From: Moniliella sp. 'wahieum'
Lineage: Eukaryota
Direction: 5' to 3'
Length of the DNA: 64,000 nt
Assembly: GCA_003971905.1 (NCBI GenBank)
Contig: RSEE01000007.1
Coordinates: 992,001 to 1,056,000, forward strand
Position 1 is the first letter of the stretch, and each line of letters opens with the position of its first letter. The translations under genes were made by a program, and so were the position numbers. Below the pieces are notes generated by a model. The model saw nothing but the letters and a program-made list of their open reading frames with translations. It did not search any database and was not told the origin of the DNA. Below are positions 1 to 64,000 of the stretch, one piece after another.

Positions 1-1425
1 GTGTACGCTTTGTTTCGAAAGGAGCGGGTAGAAATATTGCCACTCTAAAGGGCTCAAATGCCAAGATGCACATGCGTTCACCGCCAATTCTAGAGTTTCA
101 ACCCTGAATGTGGCGGCGGTTGCTCTTGTGCTTCTTTTTCCGTTCTACTTTTCGACACTCGCATGTCTTTTTGGACATAGCAGGAGGCGTGTTTTGTGGG
201 GAAAATACCCTCCTATAGATGAGGTGATTTCTCGCGTTTCAAGCTGTATGGAAACCGTCTGCTGCAACAGAACTGTTTTGTGGCCCCAACAGACAGAATA
301 TTAGTCTATACTATGTGTGGTGGTTCGACCGGCTATCCTTACCCCTCTGTTGGTCTACTCTCTCTCCTCTTCGCCCCTCTCGACTGTGCAGTTAATGTGG
401 ACGACGATTGGTAGTTCAAGATAATGGTGGAGGCGAGAATTATGTGAATCGCGCCCAGCTCACAAGAATTACACGTCATGATGTACTGCCTCGACTCTGA
501 CTAGTAGGCATTGGACGCTCTTACTAATCGAAAGCCATCTCAGCGGCACATTCCTGGGAAGTTCTGTAACAGTCGGACTAAACGAGAGGAGACCAAGGTC
601 CTGTCAGAGGGGGGGAAAAGGCAAGATCGTTCGTGGGAGGAAACAGAAAGCATCAGGCAAAGAACAGAGGCAAAAGGGAAGGACGAGCAAGAGACCGGAT
701 GCAGAATTGGAAATTGGAGCGTCGGAGCTTAGTCATTCGGTGACAAGTTCCACACCGGTGTGCCTGCGTCATTAACCACAGCGCGCAGGCCAGCCCCATT
801 GAGAAAACTAGTAGCTTATTAGCCCTGCTCTATCACCACTCGCAGGATTTTGGTGCCCTCTTCGGAAAGAGAGCGGCCCGGAGGAGATCTGGGACACTGT
901 CTCCTCCCCTGGTGTTAAGGCGCTGCACTTTCAATTCGTGTCCCCTTTATCCCATGCGACTCGTTCATCACGGATCTCTCAAGTGTTTTTCCTGCAACAC
1001 ATCCCTACATTCCTCTTTGCTTCTTATCCTGACGGTCTGAGTGCAACACTGCCATAGGTCAGCTAGCGGTTCGAGCGCGAGAGGTAATGAGATGACATTG
1101 TGAGAGCTAAGTAGTATATTGGCCTTTTCATACCCCGCAGACTCGTTGGAGCCCACTGGAGCAACTAGAGGGACGGGTTTTGGGACACAAGGGGCACACA
1201 AGTCCAGCCATGTCGCAGAGAAGAATGATGGGTTCTGTATCACTAGATCATGATCGCTGGCCAACATCCGACTGCTAGCCAATGTCTATTCTTCCATTGT
1301 CGTCGTTGCAACGGATCCCGTCGCCCGAACTACTGACAATTCACTGGACACAAGATTAGGTAGTTTACAATCCATTCAAGGGTACTTTTTTTTTCACCAC
1401 AATGCCGTAGCCTTAAAGGGCACGC

Positions 1426-2755
1426 TTAAAGCTGGTACGCCTTCTCGGCCGACACGCCGGCCAGGCCCTTGGCAGCCTGGCCCGTGCCAAAGCGCTTGAG
1501 GCGGATGGCCTGGACAGCAATGAAGCCGGTGGTCTGGTCGGGCTCAAAGCCACCCAACTCGTCCATGGAGGAGAACTTCTCGTCGTACAGCAGCTCGTCT
1601 GACGAACGGCCCTCAATCACCACGTTGCCCTTGTAGAGCTTGACACGCACCGTACCGTTCACCGTCTTCTGCGAGGCGGGAATGCAGGAGCGCACATACT
1701 CGCTCTCGGCGAGAAGAAGAACCCATAGTACAGGATCTCCGACAGCTTGGTCGTGACAATTTGGTCGCGAATGCGGCGCACCTCGCGGTCCAGCGTCAGA
1801 CCCTCAAGGTCAATGTGCGCCGCGCGAAGGATCGTCGCACCGGGCGACTCGTAGCACCCACGCGACTTGACACCAATAAACCGGTTCTCGACAATGTCCA
1901 CACGGCCCACACCGTGCTTACGCGCCAGCGCATTGAGCTTCAGGAAGATCTCCACACCGTCCGTGTAGGTCTTGCCAGTCGCCTTCTCGTGTACAGCAAC
2001 AGGAACACCCTGCTTGAAGTCAATCGAGATGTGTGCTCGGGCGTGTTGGGCGCCTGCTCGGGCGAGGTGGTCAACTTCCACATGTCGTCGGGAGGGGTGG
2101 TGTTGGGGTCCTCAAGGATACCCGCCTCGTACGAGATGTGGAACAGGTTCTCGTCGGTCGACCAGGGCTTGGACTTGGTCTGGGTGACGGGAATGCCCTT
2201 CTTGGCAGCATAGTCAAGCAGTGCCGAGCGACCGACAAAGCGGTTGTAAAACTCGGGGATACGCCAGGGCGCAATGACCTTGATGTCAGGCTGGAGACCG
2301 TAGAAGGCCAGCTCAAAGCGGACCTGGTCGTTGCCCTTGCCAGTGCAGCCGTGCGAGACAAACTGGCAGCCCTTCTGTTGGGCCGTCTCAATCATGCCAC
2401 GGGCAATAACGGGGCGGGCAAGCGGTGCCGAGGAGATAGACGTCCTGGGAGAAAAGCGTTAGACCACCGTACCTGGGTTCCCGCAGGGAGAAAGAAAGGG
2501 CAGAGCATACCTCGTAGATGGCGTTGGCCTGGACAGCAGGGTATGAGGTTCTCAATGAACTCGCGTTCATGTCGGCGAGGACGAAGTCCTTGGCACCGAC
2601 CTTGAGCGCCTTGACGCGGGCCGCCTCAAAGTCCTCCTCCTGGCCGACATCGGCCATGAAGGCACCACCTCGTAGCCCTCGTCGATGAGCCAGGCGAGGA
2701 TGCAGGAGGTGTCGAGGCCGCCAGAGTAGGCGAGGAGAACGCTGCCTTTGGACAT
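1426..2755 (-). CDS. ARG1: Argininosuccinate synthase (intron 2445-2510; several apparent frameshifts)
   Basis: N-terminal [14 protein letters not shown]-binding motif, [58 protein letters not shown] and [10 protein letters not shown], spread over ORFs 2567-2755, 1940-2395, 1659-2081 and 1426-1695; GTATGC donor and CAG acceptor with CTAAC branch site. Confidence 0.97.
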
Positions 2756-2841
2756 GGTGAAGAGAGGGGGCGGTGGGATGGTGGGCTGCGAGAGACGAAT
2801 CGTCCGCTCTCTTTATCTCTTCTGGCCGAACGGACATGCCG

Positions 2842-3102
2842 TGACTCAGGGAAGCAGCAGCCTGATCCCGCCACGGACAAGAAAAAAATTGTCCGTGCGC
2901 GGCGGACACACACTGCCCCCTGCCCCTGCCCACCCCGGTCCTCTCCGCGCCGGCCGTGCAATGTCCGCCCACCCGCGGAATTTGCACCGACCGAGCCGCG
3001 GCAGCTAGCCGGCTGTGGACGGAAGCTCCGCTGGGGTGGATTGGATCTGGAAGAAGTCAGATTTTCGCTTGTCAGATTCGGGGGTGTGGGACATGTGACT
3101 CA
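2842..3102. promoter_or_regulatory. Two TGACTCA (Gcn4/Cpc1 cross-pathway control) sites upstream of ARG1
   Basis: TGACTCA at 2842-2848 and 3096-3102, about 90 and 340 bp upstream of the ARG1 ATG; ARG1 is a known Gcn4 target in yeast. Confidence 0.6.
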
Positions 3103-4917
3103 CGTGCTATCAATGTATCAATGCGACACGCCTTGAGCCTCAGCGTGAGCTCGTCAGCACTGAGTTCTTCCGGCAGGCCTGGAGCCCTGAAGCTGGAAGC
3201 CTTGAGCGTCTTGGAACCGAAGATTGAAGCTTGAAGTTTTCTACAATTGACCGAACTGCTGAATCTGAGGCCCAAGCTGGCGTGCTCCAGTTGTCTTCGT
3301 TCTGCCCTGCACTCGTCCCCGTCGGATTGACAGCAAACCAAGTGCTGCTCGCCGTTGTCCCTGCTCCACTGCGCAGCCTCGCCCTCCGCCCCACTTGGCC
3401 GTGGCGGGGAATTTGGTGCCTGCGTCGCCGCGATCCTACAGCGACCCCAGCCCGATCCTTACGTAACTCATGACGTTGTCCCCTAAGCCCCTGTGCGGGG
3501 CACCGGATCCTTTAGGATGGAGCAGCCCTCGGCCTGGCGCTTCGGATCTCAACGTCCAGTACGCTCATCGATCATCCCCCGCGATGCTGAGGCGCTGAGG
3601 CCAGACGCGGACGCTCAGCTGTCATGACCACCACCGTCTTCCGCCCCCCGCCCGCCTCCTTCTCCTCGCCTCCCGTCCTTCGCCTTCTCGCATCTCTTCA
3701 TGCCCAACGACGACGTTCTGGGCTTCAAAGCCGACAAGTTTGTCCTCCGTATCAACCGACCGGGCGCCAAGTCGGCCGGCAAGACACTACCTCAGGCCAC
3801 GGCGCCGCCTACCACTAGGCCCGTGTTGATGTAACAGCTGCGCTTCGCGATCGTCTGCTGGCCGAAGCGCGCGCCCAAGCCGCCCCTGGCACACCACGAG
3901 TGCCTCTCCTGACCCATTTCGGTTGCTATGGGAGCACGCTGCCGCCTCTTCGTCGCTAGCCAAGGTAGAGGTGGAGCAGCCAGCTTCTACCCAGTTCCTC
4001 GTCTGGCTTGTAATGGGGGCGGTGGGGGTAGGCATGGTAAGCATGGTGCTCTACGGCCTCTTTCTCGCCTTGTTCCGGACGAAGAGGCAATGAATTGGTT
4101 TGTCACCGACGTTGTTCCGCCTTTGTGGTCATCCTTGCCATCTTGGCTGTGCTGGCCATCTTGGGCGCGATGGTGGGGTACTATGTGTGCTATACTTCCC
4201 TTTTTCCCCGTTCGCATTCATGGCCCGGTCATCAACCTTCCCCACATCACTACCTACCCTCACCTTCCTTCCGCCCCGACTCACGGCACATTTGCCACGA
4301 CGGGCGTTGAGCTCCCCGCTTTTTTTGCCCCTTGGCCTGCGGAGCCCGAACCCAGGTACGCGTGGTGTACAATATTAGCTAGCGTCCTGCTCCTGCTTTG
4401 CTCTTCTTTGCTTCCCCGATGTACCCTGCTGGCACTGTCCTGTTTCCGACCTGCTCTATACGACCCCCTACTCCATCCGACCCAACACCCTTTACCTTGT
4501 TCCATACTACTCTGCCGACCGTGTTCTCAGCATACCAACACATGTGTTTCATTCTGAACAATACCTGTGCTATACCGGGCCATAACCAGAGCGCCTGACC
4601 AAATCCATGCTACCCCAGAAGGATCGAGGCACGTCCCGTTCCGTTACCCCCTAGATACACCCAACCAAAAAAAGAGATGAACAAGATGGATAGAGCGGCG
4701 GGTAGACGCAACGCTCGGCAGAAGCGAATTAAGGAAGGACCTAACACCATGGGGCCCAATCGGAGAGGGAGACGATACGACAGCCCAGTGTCGCGTCGAC
4801 GCGGGCGATGCAATGCCATGCACAGCCAAACAAACGAAAGTGGTAAAAGTGAGAAGAGGATGAGCAGAGAAGAGGATGGAGGGAAGCTGTCGCGGAAAAA
4901 CACGAGGAGGGAGATGC

Positions 4918-7112
4918 TTAATCGTCCTTGGCCCCCTTGGCCTGGGGCGGGCCGCCTTGATGAGAGGTACCAAGGAGCGAAGGTCCTTCTTTCCCAGACG
5001 GAGGAACGGGTGCCGACGGAGCGTCCGAGCGTCCGGTCGACGGTCCTGGTCCACAATCAGCGCAGCATGCAGGAAGGCACGGAGCGATGGGCTGAGCTGG
5101 TCCATGGACGCAATATGGGGCGTACCCGTCGTGGCAATCAGATAGAGCGCACGCATCGGGTTCTCTGTCAGGTACGGCGGCTCGCCATCCACCATCTCAA
5201 TCACCAAGATACCCAGGGACCAAATGTCCACCTTGGCTCCGTACGCTTGCCGCGTCACCACCTCGGGCGCCATCCAGTATGGCGTGCCGACCATGGTGGT
5301 TCGCATCCCGGCCCAGCCGCCAACGGGGGTTTGGGCCGAGAAGCCAAAATCACTCAGCTTCACTTCCCCGCCCAGACCGAGCAGGACATTGTCCGATTTG
5401 ATGTCCCGGTGGATCACACCGTTGGTGTGAAGAAACAGGATGCCATCCAACAAGGCGGTGCAGATGCCAGCAATCTGGGGTTCGGACAGGATGTGGGTGG
5501 TGACCACGTCGGTCAGGCTGCCCCCCGGCATGTACTCCATCGCTACCCACAGACTCAACCCCGCCAGCGGGGACCCTTCCTCCTTCTCCTTCTCTTTCTC
5601 CCTCTCCTCTCCTTGCCCTCCTCTGTCCGCTCGCCGGCCATTTGACCTGCGGGCGGAGTGGCAACCATAAACGCATCAATAAAGTTGACAATGTTGGGGT
5701 GATGGCTCGCCCGCGTCCGAGCCAGCACGGCCAACTCGTTGATCAACAATTCCTTTTTGGGCTGCACCGACAACTGCATTGCCTTGAGCGCCACGCGACT
5801 GCGTCCCATTCGACCGTGCGTGTGCAAGTGGTGCGCATGAGAAGGGAGGGCGGATGCGCCCGTGAGGTGGAGGAAGAGCGAGAGCGCGCGCCAACCGAAT
5901 GAGAGGACGAAGGGGAGGTACTTCGAGACAGAGCAGGTTGCCGCACGTGAGCCACATACACGCCCCCCGACACGCCTTGTCCCACCTTGCGCATGGTCTG
6001 GGTATCGTACAATAGGTGCGGATCCGCCTGTTGCACAGCTCGCGCAAGCGTGCCACCACCTCGGCCTCGCCACGGATCCGCCGCGCATTTTGGGCTGCGA
6101 TCGTCGCTGGCAGCATCGTCCGTGGCGTTGTGCCGTCGGCTGGGCGCCCTCGGTGGCGAGGCAGAAGCAGGAGGAACCAAGCCAGCGCGCAACCGCAGGT
6201 CCGCTTTGAGGCCCGACAGGGGATCCCCCCCACCACAGGAACGGTGGGAGAGTCTTGTCGAGCGTGCGCCTGCGCCGTCAAGGGACTGACCAAGGCCGGG
6301 GCTGCAGTAGTGCCGCGGGTCAGTGTCATGGCCCTGGGCCGGCCAGAGGCTCGACCTAGCGACAAGCCTCCGGGAGCTGTGGAGACCGATGCGGTTCTCC
6401 GTGAATGTCCGGGGAGAAAAGAATTCGCGGCAAAGGTGGTGGGTGATGGCGACAGTTGCCGTCCGCTGGGTGCCGACGAGGTGGGCGAGGCAGGAACCGA
6501 GGCGAATTTGGGAGGGAAGGCCAGGGGGGGCTTGGACCGCGTCTCTGTCGTGGGCGGTGGGGGAGCAGGGCGGCTGGCTGCAAAGGGTGCGTTGGTGGGA
6601 GAGGGGTGGCCCGAGGTAGGTGATGCAAGCAGGCCGTGCCGGGAGGAGAGGCCAGCTTGGGACGTGGTCCCTGGCTCGCGTGCGCCGAGCTGGACAAAGT
6701 CCACAATGCCCCGCAGCATGTCCTTGTGCTCACTTGTTCCTCGGTGGAAATACCGGCAGCTTTGAGGATGTCCTGCCACGCCGAAGGCAGCGCCGAATTC
6801 TTACCATTCGAGTAGCCGACGTATTTGATCTTTTCTCCACCCGCCTCATCCTTGGCGCGAGTGAGGCCAACGTGGGCCAGGTGGACGGGGTCGTAGGGCA
6901 TGGAAATGTTGACGCCGCCGCTGCCACTGGCTCGGGACACCACCGAACTGCCGCTCGAACGGCCTTGGCACTGGCTCGCCCATCGTCGGAAGAAGGGGCC
7001 CACCAGTTGACCGCCATGGTCCACAGTCCTGGGGGAGGCTTGGACGCACCGGGCGTTTCTGGCGCATGAGCCAGGCTAGATGGAGAGCTGGCCAGGGGGA
7101 GCGAATCTTCAT
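4918..7112 (-). CDS. PAK/Ste20-Cla4 family Ser/Thr kinase with CRIB domain (frameshifted; ends approximate)
   Basis: CRIB motif [14 protein letters not shown] (ORF 6356-7024); kinase motifs [100 protein letters not shown]. Confidence 0.93.
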
Positions 7113-9590
7113 TGGACGTGTCGGCGAGGGGAGTATCGCTGTCACCAACGGGGGATGGGGGTGCGCCAGGCCCAGGACTACCGGATCAGCAGGGCTGCTG
7201 CAGTCGCGGGTTAGGATGCTGGGTTGCTGGTCGCTGTTGTGGGTGGGGGTCTGGGGGCGGGGGTCGGAGGGGGCAGAGAGCGGGCGGGAGGCGGATGAGG
7301 GGCTGCTGGGGGAGGAGGAGAGCTGAGAGCGAAGGCGGTGGCAAGGGGATGGGTGGGGGAGCGTGACAAGGAGGGAGGCGCGATGGGCCCCCGCACCAGG
7401 GCCGAGGGAGGGGGTGAAGGCGAGAGGGCGTGGGGGGGCTGACGGGGGAGAGAGAGGGGAGAGGGGGGGGGATGGGGGAGAGGGGGGTGTCTGTACTCCA
7501 TCCTCCGCATGGGCTGGACCGCGGAGAGGCGGGTGTGAGGGTGGTGAACGCCATGCGATCGGGGCAGGGAGCCGGGCGGCGGCGGTGGTGGGGGTGGTGG
7601 CGGGGGGGGGGGGAGGGAGGAGAGGGCGATGGGGAGCGCAGGAGGCGCAGATGGCGGTGAGGATGCTCCACCACGACCGGGGGGGCAGGATCGGCGTCCA
7701 CTTTCTCGACGTTGTTTGAGCCCACGAGGAGCCCAAGGAGATGCGTGATGCACACGCAGGATGCGTGATGTACAAGCACATGCAGGATGCGAGATGGCGC
7801 ATCACGCTTTCCGACGCATGAGCCTGCAGGGAGGCGTGACTGGCGGGGGGGCATGTAGGCATGCGGCCCGGCTGGCGCAGGGCCTGTGCATCGGCACAGT
7901 CGCCTACTGCTGCCGCCGGCCGCCGCCGCAGCCCGCGCCCTGGCGTGCGCTCCCACGCCTCGGGGCGGGCGTGTTGATTGAGGATGGGCGCAGCCCTCCA
8001 CACACTGCACGGCTGCCAGACGCCTCCTACGCGCATCGCGCCTGCACGGCGCCAGCCACGGCTGCACGCCCTGCCTACAACACACCCCCACCCGAGCCCA
8101 CGGGGCCACACAGAGGGCCGGGTGGCCAGCATGCCGCCACCCGGCAGCGCCTCGCTCTCCCCGAACCCCCGCCCATCCCCTGCATCGCTTGCATCGTCCC
8201 TGCATCCCCTGCATTCCATGCTTCCCCCAGCCATCTCCCACCACACACCCCGCCGCTCGTTCCAGCCGCGGGCATCGCGTAGACGCATTTCATCTAGCGC
8301 ATCGGGCCACCCGCCCCTGCCCCACCGCCATCAGTGCAGTATATACATCCGTGCCTTCTGTAGATCTTTCTCGCACCCTCGTAGCACCCTCAGCCGCTCT
8401 GGCGCTACGCGCCCACGCGCACTGAAGCCTCCAAAACGTCTCATCTTCCATCTTCCCCGTGCCTTGCACGTTCCACGCTCAACCGCAGCGCCATCCAACC
8501 CCAGCCAGCGTGGCAGTCCACACGTCTTGTTTCGGCTGTATTTATCTCCTCAGTTGTCCCGCCTGCGTCAGCCTCAGCCCTTGGCTCCCCCCCACTGCAT
8601 CGCCCTTCACCCCCCCCAACCCTTGTCAGCCTGACACCTGAGCGCCTGGGCCTGACTCAGCAGCGCAAGCTCGACCCTAGCTCAGCCCCAACCCCAGGGG
8701 CCCCACGACTGTGAGCGCCCGCCTGCCAGAGCGGGCGCAGCATCCCCTCTCTCGCCTCCACGGTCCCCCACTTTCACATCCAACGGGCATAGACTACTAG
8801 ACAACTGCCAAGTCCATACGGCCGAGAAGGTGATTTCATTGAAAAAGGTGGCTTTGGACTTACCACTGCACGCATCGCTCCTCTTCCCTCCTGACGCTCG
8901 GCTTCACCTGGGCCCTGCCCCTGGGCGGACCGTAGCGAGATAGAAAGCGCACAGTTCTGATCTTTCCTTAGGTGTAACGGTGGGTATACTAGCCTTTCTG
9001 GGCCTAAACGGTCCGTCGCTCTCACTTGCTCCTCCTTTTATATATGCTTGTCTACATGTGCCTATGGTGGCTTGGGCGTACCAGGCTGACTGATACCAAG
9101 CTCTGAAACCGCATGAAGATACATCTACTTCAAGTTTCGCTACCCGCTTCGACAGGCGCTGTGGCGTGCGGGACCCCGTCAAGACATACGCTCTCCGTTA
9201 TTCGCCTTTCTTCCTGGCGAACTGGAGCAACACTACTTTCTCCCATATTATTGCGCCGCCATGATTGCACGCGATTCGGCTTATATGGCAGCTTTCCAAT
9301 TGATCTTCCCAACAGGCAAAGGGAGATGATGCAGCCCCCGTGGTACCTTCGCTATCATCTCTATACTGTAACAATATCATTGACAGAGCTTAAGGCTGGG
9401 ACAAAGAAAGGCTGCGCCTTAACCGACCCGCTCATCCAGTGTGTATTGCTTGTTTCATGTTAGCACCAAACCCTTTAGGGAACTAGGGGAATCGCCAGTA
9501 GATCAGGAGCATCTGGTGCTCGCCATTCGCTTCCAAACCGGAGGCAGCACCCGTGGATACCATGGATGTGTTGTAGGCTACCAAGCGGTG

Positions 9591-9960
9591 AACCACATCT
9601 GTTGGGCCACCGGGTGGCTCGAGCTTTGGCCAACGTCCCTTCAGTTTCTCCTCAGAGGGCTATAGGGGATCTGTTGTTTTCTCTCTCCTGTTTTTCTTGT
9701 TCCGCAGTGTCGGCCAGTAATGTGGCCGTGCAACACAACTCCAGGCCATTCGTCCCGGTTGCCACTCAAGTCATCACCTTCTCCTCATCCTTCTGCCCGT
9801 CCGGTTCCCTAGGCCAACACGCAGCTTACTCCTGGTGGTGACTTGCTGTTTGATGTTCCTCTGTAGGCTTTGCTTCCAGAACCACCATCATTGCTATTGC
9901 ATTCACCCTCGAGGACCTTCCGGACTCCGGGTCTCATCAACATCTCCCTTGAGACTCATC
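9591..9960 (-). repeat. Dispersed repeat family, copy A (inverted relative to copies B and C)
   Basis: Reverse complement shares GTTGATGAGACC.GGAGTC, GGTCCTCGAGGGTGA, CTACAGAGGAACATCAA and GACGTTGGCC...CGAGCCA blocks with 19060-19295 and 59341-59607. Confidence 0.8.
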
Positions 9961-10229
9961 ACTTTATATTCATTCCAGCGCCCAAACGTGTTGCTCGCCG
10001 TCTTGGTAGGATACAGTAGTATCATCGCGTCGTCATAGCCAAGAGGAAGAAAGGTTCTCCGCTTGTTCGGGCAGATGTGAGAGGCTGGCATAACTCGGAC
10101 GAAATGTCAAGGAAAACAATGGCGCGAGTGGGAGTCGAGCGCATGCTGGACCGCTCCCGGAACGGGAGGGAGGCGCGGTCATCTTAGACCTTACATCCGG
10201 AGGCCGATGGGTACTGCATAATGGAAGTC

Positions 10230-10260
10230 ATGCATCATGCATCATGCATCATGCATCATG
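10230..10260. repeat. Tandem repeat (ATGCATC) x4.4
   Basis: atgcatcatgcatcatgcatcatgcatcatg read directly. Confidence 0.95.
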
Positions 10261-11298
10261 GGGAACGAGCCAGCTGGCGCAGGGCTGGCGCCCATTGACT
10301 ACATGCCTTGTTGTGTCTGACCTGCCAGACAGCCCGGTGGATACCAGGCGATTGAAAAGTGCATCCCCATTCTGAGATCTGAGATGCGATTGGGTGATTC
10401 ATGCTCGAATGGGTGGCAAATGTTAATGAGAGGTGACACACCGGTGACGCACAGGTGACGCCCCGGCGACGACCGAAGTGTGATGTCGATGACCGTTTGC
10501 GGCCAGGCCACTGGCAGGCCTTTGGGCACGCAACGGGCAACATCGCACCATCCGCATGGCGGAATGGCGGAGTGGGCGCGTGTGATGCGTGTGATGCCGC
10601 CTGTGCTCGAGCGGACGGGCCTAAGGCCTAAGGCCTAAATATTCAATGCGGGATGGAATGGCGATAGCAACAAGAGGATAGGTCGAGGAGGAGGCAGCTT
10701 GATCATCGGAACTAGCGCTCTGCAGGTAATGTGTTGGACGTTGGAGTACCCCGACGGAGTACGACTGAGTGTCAAGTTGAACGTGTTGAACATCGAGTAC
10801 TTGGATACGTGGAGCAGGCGGTGGGGTGTATTGGGTACCAAGGAACTGTGGGAGGTGGAGGAGCGCCTAGGTACCCACCGGCCGGCCCGCTAGTCGGCCT
10901 TTGGCACAAGGCGCGTGTGGCGGCCAGGGCCAGAGGCTAGTGTAGCGCCCCAGTGGTGCGGGGCGCGTGATCGCAGCAAGCACAGGGGCAGCATACGTGG
11001 TTAGCCCCGGCGCAGGGTTCAGACGAGCGCAGGGGCAGTGTAGAGCCTGGAGCACAACCCTAGCCGGCGCTGATCCTGGCAAAAAGCAGGCCCGCGTCCT
11101 GGTCGGAACGGAATCGGGCAGGCGTGCGGGCAGTGTGCGCCCGGACGGAGTGCACGGGCCCGAGCAACAGCGGCAGCCTGCAGCAGCCAGCAGCAGCCTG
11201 CACTGCAGCCGGCCCGGGATTCAGTAACTGAGTACTCCGACTGAGTGCTGGGTACTTCCAATTGCATCATGTCGCCGGACACGAAACACCCCGTTGGG

Positions 11299-11305
11299 TA
11301 TAAAA
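11299..11305 (+). promoter_or_regulatory. TATA box of the quinone reductase gene
   Basis: TATAAAA about 75 bp upstream of ATG 11378, followed by a pyrimidine-rich leader. Confidence 0.6.
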
Positions 11306-11377
11306 CCCCCCCGCCGTCCCAACCCCCCGCCTGCTTCTTCCCCCACCTGTCCTGCACTCGTCCTCCTGTCCTGCACC

Positions 11378-12063
11378 ATGTCTACCAAGATTGCCATTGT
11401 CTACCACTCCTTCTGGGGCCACGTTGCCACCCTCGCCGAGGAGGCTGCGCTCGGCGCCAAGGCTGCTGGCGTTCAGGTCGACGTCTTCACCTTCCCCGAG
11501 ACGCTCTCTGACGAGGTTCTCGGCAAGATGCACGCTGTCAAGGAGCTTGGCACCAAGCACCCCCACATTACCGCTGCCGAGCTGGCCAAGTACGACGGGG
11601 TAAGTTGCCCTTTTCCCTCCCTTCCGCGCCGATCCCGATTGGCTGACATGGTGGTTGCTTTTAGTTCCTCTTTGCCTTTGGCACCCGTTTCGGTCGTGCC
11701 CCGGCCCAGGTCTCGGCCTTCTTTGACACGACTGGTGGCCTCTGGGCCTCGGGTGCGCTCGTTGGCAAGTTTGGTGGTTTCATCACCTGCACTGCTGGCC
11801 AGCACGGTGGCCAGGAGACGACGGCGCTCACCACCATTCCCTTCTTGGCTCACCACGGCATTATTTACGTGCCTATCGGCTACCAGTGGCCCCAGGTGAG
11901 CAACACGGATGTTGTCCAGGGTGGCTCGCCTTGGGGTGCCTCGACGCTGTCCAAGTCGGACGGCTCGCGCCAGGTCAACGAGGAGGAGAAGCAGGTTGCC
12001 AAGAACCAGGGCGAGTACTTTGCCAAGACGGTGGCCACCTTTGTCAAGGGCAAGTCGGCCTAA
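11378..12063 (+). CDS. Flavodoxin-like NAD(P)H:quinone oxidoreductase (WrbA/Pst2/Ycp4, benzoquinone reductase family), 206 aa, intron 11600-11664
   Basis: MSTKIAIVYHSFWGHVATLAE, YDGFLFAFGTRFG, FFDTTGGLWASGALVGKFGG, QHGGQETT, HHGIIYVPIG, GGSPWGA; GTAAGT donor, GCTGAC branch and TAG acceptor give an intact frame. Confidence 0.96.
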
Positions 12064-12928
12064 CTTCGATACACGGTTATGGCCCCAGCGATGCCAGGAA
12101 GGGGCGGCCGCTCGCCATACGACTGAGCCGTTGTCGTTTTTGTAGAAGTGGTCTGACAGCTGGATCTGCTTGCCGGTTTTGTGCAATTCATGTATACAAG
12201 TTCATCCTGTGGGCTTGGCCTCGGACACGTTAGGTAGTCTTCATTCCCGCAGCGCCAAACGTTTGGCTTCGACACGTCGGCAGGATGATCCTTCTAGTTT
12301 ATCCTGGCCGCGCGTGGAGCTGCAGGCACTCTTCCACCCACGGCCGTTGGTCTTGCGCGTAGCTTTGTTGCGAGCGAAGCTTGTAATCTCGGAGCCGAAT
12401 TAACCAAAACAGAACGTTAGGACCCGGCCTCCAGTTCTCTTCCGCAGCGTCAGGGTAGGATGACTGCGCTTCTTCCTATGGACTACTTCAAGTTTGATTA
12501 GGCTGTGGGCATGTATACGAACCAGCCGCGGAGAAGGTTGAGCGATAGGTGACTTTCCAATGAGGGTTGATGATCAATGTCTGTCATGCAGTGAATGATG
12601 CGGGCGTTTTTGCCTGTCGTCACCGCATGCTATCAATGCTACGTTGTGGGCAACGGCCCTCGACATTCTCTCTTGATCACTTCAGCGTTCTTGATGGTAA
12701 GTTGGTCTGTCGATGAGTGTGAATCTTGTGTACTGTGCCGATACCGAGCATCAGGGCCCTGCGGACTACCAAGAGCTACGACGCACACGTCCGTTCGATG
12801 ATCGTGACCCCCGAGGAAGAGGAACGGACTCGCGGCACGCTACTATATATACTCTGTTGGACCGAAGGTTGCTGAGCAGAAACAGGATAAAATACACACA
12901 CTGGTCGCAGCCGACACCAGGCCACCTC

Positions 12929-15900
12929 TCACACGCCCGCTGAGCCCGTCGCGGTCGAGTGTCCGTCCCCGCGTTCCTCCAACGTATCAAACAAGTCGGC
13001 CCACGCACTGACCCAGTCCACCTGGGGCGGAAACATGGGCTGAAGCAGTCCGCTGGGGCGCGGCCGGCCGAGGTTCGGCCACTGGCTCGGCCGGCTCAGC
13101 GGCAGCCGTGGGTAGCTGCGTGCCGGGCGGCGCGGGAGCACCCGAGAGAAAGTACTGCATAAGTTCTTGTGAGCCTGCGGCTGTGCTGGTTGCTGGCGTT
13201 GCCACAGGACCGTTCCCGGCCCACTCCTCCCCCATCGCAGGCACGCCAGCGGCCCCAGTGGCCGGGAGCGCATTCAGACCCGAAAGTGCATTGTTGGGCA
13301 ACTGGGAGAGAAGGCCCAAGCCGCCCAACTGGAACCCGCCCAAGGCAGCGATCGCCCCGAGATTGCCCAGTCCACCGAGCGCAGGGTTCAGTGGCCCGCC
13401 CGGATGGGCAAGACCAATGTTGAGCATGTTGGTCTGCGGTGTCATGGCCGCTAAGCGGGACAGCTGCACGTCCATCAGTTGCGCCAACTCGTCTCCCCCG
13501 TGGGCGTGGGCAGGACGGGGAAGTTGGGATGGGCAGCAGGAGCCGGGTCGTGCGCTGGTGGCACCTCCTCCTCAGTCTCCTCTTGGGAGCGGAGAAGTTG
13601 TTGTTGCAGGCCACGTTGGAACGTGGCCGAGATGAGCCGTTCGAGATTTTTGCTCACCCCTTGCAATACCGATCCTTCCACTGCCTGGCCTTGGTCTTTG
13701 AGCCGATCAATGATCCATGTCAAGTTGTCCTCCATCTCCCGTGTTTCTTCCGGACTGTCAAAGCCCATCACGCTTCCTGGCGCCGAGGGATCGGGATCCA
13801 TCGCCATGCGCGACTCGGCGGGCGCCGGGTGATGGAACGCCAAGGGATAAAACGTACGCGGGCGGTACCACAGGTCGGTAATCATGGCCAAGCATGCCTG
13901 GAAGAGATAGTAGCGTTGGATTCGGTCCCGGCGCGAAATCCACCCTTGGGCCGACATGAGCCGCGCCTCAATGACCAATTGACGTGCGCTTTCGAGCGCG
14001 CGCGGACCGACGCTACAAACGGTTGGTCCGGGTACCGGTACCCCTTACTCATGAACGGCCGATGCAGCTTGAGGGTACGGTAGTGCACGCCGGCGCGAAT
14101 CAAGCTGGCCTGCTTTTGCAACCGACGAATGTCGAGACTGCGACGCAAGCCTTCCTGACCAAAGGTCAGGTCGGTGTCACGGTGGGTCCAGGTGCGGGAC
14201 TCGAGGACCTGGTGTAGCTTTTGGTCCAGACGAAGCACTTCCTGATAGTCCACCTCCTCCCCTATCACTTCGGCCTGTACCGTCAAATCCACCACTTGCC
14301 GTGCCACATCGGCCGTTTCGAGCAGGCCGAGCCAGGCGTCGTGCGGGCTGGGCATCCCGCGCACGCTCTGGGACCACCGCGCCGGCGCATAGGGCGGGCA
14401 GGTGGTGTAACTGTTTGGGTGGATGCCGTATGACCCATTCAGCCCCGAGTGGTTCCAGTCCGTCATCGTCAACGCCGTCCACACCGCACGGCCAATCTCG
14501 AGGTTGTCAATGCTCATCTGCACATCCGGATCCACCCACCAATGGCTCAGCTTGCGATTGGCCTTATCCAGGGTCTGGTCCAGATCCGGTCGTGGGGCCG
14601 GGCCCACCTCGGCCCCAACGCCCCTCTCCTCGGGACTGAGCGGAGCCTGAGCTTCCTCTGTCATTCCAGGATACGGTGGGGTATCGGCGGCCGAGCCCAG
14701 CTTGTCCAGGCCCAGACGACGCGCGGCACGGGTGGAGCCATCGAGGAGGTGAAGTAGATCCTTGTGCCGGAAACGGTGGGCGAGCGAGTTGACGGCAACC
14801 AAGGCGGCTTGCACCCCTTCCAGGGAAGGGTGGGCAGCCAACTCTGTGGCCACCAAACATTCCAGTGCCGTGTCGAGCCAGTCGTGGAGCAGGGTGGAGA
14901 TCTGGTCACTGCTGCGGACGAGGTTGAAAGAGATGATCGTGGTCGAAGGCAGCAGCTCCACAATCGCACTCAACGCGAACAACACATAGGCCAAAAACGT
15001 CAGTCGCGGTTGCGGTTCCCCAGCCCCGGGTCCCGTCCCCACCACGGGCTGCACCACCGCCGCCGGCCGTGTTGACGCAGGTGCGCCATCGTCCGCATCC
15101 ACCAAGCGCTGGCGCATCACCCCGCCCGGGCCAGACTCGACAATGGTAGGTAACCGATTGGCGCCCTTGGAACCAAAGCAGCCCGTTACCGAGTCGTAGA
15201 GCAAATCCAACTCCTTCATCAAAATCCACTCGGACAAAGGGGGTAATCATGCCCAACTCCTCGAGGTACATATTGATCAGCTGCACCGTCTGGGGCTTGC
15301 CTGGCAGCAGCGCCAACGCCCGTGTCTTGGCTGTCGCTTCGTTCAGGGAGCTTTTCTGCAACACCCGCTCCCCAATCGCCAACAGTGCACTGCCATTCTC
15401 CTCTTTCCCACGCAGACCTAACCCTCCCAGGCCCACCGGCAGACCAGGATGCGTGCTGGACGTCGACACACTTGGCGTCGTCCCACGATCTGCTTTCCAC
15501 TTTTCCCGCTGGGCGGCACCAGACCTGCGTCTCCAGCCGCGACAGGACCTTCCCCCGCTGACTCGGGAGCACGCCCGCGGGAGCGACCACGAACTTCCTC
15601 TTCCTCCCCGCCTCTTTCCTGCCCATCCGCCTCGCCCTTTCCGTCGTCCCCTTCCTCCCTGCCCTCGCGATAGAGCCGCTGGAGACCCAATACGGCCGAG
15701 GTTGTGTCCTGGTTGCCCAGCGTGTCCAACAGCTCCGTCGTATCCTGATTCCCCGACGCATACAGACGCGCTTGGGTCTCCGGGGGCGGACGAGAATGGG
15801 AATTGCGCCGGTTTCGCTCCGCTGCTTCGGCCACAATGGCAAACGCTGGCATCCCTGCTCGTCGTGGGCTGCCAGCGGTCTGGGACGAAGCGCGGACCAT

Positions 15901-16888
15901 GTGACTGGGCAGGTGCGGGCTGGCAGCCGTATGAGGGGACGAAGGGTGGGTGACGGTGGAAGGAGAGGCGGACGAGGGTGCGGAACGGGCTGGTTTGTTG
16001 GCGTCCATGGCGGTTAGGAGGGCGTGGAGCCCCGAGGGACCTGGCGGTCCAGGGCTGCTGGAGGTCAGGGGGGAAGTTGAGGCCGAAGCCACGGGGGGGG
16101 GATACGGCTGGGATGCGAGGGAACCGGCGGGTACATTGATCTGGGCGGCCAAGCGAGCGGCGTTGGTGCGTGCCTGCATGGCCAGCTGGGCATGCGTGGC
16201 GGCCGAAGGGGTGGAGCTGGGGCGTGGCAAGGGAGGCGGGGTGAAGGTGGCAGGAATCGCGAGCGGGGGTGGGTTGGGCCCACTGCCCGGGCCGGGTGGT
16301 GGACGGAACCGCTTGGCAAGGTACCTCTCCTCTTCTCCCTCGTCCTCCTCGTCCTCGTCCTCCTCCCCACTGTCCTCCGACTCGCCCGAATCACCCTCGG
16401 GCTGACCCGCATACTCGTACCCCGCCTCTGGCCTGCCTGGCAACCCCGCACCGGGTGGCAAATGCTCCCCGGCGCGCTGGCGCGCCGCCTTGATGGCCTT
16501 GCGTCTTGCCCTTCGTTTTTCGCCCTCGGCCATCTTGCGCAGCCGACTTTCCCGCTGGTCCACTGTCTCATAGTCCCGCTCATCGCCAAACTTGCATCCG
16601 CCCAACGGGATCTTGCGACGGATGCATGCGGAACACCCGGGTACCTGACGGTCGCATCTGTGCGGGTGTCAGCATGCTCTGCCGGGGTGGGAGAGGGGGA
16701 GGGGGGGAGGAGGTGCGTACTTGAGCTTGCGGTGGCGGCACTCGGTGCAGGAGATGGGCTGGCGCTGCTTGCGCGGGCGCTTGCCATGTGGCGGGGGGGG
16801 CGGGGCGGACGGGGGCGGAGGGGCGGCGGAGAGGGGGCGGGAGAGGGAGTGGGGCGACGGACGGGGCGGGCGGGAGGCTGGTGCTCAT
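12929..16888 (-). CDS. Zn2Cys6 (GAL4-type) transcription factor with fungal-specific middle homology region (intron 16658-16720; frameshifted)
   Basis: Splicing across the intron gives RKQRQPISCTECRHRKLKCDRQVPGCSACIRRKIPLGGCKF; downstream ARRLGLDKLG, GRAVWTALTMTDW and LKLHRPFM motifs typical of fungal TF middle regions. Confidence 0.9.
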
Positions 16889-17671
16889 GGCCACGGAGAC
16901 GGAGGGGGGCGCCGGCGCGAGCGAGCGGATGGTGGTTGGCTTGTTCGGCTGCGGCGGGCTGCTGGGCGCTGAGGCTAGCTGGGCGTGGCGTGGCGTGAGG
17001 TGCCCCCATTCGTGACTGAATAGCCCCGACTGCGGCTACGCGAGCGGAGCGGAGCAGCGCCAACGCGCGCAAGGCGCATACGCCTCCTGTGCCTCTTCGC
17101 ACGGAGAAGTGTGCCGCGGTTAAGTCCGTGTCTCGCCCCGCCCCACTTGAATATTGAATCTTTCTGTGGCTCCGCGTGCCAGCCGCCGGGGCCACGCGGT
17201 CGCCACTGCGGAGTTGTATGTAACCCTAGCACCACGTGCTCCCGCCCAGACCACATGCCCCCTGGCGACCCTGTTGGCCTGACATGTACCTTGACAAGCT
17301 TGACACACGCAAGAACCGATCACTGTCAATATCGATTGGACGACGGACGACGGAGCGCGGGGGGACAGGGGGACAGAGGGATACGGAGGACTTGGAGAGG
17401 AAGAGGAGGAGCATAGGGGGGGAACAGGTAAATTCATATGGGCAGCCACGGCTAGCACCATGGACCGGAGAACAGACATGAGATCGTCGATGCGATGCAG
17501 ACGTAAAACGCCTCTTCGACCCGGCCAGGACATCGCCAGAGCTGTCCTGCATCGCCCCGCGGCACATTCGACTGGCTCTGGGTGTCGCCCTGGGCCAGGG
17601 ACGCCGTTGTACCAGCACACAGTCAGGCCGAAGGGGCTCCACATAAAATCGATGGCAGGCCTAGCCAAGCT

Positions 17672-18257
17672 CTAAGCAACAGGCTTCTTGTGGAAAAAGA
17701 CGGGCACGAGCAGCTTGGTGTACACCACCTTGGCGCCCTGGGTCTGGGGCAGCATGAGCCACACAAGGATGATGGCCTTGAAGGTGTAGTAGAAGGGAAC
17801 CCAGTGGAGGATGATCGACGAGAACGACTCGAGGATGGTAAGGAAGCCAACGAGACCCAGTAGGTCAGCCACTGCACATCGTCGTCCTTGGCCGGCGTCT
17901 CAATCGCGCGGAGGGAGAAGTAGGCGGGCAGGGCAAAGCCGAGAATGGTGGTGAAGAAGTTGGCGGCAATGTTGAAGAAGATGGCGATGGCCAGGAGGAA
18001 GAAGACACCAAGGGTGCCGTACGCCTTGGGCACGTGGGTCGTCTGCTCAAGCTTGACCAACGCCGGGTACTTCTCCAGCTGCGAAAGGAGAGGAAGCAAA
18101 TCAGTACTGGGCGACAAGACAACGGGGGAAGCAGCTGCGCACGACGTACCTCCTTGTCGATCTGGGCCACGTAGTACTGGACTTTGGTGTGGACCGACTT
18201 GAGCTGGGGGGGAACGTTGACGTTCTGGAGCTGAGGGGGGGCCTGGAAGGAGGACAT
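17672..18257 (-). CDS. YOP1: ER membrane-shaping protein, TB2/DP1/HVA22 (REEP) family (intron 18079-18149; one frameshift near 17858)
   Basis: QIDKELEKYPALVKLEQTTHVPKAY, ILGFALPAYFSLRAIETPAKDDDVQWLTYW, WVPFYYTFKAIILVWLMLPQTQGAKVVY. Confidence 0.95.
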
Positions 18258-19059
18258 GGCGAGCAGACGGAGGGTGGTGGTGGCAAGGGGGGAGGAGGAG
18301 GGGTGTGGCGCTGGGCTGAGTGGTGGTGCGGGTACGAAGGACAGAAACGTTTGCGGCAGGCGAGCAGGGTTGGTGCAAACCGCGCTTGTGCGCTTGGGCT
18401 GCGGGCGGCGGGCTGCTCTGCGGGCGTGCGGCCGCCTGCCGGGGTGCGGATTCACACAGCGTCAGCGCTCAGCCGCCGGCGGCAGGAGCGCACTGCCGCC
18501 GTGCCGGGGAGCGGCACTGGCGCGGCCGGGCGGCTGTGCTGTGAGAGCGTCATGCTGGGCACGCCGCCGCCCCGCGCAGCACTAGGCTGCACTGCCCCCG
18601 CCCTTCCCAGCAGAGGGGCAGTGTCGGGCAGCGCATCCTCCTCTGGCTCTGGGCAGGCCCACGTCATCGGTCCCTCATCGACCGCCATGGTGCCGGCCAC
18701 ACGAGCCCCACGTCGAAATCGGCGACAGATAGCCGCACCAATTGCCGCAGCATCGATCGTCCATGCTGCGATGGCTACGACGTCCTGACCTCAGGCTCAG
18801 GTCTCGTCCTGCTTCCGCCGGCCTCATGTGCCCACCACCCCATCCCGAGCGCCTAGCCGCCCCCAAACGCTCACGCTCAAAGTTTGCATGCAACGGCCGT
18901 GAATAAAAACCAGAGGGATATGTGACCAAACCATCTCCAACAACACGGGGCTCTTCAGCTGTGGCAGTATGTAGTCAGTTCTTTCCAACTATTACAGTGG
19001 CCAAACATTTTTTGGCCGTCGTGGTATCAGGAGATGGAGATGGAGATGGGGGGATGAGG

Positions 19060-19295
19060 GATGTCGATGATGAGATTACCGGATGGTCCTCGAGGGTGAT
19101 GCAATCGCACTGGTGGTGGCGATGGTCTAAGCCACAGCCAGCAATCTACAGAGGAACATCAAGCAGCCAGTCACCACCATCAGGATCTAAGCTGCGGAAC
19201 AACTGGAAGAGGAGAGAAAAAAACAACGGAACTCCTAGGCCTGGGGGGATGTGAAGGGACGTTGGCCGCAAAACACGAGCCATATGGTGGCAACC
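19060..19295 (+). repeat. Dispersed repeat family, copy B
   Basis: ATGGTCCTCGAGGGTGATGCAATCGC, GGTCTAAGCCA, CTACAGAGGAACATCAAGCAGCCAGTC.CCACCA, CTGCGGAACA and GACGTTGGCC...CGAGCCA shared with 59341-59607. Confidence 0.85.
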
Positions 19296-21036
19296 AAAGA
19301 TAGGGATCATATCATCGAGAGGGAAGGAGGCGAGGCATATATACATCCGAGAAGAGCCGTTGCCACAGGGTCCGCGTGCATGCGTCCCTATCAATACTTA
19401 CTGGACGGTCTTCTTCGCAGCCGTCCATGCTCCAACAAGGAGAAAGATTGTAATACCTTCTCTCTGCGTCCCAGAAGAGGCATCATCGTTGCCTCCTGCG
19501 AGCCATTTTTCGGAATGCATGTGCCTTACCTCTTGCGTGCTCCAGCCCTCTTCTAACTGGAAGAAGAGGAAACGCGGGTGAGGAGGGTACTCAAATGTAA
19601 GTGTCTCTAATGGCTGTTAATATAACAGCACTCTGGGGATTAGCGCACGCTTAACCCATGAGGCCGAGAGCTTCAAACCCTATCGGGCTGCTAAGGCTGA
19701 GCATCAACGCGCCGAGCGCATGGGCATTGAGTGCAGCAAAAGCACCATGTCCTGTTGGCGGTATACGGAGAGATGTGTGTCGCCATTACATTCTAAGAGC
19801 TATATGCGCAAGGTGGGAGGAGAACGTGAGTTGGTTCAGGTATTGTAAGAACGGTTGATGCACATCTATGAGGGATGCCCTTATTGCAGCTCTTTTGTAG
19901 TTGGCGACGGTAATCCCTTTCCCCCTAATGGGCTCCAAACGATATAGAATGAGAGAGGCAGATCAACCTGTTGACCGTCGCTGTCAGCGGCGCCATGCAT
20001 ATAGCAGATCATCATCACCTCTGGTGCTGTTCTGTCGTGAATTTCACCCCTCTTTCTAACACGGAGAAATCAGGGGGCGATCGGGGTGACCTGTGGGCAT
20101 GAAACTTGCTGGGATCCACCATCGGAGGCCATGAGACCCAGAAGAAACGGAAGAATGGCGGGGAATGGGTCGTTCTTCACGTTCATCCCCTCCCCTTCTG
20201 TCACCGCCCCTCTGTGCGCCATCGCCTCATGTTTAAGCTATTATGAAGGGGCATTAGGATGGAAGACAGAGGCACTCATCGATAATTCACCTTGACCCCA
20301 TTTGTTGGGGCAAACAAGGAGTCGGAAAGACGGGGTCTGGCAGTTGATATGCCCTGAGCATCGGTGCTGTGATGCTTTCCTTGGGTGGCGATGGGACACC
20401 CTTCCATTCCAAAAGCAAAGAGGGAATAAACCCTTCGATGCAGTGTAGACGCCACCCTATTCAACCAGGACATGCTGGAGATCTGAACCGCCCTTGAGGT
20501 GTTGTCTTCAACACAGTCCACACGCTTTGTGATGGTAGAGCCTTGGTTGATAATGCGGACGTTGTTGATGCAGTAGCCAAGTGTCCATCGTCAGTCTTGT
20601 GAAGATACAAAACTTCTCGACAGCAACGTCTTTGGACGGGGGTAGCATGCACAGGCCTGAGAGAGGGAGATGCATTGCCAGCAAAGAGGGACGAATGCGG
20701 GAGGAGTTGAGCACATACCATGATCGATCATCGACCATCGATCGTAGACGATCACTATTCGCTAGTCACTCACTAGTCACTTGCGATTTCAGCAATTTTC
20801 TTCTTGCGCCACGCGCGAGCAACGCTTGCCCACCCATCAGCCGCTCATGCAGCTCCTGGGCTGATAGCGCAGCCAGCGCCAGCCTCCAACAGGAGAGAGG
20901 GAAGAGAGCATCTTGTGGTACGGGAAGCTATTAAGCCCGCTACTCCCCACTTCCATCTTCAGCCCAGTCTCCTGTGCTCGGGGAACTGCTTCTGTCGCTC
21001 TTTCCTCCTCCGCGTCTCTTTCTTCCGACACATAAC

Positions 21037-22467
21037 ATGCCGCTCTCCCCTCCACTCGGTGGCCCCACGCCCTCCCCTCCCCCTCCCCCTCCCGACTGGC
21101 AGTGCCCTCTGGCCCCACTCCTCCAGCTTCCCCCCACGCCTTTCCCCGCCAACCGAAAAAAAGTCTCACCGGCCGCCGTCCTTCATGGGTCTCATCCGAC
21201 CCCCCCGCCATCCCTCACCGCCACAGGCCCCGCCGCCAGCTCAGCTCGAATTGAACGCCAACATCCTGCTCCAAGGATGGGCCATGAAGAAGAAGCGCAA
21301 ACGTATGCAAGGTTTGTCATTTTCCCTCCCGCCCCTTTGCCGAGACTGTAAGAGACTGACCGAACGTGTTGCGCAGGGTATGCCATGCGCTACCTCACCC
21401 TTTCCGCGATGGGCACACTGCAATATGCACTTTCGCCTGGAAGCGAAGTACGGGACGAGATTGAGATTCCAGATGCTCGGGTTCTCAGTTCCCCCGCGAC
21501 CTCTCGATCCACGTCGACAATGGCGAGGTGGTTTTCCACCTGCGCATGTTGACCGAATCTGATTTTCAGCTTTTGGAGAGAGACTTTGCGCGACCTCGTC
21601 CTCACCTCCACCGCAGACGTCTCCCGCCCCGTCTTCGCGCCCAAACCAGGTACCAACAATTTGTGCCACGAAGACTTGGCCCCTGTCCTACGTTCGGCAC
21701 GTAGAATGCAGGCGCTTGTCGCCCAGGCCCACACACTCCATCTTGATCACCTCGGCACCCACTTTGCCCGAGTAGAACAGGACTTGCAGGCGATCACCTC
21801 TTTCTTTGATACCCACATCCCAGTCCAGGGCCCTGCGCCAGGAACAAGTCGCGCTCACCGGATCCTTCGCCGACGTCGAGTTCTTAGATCACGCTCTAGG
21901 AGGAAGCCAATATTCGCTGAAGGATAACGAGGCGTAGCTTTTCCTTGTGGTTTTGCTGCCTTGATACCCTCTGCCTCACCATCATTGTGGAACCTGTATC
22001 CTCGCCGTGTGTTTGGCGATGATACTGAAAGCAGGGGAAGCTTTGGTGGTCAAACTGGGTCTGAGAGTCCTTTTGGTATTGGAGCCCCTATGCGCTCCCC
22101 CGGCTGAATTTCTACGATTGGGGCGTACAATGGTGCCACCTCCCATCTCTCTCTCTGTGTGCCATCTGAAGAATGATCCCGCGATTTGTCTTCACCCCTC
22201 TCAATTGTGGCAGACGATAGGGCTGTTCTCGAGACCCTCCCCCGTATCACTCCTGTTTTGGATGTGGTCGAAGTGATATGCAAGTTACATAGTGCATGCG
22301 ACATATCCTTTGCAATGTATGAGGGATCATGGAGACAATATAAGAAAGGATATGCACGCCTATACCAATCTCGCTGCTCGATGTGGAAATTGTATGTGGA
22401 GAGCTGTCAAATGCGACTTTCATCAGGATCGGGCCCCAGATCGATCCTCAGAGGCTCATGCACCTAG
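21037..22467 (+). CDS. Osh3-type PH-domain protein, apparently lacking an OSBP ligand-binding domain (intron 21312-21376; frameshifted; ends uncertain)
   Basis: LQGWAMKKKRKRMQGYAMRYLTLSAMGTLQY...RDLSIHVDNGEVVFHLRMLTESDF resembles the Osh3 PH domain (G.LLKKRRKRLQG..KRFF.L, IDSG.EVWHLKA). Confidence 0.6.
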
Positions 22468-22927
22468 AGCGAAGAGCTCTGGTCTAGTAGGGAAATGATG
22501 TTTCGACGCACAAAAGGAGGATGTACTGTTACATGTTACATTAGATCTTGTGGATCAATTCTTTGGCAACGGGACAATTTCGGCCAAACTTTTAAGCTTT
22601 CTCCACACTTCATCAGTTGCAGTGGCCATATAGTGATCGTAACCCTATTCCATCACCATGTGCTGTTGCGGCCGTTCTGGTTGAACGTTGCCATTAGAAA
22701 GCCACTCACCCGCTGGAGCGTTGTGGAGCAGGCTTTGGGGGTAGTGGGGTTTAAGTGGAGATCCACATGCAATATCCTCAGTCCCACTTCGAACTGCACG
22801 AATGCTAGGCAACGCAGGGCAATGCCTCGTCTCCTTTACCTTCTTTAAAGGGCACATCCCTCACAAGCTACTACTTGGCACCCCCACCCTCTCATCTCCC
22901 CTCTCCATCCTCCCCACGATCCACGAC

Positions 22928-23929
22928 ATGAAGCCCATCATCCCAACATTGGTCCTTGCTCTTCTCGGGAGTGCGATGGCCGCAGTGGCCCAGCCGCGGC
23001 AGACCCCCCCCGCCGGCTCGTTGGTGGTATCCAAGTCACCGTCAAGCGGGCAGTACGGAACGGTCCAGGCGGCTGTGAATGCGCTATCCACCACTTCAAC
23101 TCGTTCGCAGATGATTTTCATCGACGCCGGCACGTACGACGAGCAAGTGGTCATCCCTGCACTCAAAGGGCCGCTGGCCATCTACGGATCCACCTCCGAC
23201 ACTACCTCCTACGCGCAGAACAACGTAACCATCACCCACAACCTGTCACAGAAGAATGGCTTGAGCGACGATGAGACGGGGACGGTGCGGGTGCTGTCGC
23301 CAAACGTTGCACTGTACAATGTCGATGTGATCAATTCGTTTGGGCAAGGTTCACAAGCCATTGCCCTGTCCGCGCAGATGGATCGTTTTGGTTGCTACGG
23401 GTGTTCCATCCAAGGTTTCCAGGACACCCTCTTGGCCCAGAACGGCCGGCAAATTTACGCCCAAAGCTACATTGCTGGCGCAACGGACTTTATCTTTGGT
23501 CAGCACGGCCAGGCGGTCATCACTCAGTCCCACATCGGCGTACTGAACCAACCGCTGGGGTACATCACCGCCTCCGGCCGACCTGATGCGTCTGATCCTT
23601 CTTACTACCTCTACCTCATCACCAACTCACACATCGGGCCCGCCGATGGACAATCCGTCCGTCGCTGGCGCCTATTACCTTGGTCGTCCGTGGGGGCCTT
23701 ATGCCCAGGTCACCGTCCAGACACGGTGTTGGAGAACGTGATCAACAAAGCAGGGTATTCGGCTGCAGGCAAAGATACATCCAACACCAAGTTGGCCGAA
23801 TATGGCAATACTGGTGCCGGTGCGACCGGACCTCGGGCGTCGTTTGACCACCAGCTCTCAGCTGCTGTGGATATCGGCACAGTGCTGGGGTCTGACTATC
23901 AGACCTGGGTCGATAAGTCCTACCTCTAG
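22928..23929 (+). CDS. Secreted pectin methylesterase (CE8), intronless, compensating frameshifts at about 23660 and 23720
   Basis: Signal peptide MKPIIPTLVLALLGSAMA; GQYGTVQAAVNAL, GTYDEQV, QAIAL, GFQDTLLA, GATDFIFG; GAYYLGRPW in the shifted frame at 23667-23693; EYGNTGAGA. Confidence 0.95.
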   Translation: MKPIIPTLVLALLGSAMAAVAQPRQTPPAGSLVVSKSPSSGQYGTVQAAVNALSTTSTRSQMIFIDAGTYDEQVVIPALKGPLAIYGSTSDTTSYAQNNVTITHNLSQKNGLSDDETGTVRVLSPNVALYNVDVINSFGQGSQAIALSAQMDRFGCYGCSIQGFQDTLLAQNGRQIYAQSYIAGATDFIFGQHGQAVITQSHIGVLNQPLGYITASGRPDASDPSYYLYLITNSHIGPADGQSVRRWRLLPWSSVGALCPGHRPDTVLENVINKAGYSAAGKDTSNTKLAEYGNTGAGATGPRASFDHQLSAAVDIGTVLGSDYQTWVDKSYL

Positions 23930-24918
23930 CCCTGCTTCATGTCAGACGGTATATCTTATTTGAACTACACTTTCCCCCACCTCAGATGAATCCATCTGCT
24001 CTTTCATTTGTCTGCAAAAACCTCCTCGATGTGTGGGTGTTTTTCGGACACACTTCTCCCCCCGGAAGATACATGGTTCCGACGGTAATAAGACTAGATG
24101 TCAGGGCCCAGTAGCAGAATATTGTACCTGCAAGAAGGGAATGCCAATATCGCCTATTCTTGTTTTCCGTATCCAGAGTTCACCTCTGACCTCTTAACCT
24201 CTGAGAAGAGAACGATGGCACACGATGGATGATGGAAAAGGGGGGATATACTGATACGCAGGGCCGCAACTGTAATTATAGCGAGATACCTCACCCCACA
24301 CACGGCATTTCAATGGAAACGGTAATGGCAAGTTCAAGGTGGGATATATCGGCGGGGGGCTGGAACAGATGAACTAGGCATCAGGATACAGAGAGAAGAT
24401 ACATTTATTGCTATACTCGTCTCCCTACTATGATGTATACCCTGTATAGCATACTTGCTATGTGGACAACTGTATGCCCAGCAGCACTTTCACGCGTATA
24501 TCACGGTCCCCGTAGGTAATCCGCCACTCCTATTACCTGCCGTTTCTTTCCTAGTCATTGTTCCTCTCCTCTACCAATAAATCAGTGCCTCATTCAGTAC
24601 TTGGTGCTACTCATCTTCTTCCGACTGTTAAACCCACGCCCTCATAAGCAAACCCAGCAGCTCGGTGGCTGTAATATCCGCCGCTCCTTGACCTTGAATT
24701 GAAATGAGGTGGAATCCAATTTGTAAACGTTCAAAAAGAATTTCACCTCGTTTCCCCAGCCAGATGTTAGGGTTTCTCCGCAATATGCGGCTGCTGCGGC
24801 ATCACACAGGGCTGGTACGCCGAATTATTTTCGTGGTCTGACCAATCGCAACGTCAGACCAACCTTCCCCTCCTCCACCGCACCCCAAGCCTCCCCGTCG
24901 ACTCGTCGCCGTCTCTCT

Positions 24919-25177
24919 GTACGTGCACGCACCCGTGTCCTCTTTCTCCGTCTGTGCGCGCGGTTTCATGCGCGCTCTCCTGTTGTTGCTCTTGCCGCTC
25001 GGCACTCATCGGGGCTAAACGAGATGGAGTTGGGACCGCCAGTCAAGACACCTGGTTGGAGACTGCCAGGCGCTTCCACACCATTTTTGAGATGCCGAGC
25101 GGCATTGCACACCCACAACGGAGAAATACGTTTTTGTTTCTTACCGTTACTAACGGTTCCTCGCCCGTTTCATCCAG
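24919..25177 (+). other. Putative 5'UTR intron of RPS29 (259 nt) containing a stem-forming inverted repeat
   Basis: GTACGT donor at 24919, TACTAAC branch at 25148-25154, CAG acceptor ending 25177, 12 nt before the ATG; 24993-25004 and 25093-25104 are exact reverse complements. Confidence 0.65.
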
Positions 25178-25189
25178 ACTACATCCACC

Positions 25190-25424
25190 ATGGCGCACGC
25201 TAACGTTTGGTTCTCTCACCCCCGCAAGCACGGCAAGGGCAGCCGCCAATGGTTCGTCCCCATCCCCATCCCCCCTTTTCCTTTCTCCTTCTTGTTGCTG
25301 ACTCCGATAATGTAGCCGCGTCTGCGCCAACCAGGGCGGTATCATCCGCAAGTACGGTTTGGACATTTGCCGCCAGTGCTTCCGTGAGAAGGCGGCCGCG
25401 ATTGGCTTCGCCAAGTACCGTTAA
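25190..25424 (+). CDS. RPS29: 40S ribosomal protein S29 (uS14), 56 aa, intron 25252-25315
   Basis: Spliced protein [56 protein letters not shown] with zinc-binding cysteines; absent from the ORF track because of size and intron. Confidence 0.98.
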
Positions 25425-27393
25425 GGAGTGTCAAAGGAGGAGGAGGACTCCCCTTCACTTTCTGCTACGACTGCCAAAAGCTCGGCCGACTCGGCCTCGA
25501 CTAGCGGCGCACCATGGCCATGTTTGCATGCCAATGCACTCCCATGATCGCTTCCATTATGTTAGCGCTGGGAATGTGTAGTCCCATGCGGACAAGTTTG
25601 GACGTAGAGAGAGACTATCACGATAACTGCCGGGTCGTAACCACGCGTGGCTGCTGTTGTGCCGGGAAAGAAGCATCGCATTCCACCCGAAGGATTGATA
25701 AATCACTACGCTTCTGTTCTGTGCCACTAAAAACTTATCCTTCCGAAGTCATGCTACCCTTGGTCGCCGCCTCGTGTGCCCAAGCGCCGAAGCTGACGTT
25801 CTTCTTCCCCCCGTCGCCACGGACCGCCAGCATTGACGTCGAGCCCAGTTCCACCATGCCCCTCCGTCAACCGAGACTGAATCGGCCGACTCGCATCGAC
25901 TGGTTCCGGTCACCCTTCTTCTGGTGGTCGCCAGCACTGAAGCGGCTCGCAGTGGCACCTTGTCTCGTCCCCAACATATCGTCCGCACCGAAGTGGGTCG
26001 TGCCCCTCACCCCCTCTGCCATGCCCAAATGCGATCGATACCGGGTCGGTCGGGTCCTGTCGTGGCGTGCTCGTAATACCACACGGTTCCCATCCCAAGA
26101 AACGCCGGGGGCGGGCCTCCCGCCGGGCACCCAACGCTGATGTCCAGAGCCGGGCATTCTCTGTTCAGGCTCCGCTGCGGGGACAATGCCTCCCCTTGAT
26201 GCTTGACGGCGTTTGCATGTGTGGGCTGTTCTCCACCTTCACAAGTACCCTGATCCTCTCCCCCGTTTCTCGGAAGAAGGAGGGACAAGCTCCATTCTCC
26301 TCCGTTTCCGGCTGCGATCGATCTTCTTCCGGTCTGCGCTGACAGAATCAAAACACGTTTTCTCGATCAGACACACATAGCCTTGATAGAGCACGTTACA
26401 ATCGCCAACCAGAAGGTTTGGCCTGTGCGGTTCGACGTACCTTTTGGAAATCTGGGTTGGACAATGGACATGTGGCCTGGTGGTCTTGTGGACCTTTGGG
26501 CCTTGGGGTACCACGAACGGGGGCTGGGTCACTCGCCGGCAACTGGCCTGGGGCTTTCATCCGCCGTTGCCCCTGACCCAGGAGAATCGGCGAGGCAGAT
26601 GGAGGCGGTCATGCAGGGCCGCAAAACAGCGTCGCATGGCTTCCCATCCGCACCGGTCGCACATTCCCAAGTCGTTCCGCGTGGCGGCGATGGGGTGGGC
26701 AATGGCGCGAGTGTTGGGCACGGCGGTATAAGCGAGCCAGTCTCCAGCCGAGCTCTTTTGTCGGCGGCCACTTGCAATATTGCAGCTTCGGTCTCCCATT
26801 GCATATTTCAACCCCACTTCCTAACCCATGGGGATGCGTCGCATGCCACATGTCACAGCTCAGCCGCTCATGTTAACACGCCAGCGAAGAAACGATGACG
26901 GTGGCGGAATGAGCATGGGCAAGGTGGAGGGAAGGGCGGAGGAAAAGGTATACTGATTGTTACCTTGAAAGTGGGAACGATGGTCCTTTTATGCGATGCA
27001 CATCAAATAGGATGGATATCCGGCGAGAGGGCGCAAGTAAAAAGTGATGGTATTGCTATACCAGACTATAGTGTATCATGATACAGGAAACCCCCGCATG
27101 ATCCCCAACCAAGCTGGGACAAACCCCGGAAGAGATTTAGTTATATTTAATGAAGAGCTCGCCGTTTTTTTGGAGGGGGCAAGCATTGATAGTCTATCAC
27201 AACACCTACGCATCGAATTCTAAATGGCCCATCAACAACATCATTGGGCGCAGACTATATAATAGAAGTGAAAAAAGTTGTCCATTTCGGTGTATCCCAC
27301 CCGGGAAAAGTTGTTTCGCCGTAGCATGGGTTAAACCGCATGGCAAACAGAAGAATTGGGGAAGAGTACAATGTCTTAAGTCGAGACATTGTC

Positions 27394-27961
27394 TTAACAG
27401 AAGGTAATCTGGATACCAGCCTCTGCAGCGCTGCACTGGACAGGGGTGCCGCCGGATGGCAGAGCCAAGGAAGGCACCAGGGCAGGCAGAAGCGCTATCG
27501 CCAGTGCAGGGGCCGGGGCAGCCTCGGTGCAAGAGCCGGTAAAGGCAAAGTCCATGTTGTATTTGAACTGGTGGTTGCCCAGGCCCGGTCCGTCCAGAAG
27601 AGTGTAGTCCGCGGCGTTCTGAGTGTTGGCCGGGTCGCTGGGGTCGGTCAGGGTGAACTCCACCGCACCGCAGTTAACGGCGCTAGACTCGCACCCGTAT
27701 GAGCCGCCTTGGATCCAAGCGATGCCGCCGAGCACTTGACCGTTGATGGTAGTCGACCCCTGCGGGTTGCTGTTCCCCTGGTACAGGAACACGGCTTCGC
27801 CTTGGCCGCAATTGTTGATCAGCTATTATAGGTACGTATAAGTCAGAACAGTGTCATGGAGGGTGCGGCGAGGGGGGGGGGGGACGTACCTGCACTGAGT
27901 GCGACTCAGCACGGGCCAAGCCAACGGCCATAAGGGCAGCAAGAGTGATAGCAACGCGCAT
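27394..27961 (-). CDS. Small secreted cysteine-containing protein, basidiomycete 'glycopeptide'/thaumatin-like type (intron 27823-27889)
   Basis: Signal peptide MRVAITLAALMAVGLARA, then ESHSVQLINNCGQG, GGIAWIQ, NCGAVEFTL and C-terminal ITFC; TATA-like TATATAA upstream near 28070-28076. Confidence 0.75.
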
Positions 27962-29845
27962 GTGCATGGTGATGGTGGAGGCTTGTAGTTGTGGAAAGTA
28001 AAAGGGTTATGGAGGTGTCAGGATGGGGTGTGGGGTGTAGGATGTGGAACGATGGCATATTACCTGGGCTTATATACCTTCGAAGTTCTTCTGGGAACAA
28101 TAGTGACTTGAGTCGTCTTGTTTTTTCCCCAATAAACGCGAGAGGTAGCGGCAGGAACCAGAACGAAGGATGCTCTTCAGCGGGGAGAAATGGCTGCGGG
28201 GGACCTTGTTGATGTTGTCGGACTCCCACCGTAAAGCGCAGCTGACACGGTTCTGTGACATTGAGGTGGACCCGGGTTGGGAAGAGAGCTGATGCCAGTT
28301 ACCTAGAGGGTTACTTTCTCTCTACGTCATATTCACACGTGTGCTAAGAACTCGCCAAAAGAGGAGTGTTGTTGAACGTCTCACCCGCCGCGCGAACAGC
28401 AAGCGGCCGAAACCGAAATGAGTATAACATATGGCCCGAGCAACTCCAGGGACAATGAGGTGTAAATCGGATTTCCACCACAAATTAAAGGGTGAAGCAT
28501 GGCCACCATCGCAATACTGGTCATCGATGAGAAAACGAGATTGCTACAAACAATGAAGGGGTGGGGTTTTGCTCGTCTACCCCGGGATCCCGAGGGGCCT
28601 AAGATCTGAGACCTAAAGCGTAATGGCCCTCGAATACTTTGATGGTTGCCCTGGAGGGTGGAAAGAGAAACAAGTATACGTAGTGGGGAATCACAATATG
28701 GAATCTGGGTAGCTGTGCTGCGGACAAGTGTTGCGCTGGGCGAGACAATAATGGCTTCTCTTGTTGGCACGAGGACCCACGTTCGCTTCCTGTTAGGGGT
28801 AATGATCGATTATCTCTATGAGAGAGGACCGTGCAGGCCAGAGTTTCTGAAGCGAGAGGTGGGGATATTCAATCTGCTCCCCCTCGATCGCCACAGCAGA
28901 CGGTGGTTTGGCTGAACCCCCCAACCCCCAACACACTTCGCATTATCTGCGCATATTCTCGCCTCCACACTCTGCTGGCGCGGTTTGTCCCACCCAATCG
29001 CCCCCTTACAGTTTTACATTTTGGCCGCAGTCATCCTTACATAGATGCTGTGACATTGGTCCGCCTCGCCCAAAACTAAAGCGTGGCCACGAAAACCAGT
29101 TCGCGCGCGCAAAAACTTAGTGGCTATTACGCCGTGAATGTTCTTGCCGCGGGATTCTTGAAGCTTGAGCATATTATTTACTTTCTCCCTTCCCCCGCAG
29201 CATTAGAATGGAAGGGTTGTCGGACGCCTTAGAAGAGCTTTGTTGCTTCTAATAATAGAATGCCTTCGAGGTCTTTGGAATGTCAATAACACGTTGACGA
29301 GCCCCTGTCGGTGCGAATGAGTGGATCGACTTGGGGAGAGTTACGTGCTACGGATGACCGGCGACAAGGAGGGCAAGGCCCCAGTGCAGCTAGGGAAGCT
29401 TTTGACGCTACTAGTGACTATAATAGCGACATGCATGTGTCACCATGTGGCATGCGACATCTCTGCTGTGATATGTGTGGTAGACTATCTCCTTGTTCGC
29501 GCTTGCGAGTTAAGCTTTGATTGCACGGGGCTTGTCTTGTGAAAGACGGCAATATGTAGCCCCAGTATGGCCGACAGGGTGCGTACGGCACCATATAACC
29601 TGGTTCAACTCAACTGCCCGCACCGCCCACCCTGCTCGCACACTATGTGCAGCCCATCCGAACAAATCTGAGGTCGGAGATTCCCACAACAGCTCTCGGC
29701 ACCGCGGCGCCCCGCATCCCCTCCTCGATCCTATCAAAAAGCTTCACGCTGCGGCGAATTGCACCGGCGTGCGTTGGGCGACTATGTATCTACGTAGCAG
29801 CTGCAACGTACCAAGCCTTGCCGACCCGGCACTAAGCTTTAACCT

Positions 29846-29945
29846 TTTTATGTGTTACATGTTAAGCTCTATATGTGTTACATGTTAAGCTTTATATGTG
29901 TTTAACGTTTAACGTTGTGTTGCAACGTTCAACATGTTCAACGCA
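29846..29945. repeat. AT-rich tandem repeat (~22-bp unit TATGTGTTACATGTTAAGCTYTA, ~2.5 copies) followed by AACGTT repeats
   Basis: Read directly; lies just downstream of the GH128 gene. Confidence 0.8.
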
Positions 29946-30198
29946 TACTAAAAAGGCAGCACATCTCATTAGCCCGCACAGTTGCTCAATGTGCTCTATG
30001 TTGGGAAAGAAAGAAAGGGGTAAAAAAAGGAGCGGAGTGTTTCGTTCCAGAGGGGAGGCGCACCAGGCGCTCACACGTTAGATCGCATACACACAACGTA
30101 GCTCGCACGCTCTCAACCAAGGCGTCGACCTCGCGGGCAATCGACAATCGGTGATCAGGAGAAACGAAATATTACGGTGTGCAACGCGCGAGAGAGAG

Positions 30199-31287
30199 TT
30201 AGACGTTGGTGCCCGTGCTCTCCCACGCCTGGTACAGCGCCGAGGGCGATCCATCGTCATTGGCCAGCGCATCAAACGAGCCCACACCGCCACGGACACT
30301 GTCCGACGCGCTCGGCTCCCAAAACCCAAACGGAGCAATACCATTGACCCAGGTAGTAGCGGCAGCCCAGTTGCCCACCGCGGTGAGAAAGGTTTGAGCA
30401 TCACTCTCTCCACCACATTGGGTTCCGCCAAAGGTCCAGCAAGCCACCTCGGTGATGTACACTGGCTTTCCAACTGCCTCACCACCGTCAGCTCAGGAAC
30501 CTCTGTGGTATGCAGGTAGATGGAGGAGGAGAGGGACGGGGAGGTGAGAACATACACTGCTGGTTCCATGAGGTAGCACTGCTAATCACAGCATTCGAGT
30601 CAGACTGGTAGTAGTGCAGGTTACCAAAGTCAATCTGCGACTCCACATCCGGGCAAGCTGATTTGAATTGCTGGTACCACGACGAGCTGGGGTCCGCCAA
30701 GGCGGGTCCAATCACTTTCCATCCATTCTGCTTGAGTGGTGCAAAGTAGGTCCCCCACGAACCACACGCGTCCGAGGGACTGACATAAGTATTGGTGTTG
30801 TCCGGCTCATTGAACATCATCACCGTCTTCGCGCTATTAGCAGACAGAGAAAGAAAATGGGAGAGTGTAAGTGCCACATCCAGACTGTTGATGGGTATAA
30901 ACATACGGAAAGTTGTTCTGATTGTTAATCACGTCGTTGGTGAACCACTGACCCCACTGGCCCGAGAGCGTGTGCAGCATCGGAACAAAAGGCATTCCAT
31001 TGCTCGGCGACGGCTGGCCACTGGACTCCCAATTGTAAAACCAACCTGTTGCTCTTGCGTCAGTATCCTGTCCTGCCAGCGCACCGTATGCAACGAGAGG
31101 GGGACTTGAAACGCACCATTGTGACCAAGGAAATTGTTGATGTCCATGGGTTGTTGTTCTTGGGCCAAGCCACGCCCCATTTGGCCTTTTGGTTGGGAAA
31201 TCCACGACGATGGACAACCGAACCAGGGGCAGCGGCAACGAGGGTAAGCAGCCCCGTGGCGATGACAATGGTGGATGGATGGATCAT
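30199..31287 (-). CDS. Secreted GH128 (Asl1-like) beta-1,3-glucanase, about three introns
   Basis: Signal peptide MIHPSTIVIATGLLTLVAAAP; KWGVAW, WFYNW, FVPML, MMFNEPD (acid/base Glu), NLHYY, YITEVAC (nucleophile Glu), APFGFW. Confidence 0.88.
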
Positions 31288-32080
31288 GGCGGGATCTCGG
31301 TCAAGGTCTGGACGGGTAGAGTGTGGGAGGTGGTAGGAGAGAGAAAGGATCCACGTGTGCTAAGTGGATCAACAAGGGATCCTATATACGGCAAATGATT
31401 GGATCTAAAAGTTGTTTGGCAATCGAATGCTACCCCACAACAGCAGACATCCTTGCGCATATACAAAACAACAACGGAATGGGGGCGTTGTTATGGGAAA
31501 AAGGGCGTAAGCCCAGCGCATGAGGTGTGAATTGGGAGTTACCGCAAGTCAACACACATCGGGGGCCTATTTCACCTGTGGGTACACATGCACACGGAGA
31601 AAGAGACTGGGAACGAAACTGCCAGTCTACCTTGGAGGGAACCCATTATCCTGAATGTGTGGGGCATGACTTTCGTCAAGCCCCCGCCGCCCATGTGCAT
31701 GTTGAGTACCCCTACTACAAAGTCCGAATGAAACGGATGTGAACGTGAAAAGCTTGAAGTGGTTTTTGTACCTTCGAACACGGGACTCCGATGTCCGCGT
31801 TGAAGAGGAGAGAGAAGTGAAGAAGTTCTTTTTTCTGGAAAACACCTCGTGCCACCAGAAACGCGGGCCAAGAGGAGAGAGCCGTGTCGGCAATAAGCTT
31901 CCGTGGTGGCCACGTTCGTGCACGTTCGTGCACGTTCATGCTATAGGAGTGATATAGATTGGGCGGCTATGTGCCCTCGAGGAGGGTGGACGAAGCCAAG
32001 AAGGCGAAACACAAAGCATACCTCCCTGCAGCATATAGACATAAGGTAACGCGTGGTACCTTTTTTGGCGAGAGAGCTGC

Positions 32081-32168
32081 ACCGTGTCCCCGCAGCAAAA
32101 ATACCGTGTCCCCGCAGCAAAAATACCGTGTCCCCGCAGCAAAAATACCGTGTCCCCGCAGCAAAAAC
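32081..32168. repeat. Minisatellite, 22-bp unit ACCGTGTCCCCGCAGCAAAAAT x4
   Basis: Four head-to-tail copies, identical except the final base; no spacers. Confidence 0.97.
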
Positions 32169-33127
32169 ATCCCTCTCCCTGTTTCCATTGCCAATAGGCC
32201 CCGCCCCCCTACCACACCACCACCGCGGTGATGACCCAGTGCTCTTGTCTTTGCAGAGGCGAAGAAGCTCTTTAAGCTTGGCTAAAGGGAGCCTGAAGGG
32301 TGGTGTGAGACGCGCGCCCCAACTTAATGGAGATGAGCCGTTATACCATGTTGGATGGAGATAGAATATTCGAGTGCGTGGCCACGTGCTAATCTCTCTC
32401 TACGTAGGAGAAACAGGTTGTTCGCTCGTACGCGGCGAGAGGAGGCATCTACATTCAATATTAATTGCCCGTGCAATCCTGCGCACTCCTGTTGTTCCGT
32501 CGGAGGGTGCGAGCATGGCAGGCGTGTGCAGGGTACCGAGTAGGTGCTATGACTGAGCGCTGATGTGCTGATGTGCTAACGCCTGATGTTTGGGGCTTGA
32601 AGCTTCAAGTCAAGCTTATACACAGCTTGACACCAGTCACTAGACACACACACACACTGCAGTGGGGCTGACCCTGCTGTCCCGCACAAAGTGCTACTGT
32701 GGGGCGAGGGAGGCCCGTGCGCCGCAGTTTGTCTTTGGCCGGAAGCTATGATGTCGGAGATCTGATCAGTGACACTCACATATCACGCGTGACGCGTGAC
32801 ATGTGACATGCCATAGGAAGTTCGTTGAGAACCACCACGGGAGTCCGCCGATTGAATCGGGAAACCATGCAAGCCCGATGATTGAACCCGGAAACCACGC
32901 AATTTTCGGGTCGATATACCCGGTATGAGATGCCCCTCCCTCGGCCTCGTTTTGGGTCCTGAGAGAGTCCACATTTTGGGTGGATTTAAGGATCTATATG
33001 ATGAAGAGAGAGTTCCTATACCTCTCTTCCGGTGGTATATATACCCTGCCTTGGTTTACTCCCAAACCACAGCCCACCCACCACACCCACAGCCTCTTGA
33101 TCCGTCAGCTGTGTACTCTGTTGCAAG

Positions 33128-33794
33128 ATGTTCAGCCACGCTGCTCTCTCTTCTCTTGTCGCTCTCGCTTGCATTTCCACTGCGTCTGCATACACCCCAA
33201 CTTTAAAAACAACTGTCCTGGAAGTACGTTTTCCCCCCCTTCCGAAGCCCGTAACCTTTCTTTCAAGCACGCTCATGTTGCTAACAGGGGGGTTATTGCG
33301 TGTACTACCCAGCCGTATGGCCCGCGGTGGGTGCCGCGCCGAATGGCCAGCCGCAAGCCTCGCCCGCCTGGGGCACCACCTTGGCCCCCGGTGCGTCGGC
33401 TGGGGTGAATGTGGACGATTCCGTGGCGGGGGTGCGGGCGTGGGGGCGGTGGGGGTGCGATGGTTCAGGGGCCAACTGTGCGATTGGCGCTTGCAATGGT
33501 GGGTTGACCTGCACCGACGCTGGGATTACCGCCAACACGATCTTTGCTGAATTTGGGCCTGGGAGTGGTGATGGACGGGTGTACTGGGACCTTTCTTATG
33601 CCCAGTCGGTCCGCAACTTTCCCATTGCCATTGTCTCTCCGGATGGACAGCAGGAAACGTGCGACCACGCCAGCTGCGATCCGAGCCAATGCTTCAATAC
33701 TCCGAATGATTACGCTGCCGTTCGTAACAGCGCCCCGGGAGGTACCTACACGATCACTCTTTGCCCTGATGGTGCCACGCCTGGCACGTGGTAA
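33128..33794 (+). CDS. Small secreted thaumatin-like protein (intron 33224-33312; one frameshift in the A-run near 33205)
   Basis: Signal peptide MFSHAALSSLVALACISTASA; NNCPGTVWPA, RAWGRWGC, NCAIGACNGGLTC, FAEF, YWDLS and YTITLCP are thaumatin hallmarks. Confidence 0.88.
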
Positions 33795-34389
33795 GACGCC
33801 CGCGGCTTTTTGATCTCTTTGGTTTTCGTTTACTGTAAAAATGTGACGGGCCAACAATAAAGAGTAGAGTTCCACATGTACATGCATTCTGTGTCTCGAT
33901 AGAAGAAGTTGTGAAGGGAGGTCAGGTTGTTGGGTATTGGTAATGGCATTGACGAAAGTCATCACGGACGGGTCTATGGAAGCATGCATCAGCCATTTGG
34001 TGGGGTTAGCTTGGTATAACCCAGTCGAGGACGTCATCCCTCATTTTGAGGCCTCTGGCCTGACGGGGATGCAGAGTTGCACATCCGGAAGGGTGCATAG
34101 AGGTGGACGCCACCGGCCAGCCGTAAGGCCTAAGGGTACTAAGGGCTCTCAGAGACTGCTCAGCTGGAAAAATATATACAATCACCGATCATGTCATTAC
34201 CACACCCTAATAGCTGGCTGGCGCTGACGGCGCAGAAGGGTGTGGCCCACACCCATATAACCGTCCTCGTATCATGCATCCCAGCTGCAGACGCTGGGTA
34301 CAGCTCGGCGCAGCAAGAGAGACCGAGCCACCAATGCTACGCTCCCTGCGGTATCCGAGACGTGGTGCAGACGGAAAAGACCCTACTCT

Positions 34390-34720
34390 AATGTCACCGA
34401 GAGCAAGCCTCCCCTTCGCTGTTAGCCCCCTATACGCCGCGCCATGATCGTCTCTGATCGACAGTCGCGACTTCGACCGAATCCATATTCCGACTAAGTG
34501 ACCCCAGACGTGGAGGGCCTTAACGAAGGCAAAGAGCTCCTTCTCTGACACCGTCCAGCGCAACCGTTCGTCGTACAAAGTCACCCTGTGCCACTTCCTG
34601 TCCTCATCCGGCTGCGCAGAACAGCGCCGATGCTCATCTGCGGCAGAGCCATGAAGAAGAATGACACTTGGATGACACTTGAAGCGGGTGAGGTTCCCCA
34701 ACAGGCGTTGGAGTGGGCGG
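34390..34720 (-). mobile_element. Degenerate Ty3/Gypsy LTR-retrotransposon RNase H fragment
   Basis: SIGAVL in one frame, then RWTVSEKELFAFVKALHVWGHLVG...IRDDH, matching Gypsy RNase H GIGAVL / Y...EKELLA...AL..W / TDH; no LTRs, RT or integrase seen. Confidence 0.7.
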
Positions 34721-34979
34721 GCGAGGCGAGGGAAGGACGGGACGGACCCAGTAGAAAAAAAAACCTTTGAGGTGTCATGCATCCATCATGCATCTCCGGT
34801 CTCCCGGTTGGCATCACTTGCCTTTCCGCCGCGGGGCGGAAACAGTAGCGCGTTCACCGCCTTGGCTCTTGTGCTGCGCCCCGTCATCGCCGTGATAAAT
34901 ATGCTGCGCTTCCATCGCATGCCGTGTCCTAGATTGCTCCCTGCAGTCGCCGCCACCGTTGCCACCCTTGTTGCGCACG

Positions 34980-37900
34980 ATGGATGAACTTGACGAACGT
35001 GGGGCATCCGAAATGCTCGGGGGCCTTGGCCTGGGCCAGTGTTGCGCGAGCTCGGCGTCGCCGACGAGGGGTCGTCCGAGGCGATGCACAAGCTCGGGCT
35101 GGCCCAACACTCGGTCTTGCAAGCATCGACCATCTACAATGACAACTTTGAGGACGACGACGGCGGTGTTCCTGGCCCGAGATGACTGAGGAGGAAAAAG
35201 CGGCTCGCGCCGAGGAGCAGGCCGAGGCGGAAAAGTATTATCGTCTTGGTGCCGCTTCGCTGCTGCCACAACACAAGTCGGAGGAACAAATCTGGGGAGA
35301 AAAAGGAGAAAGCGCAGCTCGTTCTCGACGAACTCAAGCAATTGTTGCCTGAGTACAAACGCGATGCCGTGCTCGACTTTACCGAGCTGTTTACTGCACC
35401 GCGCCCGGCCAAGAAACGCAGGTTGGTCCCACCGAAGGGGTTTGGTGCGTATCTCATATCTTTCGCCCCTCTCTCTTCTTCCCCCCCTCCCCCCACTCGC
35501 CACTAGCTAACACTCCTTCAGGTTTGGCCCCTCCTCCAGCCGTGCCCTTGGAGCAGCGACAGGAGGTGTCGCGGTATCATCCAGATGTGACGGTGCGCAG
35601 CAGTTTCAGACTTGGTGGAGAAATTCAAAACGACGTCGGGCCGGCCTGCGGCGGGGTGGTGGACAGTTGCAGGAAGAACTGTTGGACCCTTCTTTGTCGA
35701 CGGAAGGATGGAACGTCCAAGCGTGGACTGTAGCCGAGGGCGACTTTTTCCGCAAGGCTGCCACCCTCACTGACGACTTCGATTGGGACGACGCGATTCG
35801 GTGGCACGCCGAACTCAAACCCAAGGGGCCCACACAGTTTTACTTTGACCTGAACGATGACCAAATGGTGTTTGAAGAGGTGACGCCGGATGCGGCAAGT
35901 TCCCAGGTCTCACACCCCTCTGCCCGTGCGACACGTTCTGCAGCCACTTGAACCCACTCAACTTGTCGAACGATCGGTTCTATGAGATCCCAAGAGAGCA
36001 TCGGCAAAAGGCGGCAGACTTTGGGTCAATTGGTTGTCCAGCACGCTCGTCCTGCTGCCCACCTTCAGCTGCCATTCTACAAGACGCGTTTGATCCAGGC
36101 GGAGCTGAATTCGTTCCATCGTCCTCACATCCAATTCCCCACCAACATTGTCATCCCGTTCAATAAGGTCCAGTCCAACGGAAGGACCGGCTTAAGAAAG
36201 CCAAGGGAAGGATGCGTTTGACGTGTTCCACTCGACCAGCGACCTGAGTCTGAAGGATACGAGCTCGTTTGTGTTGTACGAGTACTCAGAGGAGCACCCG
36301 CCCGTCCTGTCCAACTATGGTATGGGCCACATTCTCGTCAACTACTTCCGTAAGAAGAGTGCCAAGGAAGAAACCATCCCGCGTGCCGACTTGGGAGACA
36401 TTTGTGTTGGAACCACAAGACGAATCGCCGTTCAGGGGATTTGGGCAGGTGGAGCCAGGACAGATGCAGCCAACGCTGTACAACAATATGATCCGTGCCC
36501 CACTCTTCCCCCACAAGCCCCAGCCCACGACTTTCTCTTGATCCGCAACACCAACAAGGACCAAGTCACGTACCATTTGCGCAACATTCAGCATGCGTTT
36601 GTTGTCGGCCAGCAGTTCCCCATTGTCCAAATCCCAGGACCGCATGCACGCTTGGCCTCAACCTGATCAAAACCCGTCTCCACATGATTACCCACAAACT
36701 CATCCAGCGCAGCAAGGGTCATCGGATCAAGATGCATCGTGTGATGCGCTACTTCCCGATTACAACGGGTTGCAGATGCGCCAGCGACTTCGTGAGTTTA
36801 TGGAGTACAACCGTAAAGCTGGTGATCCCGATCAAGGCTTTTGGAAATTGATGCCGGGAACGCCGGTGCCAGAGGAGGGTGCGTTGTAAACAGCTGCCGC
36901 CGGAACATATGGTGCTGTGCGAGAGCATGCAGCTGGCCAGCAACGGCTGGTGGACTTGGGTCTCCTGAAATTGGGCGACGACGCAAATGAAGACGAAGAG
37001 TCGGGCGAAGGGAACGAGGTGGAGCAGTCGGTGGCGCCTTGGTTGTTGAGCAAGAACTTTTTGAATGGTGCGTCGGGTAAGGCGATGCTGGCACTTCATG
37101 GAGAAGGTGATCCGTCGGGACGCGGCGAGGCGTTCAGTTTCATTCGTGTGTCGATGAAGGAGATTTTCATTGCGGCGGGCGAGGATCCGTTGGAAAAGCG
37201 GGCAGCAATGGAGGCCGAAGCGATGAGCAAGTCGGGCCACCGATACAATGTGGCGGAACAACAGCAAATCTATCGCGCGGAAATCAACCGCATCTGGGAG
37301 GCGCAACGGCGTGCGCTCAGCGCGCCTAAGCCACCCAAAATCACCCGTCGCGACTTGGTCCCCCTCCACCGTGCTGTGCGCGCATACGAACAGGAAATTG
37401 TGGCCAACCAAGAAGCTCGGGAGGACGAGGCAGTCTCTGCTCCGCCCACGAACCACGATCGGTACGAGGGCAAGATCCTTCGCATTCGCCGCTTGGTCGA
37501 TGGGGAGTGGCGCACCGAGTATGTGCGGGACCGGTCGACGATGGAGATTACCTCCGGCAGCGGCAGACCCTGTTGGATGCCCAGATGGAGACGGAACAAC
37601 TGGCTCCGACGGGCGATGCAGTGTTGGATGCTGCGCGGCAGAAACGATTGCGCAGGCGATTGCTCATCTCAAGAAATGCCAGGACCGTCGGATGCAACGC
37701 AAACAAGCCCAAGCGGCCTCGGCGGGGAAAACATTGGAGATCAACTTGCACAAGGCGGCTACCAAACGACTTGTGGCCGGTGTGGCCAAGTGGGCCATAT
37801 GGCCACCAACACTTCGTGCCCCTTGTTCAATAAGGTTCCGCGGCCCCTGCTTCGGCGCTGCAGCGGCAGCAGACGCCAACATGTCCTTGACCAACATGCC

Positions 37901-38054
37901 CGTTGGCTTGGGCTCTGCCAACCCCTTTGCTTCCTCCTCGACGGTTAACATTCGTGGCCCGGCCGGTTCGCCCCTGGCGCAGCTCGCAGCCCCGTCGCCT
38001 CCGCCTCCTCGCCTCCGCCTCCGCCCCCACCCTTGGCCGGTGGACCCAAGTTGA
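34980..38054 (+). CDS. TAF1: TFIID subunit 1, fungal type without bromodomains (intron 35445-35521; multiple frameshifts; 3' end approximate)
   Basis: FDLNDDQMVFE, LNLSNDRFYE, DLSLKDTSSFVLYEYSEEHPPVLSNYGMG, LYNNMIRAPLFPH, QMRQRLREFMEY, APWLLSKNF, LHGEGDPSGRGEAFSFIRVSMK, HRYNVAEQQ, zinc knuckle CGRCGQVGHMATNTSCP. Confidence 0.96.
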
Positions 38055-38749
38055 AGTTTAAGATGAAGAAGCGGCCGAGCGCCCCGACTGCCGGGTGATG
38101 TTGGACGTTGATGGTGAGCGCATATCCCGCAGCCCCGTCTTATTGTTGATGGTGGAGGAGAATGGGATGTGATTCCAAGGAGAGATACAGAAGGCTATGA
38201 GAAGGGTAAACGGCTTACATCCCGAGGGTACCGGGAGGGAGCAGAGAGCGTCCGGACAGATAAGAAGGGTGATGTCCATTGTGTAGGATAGCGTGACTGG
38301 GGCATCGCGCCAACAGCCCACCTCGACCGGATGCGGACGAGGCGATGAAAAACGGGCACGTTGGTATAGTCCGCAGTTGATGATTCATCTTCGATGTAAC
38401 AGAAGAATACATGTGTGTATCGGACGAACGACAGACATCACTGCCAGAGAGGCTAAGGGGAGGAAAGGCTAAGGCGAGGAGAGGCTAAGGAGAGGGTGAC
38501 CACAGTCGAGAGGTAAAAGCAAGGGTAGGGGAGCTATATTGGTATAGCAATCGTCCGTGTGGGGAAAAGAAAAGCAAGGCGACATGAAGCAAAGCACTGA
38601 GAAAGATGGGCGAGAGACATTCGAAGCGGAAAATTGGAAATGGGTGCGAGATCAGCCAAAAAAGCAATGTCAATAAGCAAAACTGTACTGGCAACAGGGT
38701 GTTATTGTAACTTGTCCTGCCGTCATCTCCGTGGCAGAGTTGGGAATGG

Positions 38750-40180
38750 CACGTGTGTAGGCGGGGAAGAGATTGCGAAACTGCACCTGGTGGCAGGCGC
38801 CCTCTCACCCTCTGCCTAGTTCATGCGCCATACTTTTCTTCTTCTGGCGAAAATTGACTGGGCCCAAGGAGCAGGAAGCATACGGCTTGGGTGATAGATT
38901 ACCATGGCCTATTTTAGTCATGTCAGAATCATGCTCATCAGGAAGTTGGAAAAGAAGCCACTCACCATCAAAGCAAGCCAAATTGGTACCCCATCAAAGA
39001 CACACAGGTACCATTCATGACCGAAGAGGTAGAAGTTGTCAAACGCTCATCTCTGCTGCTCGATAGATGCACCGTACCAACAGGCAAATAGCAGCGAACA
39101 AAGAGGCGCCGGCATACGACGTGTCCCTTTGGTCCAGCGACCGTAAGAGACCAATGGGGCATCGTTGCCACTGGTAAGACCAAGCGTTCCTTCACTGGTA
39201 TAATTCGTGTAATGAGGTGAGTTGTTGTCCTCTTCAAGAACCGCTAAAGGCGAGACGTGGCGGTTCTCCTCAATCTGGTAGTTACGGTAGTGGCGATACA
39301 GAAAGTCGCACAAGAGAACAGGACAGGTACAGGCATGTTACCACAACTTGCAATCCAACTCCTCCGAGAGCAATGTACATCCCAACCTTTCCTCCATTTC
39401 CTGATGATGACTGAAAGAGAAGACATTATCGTTAGTACAATGGAGCCCACGTATGCCGTAATACGAAAACACATCTTTCAAGGGCAGGATAACAAAAGAC
39501 ACACTGTTGGTTGACGACCCTCCAGCCGCACCTCCCCCACTCCCTGCACCACCAAGGAAAGAATGTCTAGAACTGTGAAGACAACGCAGGCACGTGTGAG
39601 TTTTGTCTGTTTTCAGGAATTGACCTGCCGTAGCAACAGGAAAGGCATCACAAACGTACTAAGGAATGTGGTGAGGTACACCTTTTTCTTGACCCGGGAG
39701 AACTCATACCCGACACACGCCATGATATGGTCAAACCCAATGTAATTCGAAGCACTGAGGAAGACGGGGGCAATGATGAGGATCACCATCTGGCCAATGT
39801 ACGAATAGGTCAGAAATGGGCGGTATTGGCCTTGCAGTCGAAACGCCCATCCTACGATTTCCGCTAGGGAACAGATGGATGTGAAGATCATAAACCGACC
39901 CCGTGGCCAACGAATGAACCCTTGAGGCACCAGCGCCGCTGAGGCTACCGAAAGAGTATGACAAAGACGATCGACGCAGAGAGCGCTGTTGAGAGGAATG
40001 ACAGTCTGTCAGCATGAAGATCAAATGCGATAGGAGAAGGGGGTTGCTTTGGGGTAAGGGGGGTGAAATGGGGAATTTTGACTGACATGGAATAAACCCA
40101 TATGACGTTTCATCAACGGAGCACGGCTGGTTGGGGCGGGGATCGACAAAGACGCAGTTGATGTCTGTTGAGTTGGTCAT
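38750..40180 (-). CDS. RTA1/Rsb1-family 7-TM lipid-translocating exporter-like protein (several introns and frameshifts; 3' end approximate)
   Basis: SYGFIP, AEIVGWAFRL, YIGQMVILIIAPVFLSASNY, LVRCIYRAAE, HEWYLCVFDG and IYHPSRML match the RTA1 family pattern. Confidence 0.85.
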
Positions 40181-42451
40181 CGCGGCAGGTACAACGACGT
40201 TTGAAGATGACGGGGGATGGTGTAAATTCAAAGCAGAAGTAGGGATGGATTGTGGTGTTTATAGTAACGCGGCACGTGTTTTGTTATACTAGGCCACAAA
40301 GAGATACGCCTCCATAGTACTACAACCAGTATAGAATGCAAGGGGCCTGCGCTTCGTGGTATACGATAGCCGCCCATTGCAAGGGAGGAGTCTGCACACC
40401 GAAGCAGTACAACGCCACAGAGAGGGTGGACGGCTGGTGGCAGAAACTGCGATACGCACTGCGAAGTTGCGAGCGGCTGCGACAACGCTGCGACCTGCGT
40501 TTCGGCCCGTGCTGCGGTAGCAGGTATACAAGTCCTCGGACCTCCGGCCGATCAAGTGTGCTGTGTGGCGTCCAATTGTCTTGTGCGAGGCGGCCCCGTT
40601 CCGCCTCTGTTCCGCCCCTCCTTATTGCGCCCCCGTTCCCCTGATTGAACATTGAATCCCCATCTCTTCCCCTGCCTTGCTCGCCTCCCACAAGTCTCCT
40701 CCCCTTCTCGATCTGACTCGTCTCAGGTCTCATCGAGCATCCGTTCCTAGATACAAGCGAGTACACGTAGCCTGCCTGGTACTGGTAAAAACTTGATGGG
40801 TGACCGAGATGAGCGGTGGTCCTTCAGATGGAGCTTGAAGCATGAAGCTTGAAGCTAGCTTGAAGAGAAGGAACCGCGGACCCCACCGAAGCCGGAAAGA
40901 AATCCTGTCACGAACTATAAGCCGACGGAGCCCGAAATGTCGGAAACATAAACCGGAGCGGAGGGAAAGGGCAGGGGCCCGCAGAAGCGGAAATGACTAA
41001 GGCTGGAATTTGTCCAGGAGCCATATGCATCCAGCGCTGCTCAACACATCAGTGCCCCGGGCAATGCTCGGGCTCGGGCTCCTGCTCCAGCATGTGCTGT
41101 GGCCGGCGCCGGGTGCGCTCTCGAGGCTCCACCGTGTTCGCATCGAACCTGGCCCGGGTTCCCGGATGGGCAGGAGCGGGTGGCTCTCCTGGCCTGCTGT
41201 CGGCCTCTTCAATCCTGAGGATGAAACAGCCTGGGCGGGCGTTGGGATTGTACCCAACTGATTATTGGAGGTTCGGATGTGCGAGGGAACAAGACCAGCC
41301 GTTGGCGCATGGGGGGGGAGTGTAGCTGGACGGGACAGTTGTAGGGACTGGAGCAGCGACAACTGGGGGGGGGGGGGAGCATGTGGCCAAAGGCGACATG
41401 CAAAAGTAAACTGGAACGCAGAAAGGAGCGAGCTACCTTGGGTTGGTAAGACGGGGATGGTCAATGCCGGGGCGAAAGAGAGCTGAAGGGGAGGGCGCGG
41501 GGACAAGAAAAATCAGAAGAGCGTGACAACATGTTGGCAAGCGTTTCGGGAGGGAGGATGGCGGGGGGAGATGGATCTTGTTCACACAACCCACGGGTTT
41601 TATACACCCCCTACGGCCATGTGTGGGGTAGTGTTGCGCCGTGGAAGCAAAGCACTGTATTCGAATAGCAGCCCTCTAACTAGAGGGCTGATCCAACGGT
41701 AGTAGCAATGAGCGGAAACGATGTTACGAGTAGAGCGAAGTGCGTGGAGGCGGAAAGGAGATACAGGCAACTAGCACAGGAAGAAGAGGAGAGAAAGGAA
41801 AGTGGGCTACGCACGTAGGCCAGGCTGAGCGGACGCTGAGCAGTGGCCCCGTGCGGATGCGGATATGGCGCCAGCTATAGGCAGGCTATCATCCCTCCAC
41901 GCCATATCACCATCGCCCAGTACAGTCCAGCCCACTGCAGTGCAGTTCACCACCGAAACCATCACAACTCTTGCCCCCACCTTCTTTCTCCCTTCCCTCC
42001 CACCGACGCTTCTTACCTTGCTCTGCCACGCACATGCTATCACTACCGCCTTCCCCGCGTCTTCGTCAAGCAGCTGTCTCCACCATCATCGAAGCAGGAT
42101 TCCATTCGGTTGTCCTCAGTCCTTCTATTGCTCTGGCTTCATTTCACACTCTGACTACTAGTTCTTTGGACTTGACATTACTACCTGTTACTGCCTTGTC
42201 CCTTGGGCGAATCGTTAAGGATTGGGGTGTCTCTTTCAATGATTACGCGTTCAACTGTACTCTTATTCGCAAATTGACTACGCAGCCATATGGAGGCATG
42301 TGTTAGGTGTGAACTGAAGATAAGAAATTCAACGGAACAATCGAACACTGCGGGCAAAGCCAGTACCCCGTATTTGTTGGGAGACTTGAACTCTGCTTGC
42401 CTCTAGCTGGTGACGACTTCTGTGGAAGTACCAGCTTGAATAGGTGTGGCC

Positions 42452-43597
42452 TTAAGCCGCCTTAATGGCTGTAATAGCGGGAGCAATCCCATCGACGGGC
42501 AGAATGTGGCGTGTTCCCTCAATGATCTCTTTCTGGTGCTTCGCAATGAGGCGCTGTTTCATCGGGAGTAACCAGATCGACGTCTTTGTCGTGGGTGAGA
42601 TACTGATTGGTGTAGTTGTGCACGAAGTCATTGGGGATCACTCCAAGACGCTTGCAGTAGCCGGTGACCTTGTCAAAGTCACGCTTCTCGCAGTAAAGAT
42701 CCTTACGCAGATAAACGAAAGACCGCTCAAAGATACGGTCTTGCAACGGTGTGTCCATAACCTTCTTGCTCATCTTGAACTCGGCCCAAGTCCCCACCGG
42801 GTCTGCTTGGATCTCATCCGTAGCCCGCTTCACCGCGCGAAGGAAAGCCTTGGCTTTCTCTGGGTTCTTAGAGAGCCACTGAGCATTTCCAATGTACAGG
42901 ATCGAGCAGAAACAGCAGCAGCCCAAGCAAGCCAACTCGTCGATCCGAAGCATGAAAGCATCCGTACGCGGCCGACCGTTCGCAACACACCACTCCTCCA
43001 GCTCAGTTTGCTGCACATTTTCGAGTCCCACCCCCGCGTCAATCTCCCCCGCGATGATGTAGCGCGCAACGTTCATGCCAACTTTCACGGCAGTGTAATC
43101 GGAAGGGGTCATGCCATAGTGCGCCGTCAACTCGTCCAGCTGGATCTTGCCAAACTGTCCCACGTACCCAATTTTCTTGCCGCGCAGCGATTGGAAGTCG
43201 GACGTAATGCCCCGACCTTTAATGCTGACAATCCCCGTAATGGGCTCGTCGAGCAACGTGCCAATGGCTTGGATGGGTGCTTGGGCAGCGATGGTATGGA
43301 TCATCGCCTTAAACCCGAGCGGAGCATACCCACTCGCAATCAGCTCTGTCACGTCGCTCACATTGTGAGGTTCAAGGATGGAAATCTTGATCCCTTCTTC
43401 TTCAAAGTAGCCACGATCATTTGCACGGTACAAGGGCATGTGGTATGGCGCAGGCTGGAAAAGGGGGAGATCATATGTCAGACAATGAGGTAAGAGCAGA
43501 AGATGTTAGTGAGAGCAGTAAACTGATGGAAGTACTGACCGTCCAATTAAGGGAAAAGGGATTTTTCTGTGTGAGTATTAGCAGGAGGCATAGGCAT
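42452..43597 (-). CDS. THI5: HMP-phosphate synthase of thiamine biosynthesis, THI5/NMT1 family (intron 43455-43539; frameshifts near both ends)
   Basis: LNW.PAPYHMPLY, GFKAMIHT (PLP Lys and substrate His), GTLLDEP.TG, GKKIGYVGQFGKIQLDELT, RIDELACLGCCCFCSILYI; TATAAA upstream near 43698-43703. Confidence 0.97.
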
Positions 43598-45510
43598 GTT
43601 GATAAAGGGCGGTGAGAGAGACGACTATTGTCGATAACGCGGATTGGGGGAAACAGAAACGGATGATGGGAGGCACGGGTGTCCAGGTGAAGTGCCCGTT
43701 TATATTGCCTCTTGTGGGAGGGAAATGTTTATCCTGACTACTTGATGTAAGTTATGCTTGGTGGCCTGTGCACACAGCTGTGGTATCACACAAATAGAAA
43801 CACCTCCAGCACCCAGCCACAGCTCCTCAAGAACGGACATGTATACGATACGCACGAGCCACGTTCATGTGGACTGGAAGGTGCGTTGGACTGCACGTTC
43901 CCTATATGTTGTTAATACTGAATAAGCCGTTGGGTCTTGAGTGCTGAGTACTATCCCAACCGTGTGGCGATGTGACTGGCTATCCCAAACAAAAAAGGAT
44001 CTGAACTTCTTACTCCTCGATCCCTTTTGGGGGGCGGTATAGACACACGCAACAATCTCGGTTAAATTTTGGCGTTATCGACCGCCATCGCCCACACAGC
44101 CTGTATCTCATCTACCGCGGATGAATACTTCCACGGCATGAGCCTGATTGTATCAGATACTCGTGCAGGGAATGTCCCTCCTTAAATTTACAGGGGGAGA
44201 GGTCTCTTTGTGTTTGCGCGGGGTTTCATAATAGTCTTCTCGCCTCTCCACAGCCGGGGGGTGCTTTGGTGTGGCCAAGGACGTTGACAGTGTGCTGTAC
44301 GTAGCGTGTGCTTTGACTTTCCCTCGGAGAAGGGACTTGTGGCGTGCGCTATATAGAGTGTCTGTCCGCCGAGATGACTGCGGTCCTGGTCGTGTGCGTG
44401 TCATCTGTCATCTGAGGCATGTGTCGACGACATTGGCGATTACCTTGATTACCGGTTACCGGCCGGTTACCGGTTACCACCGCAAAGACATCCCTTTTCC
44501 TCAGTGCCCACCCACTAGCTATGAAGCTGGCAACGTGATGTGGTTAACTCCGTCCTTTATATGACTCACTCGAGGACTGTGTGGTATTAGATCTTAGAGG
44601 AAACTTCTTCCCCTCTCTCGCCCTTGCTGGTCTCCGCCCCCTCCGTGGCGAGATGATGTCCGCATTCAAACTTCGCCAAAATGTTCCGAGTTTCACCCGG
44701 CTCCCATCGGCCATGGAGCATGAACAGTGTGGCATTAGTATAGCCATAAGCTCGTTTTGAATCAACAATACCACAGAGGGAGCACCGAGGAACCAGAGTT
44801 TGCCCCTATTAAACCTAGGAGGTGCACATTTACATGGCTCTTCTACACAAGTGAAAAGTCCGCATGATCCGTGCGCATACAGTTCATCAGAAGTAGGAAT
44901 TATCTAAGCGTGTACTCTATACGTTTCAGATATGACAGCCCGCGTATATGTGGTGAAACGAAGCTTGCAGGCCCTTCTCTGTTGAATGTGTCGAAATACG
45001 CAGTACAGAGAAGTGGAAACGTGTTGGTGAGGGCTACGCTGGAAGAGCCATGGAAGCCCTTGATGAAGGCCACGAGTTAAACTGCACTTTAACCCCCCAA
45101 GGGGGGTATTAAAGTACATCTTCCTCTGGTTGCAACCACACTTCTGGGCATATCGCCGACGAGCCGCACTTTTGGTTGCACGTTTTGCGTGGCAGCAACC
45201 CTACTCGCATGACAGCAACCCTACTCACAGAATGAACGAAACACCCGATCGACTATCTCAAGCTGTGGAGGTAAGACAGACCGCAACGGAAAATAGCGCG
45301 CTTATTAGGACCTGCCTTGCATAGATGTTTTCGCGGGAGGCTCTACTCCAGAATGAGCACTCGATGTATCTCATTTTTTGCCACTGCTGACGTCGTCTGT
45401 ACTTGTTGACAATGCCATTGACGACGCTCGAACACATAGAAGCACCCTGCCATCTGTTTCTGCTTTTGCCCAGATTTTTTAAATACAGAGAGCACACTTG
45501 CATGTGGGTG

Positions 45511-48500
45511 TTAGAGCAATGCTTGCCACCCTGTTCTCAGACGCCGTCAGTACTCTGTCTTCTTCAAAAAGCCGATGACAACATACCGGAGAAAAGTACG
45601 GCCAAGTTTTGATCCAAGCGCGCCTGCTGTATCAGCTCGTTGACAGAGTATTCCACGCTCAGACTGGTGGACAGCTTGCTCAATACCGCAGCCAACGCTC
45701 GGTCAGCCGCCAACTCGGCTGTCGACGTGACTGCCAACTTTCCTACGCCCACGTCGGACACAGAAGCCGTTGATGCCCATGGTGCAGCGCTCGTCCGCCT
45801 GGACCGACGTCGCCCACGGGCATCCAAGTCTGGTTCGTCTTGTAGCTGTTGCAAGGCCTCAGGCCCAGCACCGTTAACAATCAAGTTTTCTCTCCGCTCG
45901 TTCTGCAATACCTTGACTGGGTTGGAGGTCCATGTGAACAAAGGGTCGTATTTGAACACCTCAAGGATAGTCTTGATCAGCTCCGTTCCCTGGCGCAGAA
46001 CACGTAAGGTTTCCTGGCTGCATTGGCGGAAGGCTCCGTCCACCCCGGGCAAACCCAGCCCATCAACCATGTCCCTCGTCAGCCGGAAGGGGACTGTCTC
46101 AGGGAAGCGCAAAAGTTTTCCCTGGTTGAAAGCCACCCCAAAATCGATGTGCACCAGCTCGCCCCCATTCATGTCAATCAAGATGTTGGACACGTGCCGA
46201 TCTCCGATACCCAGCACATGTCCCACAATCGAGGTGGTAGCCAAGCTACGCGAGTAGGCCAAGCGACTGGCGAACCATGCCATGGGCTCCTTGAATGTGT
46301 CTGTGAAAAAGTGACGAAATACAGGAGGAGGCGTTTGGCACAATCCCTGTACACTTTGATCCGCTTCTCGGGCTCGTACGCCATTGCCTTGTGGATCGCC
46401 TGGCGACCGTCCGAAGGGGTCATTTCCTTTTTCCCAGGATTGTGATATGCGAAGAAGAGGTTAACTTTCCGTCCAGGCAACGGACAGAGAGGGAACATAC
46501 TGTATGTGGAGGTTGGTCAAGACTCCGTAAAGTGGTTGGGTATTGTCTACAAACTGAAGCAGGCCCCATCGTTCTCCCAAGGGTCGGACGATGTATGTTC
46601 GAATTCTCAGCTTGCGAGGGCGGGTGCGAGCGTCCTTGATGAGAAGACGGTTTACTAAACGGAAGACTTGTTGCATTAAAGCATCTTGGCGAAGGTCGTC
46701 CTTGTCCTTGAAGAGTTGCTTGTAGAACTTGCCGTCGCTCCCGACACACGTGACGATCTTGGGAAGGTGCACGCCACCTGAGGTGGTAAAAGTGGGCAAG
46801 TAGGAATGAATCGAGACAAACTTGGCATATCGCCCCGTCTTGTCGATAGGGACTTCGACCGTGGCAACAGGTGCGTCCATTTCACGCAGCCCTGACAGCC
46901 GAATCTCACTTGGCTTAGGCATCCGCAGTTCCCCCTTCTTGATCGCACCACCAGAGTAATACTTCGATCCTTGTGAGCGAAGATTATATTGTGCCCACTC
47001 CACGTACGCGTCACACGCGAGCGCCATTGCCGACAACTGAGCTTGCCGTTGCGGTTCGGGGTGCACCATAAGTTGCCCCCAAATATCGTCCGCTTCCGCG
47101 GCTCGCAAGAGCTGAGAGAGCGACCCCTTGGCTCTGCAGTGATTGAGCCATCCCATTTCGACGGAATTTCCATTGCCGCCTCGCCATTCTCCATTCCCAC
47201 ACTGCGCATGGCATAGAGAGCGTAGAGTGTCTGGAAGGGGTGGTCTCGACACATGCGGTACATAGTCTGGCGGATGAGGGCATGGAAGACGTCCCTGGTG
47301 TTGGGCTGAGTGGATGAGGTACTACTCAGACGGGCCGAGAATTGATGGGCCAGCTCGACAAACTTCCACGAGGGAATCTCCTCCAACACACTCTCGAGCG
47401 TCTCATTGAGCCGCTGGTCGTCGGCATGCTCAAACCAAAGTGATGTAAATCGTAATAGCGACTCGTCGTACAGGTCCGACGTGATCACTGTCTGGGCAGA
47501 CATGATCATCGCATGCTTGAGGAGCTCGCGCTGGGTCGCTTCCCACGTAACCAGGCGACGCTTATCTTCGTTGAGCGTAATCTTGGCCTCGTTACGAGCA
47601 AGCATGAGCGTGCGTAATTCGTCTTCATCCATCTGCGACTTGTTCAGTGCTTCGTTCTGAGCCAATTCCTCCGTTCGCTTGGAAATGAACGACTGCAGCT
47701 GACGCGCATTGGTGTCCGTCTGACCGCGCTTGTACTGGCTAAAGGCGAATGAGGCAAAGCGATGGTAAATGAGCGACTGCGCCTGAGGGTCCAGCCCTCC
47801 GCGTTCAATATACCCGATCGCCTTGACAAAGTACTCCTCCTTGATTACTGACGGCTGCTCTGACCTTGCCTCCGAATGCCACATGGCCTTTTCAATCTGT
47901 CAGTATATCACTCGGCAAAGTGAAAGGGGGAAACGGGTTGGACGCACCATTTGCGTCAGAGCATCCCCTATCTGCTCTGCCGTCGCGTTGCTTGTCTTGG
48001 CGTCAAGGCTGGAGGCAAGAAATTTCTGGGCATCGGCATGTTGGCCATAAGCCCAGAGCATGTTGGCAAATTCGAGGGTGGAGGCGAACTGTTTCTCCAT
48101 CACCGCCTGCTCTAGCTGCTGTACAGTCTTGTTCATCGTCAGGCTCACTTGCAGTCGGTTCTGCTCCCGAGCCAAGCGCGAAATATCTCGACAGAGAGCA
48201 GACTCGACTTCCACAGCTCGGCGCACCTCCTCATCGTCCCATCCGCCAATCGACATCTTGACGCGCTGTGATCGGACACTCTGAATGAGTGAGCGGCGCA
48301 CTTGGGCCGTCTGTAATTGCGCTGCGGGCCTGAGAAAATGTCAGCGCTTCGGACTGAGGCAAGGGGGGAAGAGACGTACTCTATATCCTTGACCAGATCG
48401 ACCGCATCTGCGGCCAAATAGACCTTCTGCATCACACCGAGCGAGGCCATGGACAAAGGTTGGGCGCGTGACTCGATCAACCACCTCTGCACCTCACCTA

Positions 48501-51500
48501 CCCCCATCATTTCCAGACAGGTATCGTTCAGTGCCTGCGACGGTTCGGGGGGGAGCTTGGCCATGCCAGAGAAGTGCTGATTGAGCCCAATCGACTTGTG
48601 GGATCACCTCCCCACGGGTGGGGAAGGCATTCAGGCTCCGCAGTGCCGTGTAGAGACACGCGCCGTCCCAGTCATGGGCGGCTCAGCATCGTTCCACGCC
48701 GAGGGAGGTCCCAATGGGATGCTTGCCATGCAATACGTACGTTTTGCCCCGCCTGTCTCTTCCCACGGCAAGCCCTGCAGGGGACGGGTACTCAGGTGTG
48801 CCCCACTCGGTCCGTCAGTAGCTTGATGCCAATGAATGGAAGCCGAGGTGGCGCAGTGGCTCGGGGGCGAAGCGAGCGGGCGCCTACGAGCTGGGTCTGC
48901 TGCCGCACCTCGTGGTCGGCTGCTGTGATCTCGAAGGCGATTTGCCAGCGGCCTTCGTGCCGCATCGTCTCAAACAGTCCGTCACTCCGTCCAGGCAGGG
49001 GGGCGAGCGAATAGAAACCATCCGGATCGTCCACGTTTTGGTAAATCACATGCAGCAGTTCCATCTCGAGGTCGAATTGGCGCTGTCGTCGTGTGGGCGA
49101 GGCACGGTCATGGTTGATCTCGACGAAGAGGAGGGCGGCGGTGTACAGCCCCCCCTGCAATGCGCGCCGCGCAAGCATGATGTAGTCCAAGTCGAGCGCA
49201 AAGCGGGTGGTGTCGTACAGACGCAGGTAGAGCATGCACTGGCAAGCAACGCATGGATGCGTACGTCCAGCTCATCGTTTTCTAGCAGTCGCGTGAAGTA
49301 TTCGGCGATTTCTTTGCCTTGCTTCGGCGAGCGCCCCGACTGTGATTTGCGATCGTCGATCAGGAGCTGCAGAACCAGGGGAGAAAACAATTTCTCGGCT
49401 AAGCCAGGATGGCCTTCCAACAAGGGGGCAGGCGGGAGAAGAACTGGCTGGAGGGCGAGACGAATATCAAGGCCCGCGACATCCCCTCGGCCATGCCGCT
49501 AACCCAAGGAGCGAATCCTGTCAGGGCCAGGTTCCAGCCTTGCTGGAACACGTGTTTCAACTCCGTCGGCTCGGGGGGGGTAGCGTAGTTCTAGCAAAGT
49601 TGCTAAGCAATCCAACTCGCTCTCAGAAGAGGTTTCCCCGTTCGAGCGCAGTTGGGCTAGCTCAGAATCTGATAGCTGGCTGACGAGCGCACGCACGGCA
49701 AAGAAGAACCTTTCATGGGGGTCTGTTGGCAGTTTCCTCCAAAACGTCAGTATGGATGAGAGGATGGGTTGGAGGCTGGCGGGGTCATCAGAGCGCTCAA
49801 GCGGCTGGTCGATGCCGTCCGAGGAAATGCGGCTCCAAATTTCCGCCATAGGGGTGACAAACTTCCCACCACAGGCAAGTACAATCTGTGAGAAGGTGTA
49901 CCCCCATTTGGCGGCGTCATGTGGATTCTGGGCCCCGCGCGAGGCAAGCTGTCGCTTCAGCATCCAGAGTCCTTGCTGTGCAAAGCGTTGGATCCCAACC
50001 TCCTTCATCCCGTCTACTGCATCGAGAATGTCCTTGAGCGCCTTGGTGTTGATCATAAGGTTGGGGAAGTTGTGCATCGACCGAACGAGCCTGGACAGCG
50101 AGATCTTAGCTTTTCCATTGACCTTTACAAGGCGGGAGAGCGAGTCGGGCCAAAATAAGAGGAGTTGCATCGCCGTTTCACATAACATTGGGGGTTGCGA
50201 GCGACAGGCATCCCCCACTAACCCTGTCAGGTGTTCCACTGCTTTGTTCGCCATGTCGCGATGGGCATGCCGCAGTGGTCCATCGACCAAAAAGCCAGCA
50301 TCAACCAGCGAGGTCAGCCAGGAAAGGAAGATATGGGACGAGTCGTTCGTTACCTCCTTCAGGTCGAAGGGAATGACCCAAAGAATGTACAGCAAGGGAA
50401 AGATGATCGGAGCCAAGCTTGTGTCCGAGAGGAGTGGCACGCCCCTCCGTACGATCGTATCAAACAAGATGGGGTTTCCTCGCAGGGCCGTTTTGCATAG
50501 TGAGGCGTAGACCGGGATGACTCGGGCGAGCTGAACCCGCTGGTCCGTCATCTTGGTCTCGGCGAGGGTGTTAAAGAGGTGCTGGAGGACTTGGTAGCAA
50601 CACGACCGACTGAACACTCCTCCCTCCAACATGTTGTCGAGCAGCAAAAGGGCGTCCACCAAACAATCGATGTCCAACGATGGACGACTGGCCGCACCTA
50701 GCACAATCTTGTCGGGCAAGCCGTCAAAGGCGACCAGGTTGCGGAGAAATTCGAGCACATCGGTCCCCTTGCGTGCCACGGCAATGGCCACATCATCGTT
50801 CTGACCCATGCTTGTTTCGATCGTCGTAAAGCGTAGAAGCCAAGCCACAATTTGGTCCTTATTCTCCTGGATTAGAGTCTCAATCTTCTTGCCCCACCGC
50901 CCTCGAACACCAGCCCGTCGCATGGCCTCTAGCGTCTCGTTCCAAGCCCGCATCTTGTCCGTACCGGGTGAAGTGCGGACATCAAAGATCCAATCGCCCA
51001 TCACCACTGCGAATAGAACCGGGTGGGCCATATCCAGGTACTGTTCTCTGGTTACGCCAGCTAGCTCACAGAGACGGTCGACTTGGTCCAAAGGAGGCTG
51101 GCTAATATCTTCAGCAGCAATGATGATCGCAACACCCATCATATCCAGATTGTCGCGTACCCCCTCTTGAGGCGTGGCATACCCCAACAGATCCCAGGGC
51201 ATGTCCAGCATGTCGAACCCACCCTCCAGCAGGAGGGACGAGAGATGAACAAGCTAAACGTTCTGAAAAGCTCGCGACTGTCGTTGAAGCCCAGTCGGGC
51301 AGACAGTCCCGTCAGGACGGCACGGATATAGGATCCGTACCCATCAAATCGGTAAGGCACGGCCAATATGGACGCAATCCCTCCGCGAAGTGCCATGGGC
51401 GCCACGATGGCGCTGTTGGCATACATGACAAAGGAGGTGAGCTGGCGCTCGAATATAGTGCTTAGCGCTTTCTTGGAATACGCACTGTAGGTGCCCCATT

Positions 51501-54500
51501 CGTACTCCATGTCTGACGTCGGGTTGGCCGCTGTGCCGAACATGGCCGGGAGCAAAGTGCAAGCATGCAAGCGAATGCGCAGGTCCCAATGTAACATCAG
51601 CTCCATCAGCACGAACGATGGGTCGCACTTGGAGATGCATTCCCCCTCGGGTTCCCAGAAATCGTACAGATCCGGCTCGGAGAGGAAGCGATAGAGGAGA
51701 TTGGCAAAGTCGTTGATCACCCACCAGGTTGAGAGCGCGCGTTTATGCGCTTTGCTGAGGAACCACTCTGTCAGCTCGGCCAAATGTCCTGAGTCCAAGG
51801 CGAAGTCCGGATAGCGCAGCCCGAGACGTAGCAGGCATAGTGCCAACTGATCGAGTGGTGCACGACTGTACACATAGTGGGCCAACAGCTTCGTTGTCAC
51901 CAACTTGGTCAGAGCGGCCAAGTCGGCGTCTCCCAGCTCGATGAGCCCATGCTTGTCTGCATCCGCCGCTGCGGGCAGGAGCATGACCACGCGTGACAGT
52001 TCGAAAGAACCATCCTGAAGAAGAAGTAAAGGAGCAGTTGTGTCCCTCCGAGTGGGGTCAGAAGGAGGCTTAAACTTGTATAGTGTGCACAGAGCGGCGA
52101 AGAGCCGGCTCACTAAGCCGTGCCACACCGACCCGTAAAGGATGTTGTCCAATAGAACATGGCCTTGCCCTGCCTGGCCCAGGCCAGGTCGCTCATCATC
52201 AAAATCGGAGAATGGGTCGGGATCGCCAGGGTACGCACTGTGGGCATCATCCCCCCGTTGTGCTTCCATTACAACCACCTTGATGCTTTTGTGCAGTGTC
52301 TGGCGCAGACTCAGTGCAGCAGAAGCCGCGCCCTCCACCTCTAAAGAGCAAGCGAATGCGCCATTGAATAGATGGTTCGGGTCCGGACGCCGTTGTTCTT
52401 TTCTGGTGGCTTCAAGTAAAGTTGGACTGACTTGTGATCGAGATGAGGGTAGGCAATGAGTGGCAAGGGCTGCTCCACCGCTGGAGCGAAAGTCAAACTT
52501 GCCAACGCTGAGAGGATAACTGCCTTGTCCTGGGCTACGCGATCGCCCGATGAGGCCAACGAGACAGTTGACTCGAGGATGCTAAAAGCCAACCGGGTTA
52601 GATCGGGGCCAACCTCAAATCCCTGCTGCCGCGTGACGCCGGCGAATAGAAGACTGAGCACAGCAGCATCAGCACCCCGCTTGAGGTCCTGCACCGTCAA
52701 GGTAGCTGGGCGTACGCTGGAACTCGTCGTTGGAGTGCCGTCCGAAAGGCGCTGTTGTACCCCCTGTAAAGCGCTGGTTAGGCTAGCAATAAGAACATAG
52801 GCAGGATGCTCGGGTTCGAGGGGGGTTGGTTCGCGGATGGGGACGCGGTTGGGTACACTTTCCCTTTCATTGGAGAAGGTTACATCTCCCACGTCAGCAT
52901 AGAGTACGAATTTCAGCGCGCGGAGGTGTTAGCTTTGGAAAGCAAGTGCTCCGTTGCGGCTGTACGGGAAATTACAGGCCTGCTGGGAACGAGGGGTGGA
53001 TCATAGGTCGAACTGAACCCTGAAAGTGCCTTGAGAAGAGCCAACACGTCCACCGCACCGCATTGGACCGCGGCTAGTTCGTACTCGTGTGGCTGCGGGG
53101 AAAGATGCGCAAGAGCAAATGCTGGGACCCAAATCATTTGTGCCACGGTCAGGGCGCTCGTAGTGACCGACGCCTGGGCCCCGGTACGATTGACTCGGAG
53201 AATCTCCAGGGCACGCACAACCAGTTCACAGATGCTTTCGCTTGGCTGGGAGAGCGCCTGGGATGAAAGCGACAACACCATATTGCCCATCTGACTTGGG
53301 AGCAAGACAGGGTCTACCATCCCCTGAGAGAGGAGGGCGTTTGCCAAAGAAGCCGAAGGGCGAGAGAGGTGGGAAGAAGAATGCGCTGCATCGCCACGGG
53401 CCACACTTGCTCCCATACCTTGGCTGCTTGGCTCTGGCCTTCGCGGAACAGAGGGAGAGCGCGCGTGCGGCCGAAGCAAGAGCCAACGTGGCCCAAGACG
53501 CAACTTGCTCATGATGATCATGAACTGCCTCGGACAATTGGTTCAGTACAGCACTTCCTAGACCTAGAACGGTATCAAGGTCGTGCGGATAGCTCTCTAG
53601 CCAGAATGTGATTACTTGCAATACCCAGACCCGTTTCGGGGTCGTCACCGCATCCGCAACTTGGAGTGTCGCGAGAAGGTACGAAATACCGTCGAGCCTC
53701 TTGGGGACGGTCACTGTATCACCTCCACGGATGCGCTTGGTAGGAGGCTCGACCGACTCTGAATGCGAGAGTTGCGAGCCCGGGCTAAGAGACGCGTCAG
53801 TACCTTCAACCGGAACCAAAGGAGGGAAAGGGGGGGGGGGGGGTGCGTACATGGACGGTGCGGAGTCTGGCACGGGGTAGGTGCCATCTCAGCGTGATTG
53901 GCGACGCTTAGTAGATGATGAGTTGTGCTGGCTGCAACCTCCAGGGCGAGCCAGCTGGTAGGGTTTGTGTCCGAGTCAGAAAAGCCAAAGCCGGCAGAGA
54001 AAGAAGCAGAGTAAAAAGGATTGTGCTCCACCTGCATCTGCTCCGGAAGCGGTGTGTATTCAATGCGGGAAGGGGGTAACCAGCCGGCATATCGGGTACC
54101 CTCGTAACGTCCGCCCAAGAGCGATGGACGCTCAGTGGATGGTGTCTTGCGCAGGCTGAGTACGCTCAGTTTTAGTGGCTTCACCCCGTACTGCGCAGCA
54201 CCCTCGTCCACCACAATTCTCTGCAGGTCGGAGAGTTTAGCATGGATCGACGCCCACTCCTTCTTTTCTGGGGATGGGTACGGGTAAATACGGCCATTGC
54301 AGGCCCCGTGGCCAAAAGCGGGACCATGAGATCAAGGCAACGAGCAAATGTTCCTTCAACGCGCTATTTTTGGTGACTACCAATCGCGTTAGGAGGGGGA
54401 TCGCGGTGGCAGCAAACTGGGTCACGGCAAGACGCTCGTTTAGTTGCAAAGCAGTGAGTAGCACGTTGAGCGCGGCAATGACAGGCAGCGTCACAGCCGT

Positions 54501-55326
54501 GTCGGACGGGTTGCGGACGAGGTACGTCAGAAACCTGTCCAGTAATATTGGCCGGCGTAGCGATATTGGTTGTCGACTGTCCCGTCGCTGCTGGGGATAA
54601 AGAAACAAGCACAAGGTGTGTCGAGCACCGCTCGTAGACATTCAAACGCGTCCAACGTTTGTGCTGGAGAAAGCCACGTTTTCCCCTTGATCTCTGGGAA
54701 TTCTCCAACAAAGCGGAGAAGATCGGGGTAGGACGGCTCGAGCTCGGTGCCGACTTTCTTGCCCAGGATCAGGTTCCACAGTAGCCCCACAATATGGATC
54801 CACAGTTCGGGGGGCAGGTGTTCGGCGTGGGGGCGCCAGGTAAGTGTAGTTTTGAGCGCGCGGAGATAGGAGGGCAAGAGTGCTGCGAAGACGTCTCCGC
54901 TATGGCTGCTGAGAGCACGGGTCAGGTGATGGAGGAGAGCGCGAGACGACTGACGACCGAGAAAGGTGACACTGATGTCGACGAGGTGGGAGACGAGGGA
55001 GGCCAAATCCTTGAGCCGGGCCAAGGCCTTGGTGTTGATCGTTTCGGACGAGGAGGGACCGGGGTGGTGGCCCTCGACTTGGTCGTGCGTTTAACCGGCT
55101 TGCTGGCGGCGTCAACCTCGATAGCCAGGGCCTGGTCAAGGGAGCGGTAGATGTGGGTCCAGCTGGCGTCGCCACCCGTCTCAGCGACGCCGTCGAGGAC
55201 GCGCGAGTCACGGAAAAGCTCGCGCATGCGCGGGATGGCAAGGGAGCGAGTGCGGATGGTCTCGCTCGCGAGCTGGCGGAGCGCCGAGCCCACCTCTCTG
55301 TCCAGCTCGCCCACCGTGAGGGCCAT
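45511..55326 (-). CDS. TEL1: ATM/Tel1 PIKK-family DNA-damage kinase (few short introns, e.g. 45531-45586; many frameshifts)
   Basis: TAN-like N-terminus; FAT region; [136 protein letters not shown]. Confidence 0.96.
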
Positions 55327-55551
55327 CGTGGCAGGTGGACGGGTGTGGATGGCGGTGGGTGGATGGGCGGATGGGCGGCACTCTGCTGGCGGTGAGCCGC
55401 AGCGCTGGCCTGGCGTGGCCCCCACCGGGCACGGACATCTGCACATTTCAGATTCCGTGTTGCACCGACCGCGTGCGCGCCACTCGGCCTGGGCTGGGTG
55501 GTGCGCTGCCCCCGGCTCCTACCCACCGCCATCCCATCTCCCAGTCCGGCC

Positions 55552-57310
55552 ATGTCCTCCAACGGCACCATCCGCCTTGGCCTCCAGCGCATCACCGCTC
55601 TCCTAGGCGAACTCGGCAACCCCCACCTCCAGTTTGCTGTGGTGCAAGTCGCCGGCACCAACGGAAAGGGCACCACCGGCGCCTACATCGACCAGCTCCT
55701 CCGCCACGCGCTGGCCCTCGGGCGGGAGGGTGCTCCCCCGACAGTAGGGCGCTTCAACTCGCCCCACCTTGTCGAACCGCGCGACTCGGCGGTCGTGAAT
55801 GGGGTACCGCTGCCCTTGTCTGTGTGGACGGCTGCTGGGGACAAGGTGGCTGAGGCAGCGGCGCGCATCGACGCCAGTCCGTTTGAGCGTCTCTTTGCCC
55901 GGGCCATGCTAAGCTTCTCCCTTCTGCCTTCGGCCTCGAGACCCGACATCCTTGTCCTAGAAGCTGGACTTGGCTTTCAGGAGGATGCAACCAATGTCTT
56001 TCCTCCCTCCCACGTCTTGGCCGGTGTGCTGACGCAGGTCGCACTTGATCATACTGCGCTCCTTGGCGAGACACTCGTGGCCATCACGCGGTCAAGGCCG
56101 ATGTGTTCCCCGCCAACGGACTCGGAATCGTGGTGGACCAACGAAGACTGGGAGAGGGTGAGTATGGCTCGGCGGCATCGGACGAGAGGGCAAAGCACAG
56201 TGCTTCTGCGCTTCCTCCCACGCCGGTTGCTGGAATTGGGGAGCAAGAATTTGCTGTGCTCCAAGCCGCGCGCGAAAAGGCAATGGAGAAACATGCGCGG
56301 CTGGCTCGCGCATTTGTTCCCACCTCTTCTCTGGGAGGGGCCCTTGTTTTTGCTCCCGTCCCCGGGGTGGAGGAATGGGAGGCTCCGTTTGCTCGGGTCG
56401 GGGTCCAGTACAGCCCTACCCTCTTTGCTCTCCGTGGCCTGGCCGGAATGGGGTATGCCGCTCGCAGAGGTGAGGCCTGCACGGACGGCCCTAGCGTGCT
56501 GGTTCCTGCGACCGTTGCTCATGTGGCTGGCGTCACGACGGCACTGCAGACACTGTGGAGCGTAGCGAGGGACGAGCCGGCCTCTGCGGCCTCAGGTGGG
56601 CCCGGGACCGACGACCATGAGCATATCCGCATGCAACTCGCCATGTTTCTGGGTCTTCCCGGAGCGCAGGAGCGGGTGGCACAGGCTGTCAGGTCGGTCA
56701 AGTGGCCCGGTCGGGCGGATTGGATCTCGTTCCCACTTCAGCTTCCGACCGAAGAGCAACGGACGGATGAAAATGAGGAGTCAACCGCGTCTCCCTCCTC
56801 TCTTGCTACGTTGGTGGACGGGGCCCACAACCCTGCTTCGGCTACGGCCTTGCGATCCTACCTCTCTCTTGTCTGGAGCGGACGACGGAGCCAGTGCGGG
56901 TAACGTACATCATGGGCTTTACCGAAGGAAAAGATGTGGCAGGCATGTTTTCCGCACTGTTGGGGCCCACCGACCTGGCTGAGGCCGTGGGAGGAATGAG
57001 CCTGGACGAGAAAGTTGTGCATCAAGTGGCATTTGTTCCCTTTACCCGGCCCGAGGGTATGGATTGGATCCAACCGCTGCCACCAACGGAGGCGCAGGCG
57101 GCTCTCAGCAGGACGCCAGGTGTGGCCCTGGAGAGCGCTACGTTCGCCTCGCTGCTTGAGGCACTGCACTGGGCTGGGAAGGAACATGTCCAGCTCAACG
57201 CTGACGGTGACGCGGTGGGGATCGTGCCCTCGCGCAAACTCGCCGTCGTGTGTGGCTCGCTCTATGTGGTGAGTGACTTGTATCGACTGCTGGGTGTGGA
57301 TGGGCCCTAG
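55552..57310 (+). CDS. Dihydrofolate synthase / folylpolyglutamate synthase (FolC, FOL3-like; frameshifted)
   Basis: IRLGLQRI, VQVAGTNGKGTT, GRFNSPHL, VLEAGLG..EDATNV, VALDHTALLGETL, VKWPGR, VDGAHNPASA, VVCGSLYVVSD. Confidence 0.92.
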
Positions 57311-57736
57311 GCGCTAGGCCACCCGGGCATTCTATTTCCCGCGGTTGGCCGCACACCTGATAGTACTGATACGCCAACCATGCTAGCTTGGCCTCAGGTG
57401 GCCGTGCGCATATTCTCTTTCACTCTCCAATGCGCTGGTCTCACCATGCCGTGTTGAAGGTCAAGTGTGGGGTCTTGTGGCCTGCCGCCCTCACATTGCC
57501 CGTTCAGGCCACGAACCGCGAGCGCAGTTACCCTCTTCTTCATGTTATTCCCCGACAGATGTACACAAAGATGGGTCCAACGCGCATGTATGTGGCGTTG
57601 CGTTCTATGTCCAAACCACATCCATAGCATACGGTTTAGCGATCAACGCATCCATTTGAAATGGGGTTTTGAAGACCTTTAGCAAACAAGCTCAAAACAG
57701 AGTGGCTGGCCAAGGACAAGAGGTACGGGGGGGCAT

Positions 57737-58307
57737 TTAAACCTTCTCGACCTTGAGGCCATCCTTCCAGAAGATGAAGGTGGGCGTAACGCCATCCTCC
57801 TTCCAGCCACCAAGGACAACCATGGCGTCGGGGTTCATCGAGGAGCCGGTGTAGAAGTCGTACTCCTTGAAGTTGCCAATGACCTTCTTGGCGAAGACAG
57901 CAGCACCCTTCTCGAAGGCAGGAACACGCTCAGGGTTGGTCTCCTGGAGCTTGGCCTTGATCTCCTTCATGTAGGCCTTGAGGTAGCCGAGGTAGCCCTT
58001 CTTGTCAAACGAAGTCTGCTGCAGATCGGCAGCGTTGACAACGTTGATCACCGTCTTGGCGCCTTCCTCGAGATCCTCGTCGCCACCCTCAGCGGAAGGG
58101 TTGCCACCGATGTTGACCTCGCCGTCCTTGATGGTGATCTGCTTACCCTCGACAACGTAGACAACGTCGTCGAGCTCCTCCATGGGGTAGGAGTCGGAGA
58201 AGAGCTCGTCGCCGCTGAGAATGTCGGTGAAAATCTGCGAATCACGTGTGTCAGTAGGGACAGGGATGAAAGAGGATGCGAGCAAAGCAAGTGGCTCATA
58301 CCTTCAT
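57737..58307 (-). CDS. TMA19: Translationally controlled tumour protein (TCTP/Tma19); 6-nt first coding exon, intron 58235-58301
   Basis: MK|IFTDILSGDELFSDSY, NIGGNPSAEGG, TSFDKKGYLGYLKAYMK, FYTGSSMNPDAMV, FWKDGLKVEKV; GTATGA donor and CTGAC branch. Confidence 0.97.
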
Positions 58308-58737
58308 GGTGGGGAGGGCCGAGGTGGTGAGAGAGCGAGGCGAGGGGCGCAGAAAATGCGAAAAAAACCGGCGCGCCGTCCCCGCCAAAAAGGCAGCTAG
58401 GCACTGGTCCAGTGTGGCTCCATCCGCATGGCCTGCACTGTGGTGGCGGATCCCGCACACAAGCGCTGTGCGCCAGGGAATGCTTACCTAACATGGCATC
58501 GCCTGTGCAACGCAGCAGGTGTGGCCCTTGAAATGTTCTCGCATTCTCAGATCTGCCTGGCCCACAGAGAGCAGCTAAGCGCTACAGTACCCCCCGCATT
58601 GGCCAGCTGACCATTTCAAGCCGTGCAGAGCGCCACAGCAGATTTGGCTGGGTTTGCTCTGGTGGGCCACCACGAGCGGCTGCCTTCCCTCCGCTTGGGT
58701 TCGTGGGTCTTCTGCCTTGTCCTGTCTTCGGACGCAA

Positions 58738-59235
58738 ATGCCCGCCGCGCCCTGGCTGCGTTCCCTCCCCCGATCCGCCCCTCCCCTCCCGTCTTTCGCC
58801 CACGTGCGCATTCTTCGCACGTCCGCCTCGAGCCTGAGCATGAGCACCCAACCGCCTGCCGCCTACCCTGCGCCCAACGGCGCTGGCCTGGTCCTGCACC
58901 TGTACATCCAACCCAATGCCAGCCGGGACGAGCTGGTGGGCCTGCACGACGGCGAGCTCAAAGTCAGTGTCTCTGCCCCCCCCGTGGACGGTGCGTCGAA
59001 TGCGCGTCTGACCAAGCTTCTCTCCTCCGAGTTTGGCGTGCCCAAATCGGCCATCGTTCTCGAGCGCGGGCATACCTCTCGCCACAAACGCATTTTGGTT
59101 GAGGGTGTGGAGCTGGATCCGCCCTCGTCACTGCCTTTGGTGATCCAGGAGCTGTTGGCGACTCTGCCTCCTCCCGCCGCGCCGGAGCAGAAGACCTCCT
59201 CGAGTAAGAAGAAGAAGGGCAAAACAAGTAATTGA
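58738..59235 (+). CDS. YggU/DUF167 (UPF0235) family protein, intronless; alternative in-frame start at 58840
   Basis: GLVLHLYIQPNASRDELVGLHDGELKVSVSAPPVDGASNARLTKLL...GVPKSAIVLERGHTSRHKRI. Confidence 0.9.
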   Translation: MPAAPWLRSLPRSAPPLPSFAHVRILRTSASSLSMSTQPPAAYPAPNGAGLVLHLYIQPNASRDELVGLHDGELKVSVSAPPVDGASNARLTKLLSSEFGVPKSAIVLERGHTSRHKRILVEGVELDPPSSLPLVIQELLATLPPPAAPEQKTSSSKKKKGKTSN

Positions 59236-59340
59236 AGAGAACAAATCCAGAATTGCTGGAATACAGACCCATGCAGGGTTTACACAGGGCTGCGTCTAAT
59301 CCCAGCGAGAAGTGGTCGGTCGCAGGAGTCGGTCCTTCGA

Positions 59341-59607
59341 GGTTGATGAGACCTGGAGTCTTAATGGTCCTCGAGGGTGATGCAATCGCCCCAGTGGCGG
59401 GGGTGGGGGTGGTCTAAGCCAACCAACAACACCTACAGAGGAACACCAAGCAGCCAGTCGCCACCAGGCGCTAGCCTGCGGAACACGCAAAGCAGAAGCG
59501 AGGAAACAACCCCACCACGGTCCTCCTACTAGCCCTGACGAGGGACTGAAGCTAAGCGACGTTGGCCAAAACCGCGAGCCACTTGCGGTAGCTCAACAGA
59601 GGTGGTG
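59341..59607 (+). repeat. Dispersed repeat family, copy C
   Basis: Shares ordered sequence blocks with 19060-19295 and with the reverse complement of 9591-9960. Confidence 0.85.
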
Positions 59608-60195
59608 CAAACTCCAGCATTCCTTTCTTGTCGCGTAGGCTTGAAACTAGACTGCTTCTCGCCACCCCTGATCGATTATCCCCTCTTCAACCATCGATGC
59701 TCCGTGTCAGGCGCAGTCTAAAGGTTGGCCATTTTGGCGTTTCTCTATACCAGTAATGACACGAACCAAGATGTACCGCTGCACGCCATACGTACGCAAG
59801 TTAGCAATGCAATGAAGGGGCTTGCCCCCAGGCGATGGAGCAAAGCACTGTTGTTCTGTGTACCCCTTTCTATTTCCGGGTTACCAAGTCATCAAATTTG
59901 GGCATCGATGAACAGATCGCAACGAGATGGGGATGGTTGTGGGAAGGCTATGCCGCTCTGTACGCGTAGCATGTGCGAAACTGGAACATAATAGGGAACG
60001 TTTCTACCCATAATGCAGAACGGGGCACTCCTCCAGCGTTTGCTGACAGCCAACACCCCCCTCAATAGAAGGACAATGGATGATGCGTATTGGCGTTACC
60101 AGCATGTCGTGAGCCGTCTGACCCAACCGTTCCCTTCCAATCCAGATCTAGTGCGAATAGAGGCAGAATAATGTGGCGGAAAAGGCTCGAAAAAA

Positions 60196-60285
60196 TGACG
60201 AGAGTGGGATTCGAACCCACGCCCCGGAGGACTGCGGTTAGGAAGGAACCTGAACACAGCGCGTTAACCACTTCGCTATCTCGCC
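60196..60285 (-). tRNA. tRNA-Leu(CAG) with an 11-nt canonical intron (60238-60248)
   Basis: Reverse complement folds as GGCGAGA/TCTCGTC acceptor stem, GCG/CGC D stem, CTGTG/CGCAG anticodon stem with TT-CAG-G loop, extended variable arm, GTGGG-TTCGAAT-CCCAC T arm, A73 discriminator and TTTTTT Pol III terminator. Confidence 0.93.
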
Positions 60286-60805
60286 TGATGACCAACATGT
60301 CGTCACTTTGATCAAGATGATGCATATGAACCGCGTCACTCTTAGCGCTTAGCGCCGTGTTTAACGTTGAACGTTCATTGAACGTTTACGGTTACCGAAG
60401 AAAGGTGTCTGATAGATTGCAACCTGCAACAGGTACTTACCCAGCTGCCACCTTCTTTCTTGTAACGGTCCGAGCGAATGGCTCACATGCCCAGCTGACA
60501 CGGCCCACACGAAATGCATCCATATCCGATCAGAGGAAAGATATATAAAGGTCCCTGTTGCATCGTCCGCACCACACCCGATGGCGAGATGGGAGCATGC
60601 CATTCACAGAAGGGACGATGTGCATGCGACATGACGTTTTGGAAAGACTAACACAACCAGAAGGATCAAGACGGCACCCGACCAAAACAAACCAAGAGGT
60701 GCCTTTCGATAGAGGTGCCTTTCGATGAAGCAATCCGATGAGACTGCGTACTGACGAGCCGATGCACTGGTAGCTCGTCAAGGGAGGACGGAGGCGTACC
60801 GGGGC

Positions 60806-62213
60806 CTAAGGCAAGGCGGCCAAGTAGCGGAGGAGGTCAAGCGCGATCTGCGCACGTCCTGCATCAGGTACAATCCGCCGCACCAGGTCGTGCAGCGCTT
60901 GCCACGTCTCAGCATCGGGGGTGGCGCGGGCAACTGACGAAGGGGGCAATTGGTTGGCGGCTAGCAACGCCGCCAGACCAACTGCAGTCCCTAACCCACC
61001 ACCCCCTGGGATTTGCCCGAGTTGCCCGGGCACAGCTTGGACCGCAGGCATGCCCTGGGGTAAGGATGGCAGCCCAGATCCCAATCCGAGGCCGGGTAGT
61101 GGGAGGAAGATTGTTTGGTGGAGGTGTGGCAAGGGGACCGGGCAGTCCAAGACCGAGGAGCCAAGGCCGCGACCCCCCTGCCGACATACCCTGGGGGGAA
61201 GCCAGTGCTTGCACAAGAGTAGCCAAGGGTCCCTGGTTGGAGGAAGGCACTAAGGGGGTGGCGCGGATCCTTGGCTTGAACCACTAAATTGTGTTCCCAG
61301 AAACGCGGCGCTGGCCAGGGCGGCAAACATGGTATCCCCTCCCTGGGAGAAGTTGGGAGGAAATGAGGGCGGGACCGACTGGCGCGGCCTGGCGGACCAC
61401 AGGTCTTGAAGACTCGGTGGTAATGCACTGGGTCCACCGGTCGTGCTGTCTCGCATGCATTCTCCGCGGGTGGGGAAGATGCAGTGGCCAAAGGGTGGTG
61501 AGTAAGTGGAGAGCGAGATCGGCCACGTTGATCTGCTTCTGCTTCGCGCGGGGTAGGAGGGCCGACTGTGCTGGCCGAGGAGGACGAAGAGGCGAAAGAA
61601 GTGGTGGAGGAAGTACTGTTGGATCGCCCGGTGGCCTCGTTGCGTAAGGACTCGGATCGGGGTCTGCGTACGCCCGATGGCGCGACCCCGCCTGGGCAGC
61701 GACCGCATTCGCATGGTTGGCTTGGTTGAGGAACTTGCGACACCGATTGCGGCACGACAGGGCGGAGCGGCCCAAAGTGGGTCGCAATCTCTTTCCACTT
61801 GTTGCCCACCTCGGCATGAAGAGAGAGCAGTTCCTTGTCCTCCTCGCCACTCCATGGGCGGTCGGTGACACTGAGGACATTGAGGTATCGGGCGGCGCAC
61901 TGGTCGTCGGTGCGGCCGTCCATGTCCTGGGCAATGCGCCACCAGAGCTTGCCGTGCACGGCCATCAGGGCCTGCAAACGAGCATCCTCGTCAGGGCTCC
62001 AAGGGGTGCTGCGCTTAACGGATGGGTCCAGGCTATAAACCAGCGTTTGCGGCAGTTTTTGGCGCTGCGGCCGGGGAGCTGCTCGGCGAGTTCTTGCCAG
62101 CGGCTGCTTTTGCCGCGGGCAGTGCCGTACTGGGCAACGAGCGAACGGAGTTTATTGTCCTCGTCCTTGGACCAGGGAGTGTACTCGTCAAATGCGCGGC
62201 GGGTGGGGGCCAT
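60806..62213 (-). CDS. Myb-family DNA-binding protein with three N-terminal repeats (Bas1-like; frameshifted)
   Basis: PWSKDEDNKL..WQELAEQLPGRSAKNCRKRW; PWSPDEDARL..WWRIAQDMDGRTDDQCAARY; PWSGEEDKEL..GNKWKEIA. Confidence 0.88.
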
Positions 62214-63291
62214 GCTGCATGGGGCTTCGGCTGGAGAGAAAGCGCGAGTGGTAGCGATGGCAGCGGCGGACGCGGAGGTGCGGTGTGGTGGGGCTCGGTT
62301 GCGCACAGTCTCCGATTGGGGGGCCGAGGCGGCTATACCCGAGCGCGGCCTAGAAGAACCCAACGGCGGCAAGGGCGGGGCGGGCACACTGGCGCTGAGC
62401 CCAGCGGTGCCTGTAAACATGCAAACGTCAAGCGCTAATCGGCGCGCTCGGCCTGGCTGATTACCACAATCTCGTAATCAATCGCTATACCCGCGGCCCG
62501 GCTGGGAGCGCAGCTCAGACTGGTGCTGTGCGGCTGCGGTTGCTGGGGCAGGTGTTCACCATTTCAGCACCGCAGTGCGGCCGCATAACTGGTCCACCTG
62601 GTCTGCGTCCCAGACGGTCTACCGACGACTGCTGCGCAAGCCTGGCAACCCTAGCCCCCCCCCGCACCCGGCCATCTCCGAACTCCGAGACTGTTCCGCC
62701 CCCCCATTGCTCAGGCACTTCCTGGGGCTGCTCATGCTCATGTGGGCAGTGGGCTCTTCGGGGTTCCACGTCCTGCTGGCACCATTCCGCGTTCCACGTT
62801 CACAAGCCCATAATACTGGTGGCCCTGATATCGGATGTAAACGTTAAACCAGCGTGTATACGCCGGCCGGGAGATCACACATTATCAGCGTACGCGTTAT
62901 CCAGTAACTAGTAACCGGGCAAGCCAAACGCCAAGCCTCAAGCCCTCGGGCGCCAGGATGATGTGGGGGTTGCGGATTGGTGCGGAAGATCAACACTTGC
63001 ACCGACCATGCCCTCCGGTGGCTGGCATTGCCCAGCACACCTCGGGGCGCGTTGGGAAAAGGACAGAGGCACGGGGCCAGTGTGCACGGCTTATGTCAGC
63101 AGGGTGCCTGCATGGCGTCAGTGCCCAGGCGCGGCGCGTCTGATTTTTTCTTTTGCGCATGCCGACGGGGAGGGCAAGTGGGGCGGGGACTGGGTGGCTG
63201 ACGCCTGGGCCAGGCCGACGCAGCTGGCCTTCCTTTCACCACCATCGCTCCCCTTTGTGCAGTGCCCGTGTCTGCATCGCTGTCCACCACC

Positions 63292-64000
63292 ATGTCCGAG
63301 CGCGTCAACATCAGCTCCCGGCCAGAGGATGAGCTCGTGGCCCCCACCCCGCAGAACACCCCGCTACAGAACCAGCCCCTCACCCGCGAGGCCCTCAGCC
63401 GCCCTACTGTCGGCACTGTGGAGGAGGAGGACGAGGAGGCGGCAGCCGCCAATGCCCCCAACGAGGCTGCGGCCGCTACACTTGCTTCCAACCCCGCCCT
63501 GGCTGCCATGATTGCTGAGCGTCTGGGCAACCTGAACGGCGCGAGCAGCGGCTACGTTGAGGGTTTGCCTGATTACCTGCGCCGCCGGGTGGCCGGTCTC
63601 GAGGGCCTCCAGGCTCAGCACCTCAAGATCGAGGCTGAGTTCCAAAAGGAAATTATGGAGCTGGAGCGCAAGTTCCAGGTCAAGTACGCCCCGCTGTACC
63701 AGCAACGCAAGGACATCATTCTTGGTGCGCAGGAGCCTTCGGCTACGCTTGTTCTGGAGGGTGAGAAGGCCACCGAGGCCAAACTGGGTGAGAATGACGA
63801 TGAGGACGAGAAGAAGGAGTCCCTGTCCGAGGTCAAGGCACCTGCCGATGGCGAGAAGGGCATCCCTCAATTCTGGCTCACTGCTCTCCGCACCCACACC
63901 GCCCTGTCCGAGATCATCACGGAGCGGGACGAAGAGGCGCTGCAGTTCCTGCAGGACATTCGGATGAACACTTGCCCTCGGCGGGCAAGCCGGGTTTCCA
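63292..64000 (+). CDS. NAP1: Nucleosome assembly protein 1 (runs off the window end)
   Basis: APTPQNTP, SSGYVEGLP..LRRRVAGL, IEAEFQKEIMELERKF..KYAPLYQQRKDII.G..EP, KGIPQFWLTAL, IITERDEEALQFL.DIR. Confidence 0.96.
   Translation, partial: MSERVNISSRPEDELVAPTPQNTPLQNQPLTREALSRPTVGTVEEEDEEAAAANAPNEAAAATLASNPALAAMIAERLGNLNGASSGYVEGLPDYLRRRVAGLEGLQAQHLKIEAEFQKEIMELERKFQVKYAPLYQQRKDIILGAQEPSATLVLEGEKATEAKLGENDDEDEKKESLSEVKAPADGEKGIPQFWLTALRTHTALSEIITERDEEALQFLQDIRMNTCPRRASRVS

Follow-up and report, generated by a model that had tools for sequence, protein, structure and literature searches.

A predicted inverted-repeat stem in the long leader intron of a fungal RPS29 gene, and its resemblance to the zipper stems of yeast ribosomal-protein introns

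The introns of fungal ribosomal-protein genes commonly host snoRNAs, and in yeast the genes RPL30 and RPS14B are among those whose introns hold autoregulatory structures. RPL7B, RPL18B and RPS22B are further autoregulated yeast ribosomal-protein genes in the accessible parts of the literature, and autoregulation through intron structures is likewise described for RPL22 and RPS9 (accessible text of PMC8047918). The described systems closest to the locus treated here are the zipper stems of Saccharomyces cerevisiae. According to the accessible text of PMC12350175, the 88 yeast introns that were probed include 32 with a called stem of this type, for the most part long introns of ribosomal-protein genes, and the linker window is 42-85 nt; the stems are poorly conserved in sequence, and some of them (e.g., that of RPL28) do not promote splicing. 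The same text counts eight snoRNA-bearing introns in S. cerevisiae.

RPS29, the gene that encodes ribosomal protein uS14, repeatedly has an intron in its leader. The accessible parts of the relevant sources place the 5'UTR intron of S. cerevisiae RPS29A at -493..-6 (PMC3226532) and describe a spliced 5'UTR intron in the RPS29A ortholog of C. parapsilosis (PMC3287387). They also report that deletion of the RPS29 intron lowers the fitness of yeast (PMC12461147) and that the expression of RPS29 under stress depends on the intron (PMC8047918). How the paralogs are regulated is 'still unexplored' according to a 2025 paper on Rps29, whose main text does not use the word intron. The accessible text of the zipper-stem study (PMC12350175) does not contain the name RPS29 and describes no structure for the intron of yeast RPS29A. 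Our search of the literature outside subscription journals and supplements returned no account of structure or of a non-coding RNA in an RPS29 leader intron.

The locus described here lies in a window of 64,000 nt (64 kb; 57.6% G+C) from the genome of the fungus Moniliella sp. 'wahieum', and all coordinates refer to this window. The gene and its introns are on the + strand. Pfam Ribosomal_S14 matched the second coding exon (25317-25421, E 5e-9), and residues 22-56 of solved 56-residue uS14 chains aligned to the same segment (25317-25421, best E 1.1e-15); judged by these matches, the gene downstream of the leader intron is RPS29/uS14. Its protein begins with MAHANV. The first part of the coding sequence extends over 61 nt (25190-25250), from the ATG up to the GT of the coding intron, and is covered by contigs of all four sequencing runs considered below (X1-X4). 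The coding intron itself is 65 nt long (25251-25315, GT..AG), its joint (25250 to 25315) being found in three contigs of run X1 and in one each of X3 and X4. The second coding part, which carries the Pfam and uS14 chain matches, occupies 25316-25424 and includes the stop codon TAA (25422-25424).

Upstream of the coding sequence we delimit a 5'UTR spliceosomal intron of 259 nt (24919-25177). The earlier note had proposed a GTACGT donor, a TACTAAC branch site and a CAG acceptor 12 nt before the ATG, and all three signals are indeed present, at 24919-24924, 25148-25154 and 25175-25177, respectively, with the ATG at 25190. They are ordered and properly spaced, the branch A lying 24 nt ahead of the acceptor G. 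The intron had also been described as three to four times longer than the other introns of this DNA, a comparison that stands solely against the 65-nt coding intron of the same gene (25251-25315), since a heuristic scan of the window for the distribution of intron lengths proved too noisy and was discarded. The leader exon ends in a non-coding, pyrimidine-rich segment (24897-24918), of which 20 nt (24897-24916), plus two ambiguous positions, anchor the transcript contig described next. The true start of this exon probably lies further upstream than 24897.

Transcript evidence was drawn from the four runs, each with just a small share and none of them on record as RNA. Since contigs of X1, X3 and X4 skip the 65-nt coding intron at its GT..AG, these three runs carry spliced RNA of relatives. 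One 99-nt contig of run X1, from a relative that is 95-99% alike, joins 24916/24918 to 25179/25181 at a depth of 5.9. Its upstream anchor is 20 nt long and it skips 262 nt, against the 259 nt predicted, so that the joint is 3 nt off; the junction falls in a CTACTAC repeat, and 3 of the contig's 73 other positions disagree with the window. Because the shifted positions lack GT or AG, the offset probably reflects a small indel in the relative at one and the same splice site. No contig of the four runs lies on 24917-25164, which is evidence neither for nor against removal of the intron. The RNA junction check that had been proposed for this intron consequently yielded a single low-depth contig of a relative, which points weakly to a transcription start upstream of 24897 and to removal of the leader intron. 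Overall, the leader intron is probably real.

Inside the intron, the dodecamer TGCCGCTCGGCA (24993-25004) faces its exact reverse complement TGCCGAGCGGCA (25093-25104), as had been noticed earlier, and the fold contains the proposed extension in which CTCA (25005-25008) and TGAG (25088-25091) are paired beyond a 1-nt bulge. The stem also extends outward, by 3 bp (24987-24989 with 25107-25109) and then by 5-7 bp (24980-24986 with 25115-25121). The left arm (24980-25008) thereby comprises an outer helix of 7 bp, a step of 3 bp, the core of 12 bp and the inner 4 bp; the right arm occupies 25088-25121, and the two enclose a looped-out interior (25009-25087). The full stem of ~26 bp derives from an imperfect inverted repeat of ~29/34 nt (24980-25008 and 25088-25121). 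Computed duplex energies are -39.4 kcal/mol for the arms and -30.2 kcal/mol for the core 16 bp. Within 400 nt of pre-mRNA sequence, pair probabilities reach 0.89-1.0 in the core, 0.88-0.98 in the 3-bp step and 0.75 in the outer helix, and the stem is near-certain in the modelled folding ensemble. Two smaller hairpins are predicted on either side of it, a GC hairpin (GCGCGCG/UGCGCGC, 24956-24975) in the 5' linker (z -2.78; 2 of 200 shuffles as good) and an AGAAAUA/UGUUUCU hairpin (25122-25141) in the 3' linker.

Comparison with shuffled sequences sets this stability apart from chance. The 146-nt hairpin at 24978-25123 has a z score of -4.31, none of 200 shuffles folding as well, and the folding of the 24985-25110 region that the earlier note had recommended gave a similar value (z -4.24 for 24985-25112). 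The leader intron as a whole is less extreme (z about -2.5; 4 of 400 shuffles as stable). A perfect 12-bp inverted repeat arose in none of 300 dinucleotide shuffles of the intron. Within the 64-kb window, perfect 12-bp inverted repeats with arms within 200 nt number two, against ~0.6 by chance on our own estimate, and in a GC-normalised scan 23 of 3993 windows of 128 nt were as stable as the element or more so. Elsewhere in the window, a longer perfect inverted repeat of 14 bp is formed by GGATGGCGGTGGGT (55347-55360) and ACCCACCGCCATCC (55521-55534), 160 nt separating its arms. Among the 128-nt folds of the window, the most stable are located at 7825-7984 and 18369-18624, in DNA of 0.75-0.80 G+C within long ORFs that have no Pfam match.

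The region enclosed by the arms behaves differently. Its fold (25005-25092) has a z score of -0.25, with 73 of 200 shuffles at least as stable; the sub-hairpin at 25023-25085 is hardly better (z -1.08; 29 of 200 shuffles as good). The further enclosed pairings to which attention had been drawn are therefore at chance level, and one of them, CCTGG/CCAGG, is not used in the minimum-energy fold of the sense strand. Since the interior is at chance level, the excess stability sits in the arms and there is no elaborate fold. In these models, two arms clamp an unremarkable loop, and the 'structured RNA element' originally suggested reduces to one strong stem. Stability concentrated in the arms is more readily expected of a clamp than of an elaborate functional fold. 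Note that the antisense strand of the hairpin folds less well than the sense strand (z -2.30 vs -4.31). This predicted asymmetry is only a weak hint of the RNA level, because most of the G-U pairs fall in the chance-level interior.

We tentatively prefer, without calling it probable, a reading in which the stem loops out part of the intron in the manner of a zipper and so shortens the effective stretch that separates the 5' splice site from the branch point. The two arms would pair in the pre-mRNA over ~26 bp, pinching off 80-140 nt of the leader intron as a side loop. A stem of -39 kcal/mol whose arms are transcribed within ~90-140 nt of each other should form, and the path from donor to branch point would then drop from ~229 nt to ~80-90 nt, near the size of the 65-nt coding intron of the gene. 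The stem's part would be passive and structural, helping splicing or at least offsetting the extra length, and it would not represent a separate RNA gene. It would probably go back to an inverted-repeat insertion or duplication, tolerated by virtue of folding on itself. The splice signals, one spliced contig and the computed stability and near-certainty of the stem are what the data show, whereas its formation in vivo, its help to splicing and its mode of origin are inferred.

The lengths involved bring the locus close to the limits of the yeast class. With the composite stem, the base of which lies at 24980/25121, 55 nt remain past the donor box and 26 nt ahead of the branch box, a linker of 81 nt from box to box that requires the outer helix (P 0.75). 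Other ways of counting give ~91 nt, if one starts at the first base of the intron and stops at the branch A, or 68 + 43 = 111 nt, if only the core stem of 16 bp is considered. Measured against the zipper stems of yeast (Rangan et al. 2025), the box-to-box count of 81 nt is inside the 42-85 nt window and the counts of ~91 and 111 nt are outside it. Membership of the zipper-stem class is borderline, as it stands or falls with the outer helix (P 0.75) and the manner of counting.

Two results on the fold itself speak against a zipper role. In minimum-energy folds, 133 of 400 shuffled introns brought the splice site and the branch site at least as close together, and this compaction, no better than that of shuffles, is the main evidence against selection for such a role. 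In addition, the branch box is predicted to be held in a 6-bp RNA hairpin (P about 0.75), which would hinder splicing and so counts against the zipper-like reading. This hairpin is formed by a 15-nt perfect palindrome, ACCGTTACTAACGGT (25143-25157), with pair probabilities of 0.5-0.76; the branch A at 25153 is predicted to pair with 25147 at a probability of 0.74.

The leader introns of other RPS29 genes provide a comparative view. A degenerate DNA pattern for WFSHPRK.GKG recovered six metagenome loci, all of them distant, with proteins that start MTHEAI or MTHDAI vs MAHANV in the window; four or five of the six appear to come from one species group. The pattern had no match in prokaryote genome contigs, and the 41-aa read-through ORF of exon 1, used as a query, yielded no candidate RPS29 relative. 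The stem element is absent from all six loci. A leader intron is clear in one of them alone (L005, a distant fungus), where it measures ~62 nt, with GTACGT at -93 and TACTAAT at -53, and has no such stem; it is uncertain in the other five. The short leader intron of L005 counts against the zipper-like reading. In four loci (L002, L003, L004 and L006), a region ~220 to 50 nt upstream of the ATG has flanks that are conserved between loci (…GTGTGTACGTACAG and AG|CCATATCTTCCC…), separated by a C/A-rich stretch of ~170 nt that differs between them. By its sequence this region looks like a longer leader intron of that fungal group; a canonical branch box was not found in L003, L004 or L006. In a contig of run X2, from another fungus, an intron ends directly at the RPS29 ATG.

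A different explanation is that the stem has no function. A unit of 112-142 nt, either a foldback or MITE-like element or an inverted duplication made by template switching, may have landed in a formerly short intron and would persist there because intron sequence is weakly constrained. We regard this neutral insertion as a serious possibility, nearly as likely as the zipper-like reading. The excess stability lies entirely in terminal inverted-repeat arms that enclose a chance-level interior, which is the anatomy of foldback elements and MITEs; without the unit the intron would measure ~117-147 nt, closer to the leader intron of L005; perfect 12-bp inverted repeats within 200 nt are not rare in the window, as the pair found in 64 kb indicates; and the splice sites are brought together to no greater degree than in shuffles. 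Several findings pull the other way. The 64-kb window holds no second or partial copy of the intron sequence, and no clear target-site duplication borders either 24993-25104 or 24980-25121, the flanks sharing just TTGC, out of register. The better fold of the sense strand (z -4.31 vs -2.30 for the antisense) is a weak hint of an RNA-level asymmetry, and, whatever its origin, a stem of -39 kcal/mol would still alter the geometry of the pre-mRNA. The exact two-arm pattern had no match in prokaryote genome contigs or viral contigs, as expected.

The arms could also matter as DNA. Each 12-mer is palindromic at 10 of 12 positions, so that both copies represent the same site in double-stranded DNA, the near-palindrome TGCCG-NN-CGGCA. 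This candidate site has the form of an everted repeat, CCG-N2-CGG, a type to which zinc-cluster factors bind. The two arms might accordingly be two copies of an intronic enhancer site, the RNA stem being a by-product. The core GCCGNNCGGC occurs five times in the window against 2.4 expected, an enrichment that is not significant given that 12 of 100 shuffles reach five matches. Moreover, the complementarity of the arms goes past the palindromic core, into CTCA/TGAG and the outer 3 + 7 pairs, which independent sites would not need, and the central dinucleotides of the two copies are exact complements. We consider an origin of the stem as a by-product of DNA sites very improbable.

The region upstream of the leader intron has repeated sequences of its own. 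At 24834-24861, TGGTCTGAC / GTCAGACCA form a perfect inverted repeat of 9 bp with a 10-nt spacer. It overlaps a CCAAT (24842-24846) some 60-80 nt upstream of the end of the leader exon, and may be a promoter element of RPS29. TTAGGG is found at 24767-24772 (in GTTAGGGTTT), upstream of the gene; sites of the TTAGGG type are bound by Tbf1 in the ribosomal-protein promoters of many fungi. An imperfect inverted repeat at 24702-24753, in the promoter region, carries AAAYGAGRTGRA in both arms, and a third copy of this sequence lies at 25017-25028, within the loop of the leader intron. The three copies, all near RPS29, are the three matches to AAAYGAGRTGRA in 64 kb, against 0.01 expected; because the pattern was written after the copies had been seen, we draw no conclusion from the count. 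Matches to Rfam miRNA families at 24700-24779 are weak and fall far under the gathering scores.

In an autoregulatory switch, excess Rps29 or another factor would bind the stem or its junction, or would favour the branch-site hairpin, and so block splicing, and the retained intron would make the RPS29 mRNA unproductive. Such a scheme would be in keeping with the frequency of autoregulation through intron structures among yeast ribosomal-protein genes and with the position of the branch box inside a 6-bp hairpin made by a 15-nt perfect palindrome. With the intron retained, the mRNA would gain three ATGs ahead of the start (24968, 25024 and 25092), one of which (25024) opens a 59-codon ORF that runs past the RPS29 ATG and out of its frame, overlapping the start of the gene. 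Against it, no rival pairing came to light for the arms, whose own pairing has a probability of about 1.0; the interior, where a protein-binding junction would have to lie, is not unusually structured; and no report of RPS29 autoregulation was found in our literature search, within the scope given above. The hints are circumstantial and nothing specific supports the switch, which we hold to be unlikely. Still more doubtful, if slightly, is a two-part switch responding to the dosage of uS14, with the loop-out stem as enhancer and the 15-nt palindrome over TACTAAC as brake, in which Rps29 or a signal from 40S assembly would lead to retention and to exposure of the three upstream AUGs.

A stable non-coding RNA, snoRNA-like or otherwise processed, could also be released from the excised leader intron, a proposal to which the common hosting of snoRNAs by fungal ribosomal-protein introns, the stability of the hairpin (z -4.31) and what we judge to be the poor coverage of basidiomycete snoRNAs by Rfam lend some plausibility. 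The Rfam search that had been suggested found no family that matches 24919-25177, even with E values up to 10 admitted. At the gathering score, the whole window has a single match, a tRNA at 60196-60285, and none in the leader intron. Our scan for boxes bears out the earlier impression that clear C/D or H/ACA boxes are missing. The sense strand of the intron contains no CTGA and, allowing up to one mismatch, no TGATGA, and the antisense strand also lacks CTGA; ANANNA occurs at 25017 and 25078 alone, inside the hairpin and never in a hinge followed by ACA. The hinge at 24976-24992 contains no A and therefore cannot hold an H box. An ACA at 25115 sits 10 nt past the perfect 12-bp stem, so that the positions 14-16 nt upstream of it, where the pseudouridylation pocket belongs, are stem. 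A canonical box C/D or H/ACA snoRNA is unlikely, its defining boxes being absent and no Rfam family matching. With neither C/D boxes nor a usable H/ACA layout, with no Rfam match and with an interior that folds at chance level, the intron-encoded non-coding RNA that had been put forward as an alternative is disfavoured, and we give it very little credence in any form.

The remainder of the window contains other recognizable genes. These include a pectinesterase (22745-23929, +), a TAF1-like protein with DUF3591 (36890-37948, +), the C-terminus of a TEL1/ATM kinase with its FATC domain (45564-46460, -) and a Myb DNA-binding protein (60991-62151, -). The best named relatives of the TEL1/ATM fragment are basidiomycetes, at ~50% identity. 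The GC-rich fungus is probably a basidiomycete itself. Two Logan proteins are 81-84% identical to this piece, and closer relatives consequently exist in public reads. The Rfam tRNA match (60196-60285, -) is 90 nt long and scores 50.7 bits; it was not reported by ARAGORN and is probably an intron-bearing nuclear tRNA gene.

What the stem would mean depends on which reading holds. If it is a neutral foldback insertion, the locus illustrates ordinary intron turnover. If the stem aids or gates splicing, the zipper logic, described only in Saccharomyces, would extend to a distant fungus with short introns; and an aid to splicing would here act in RPS29, a gene whose intron matters for the fitness of yeast and whose regulation has been called unexplored. 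If the two-part switch were true, no autoregulatory element would have been described before it for RPS29/uS14, nor for a ribosomal-protein gene of basidiomycete type.

Set beside known systems, the locus shares something with each of them. Like the introns that encode C/D and H/ACA snoRNAs, the present intron belongs to a ribosomal-protein gene and the element is about the right size, but the defining boxes are absent. With MITEs and foldback elements it has in common the terminal inverted repeats, the short and plain interior and the total length of 112-142 nt; here, however, no target-site duplication is seen and 64 kb hold no other copy. The autoregulatory introns of RPL30, RPS14B, RPL22B, RPS9A/B, RPL7B, RPL18B and RPS22B, as far as the accessible accounts describe them, likewise place structured RNA near splice signals, and unproductive retention, predicted in our case, is common to both. 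Unlike these introns, the RPS29 leader intron has no protein-binding motif and no competing fold.

The leader introns of yeast RPS29A occur in the same gene and, in the accessible descriptions, likewise end a few nt before the ATG (at -13 here); that of yeast is also long for its genome. The zipper-stem introns of S. cerevisiae, such as those of RPS17B, RPL7A and RPS11A, differ in that our stem is a predicted one and comes from a different phylum and a genome of short introns. They resemble it in being long introns of ribosomal-protein genes whose stems need not be conserved in sequence (accessible text of PMC12350175), and the locus is best filed as one more case of this kind, already known, in which a stem clamps a long intron of a ribosomal-protein gene.
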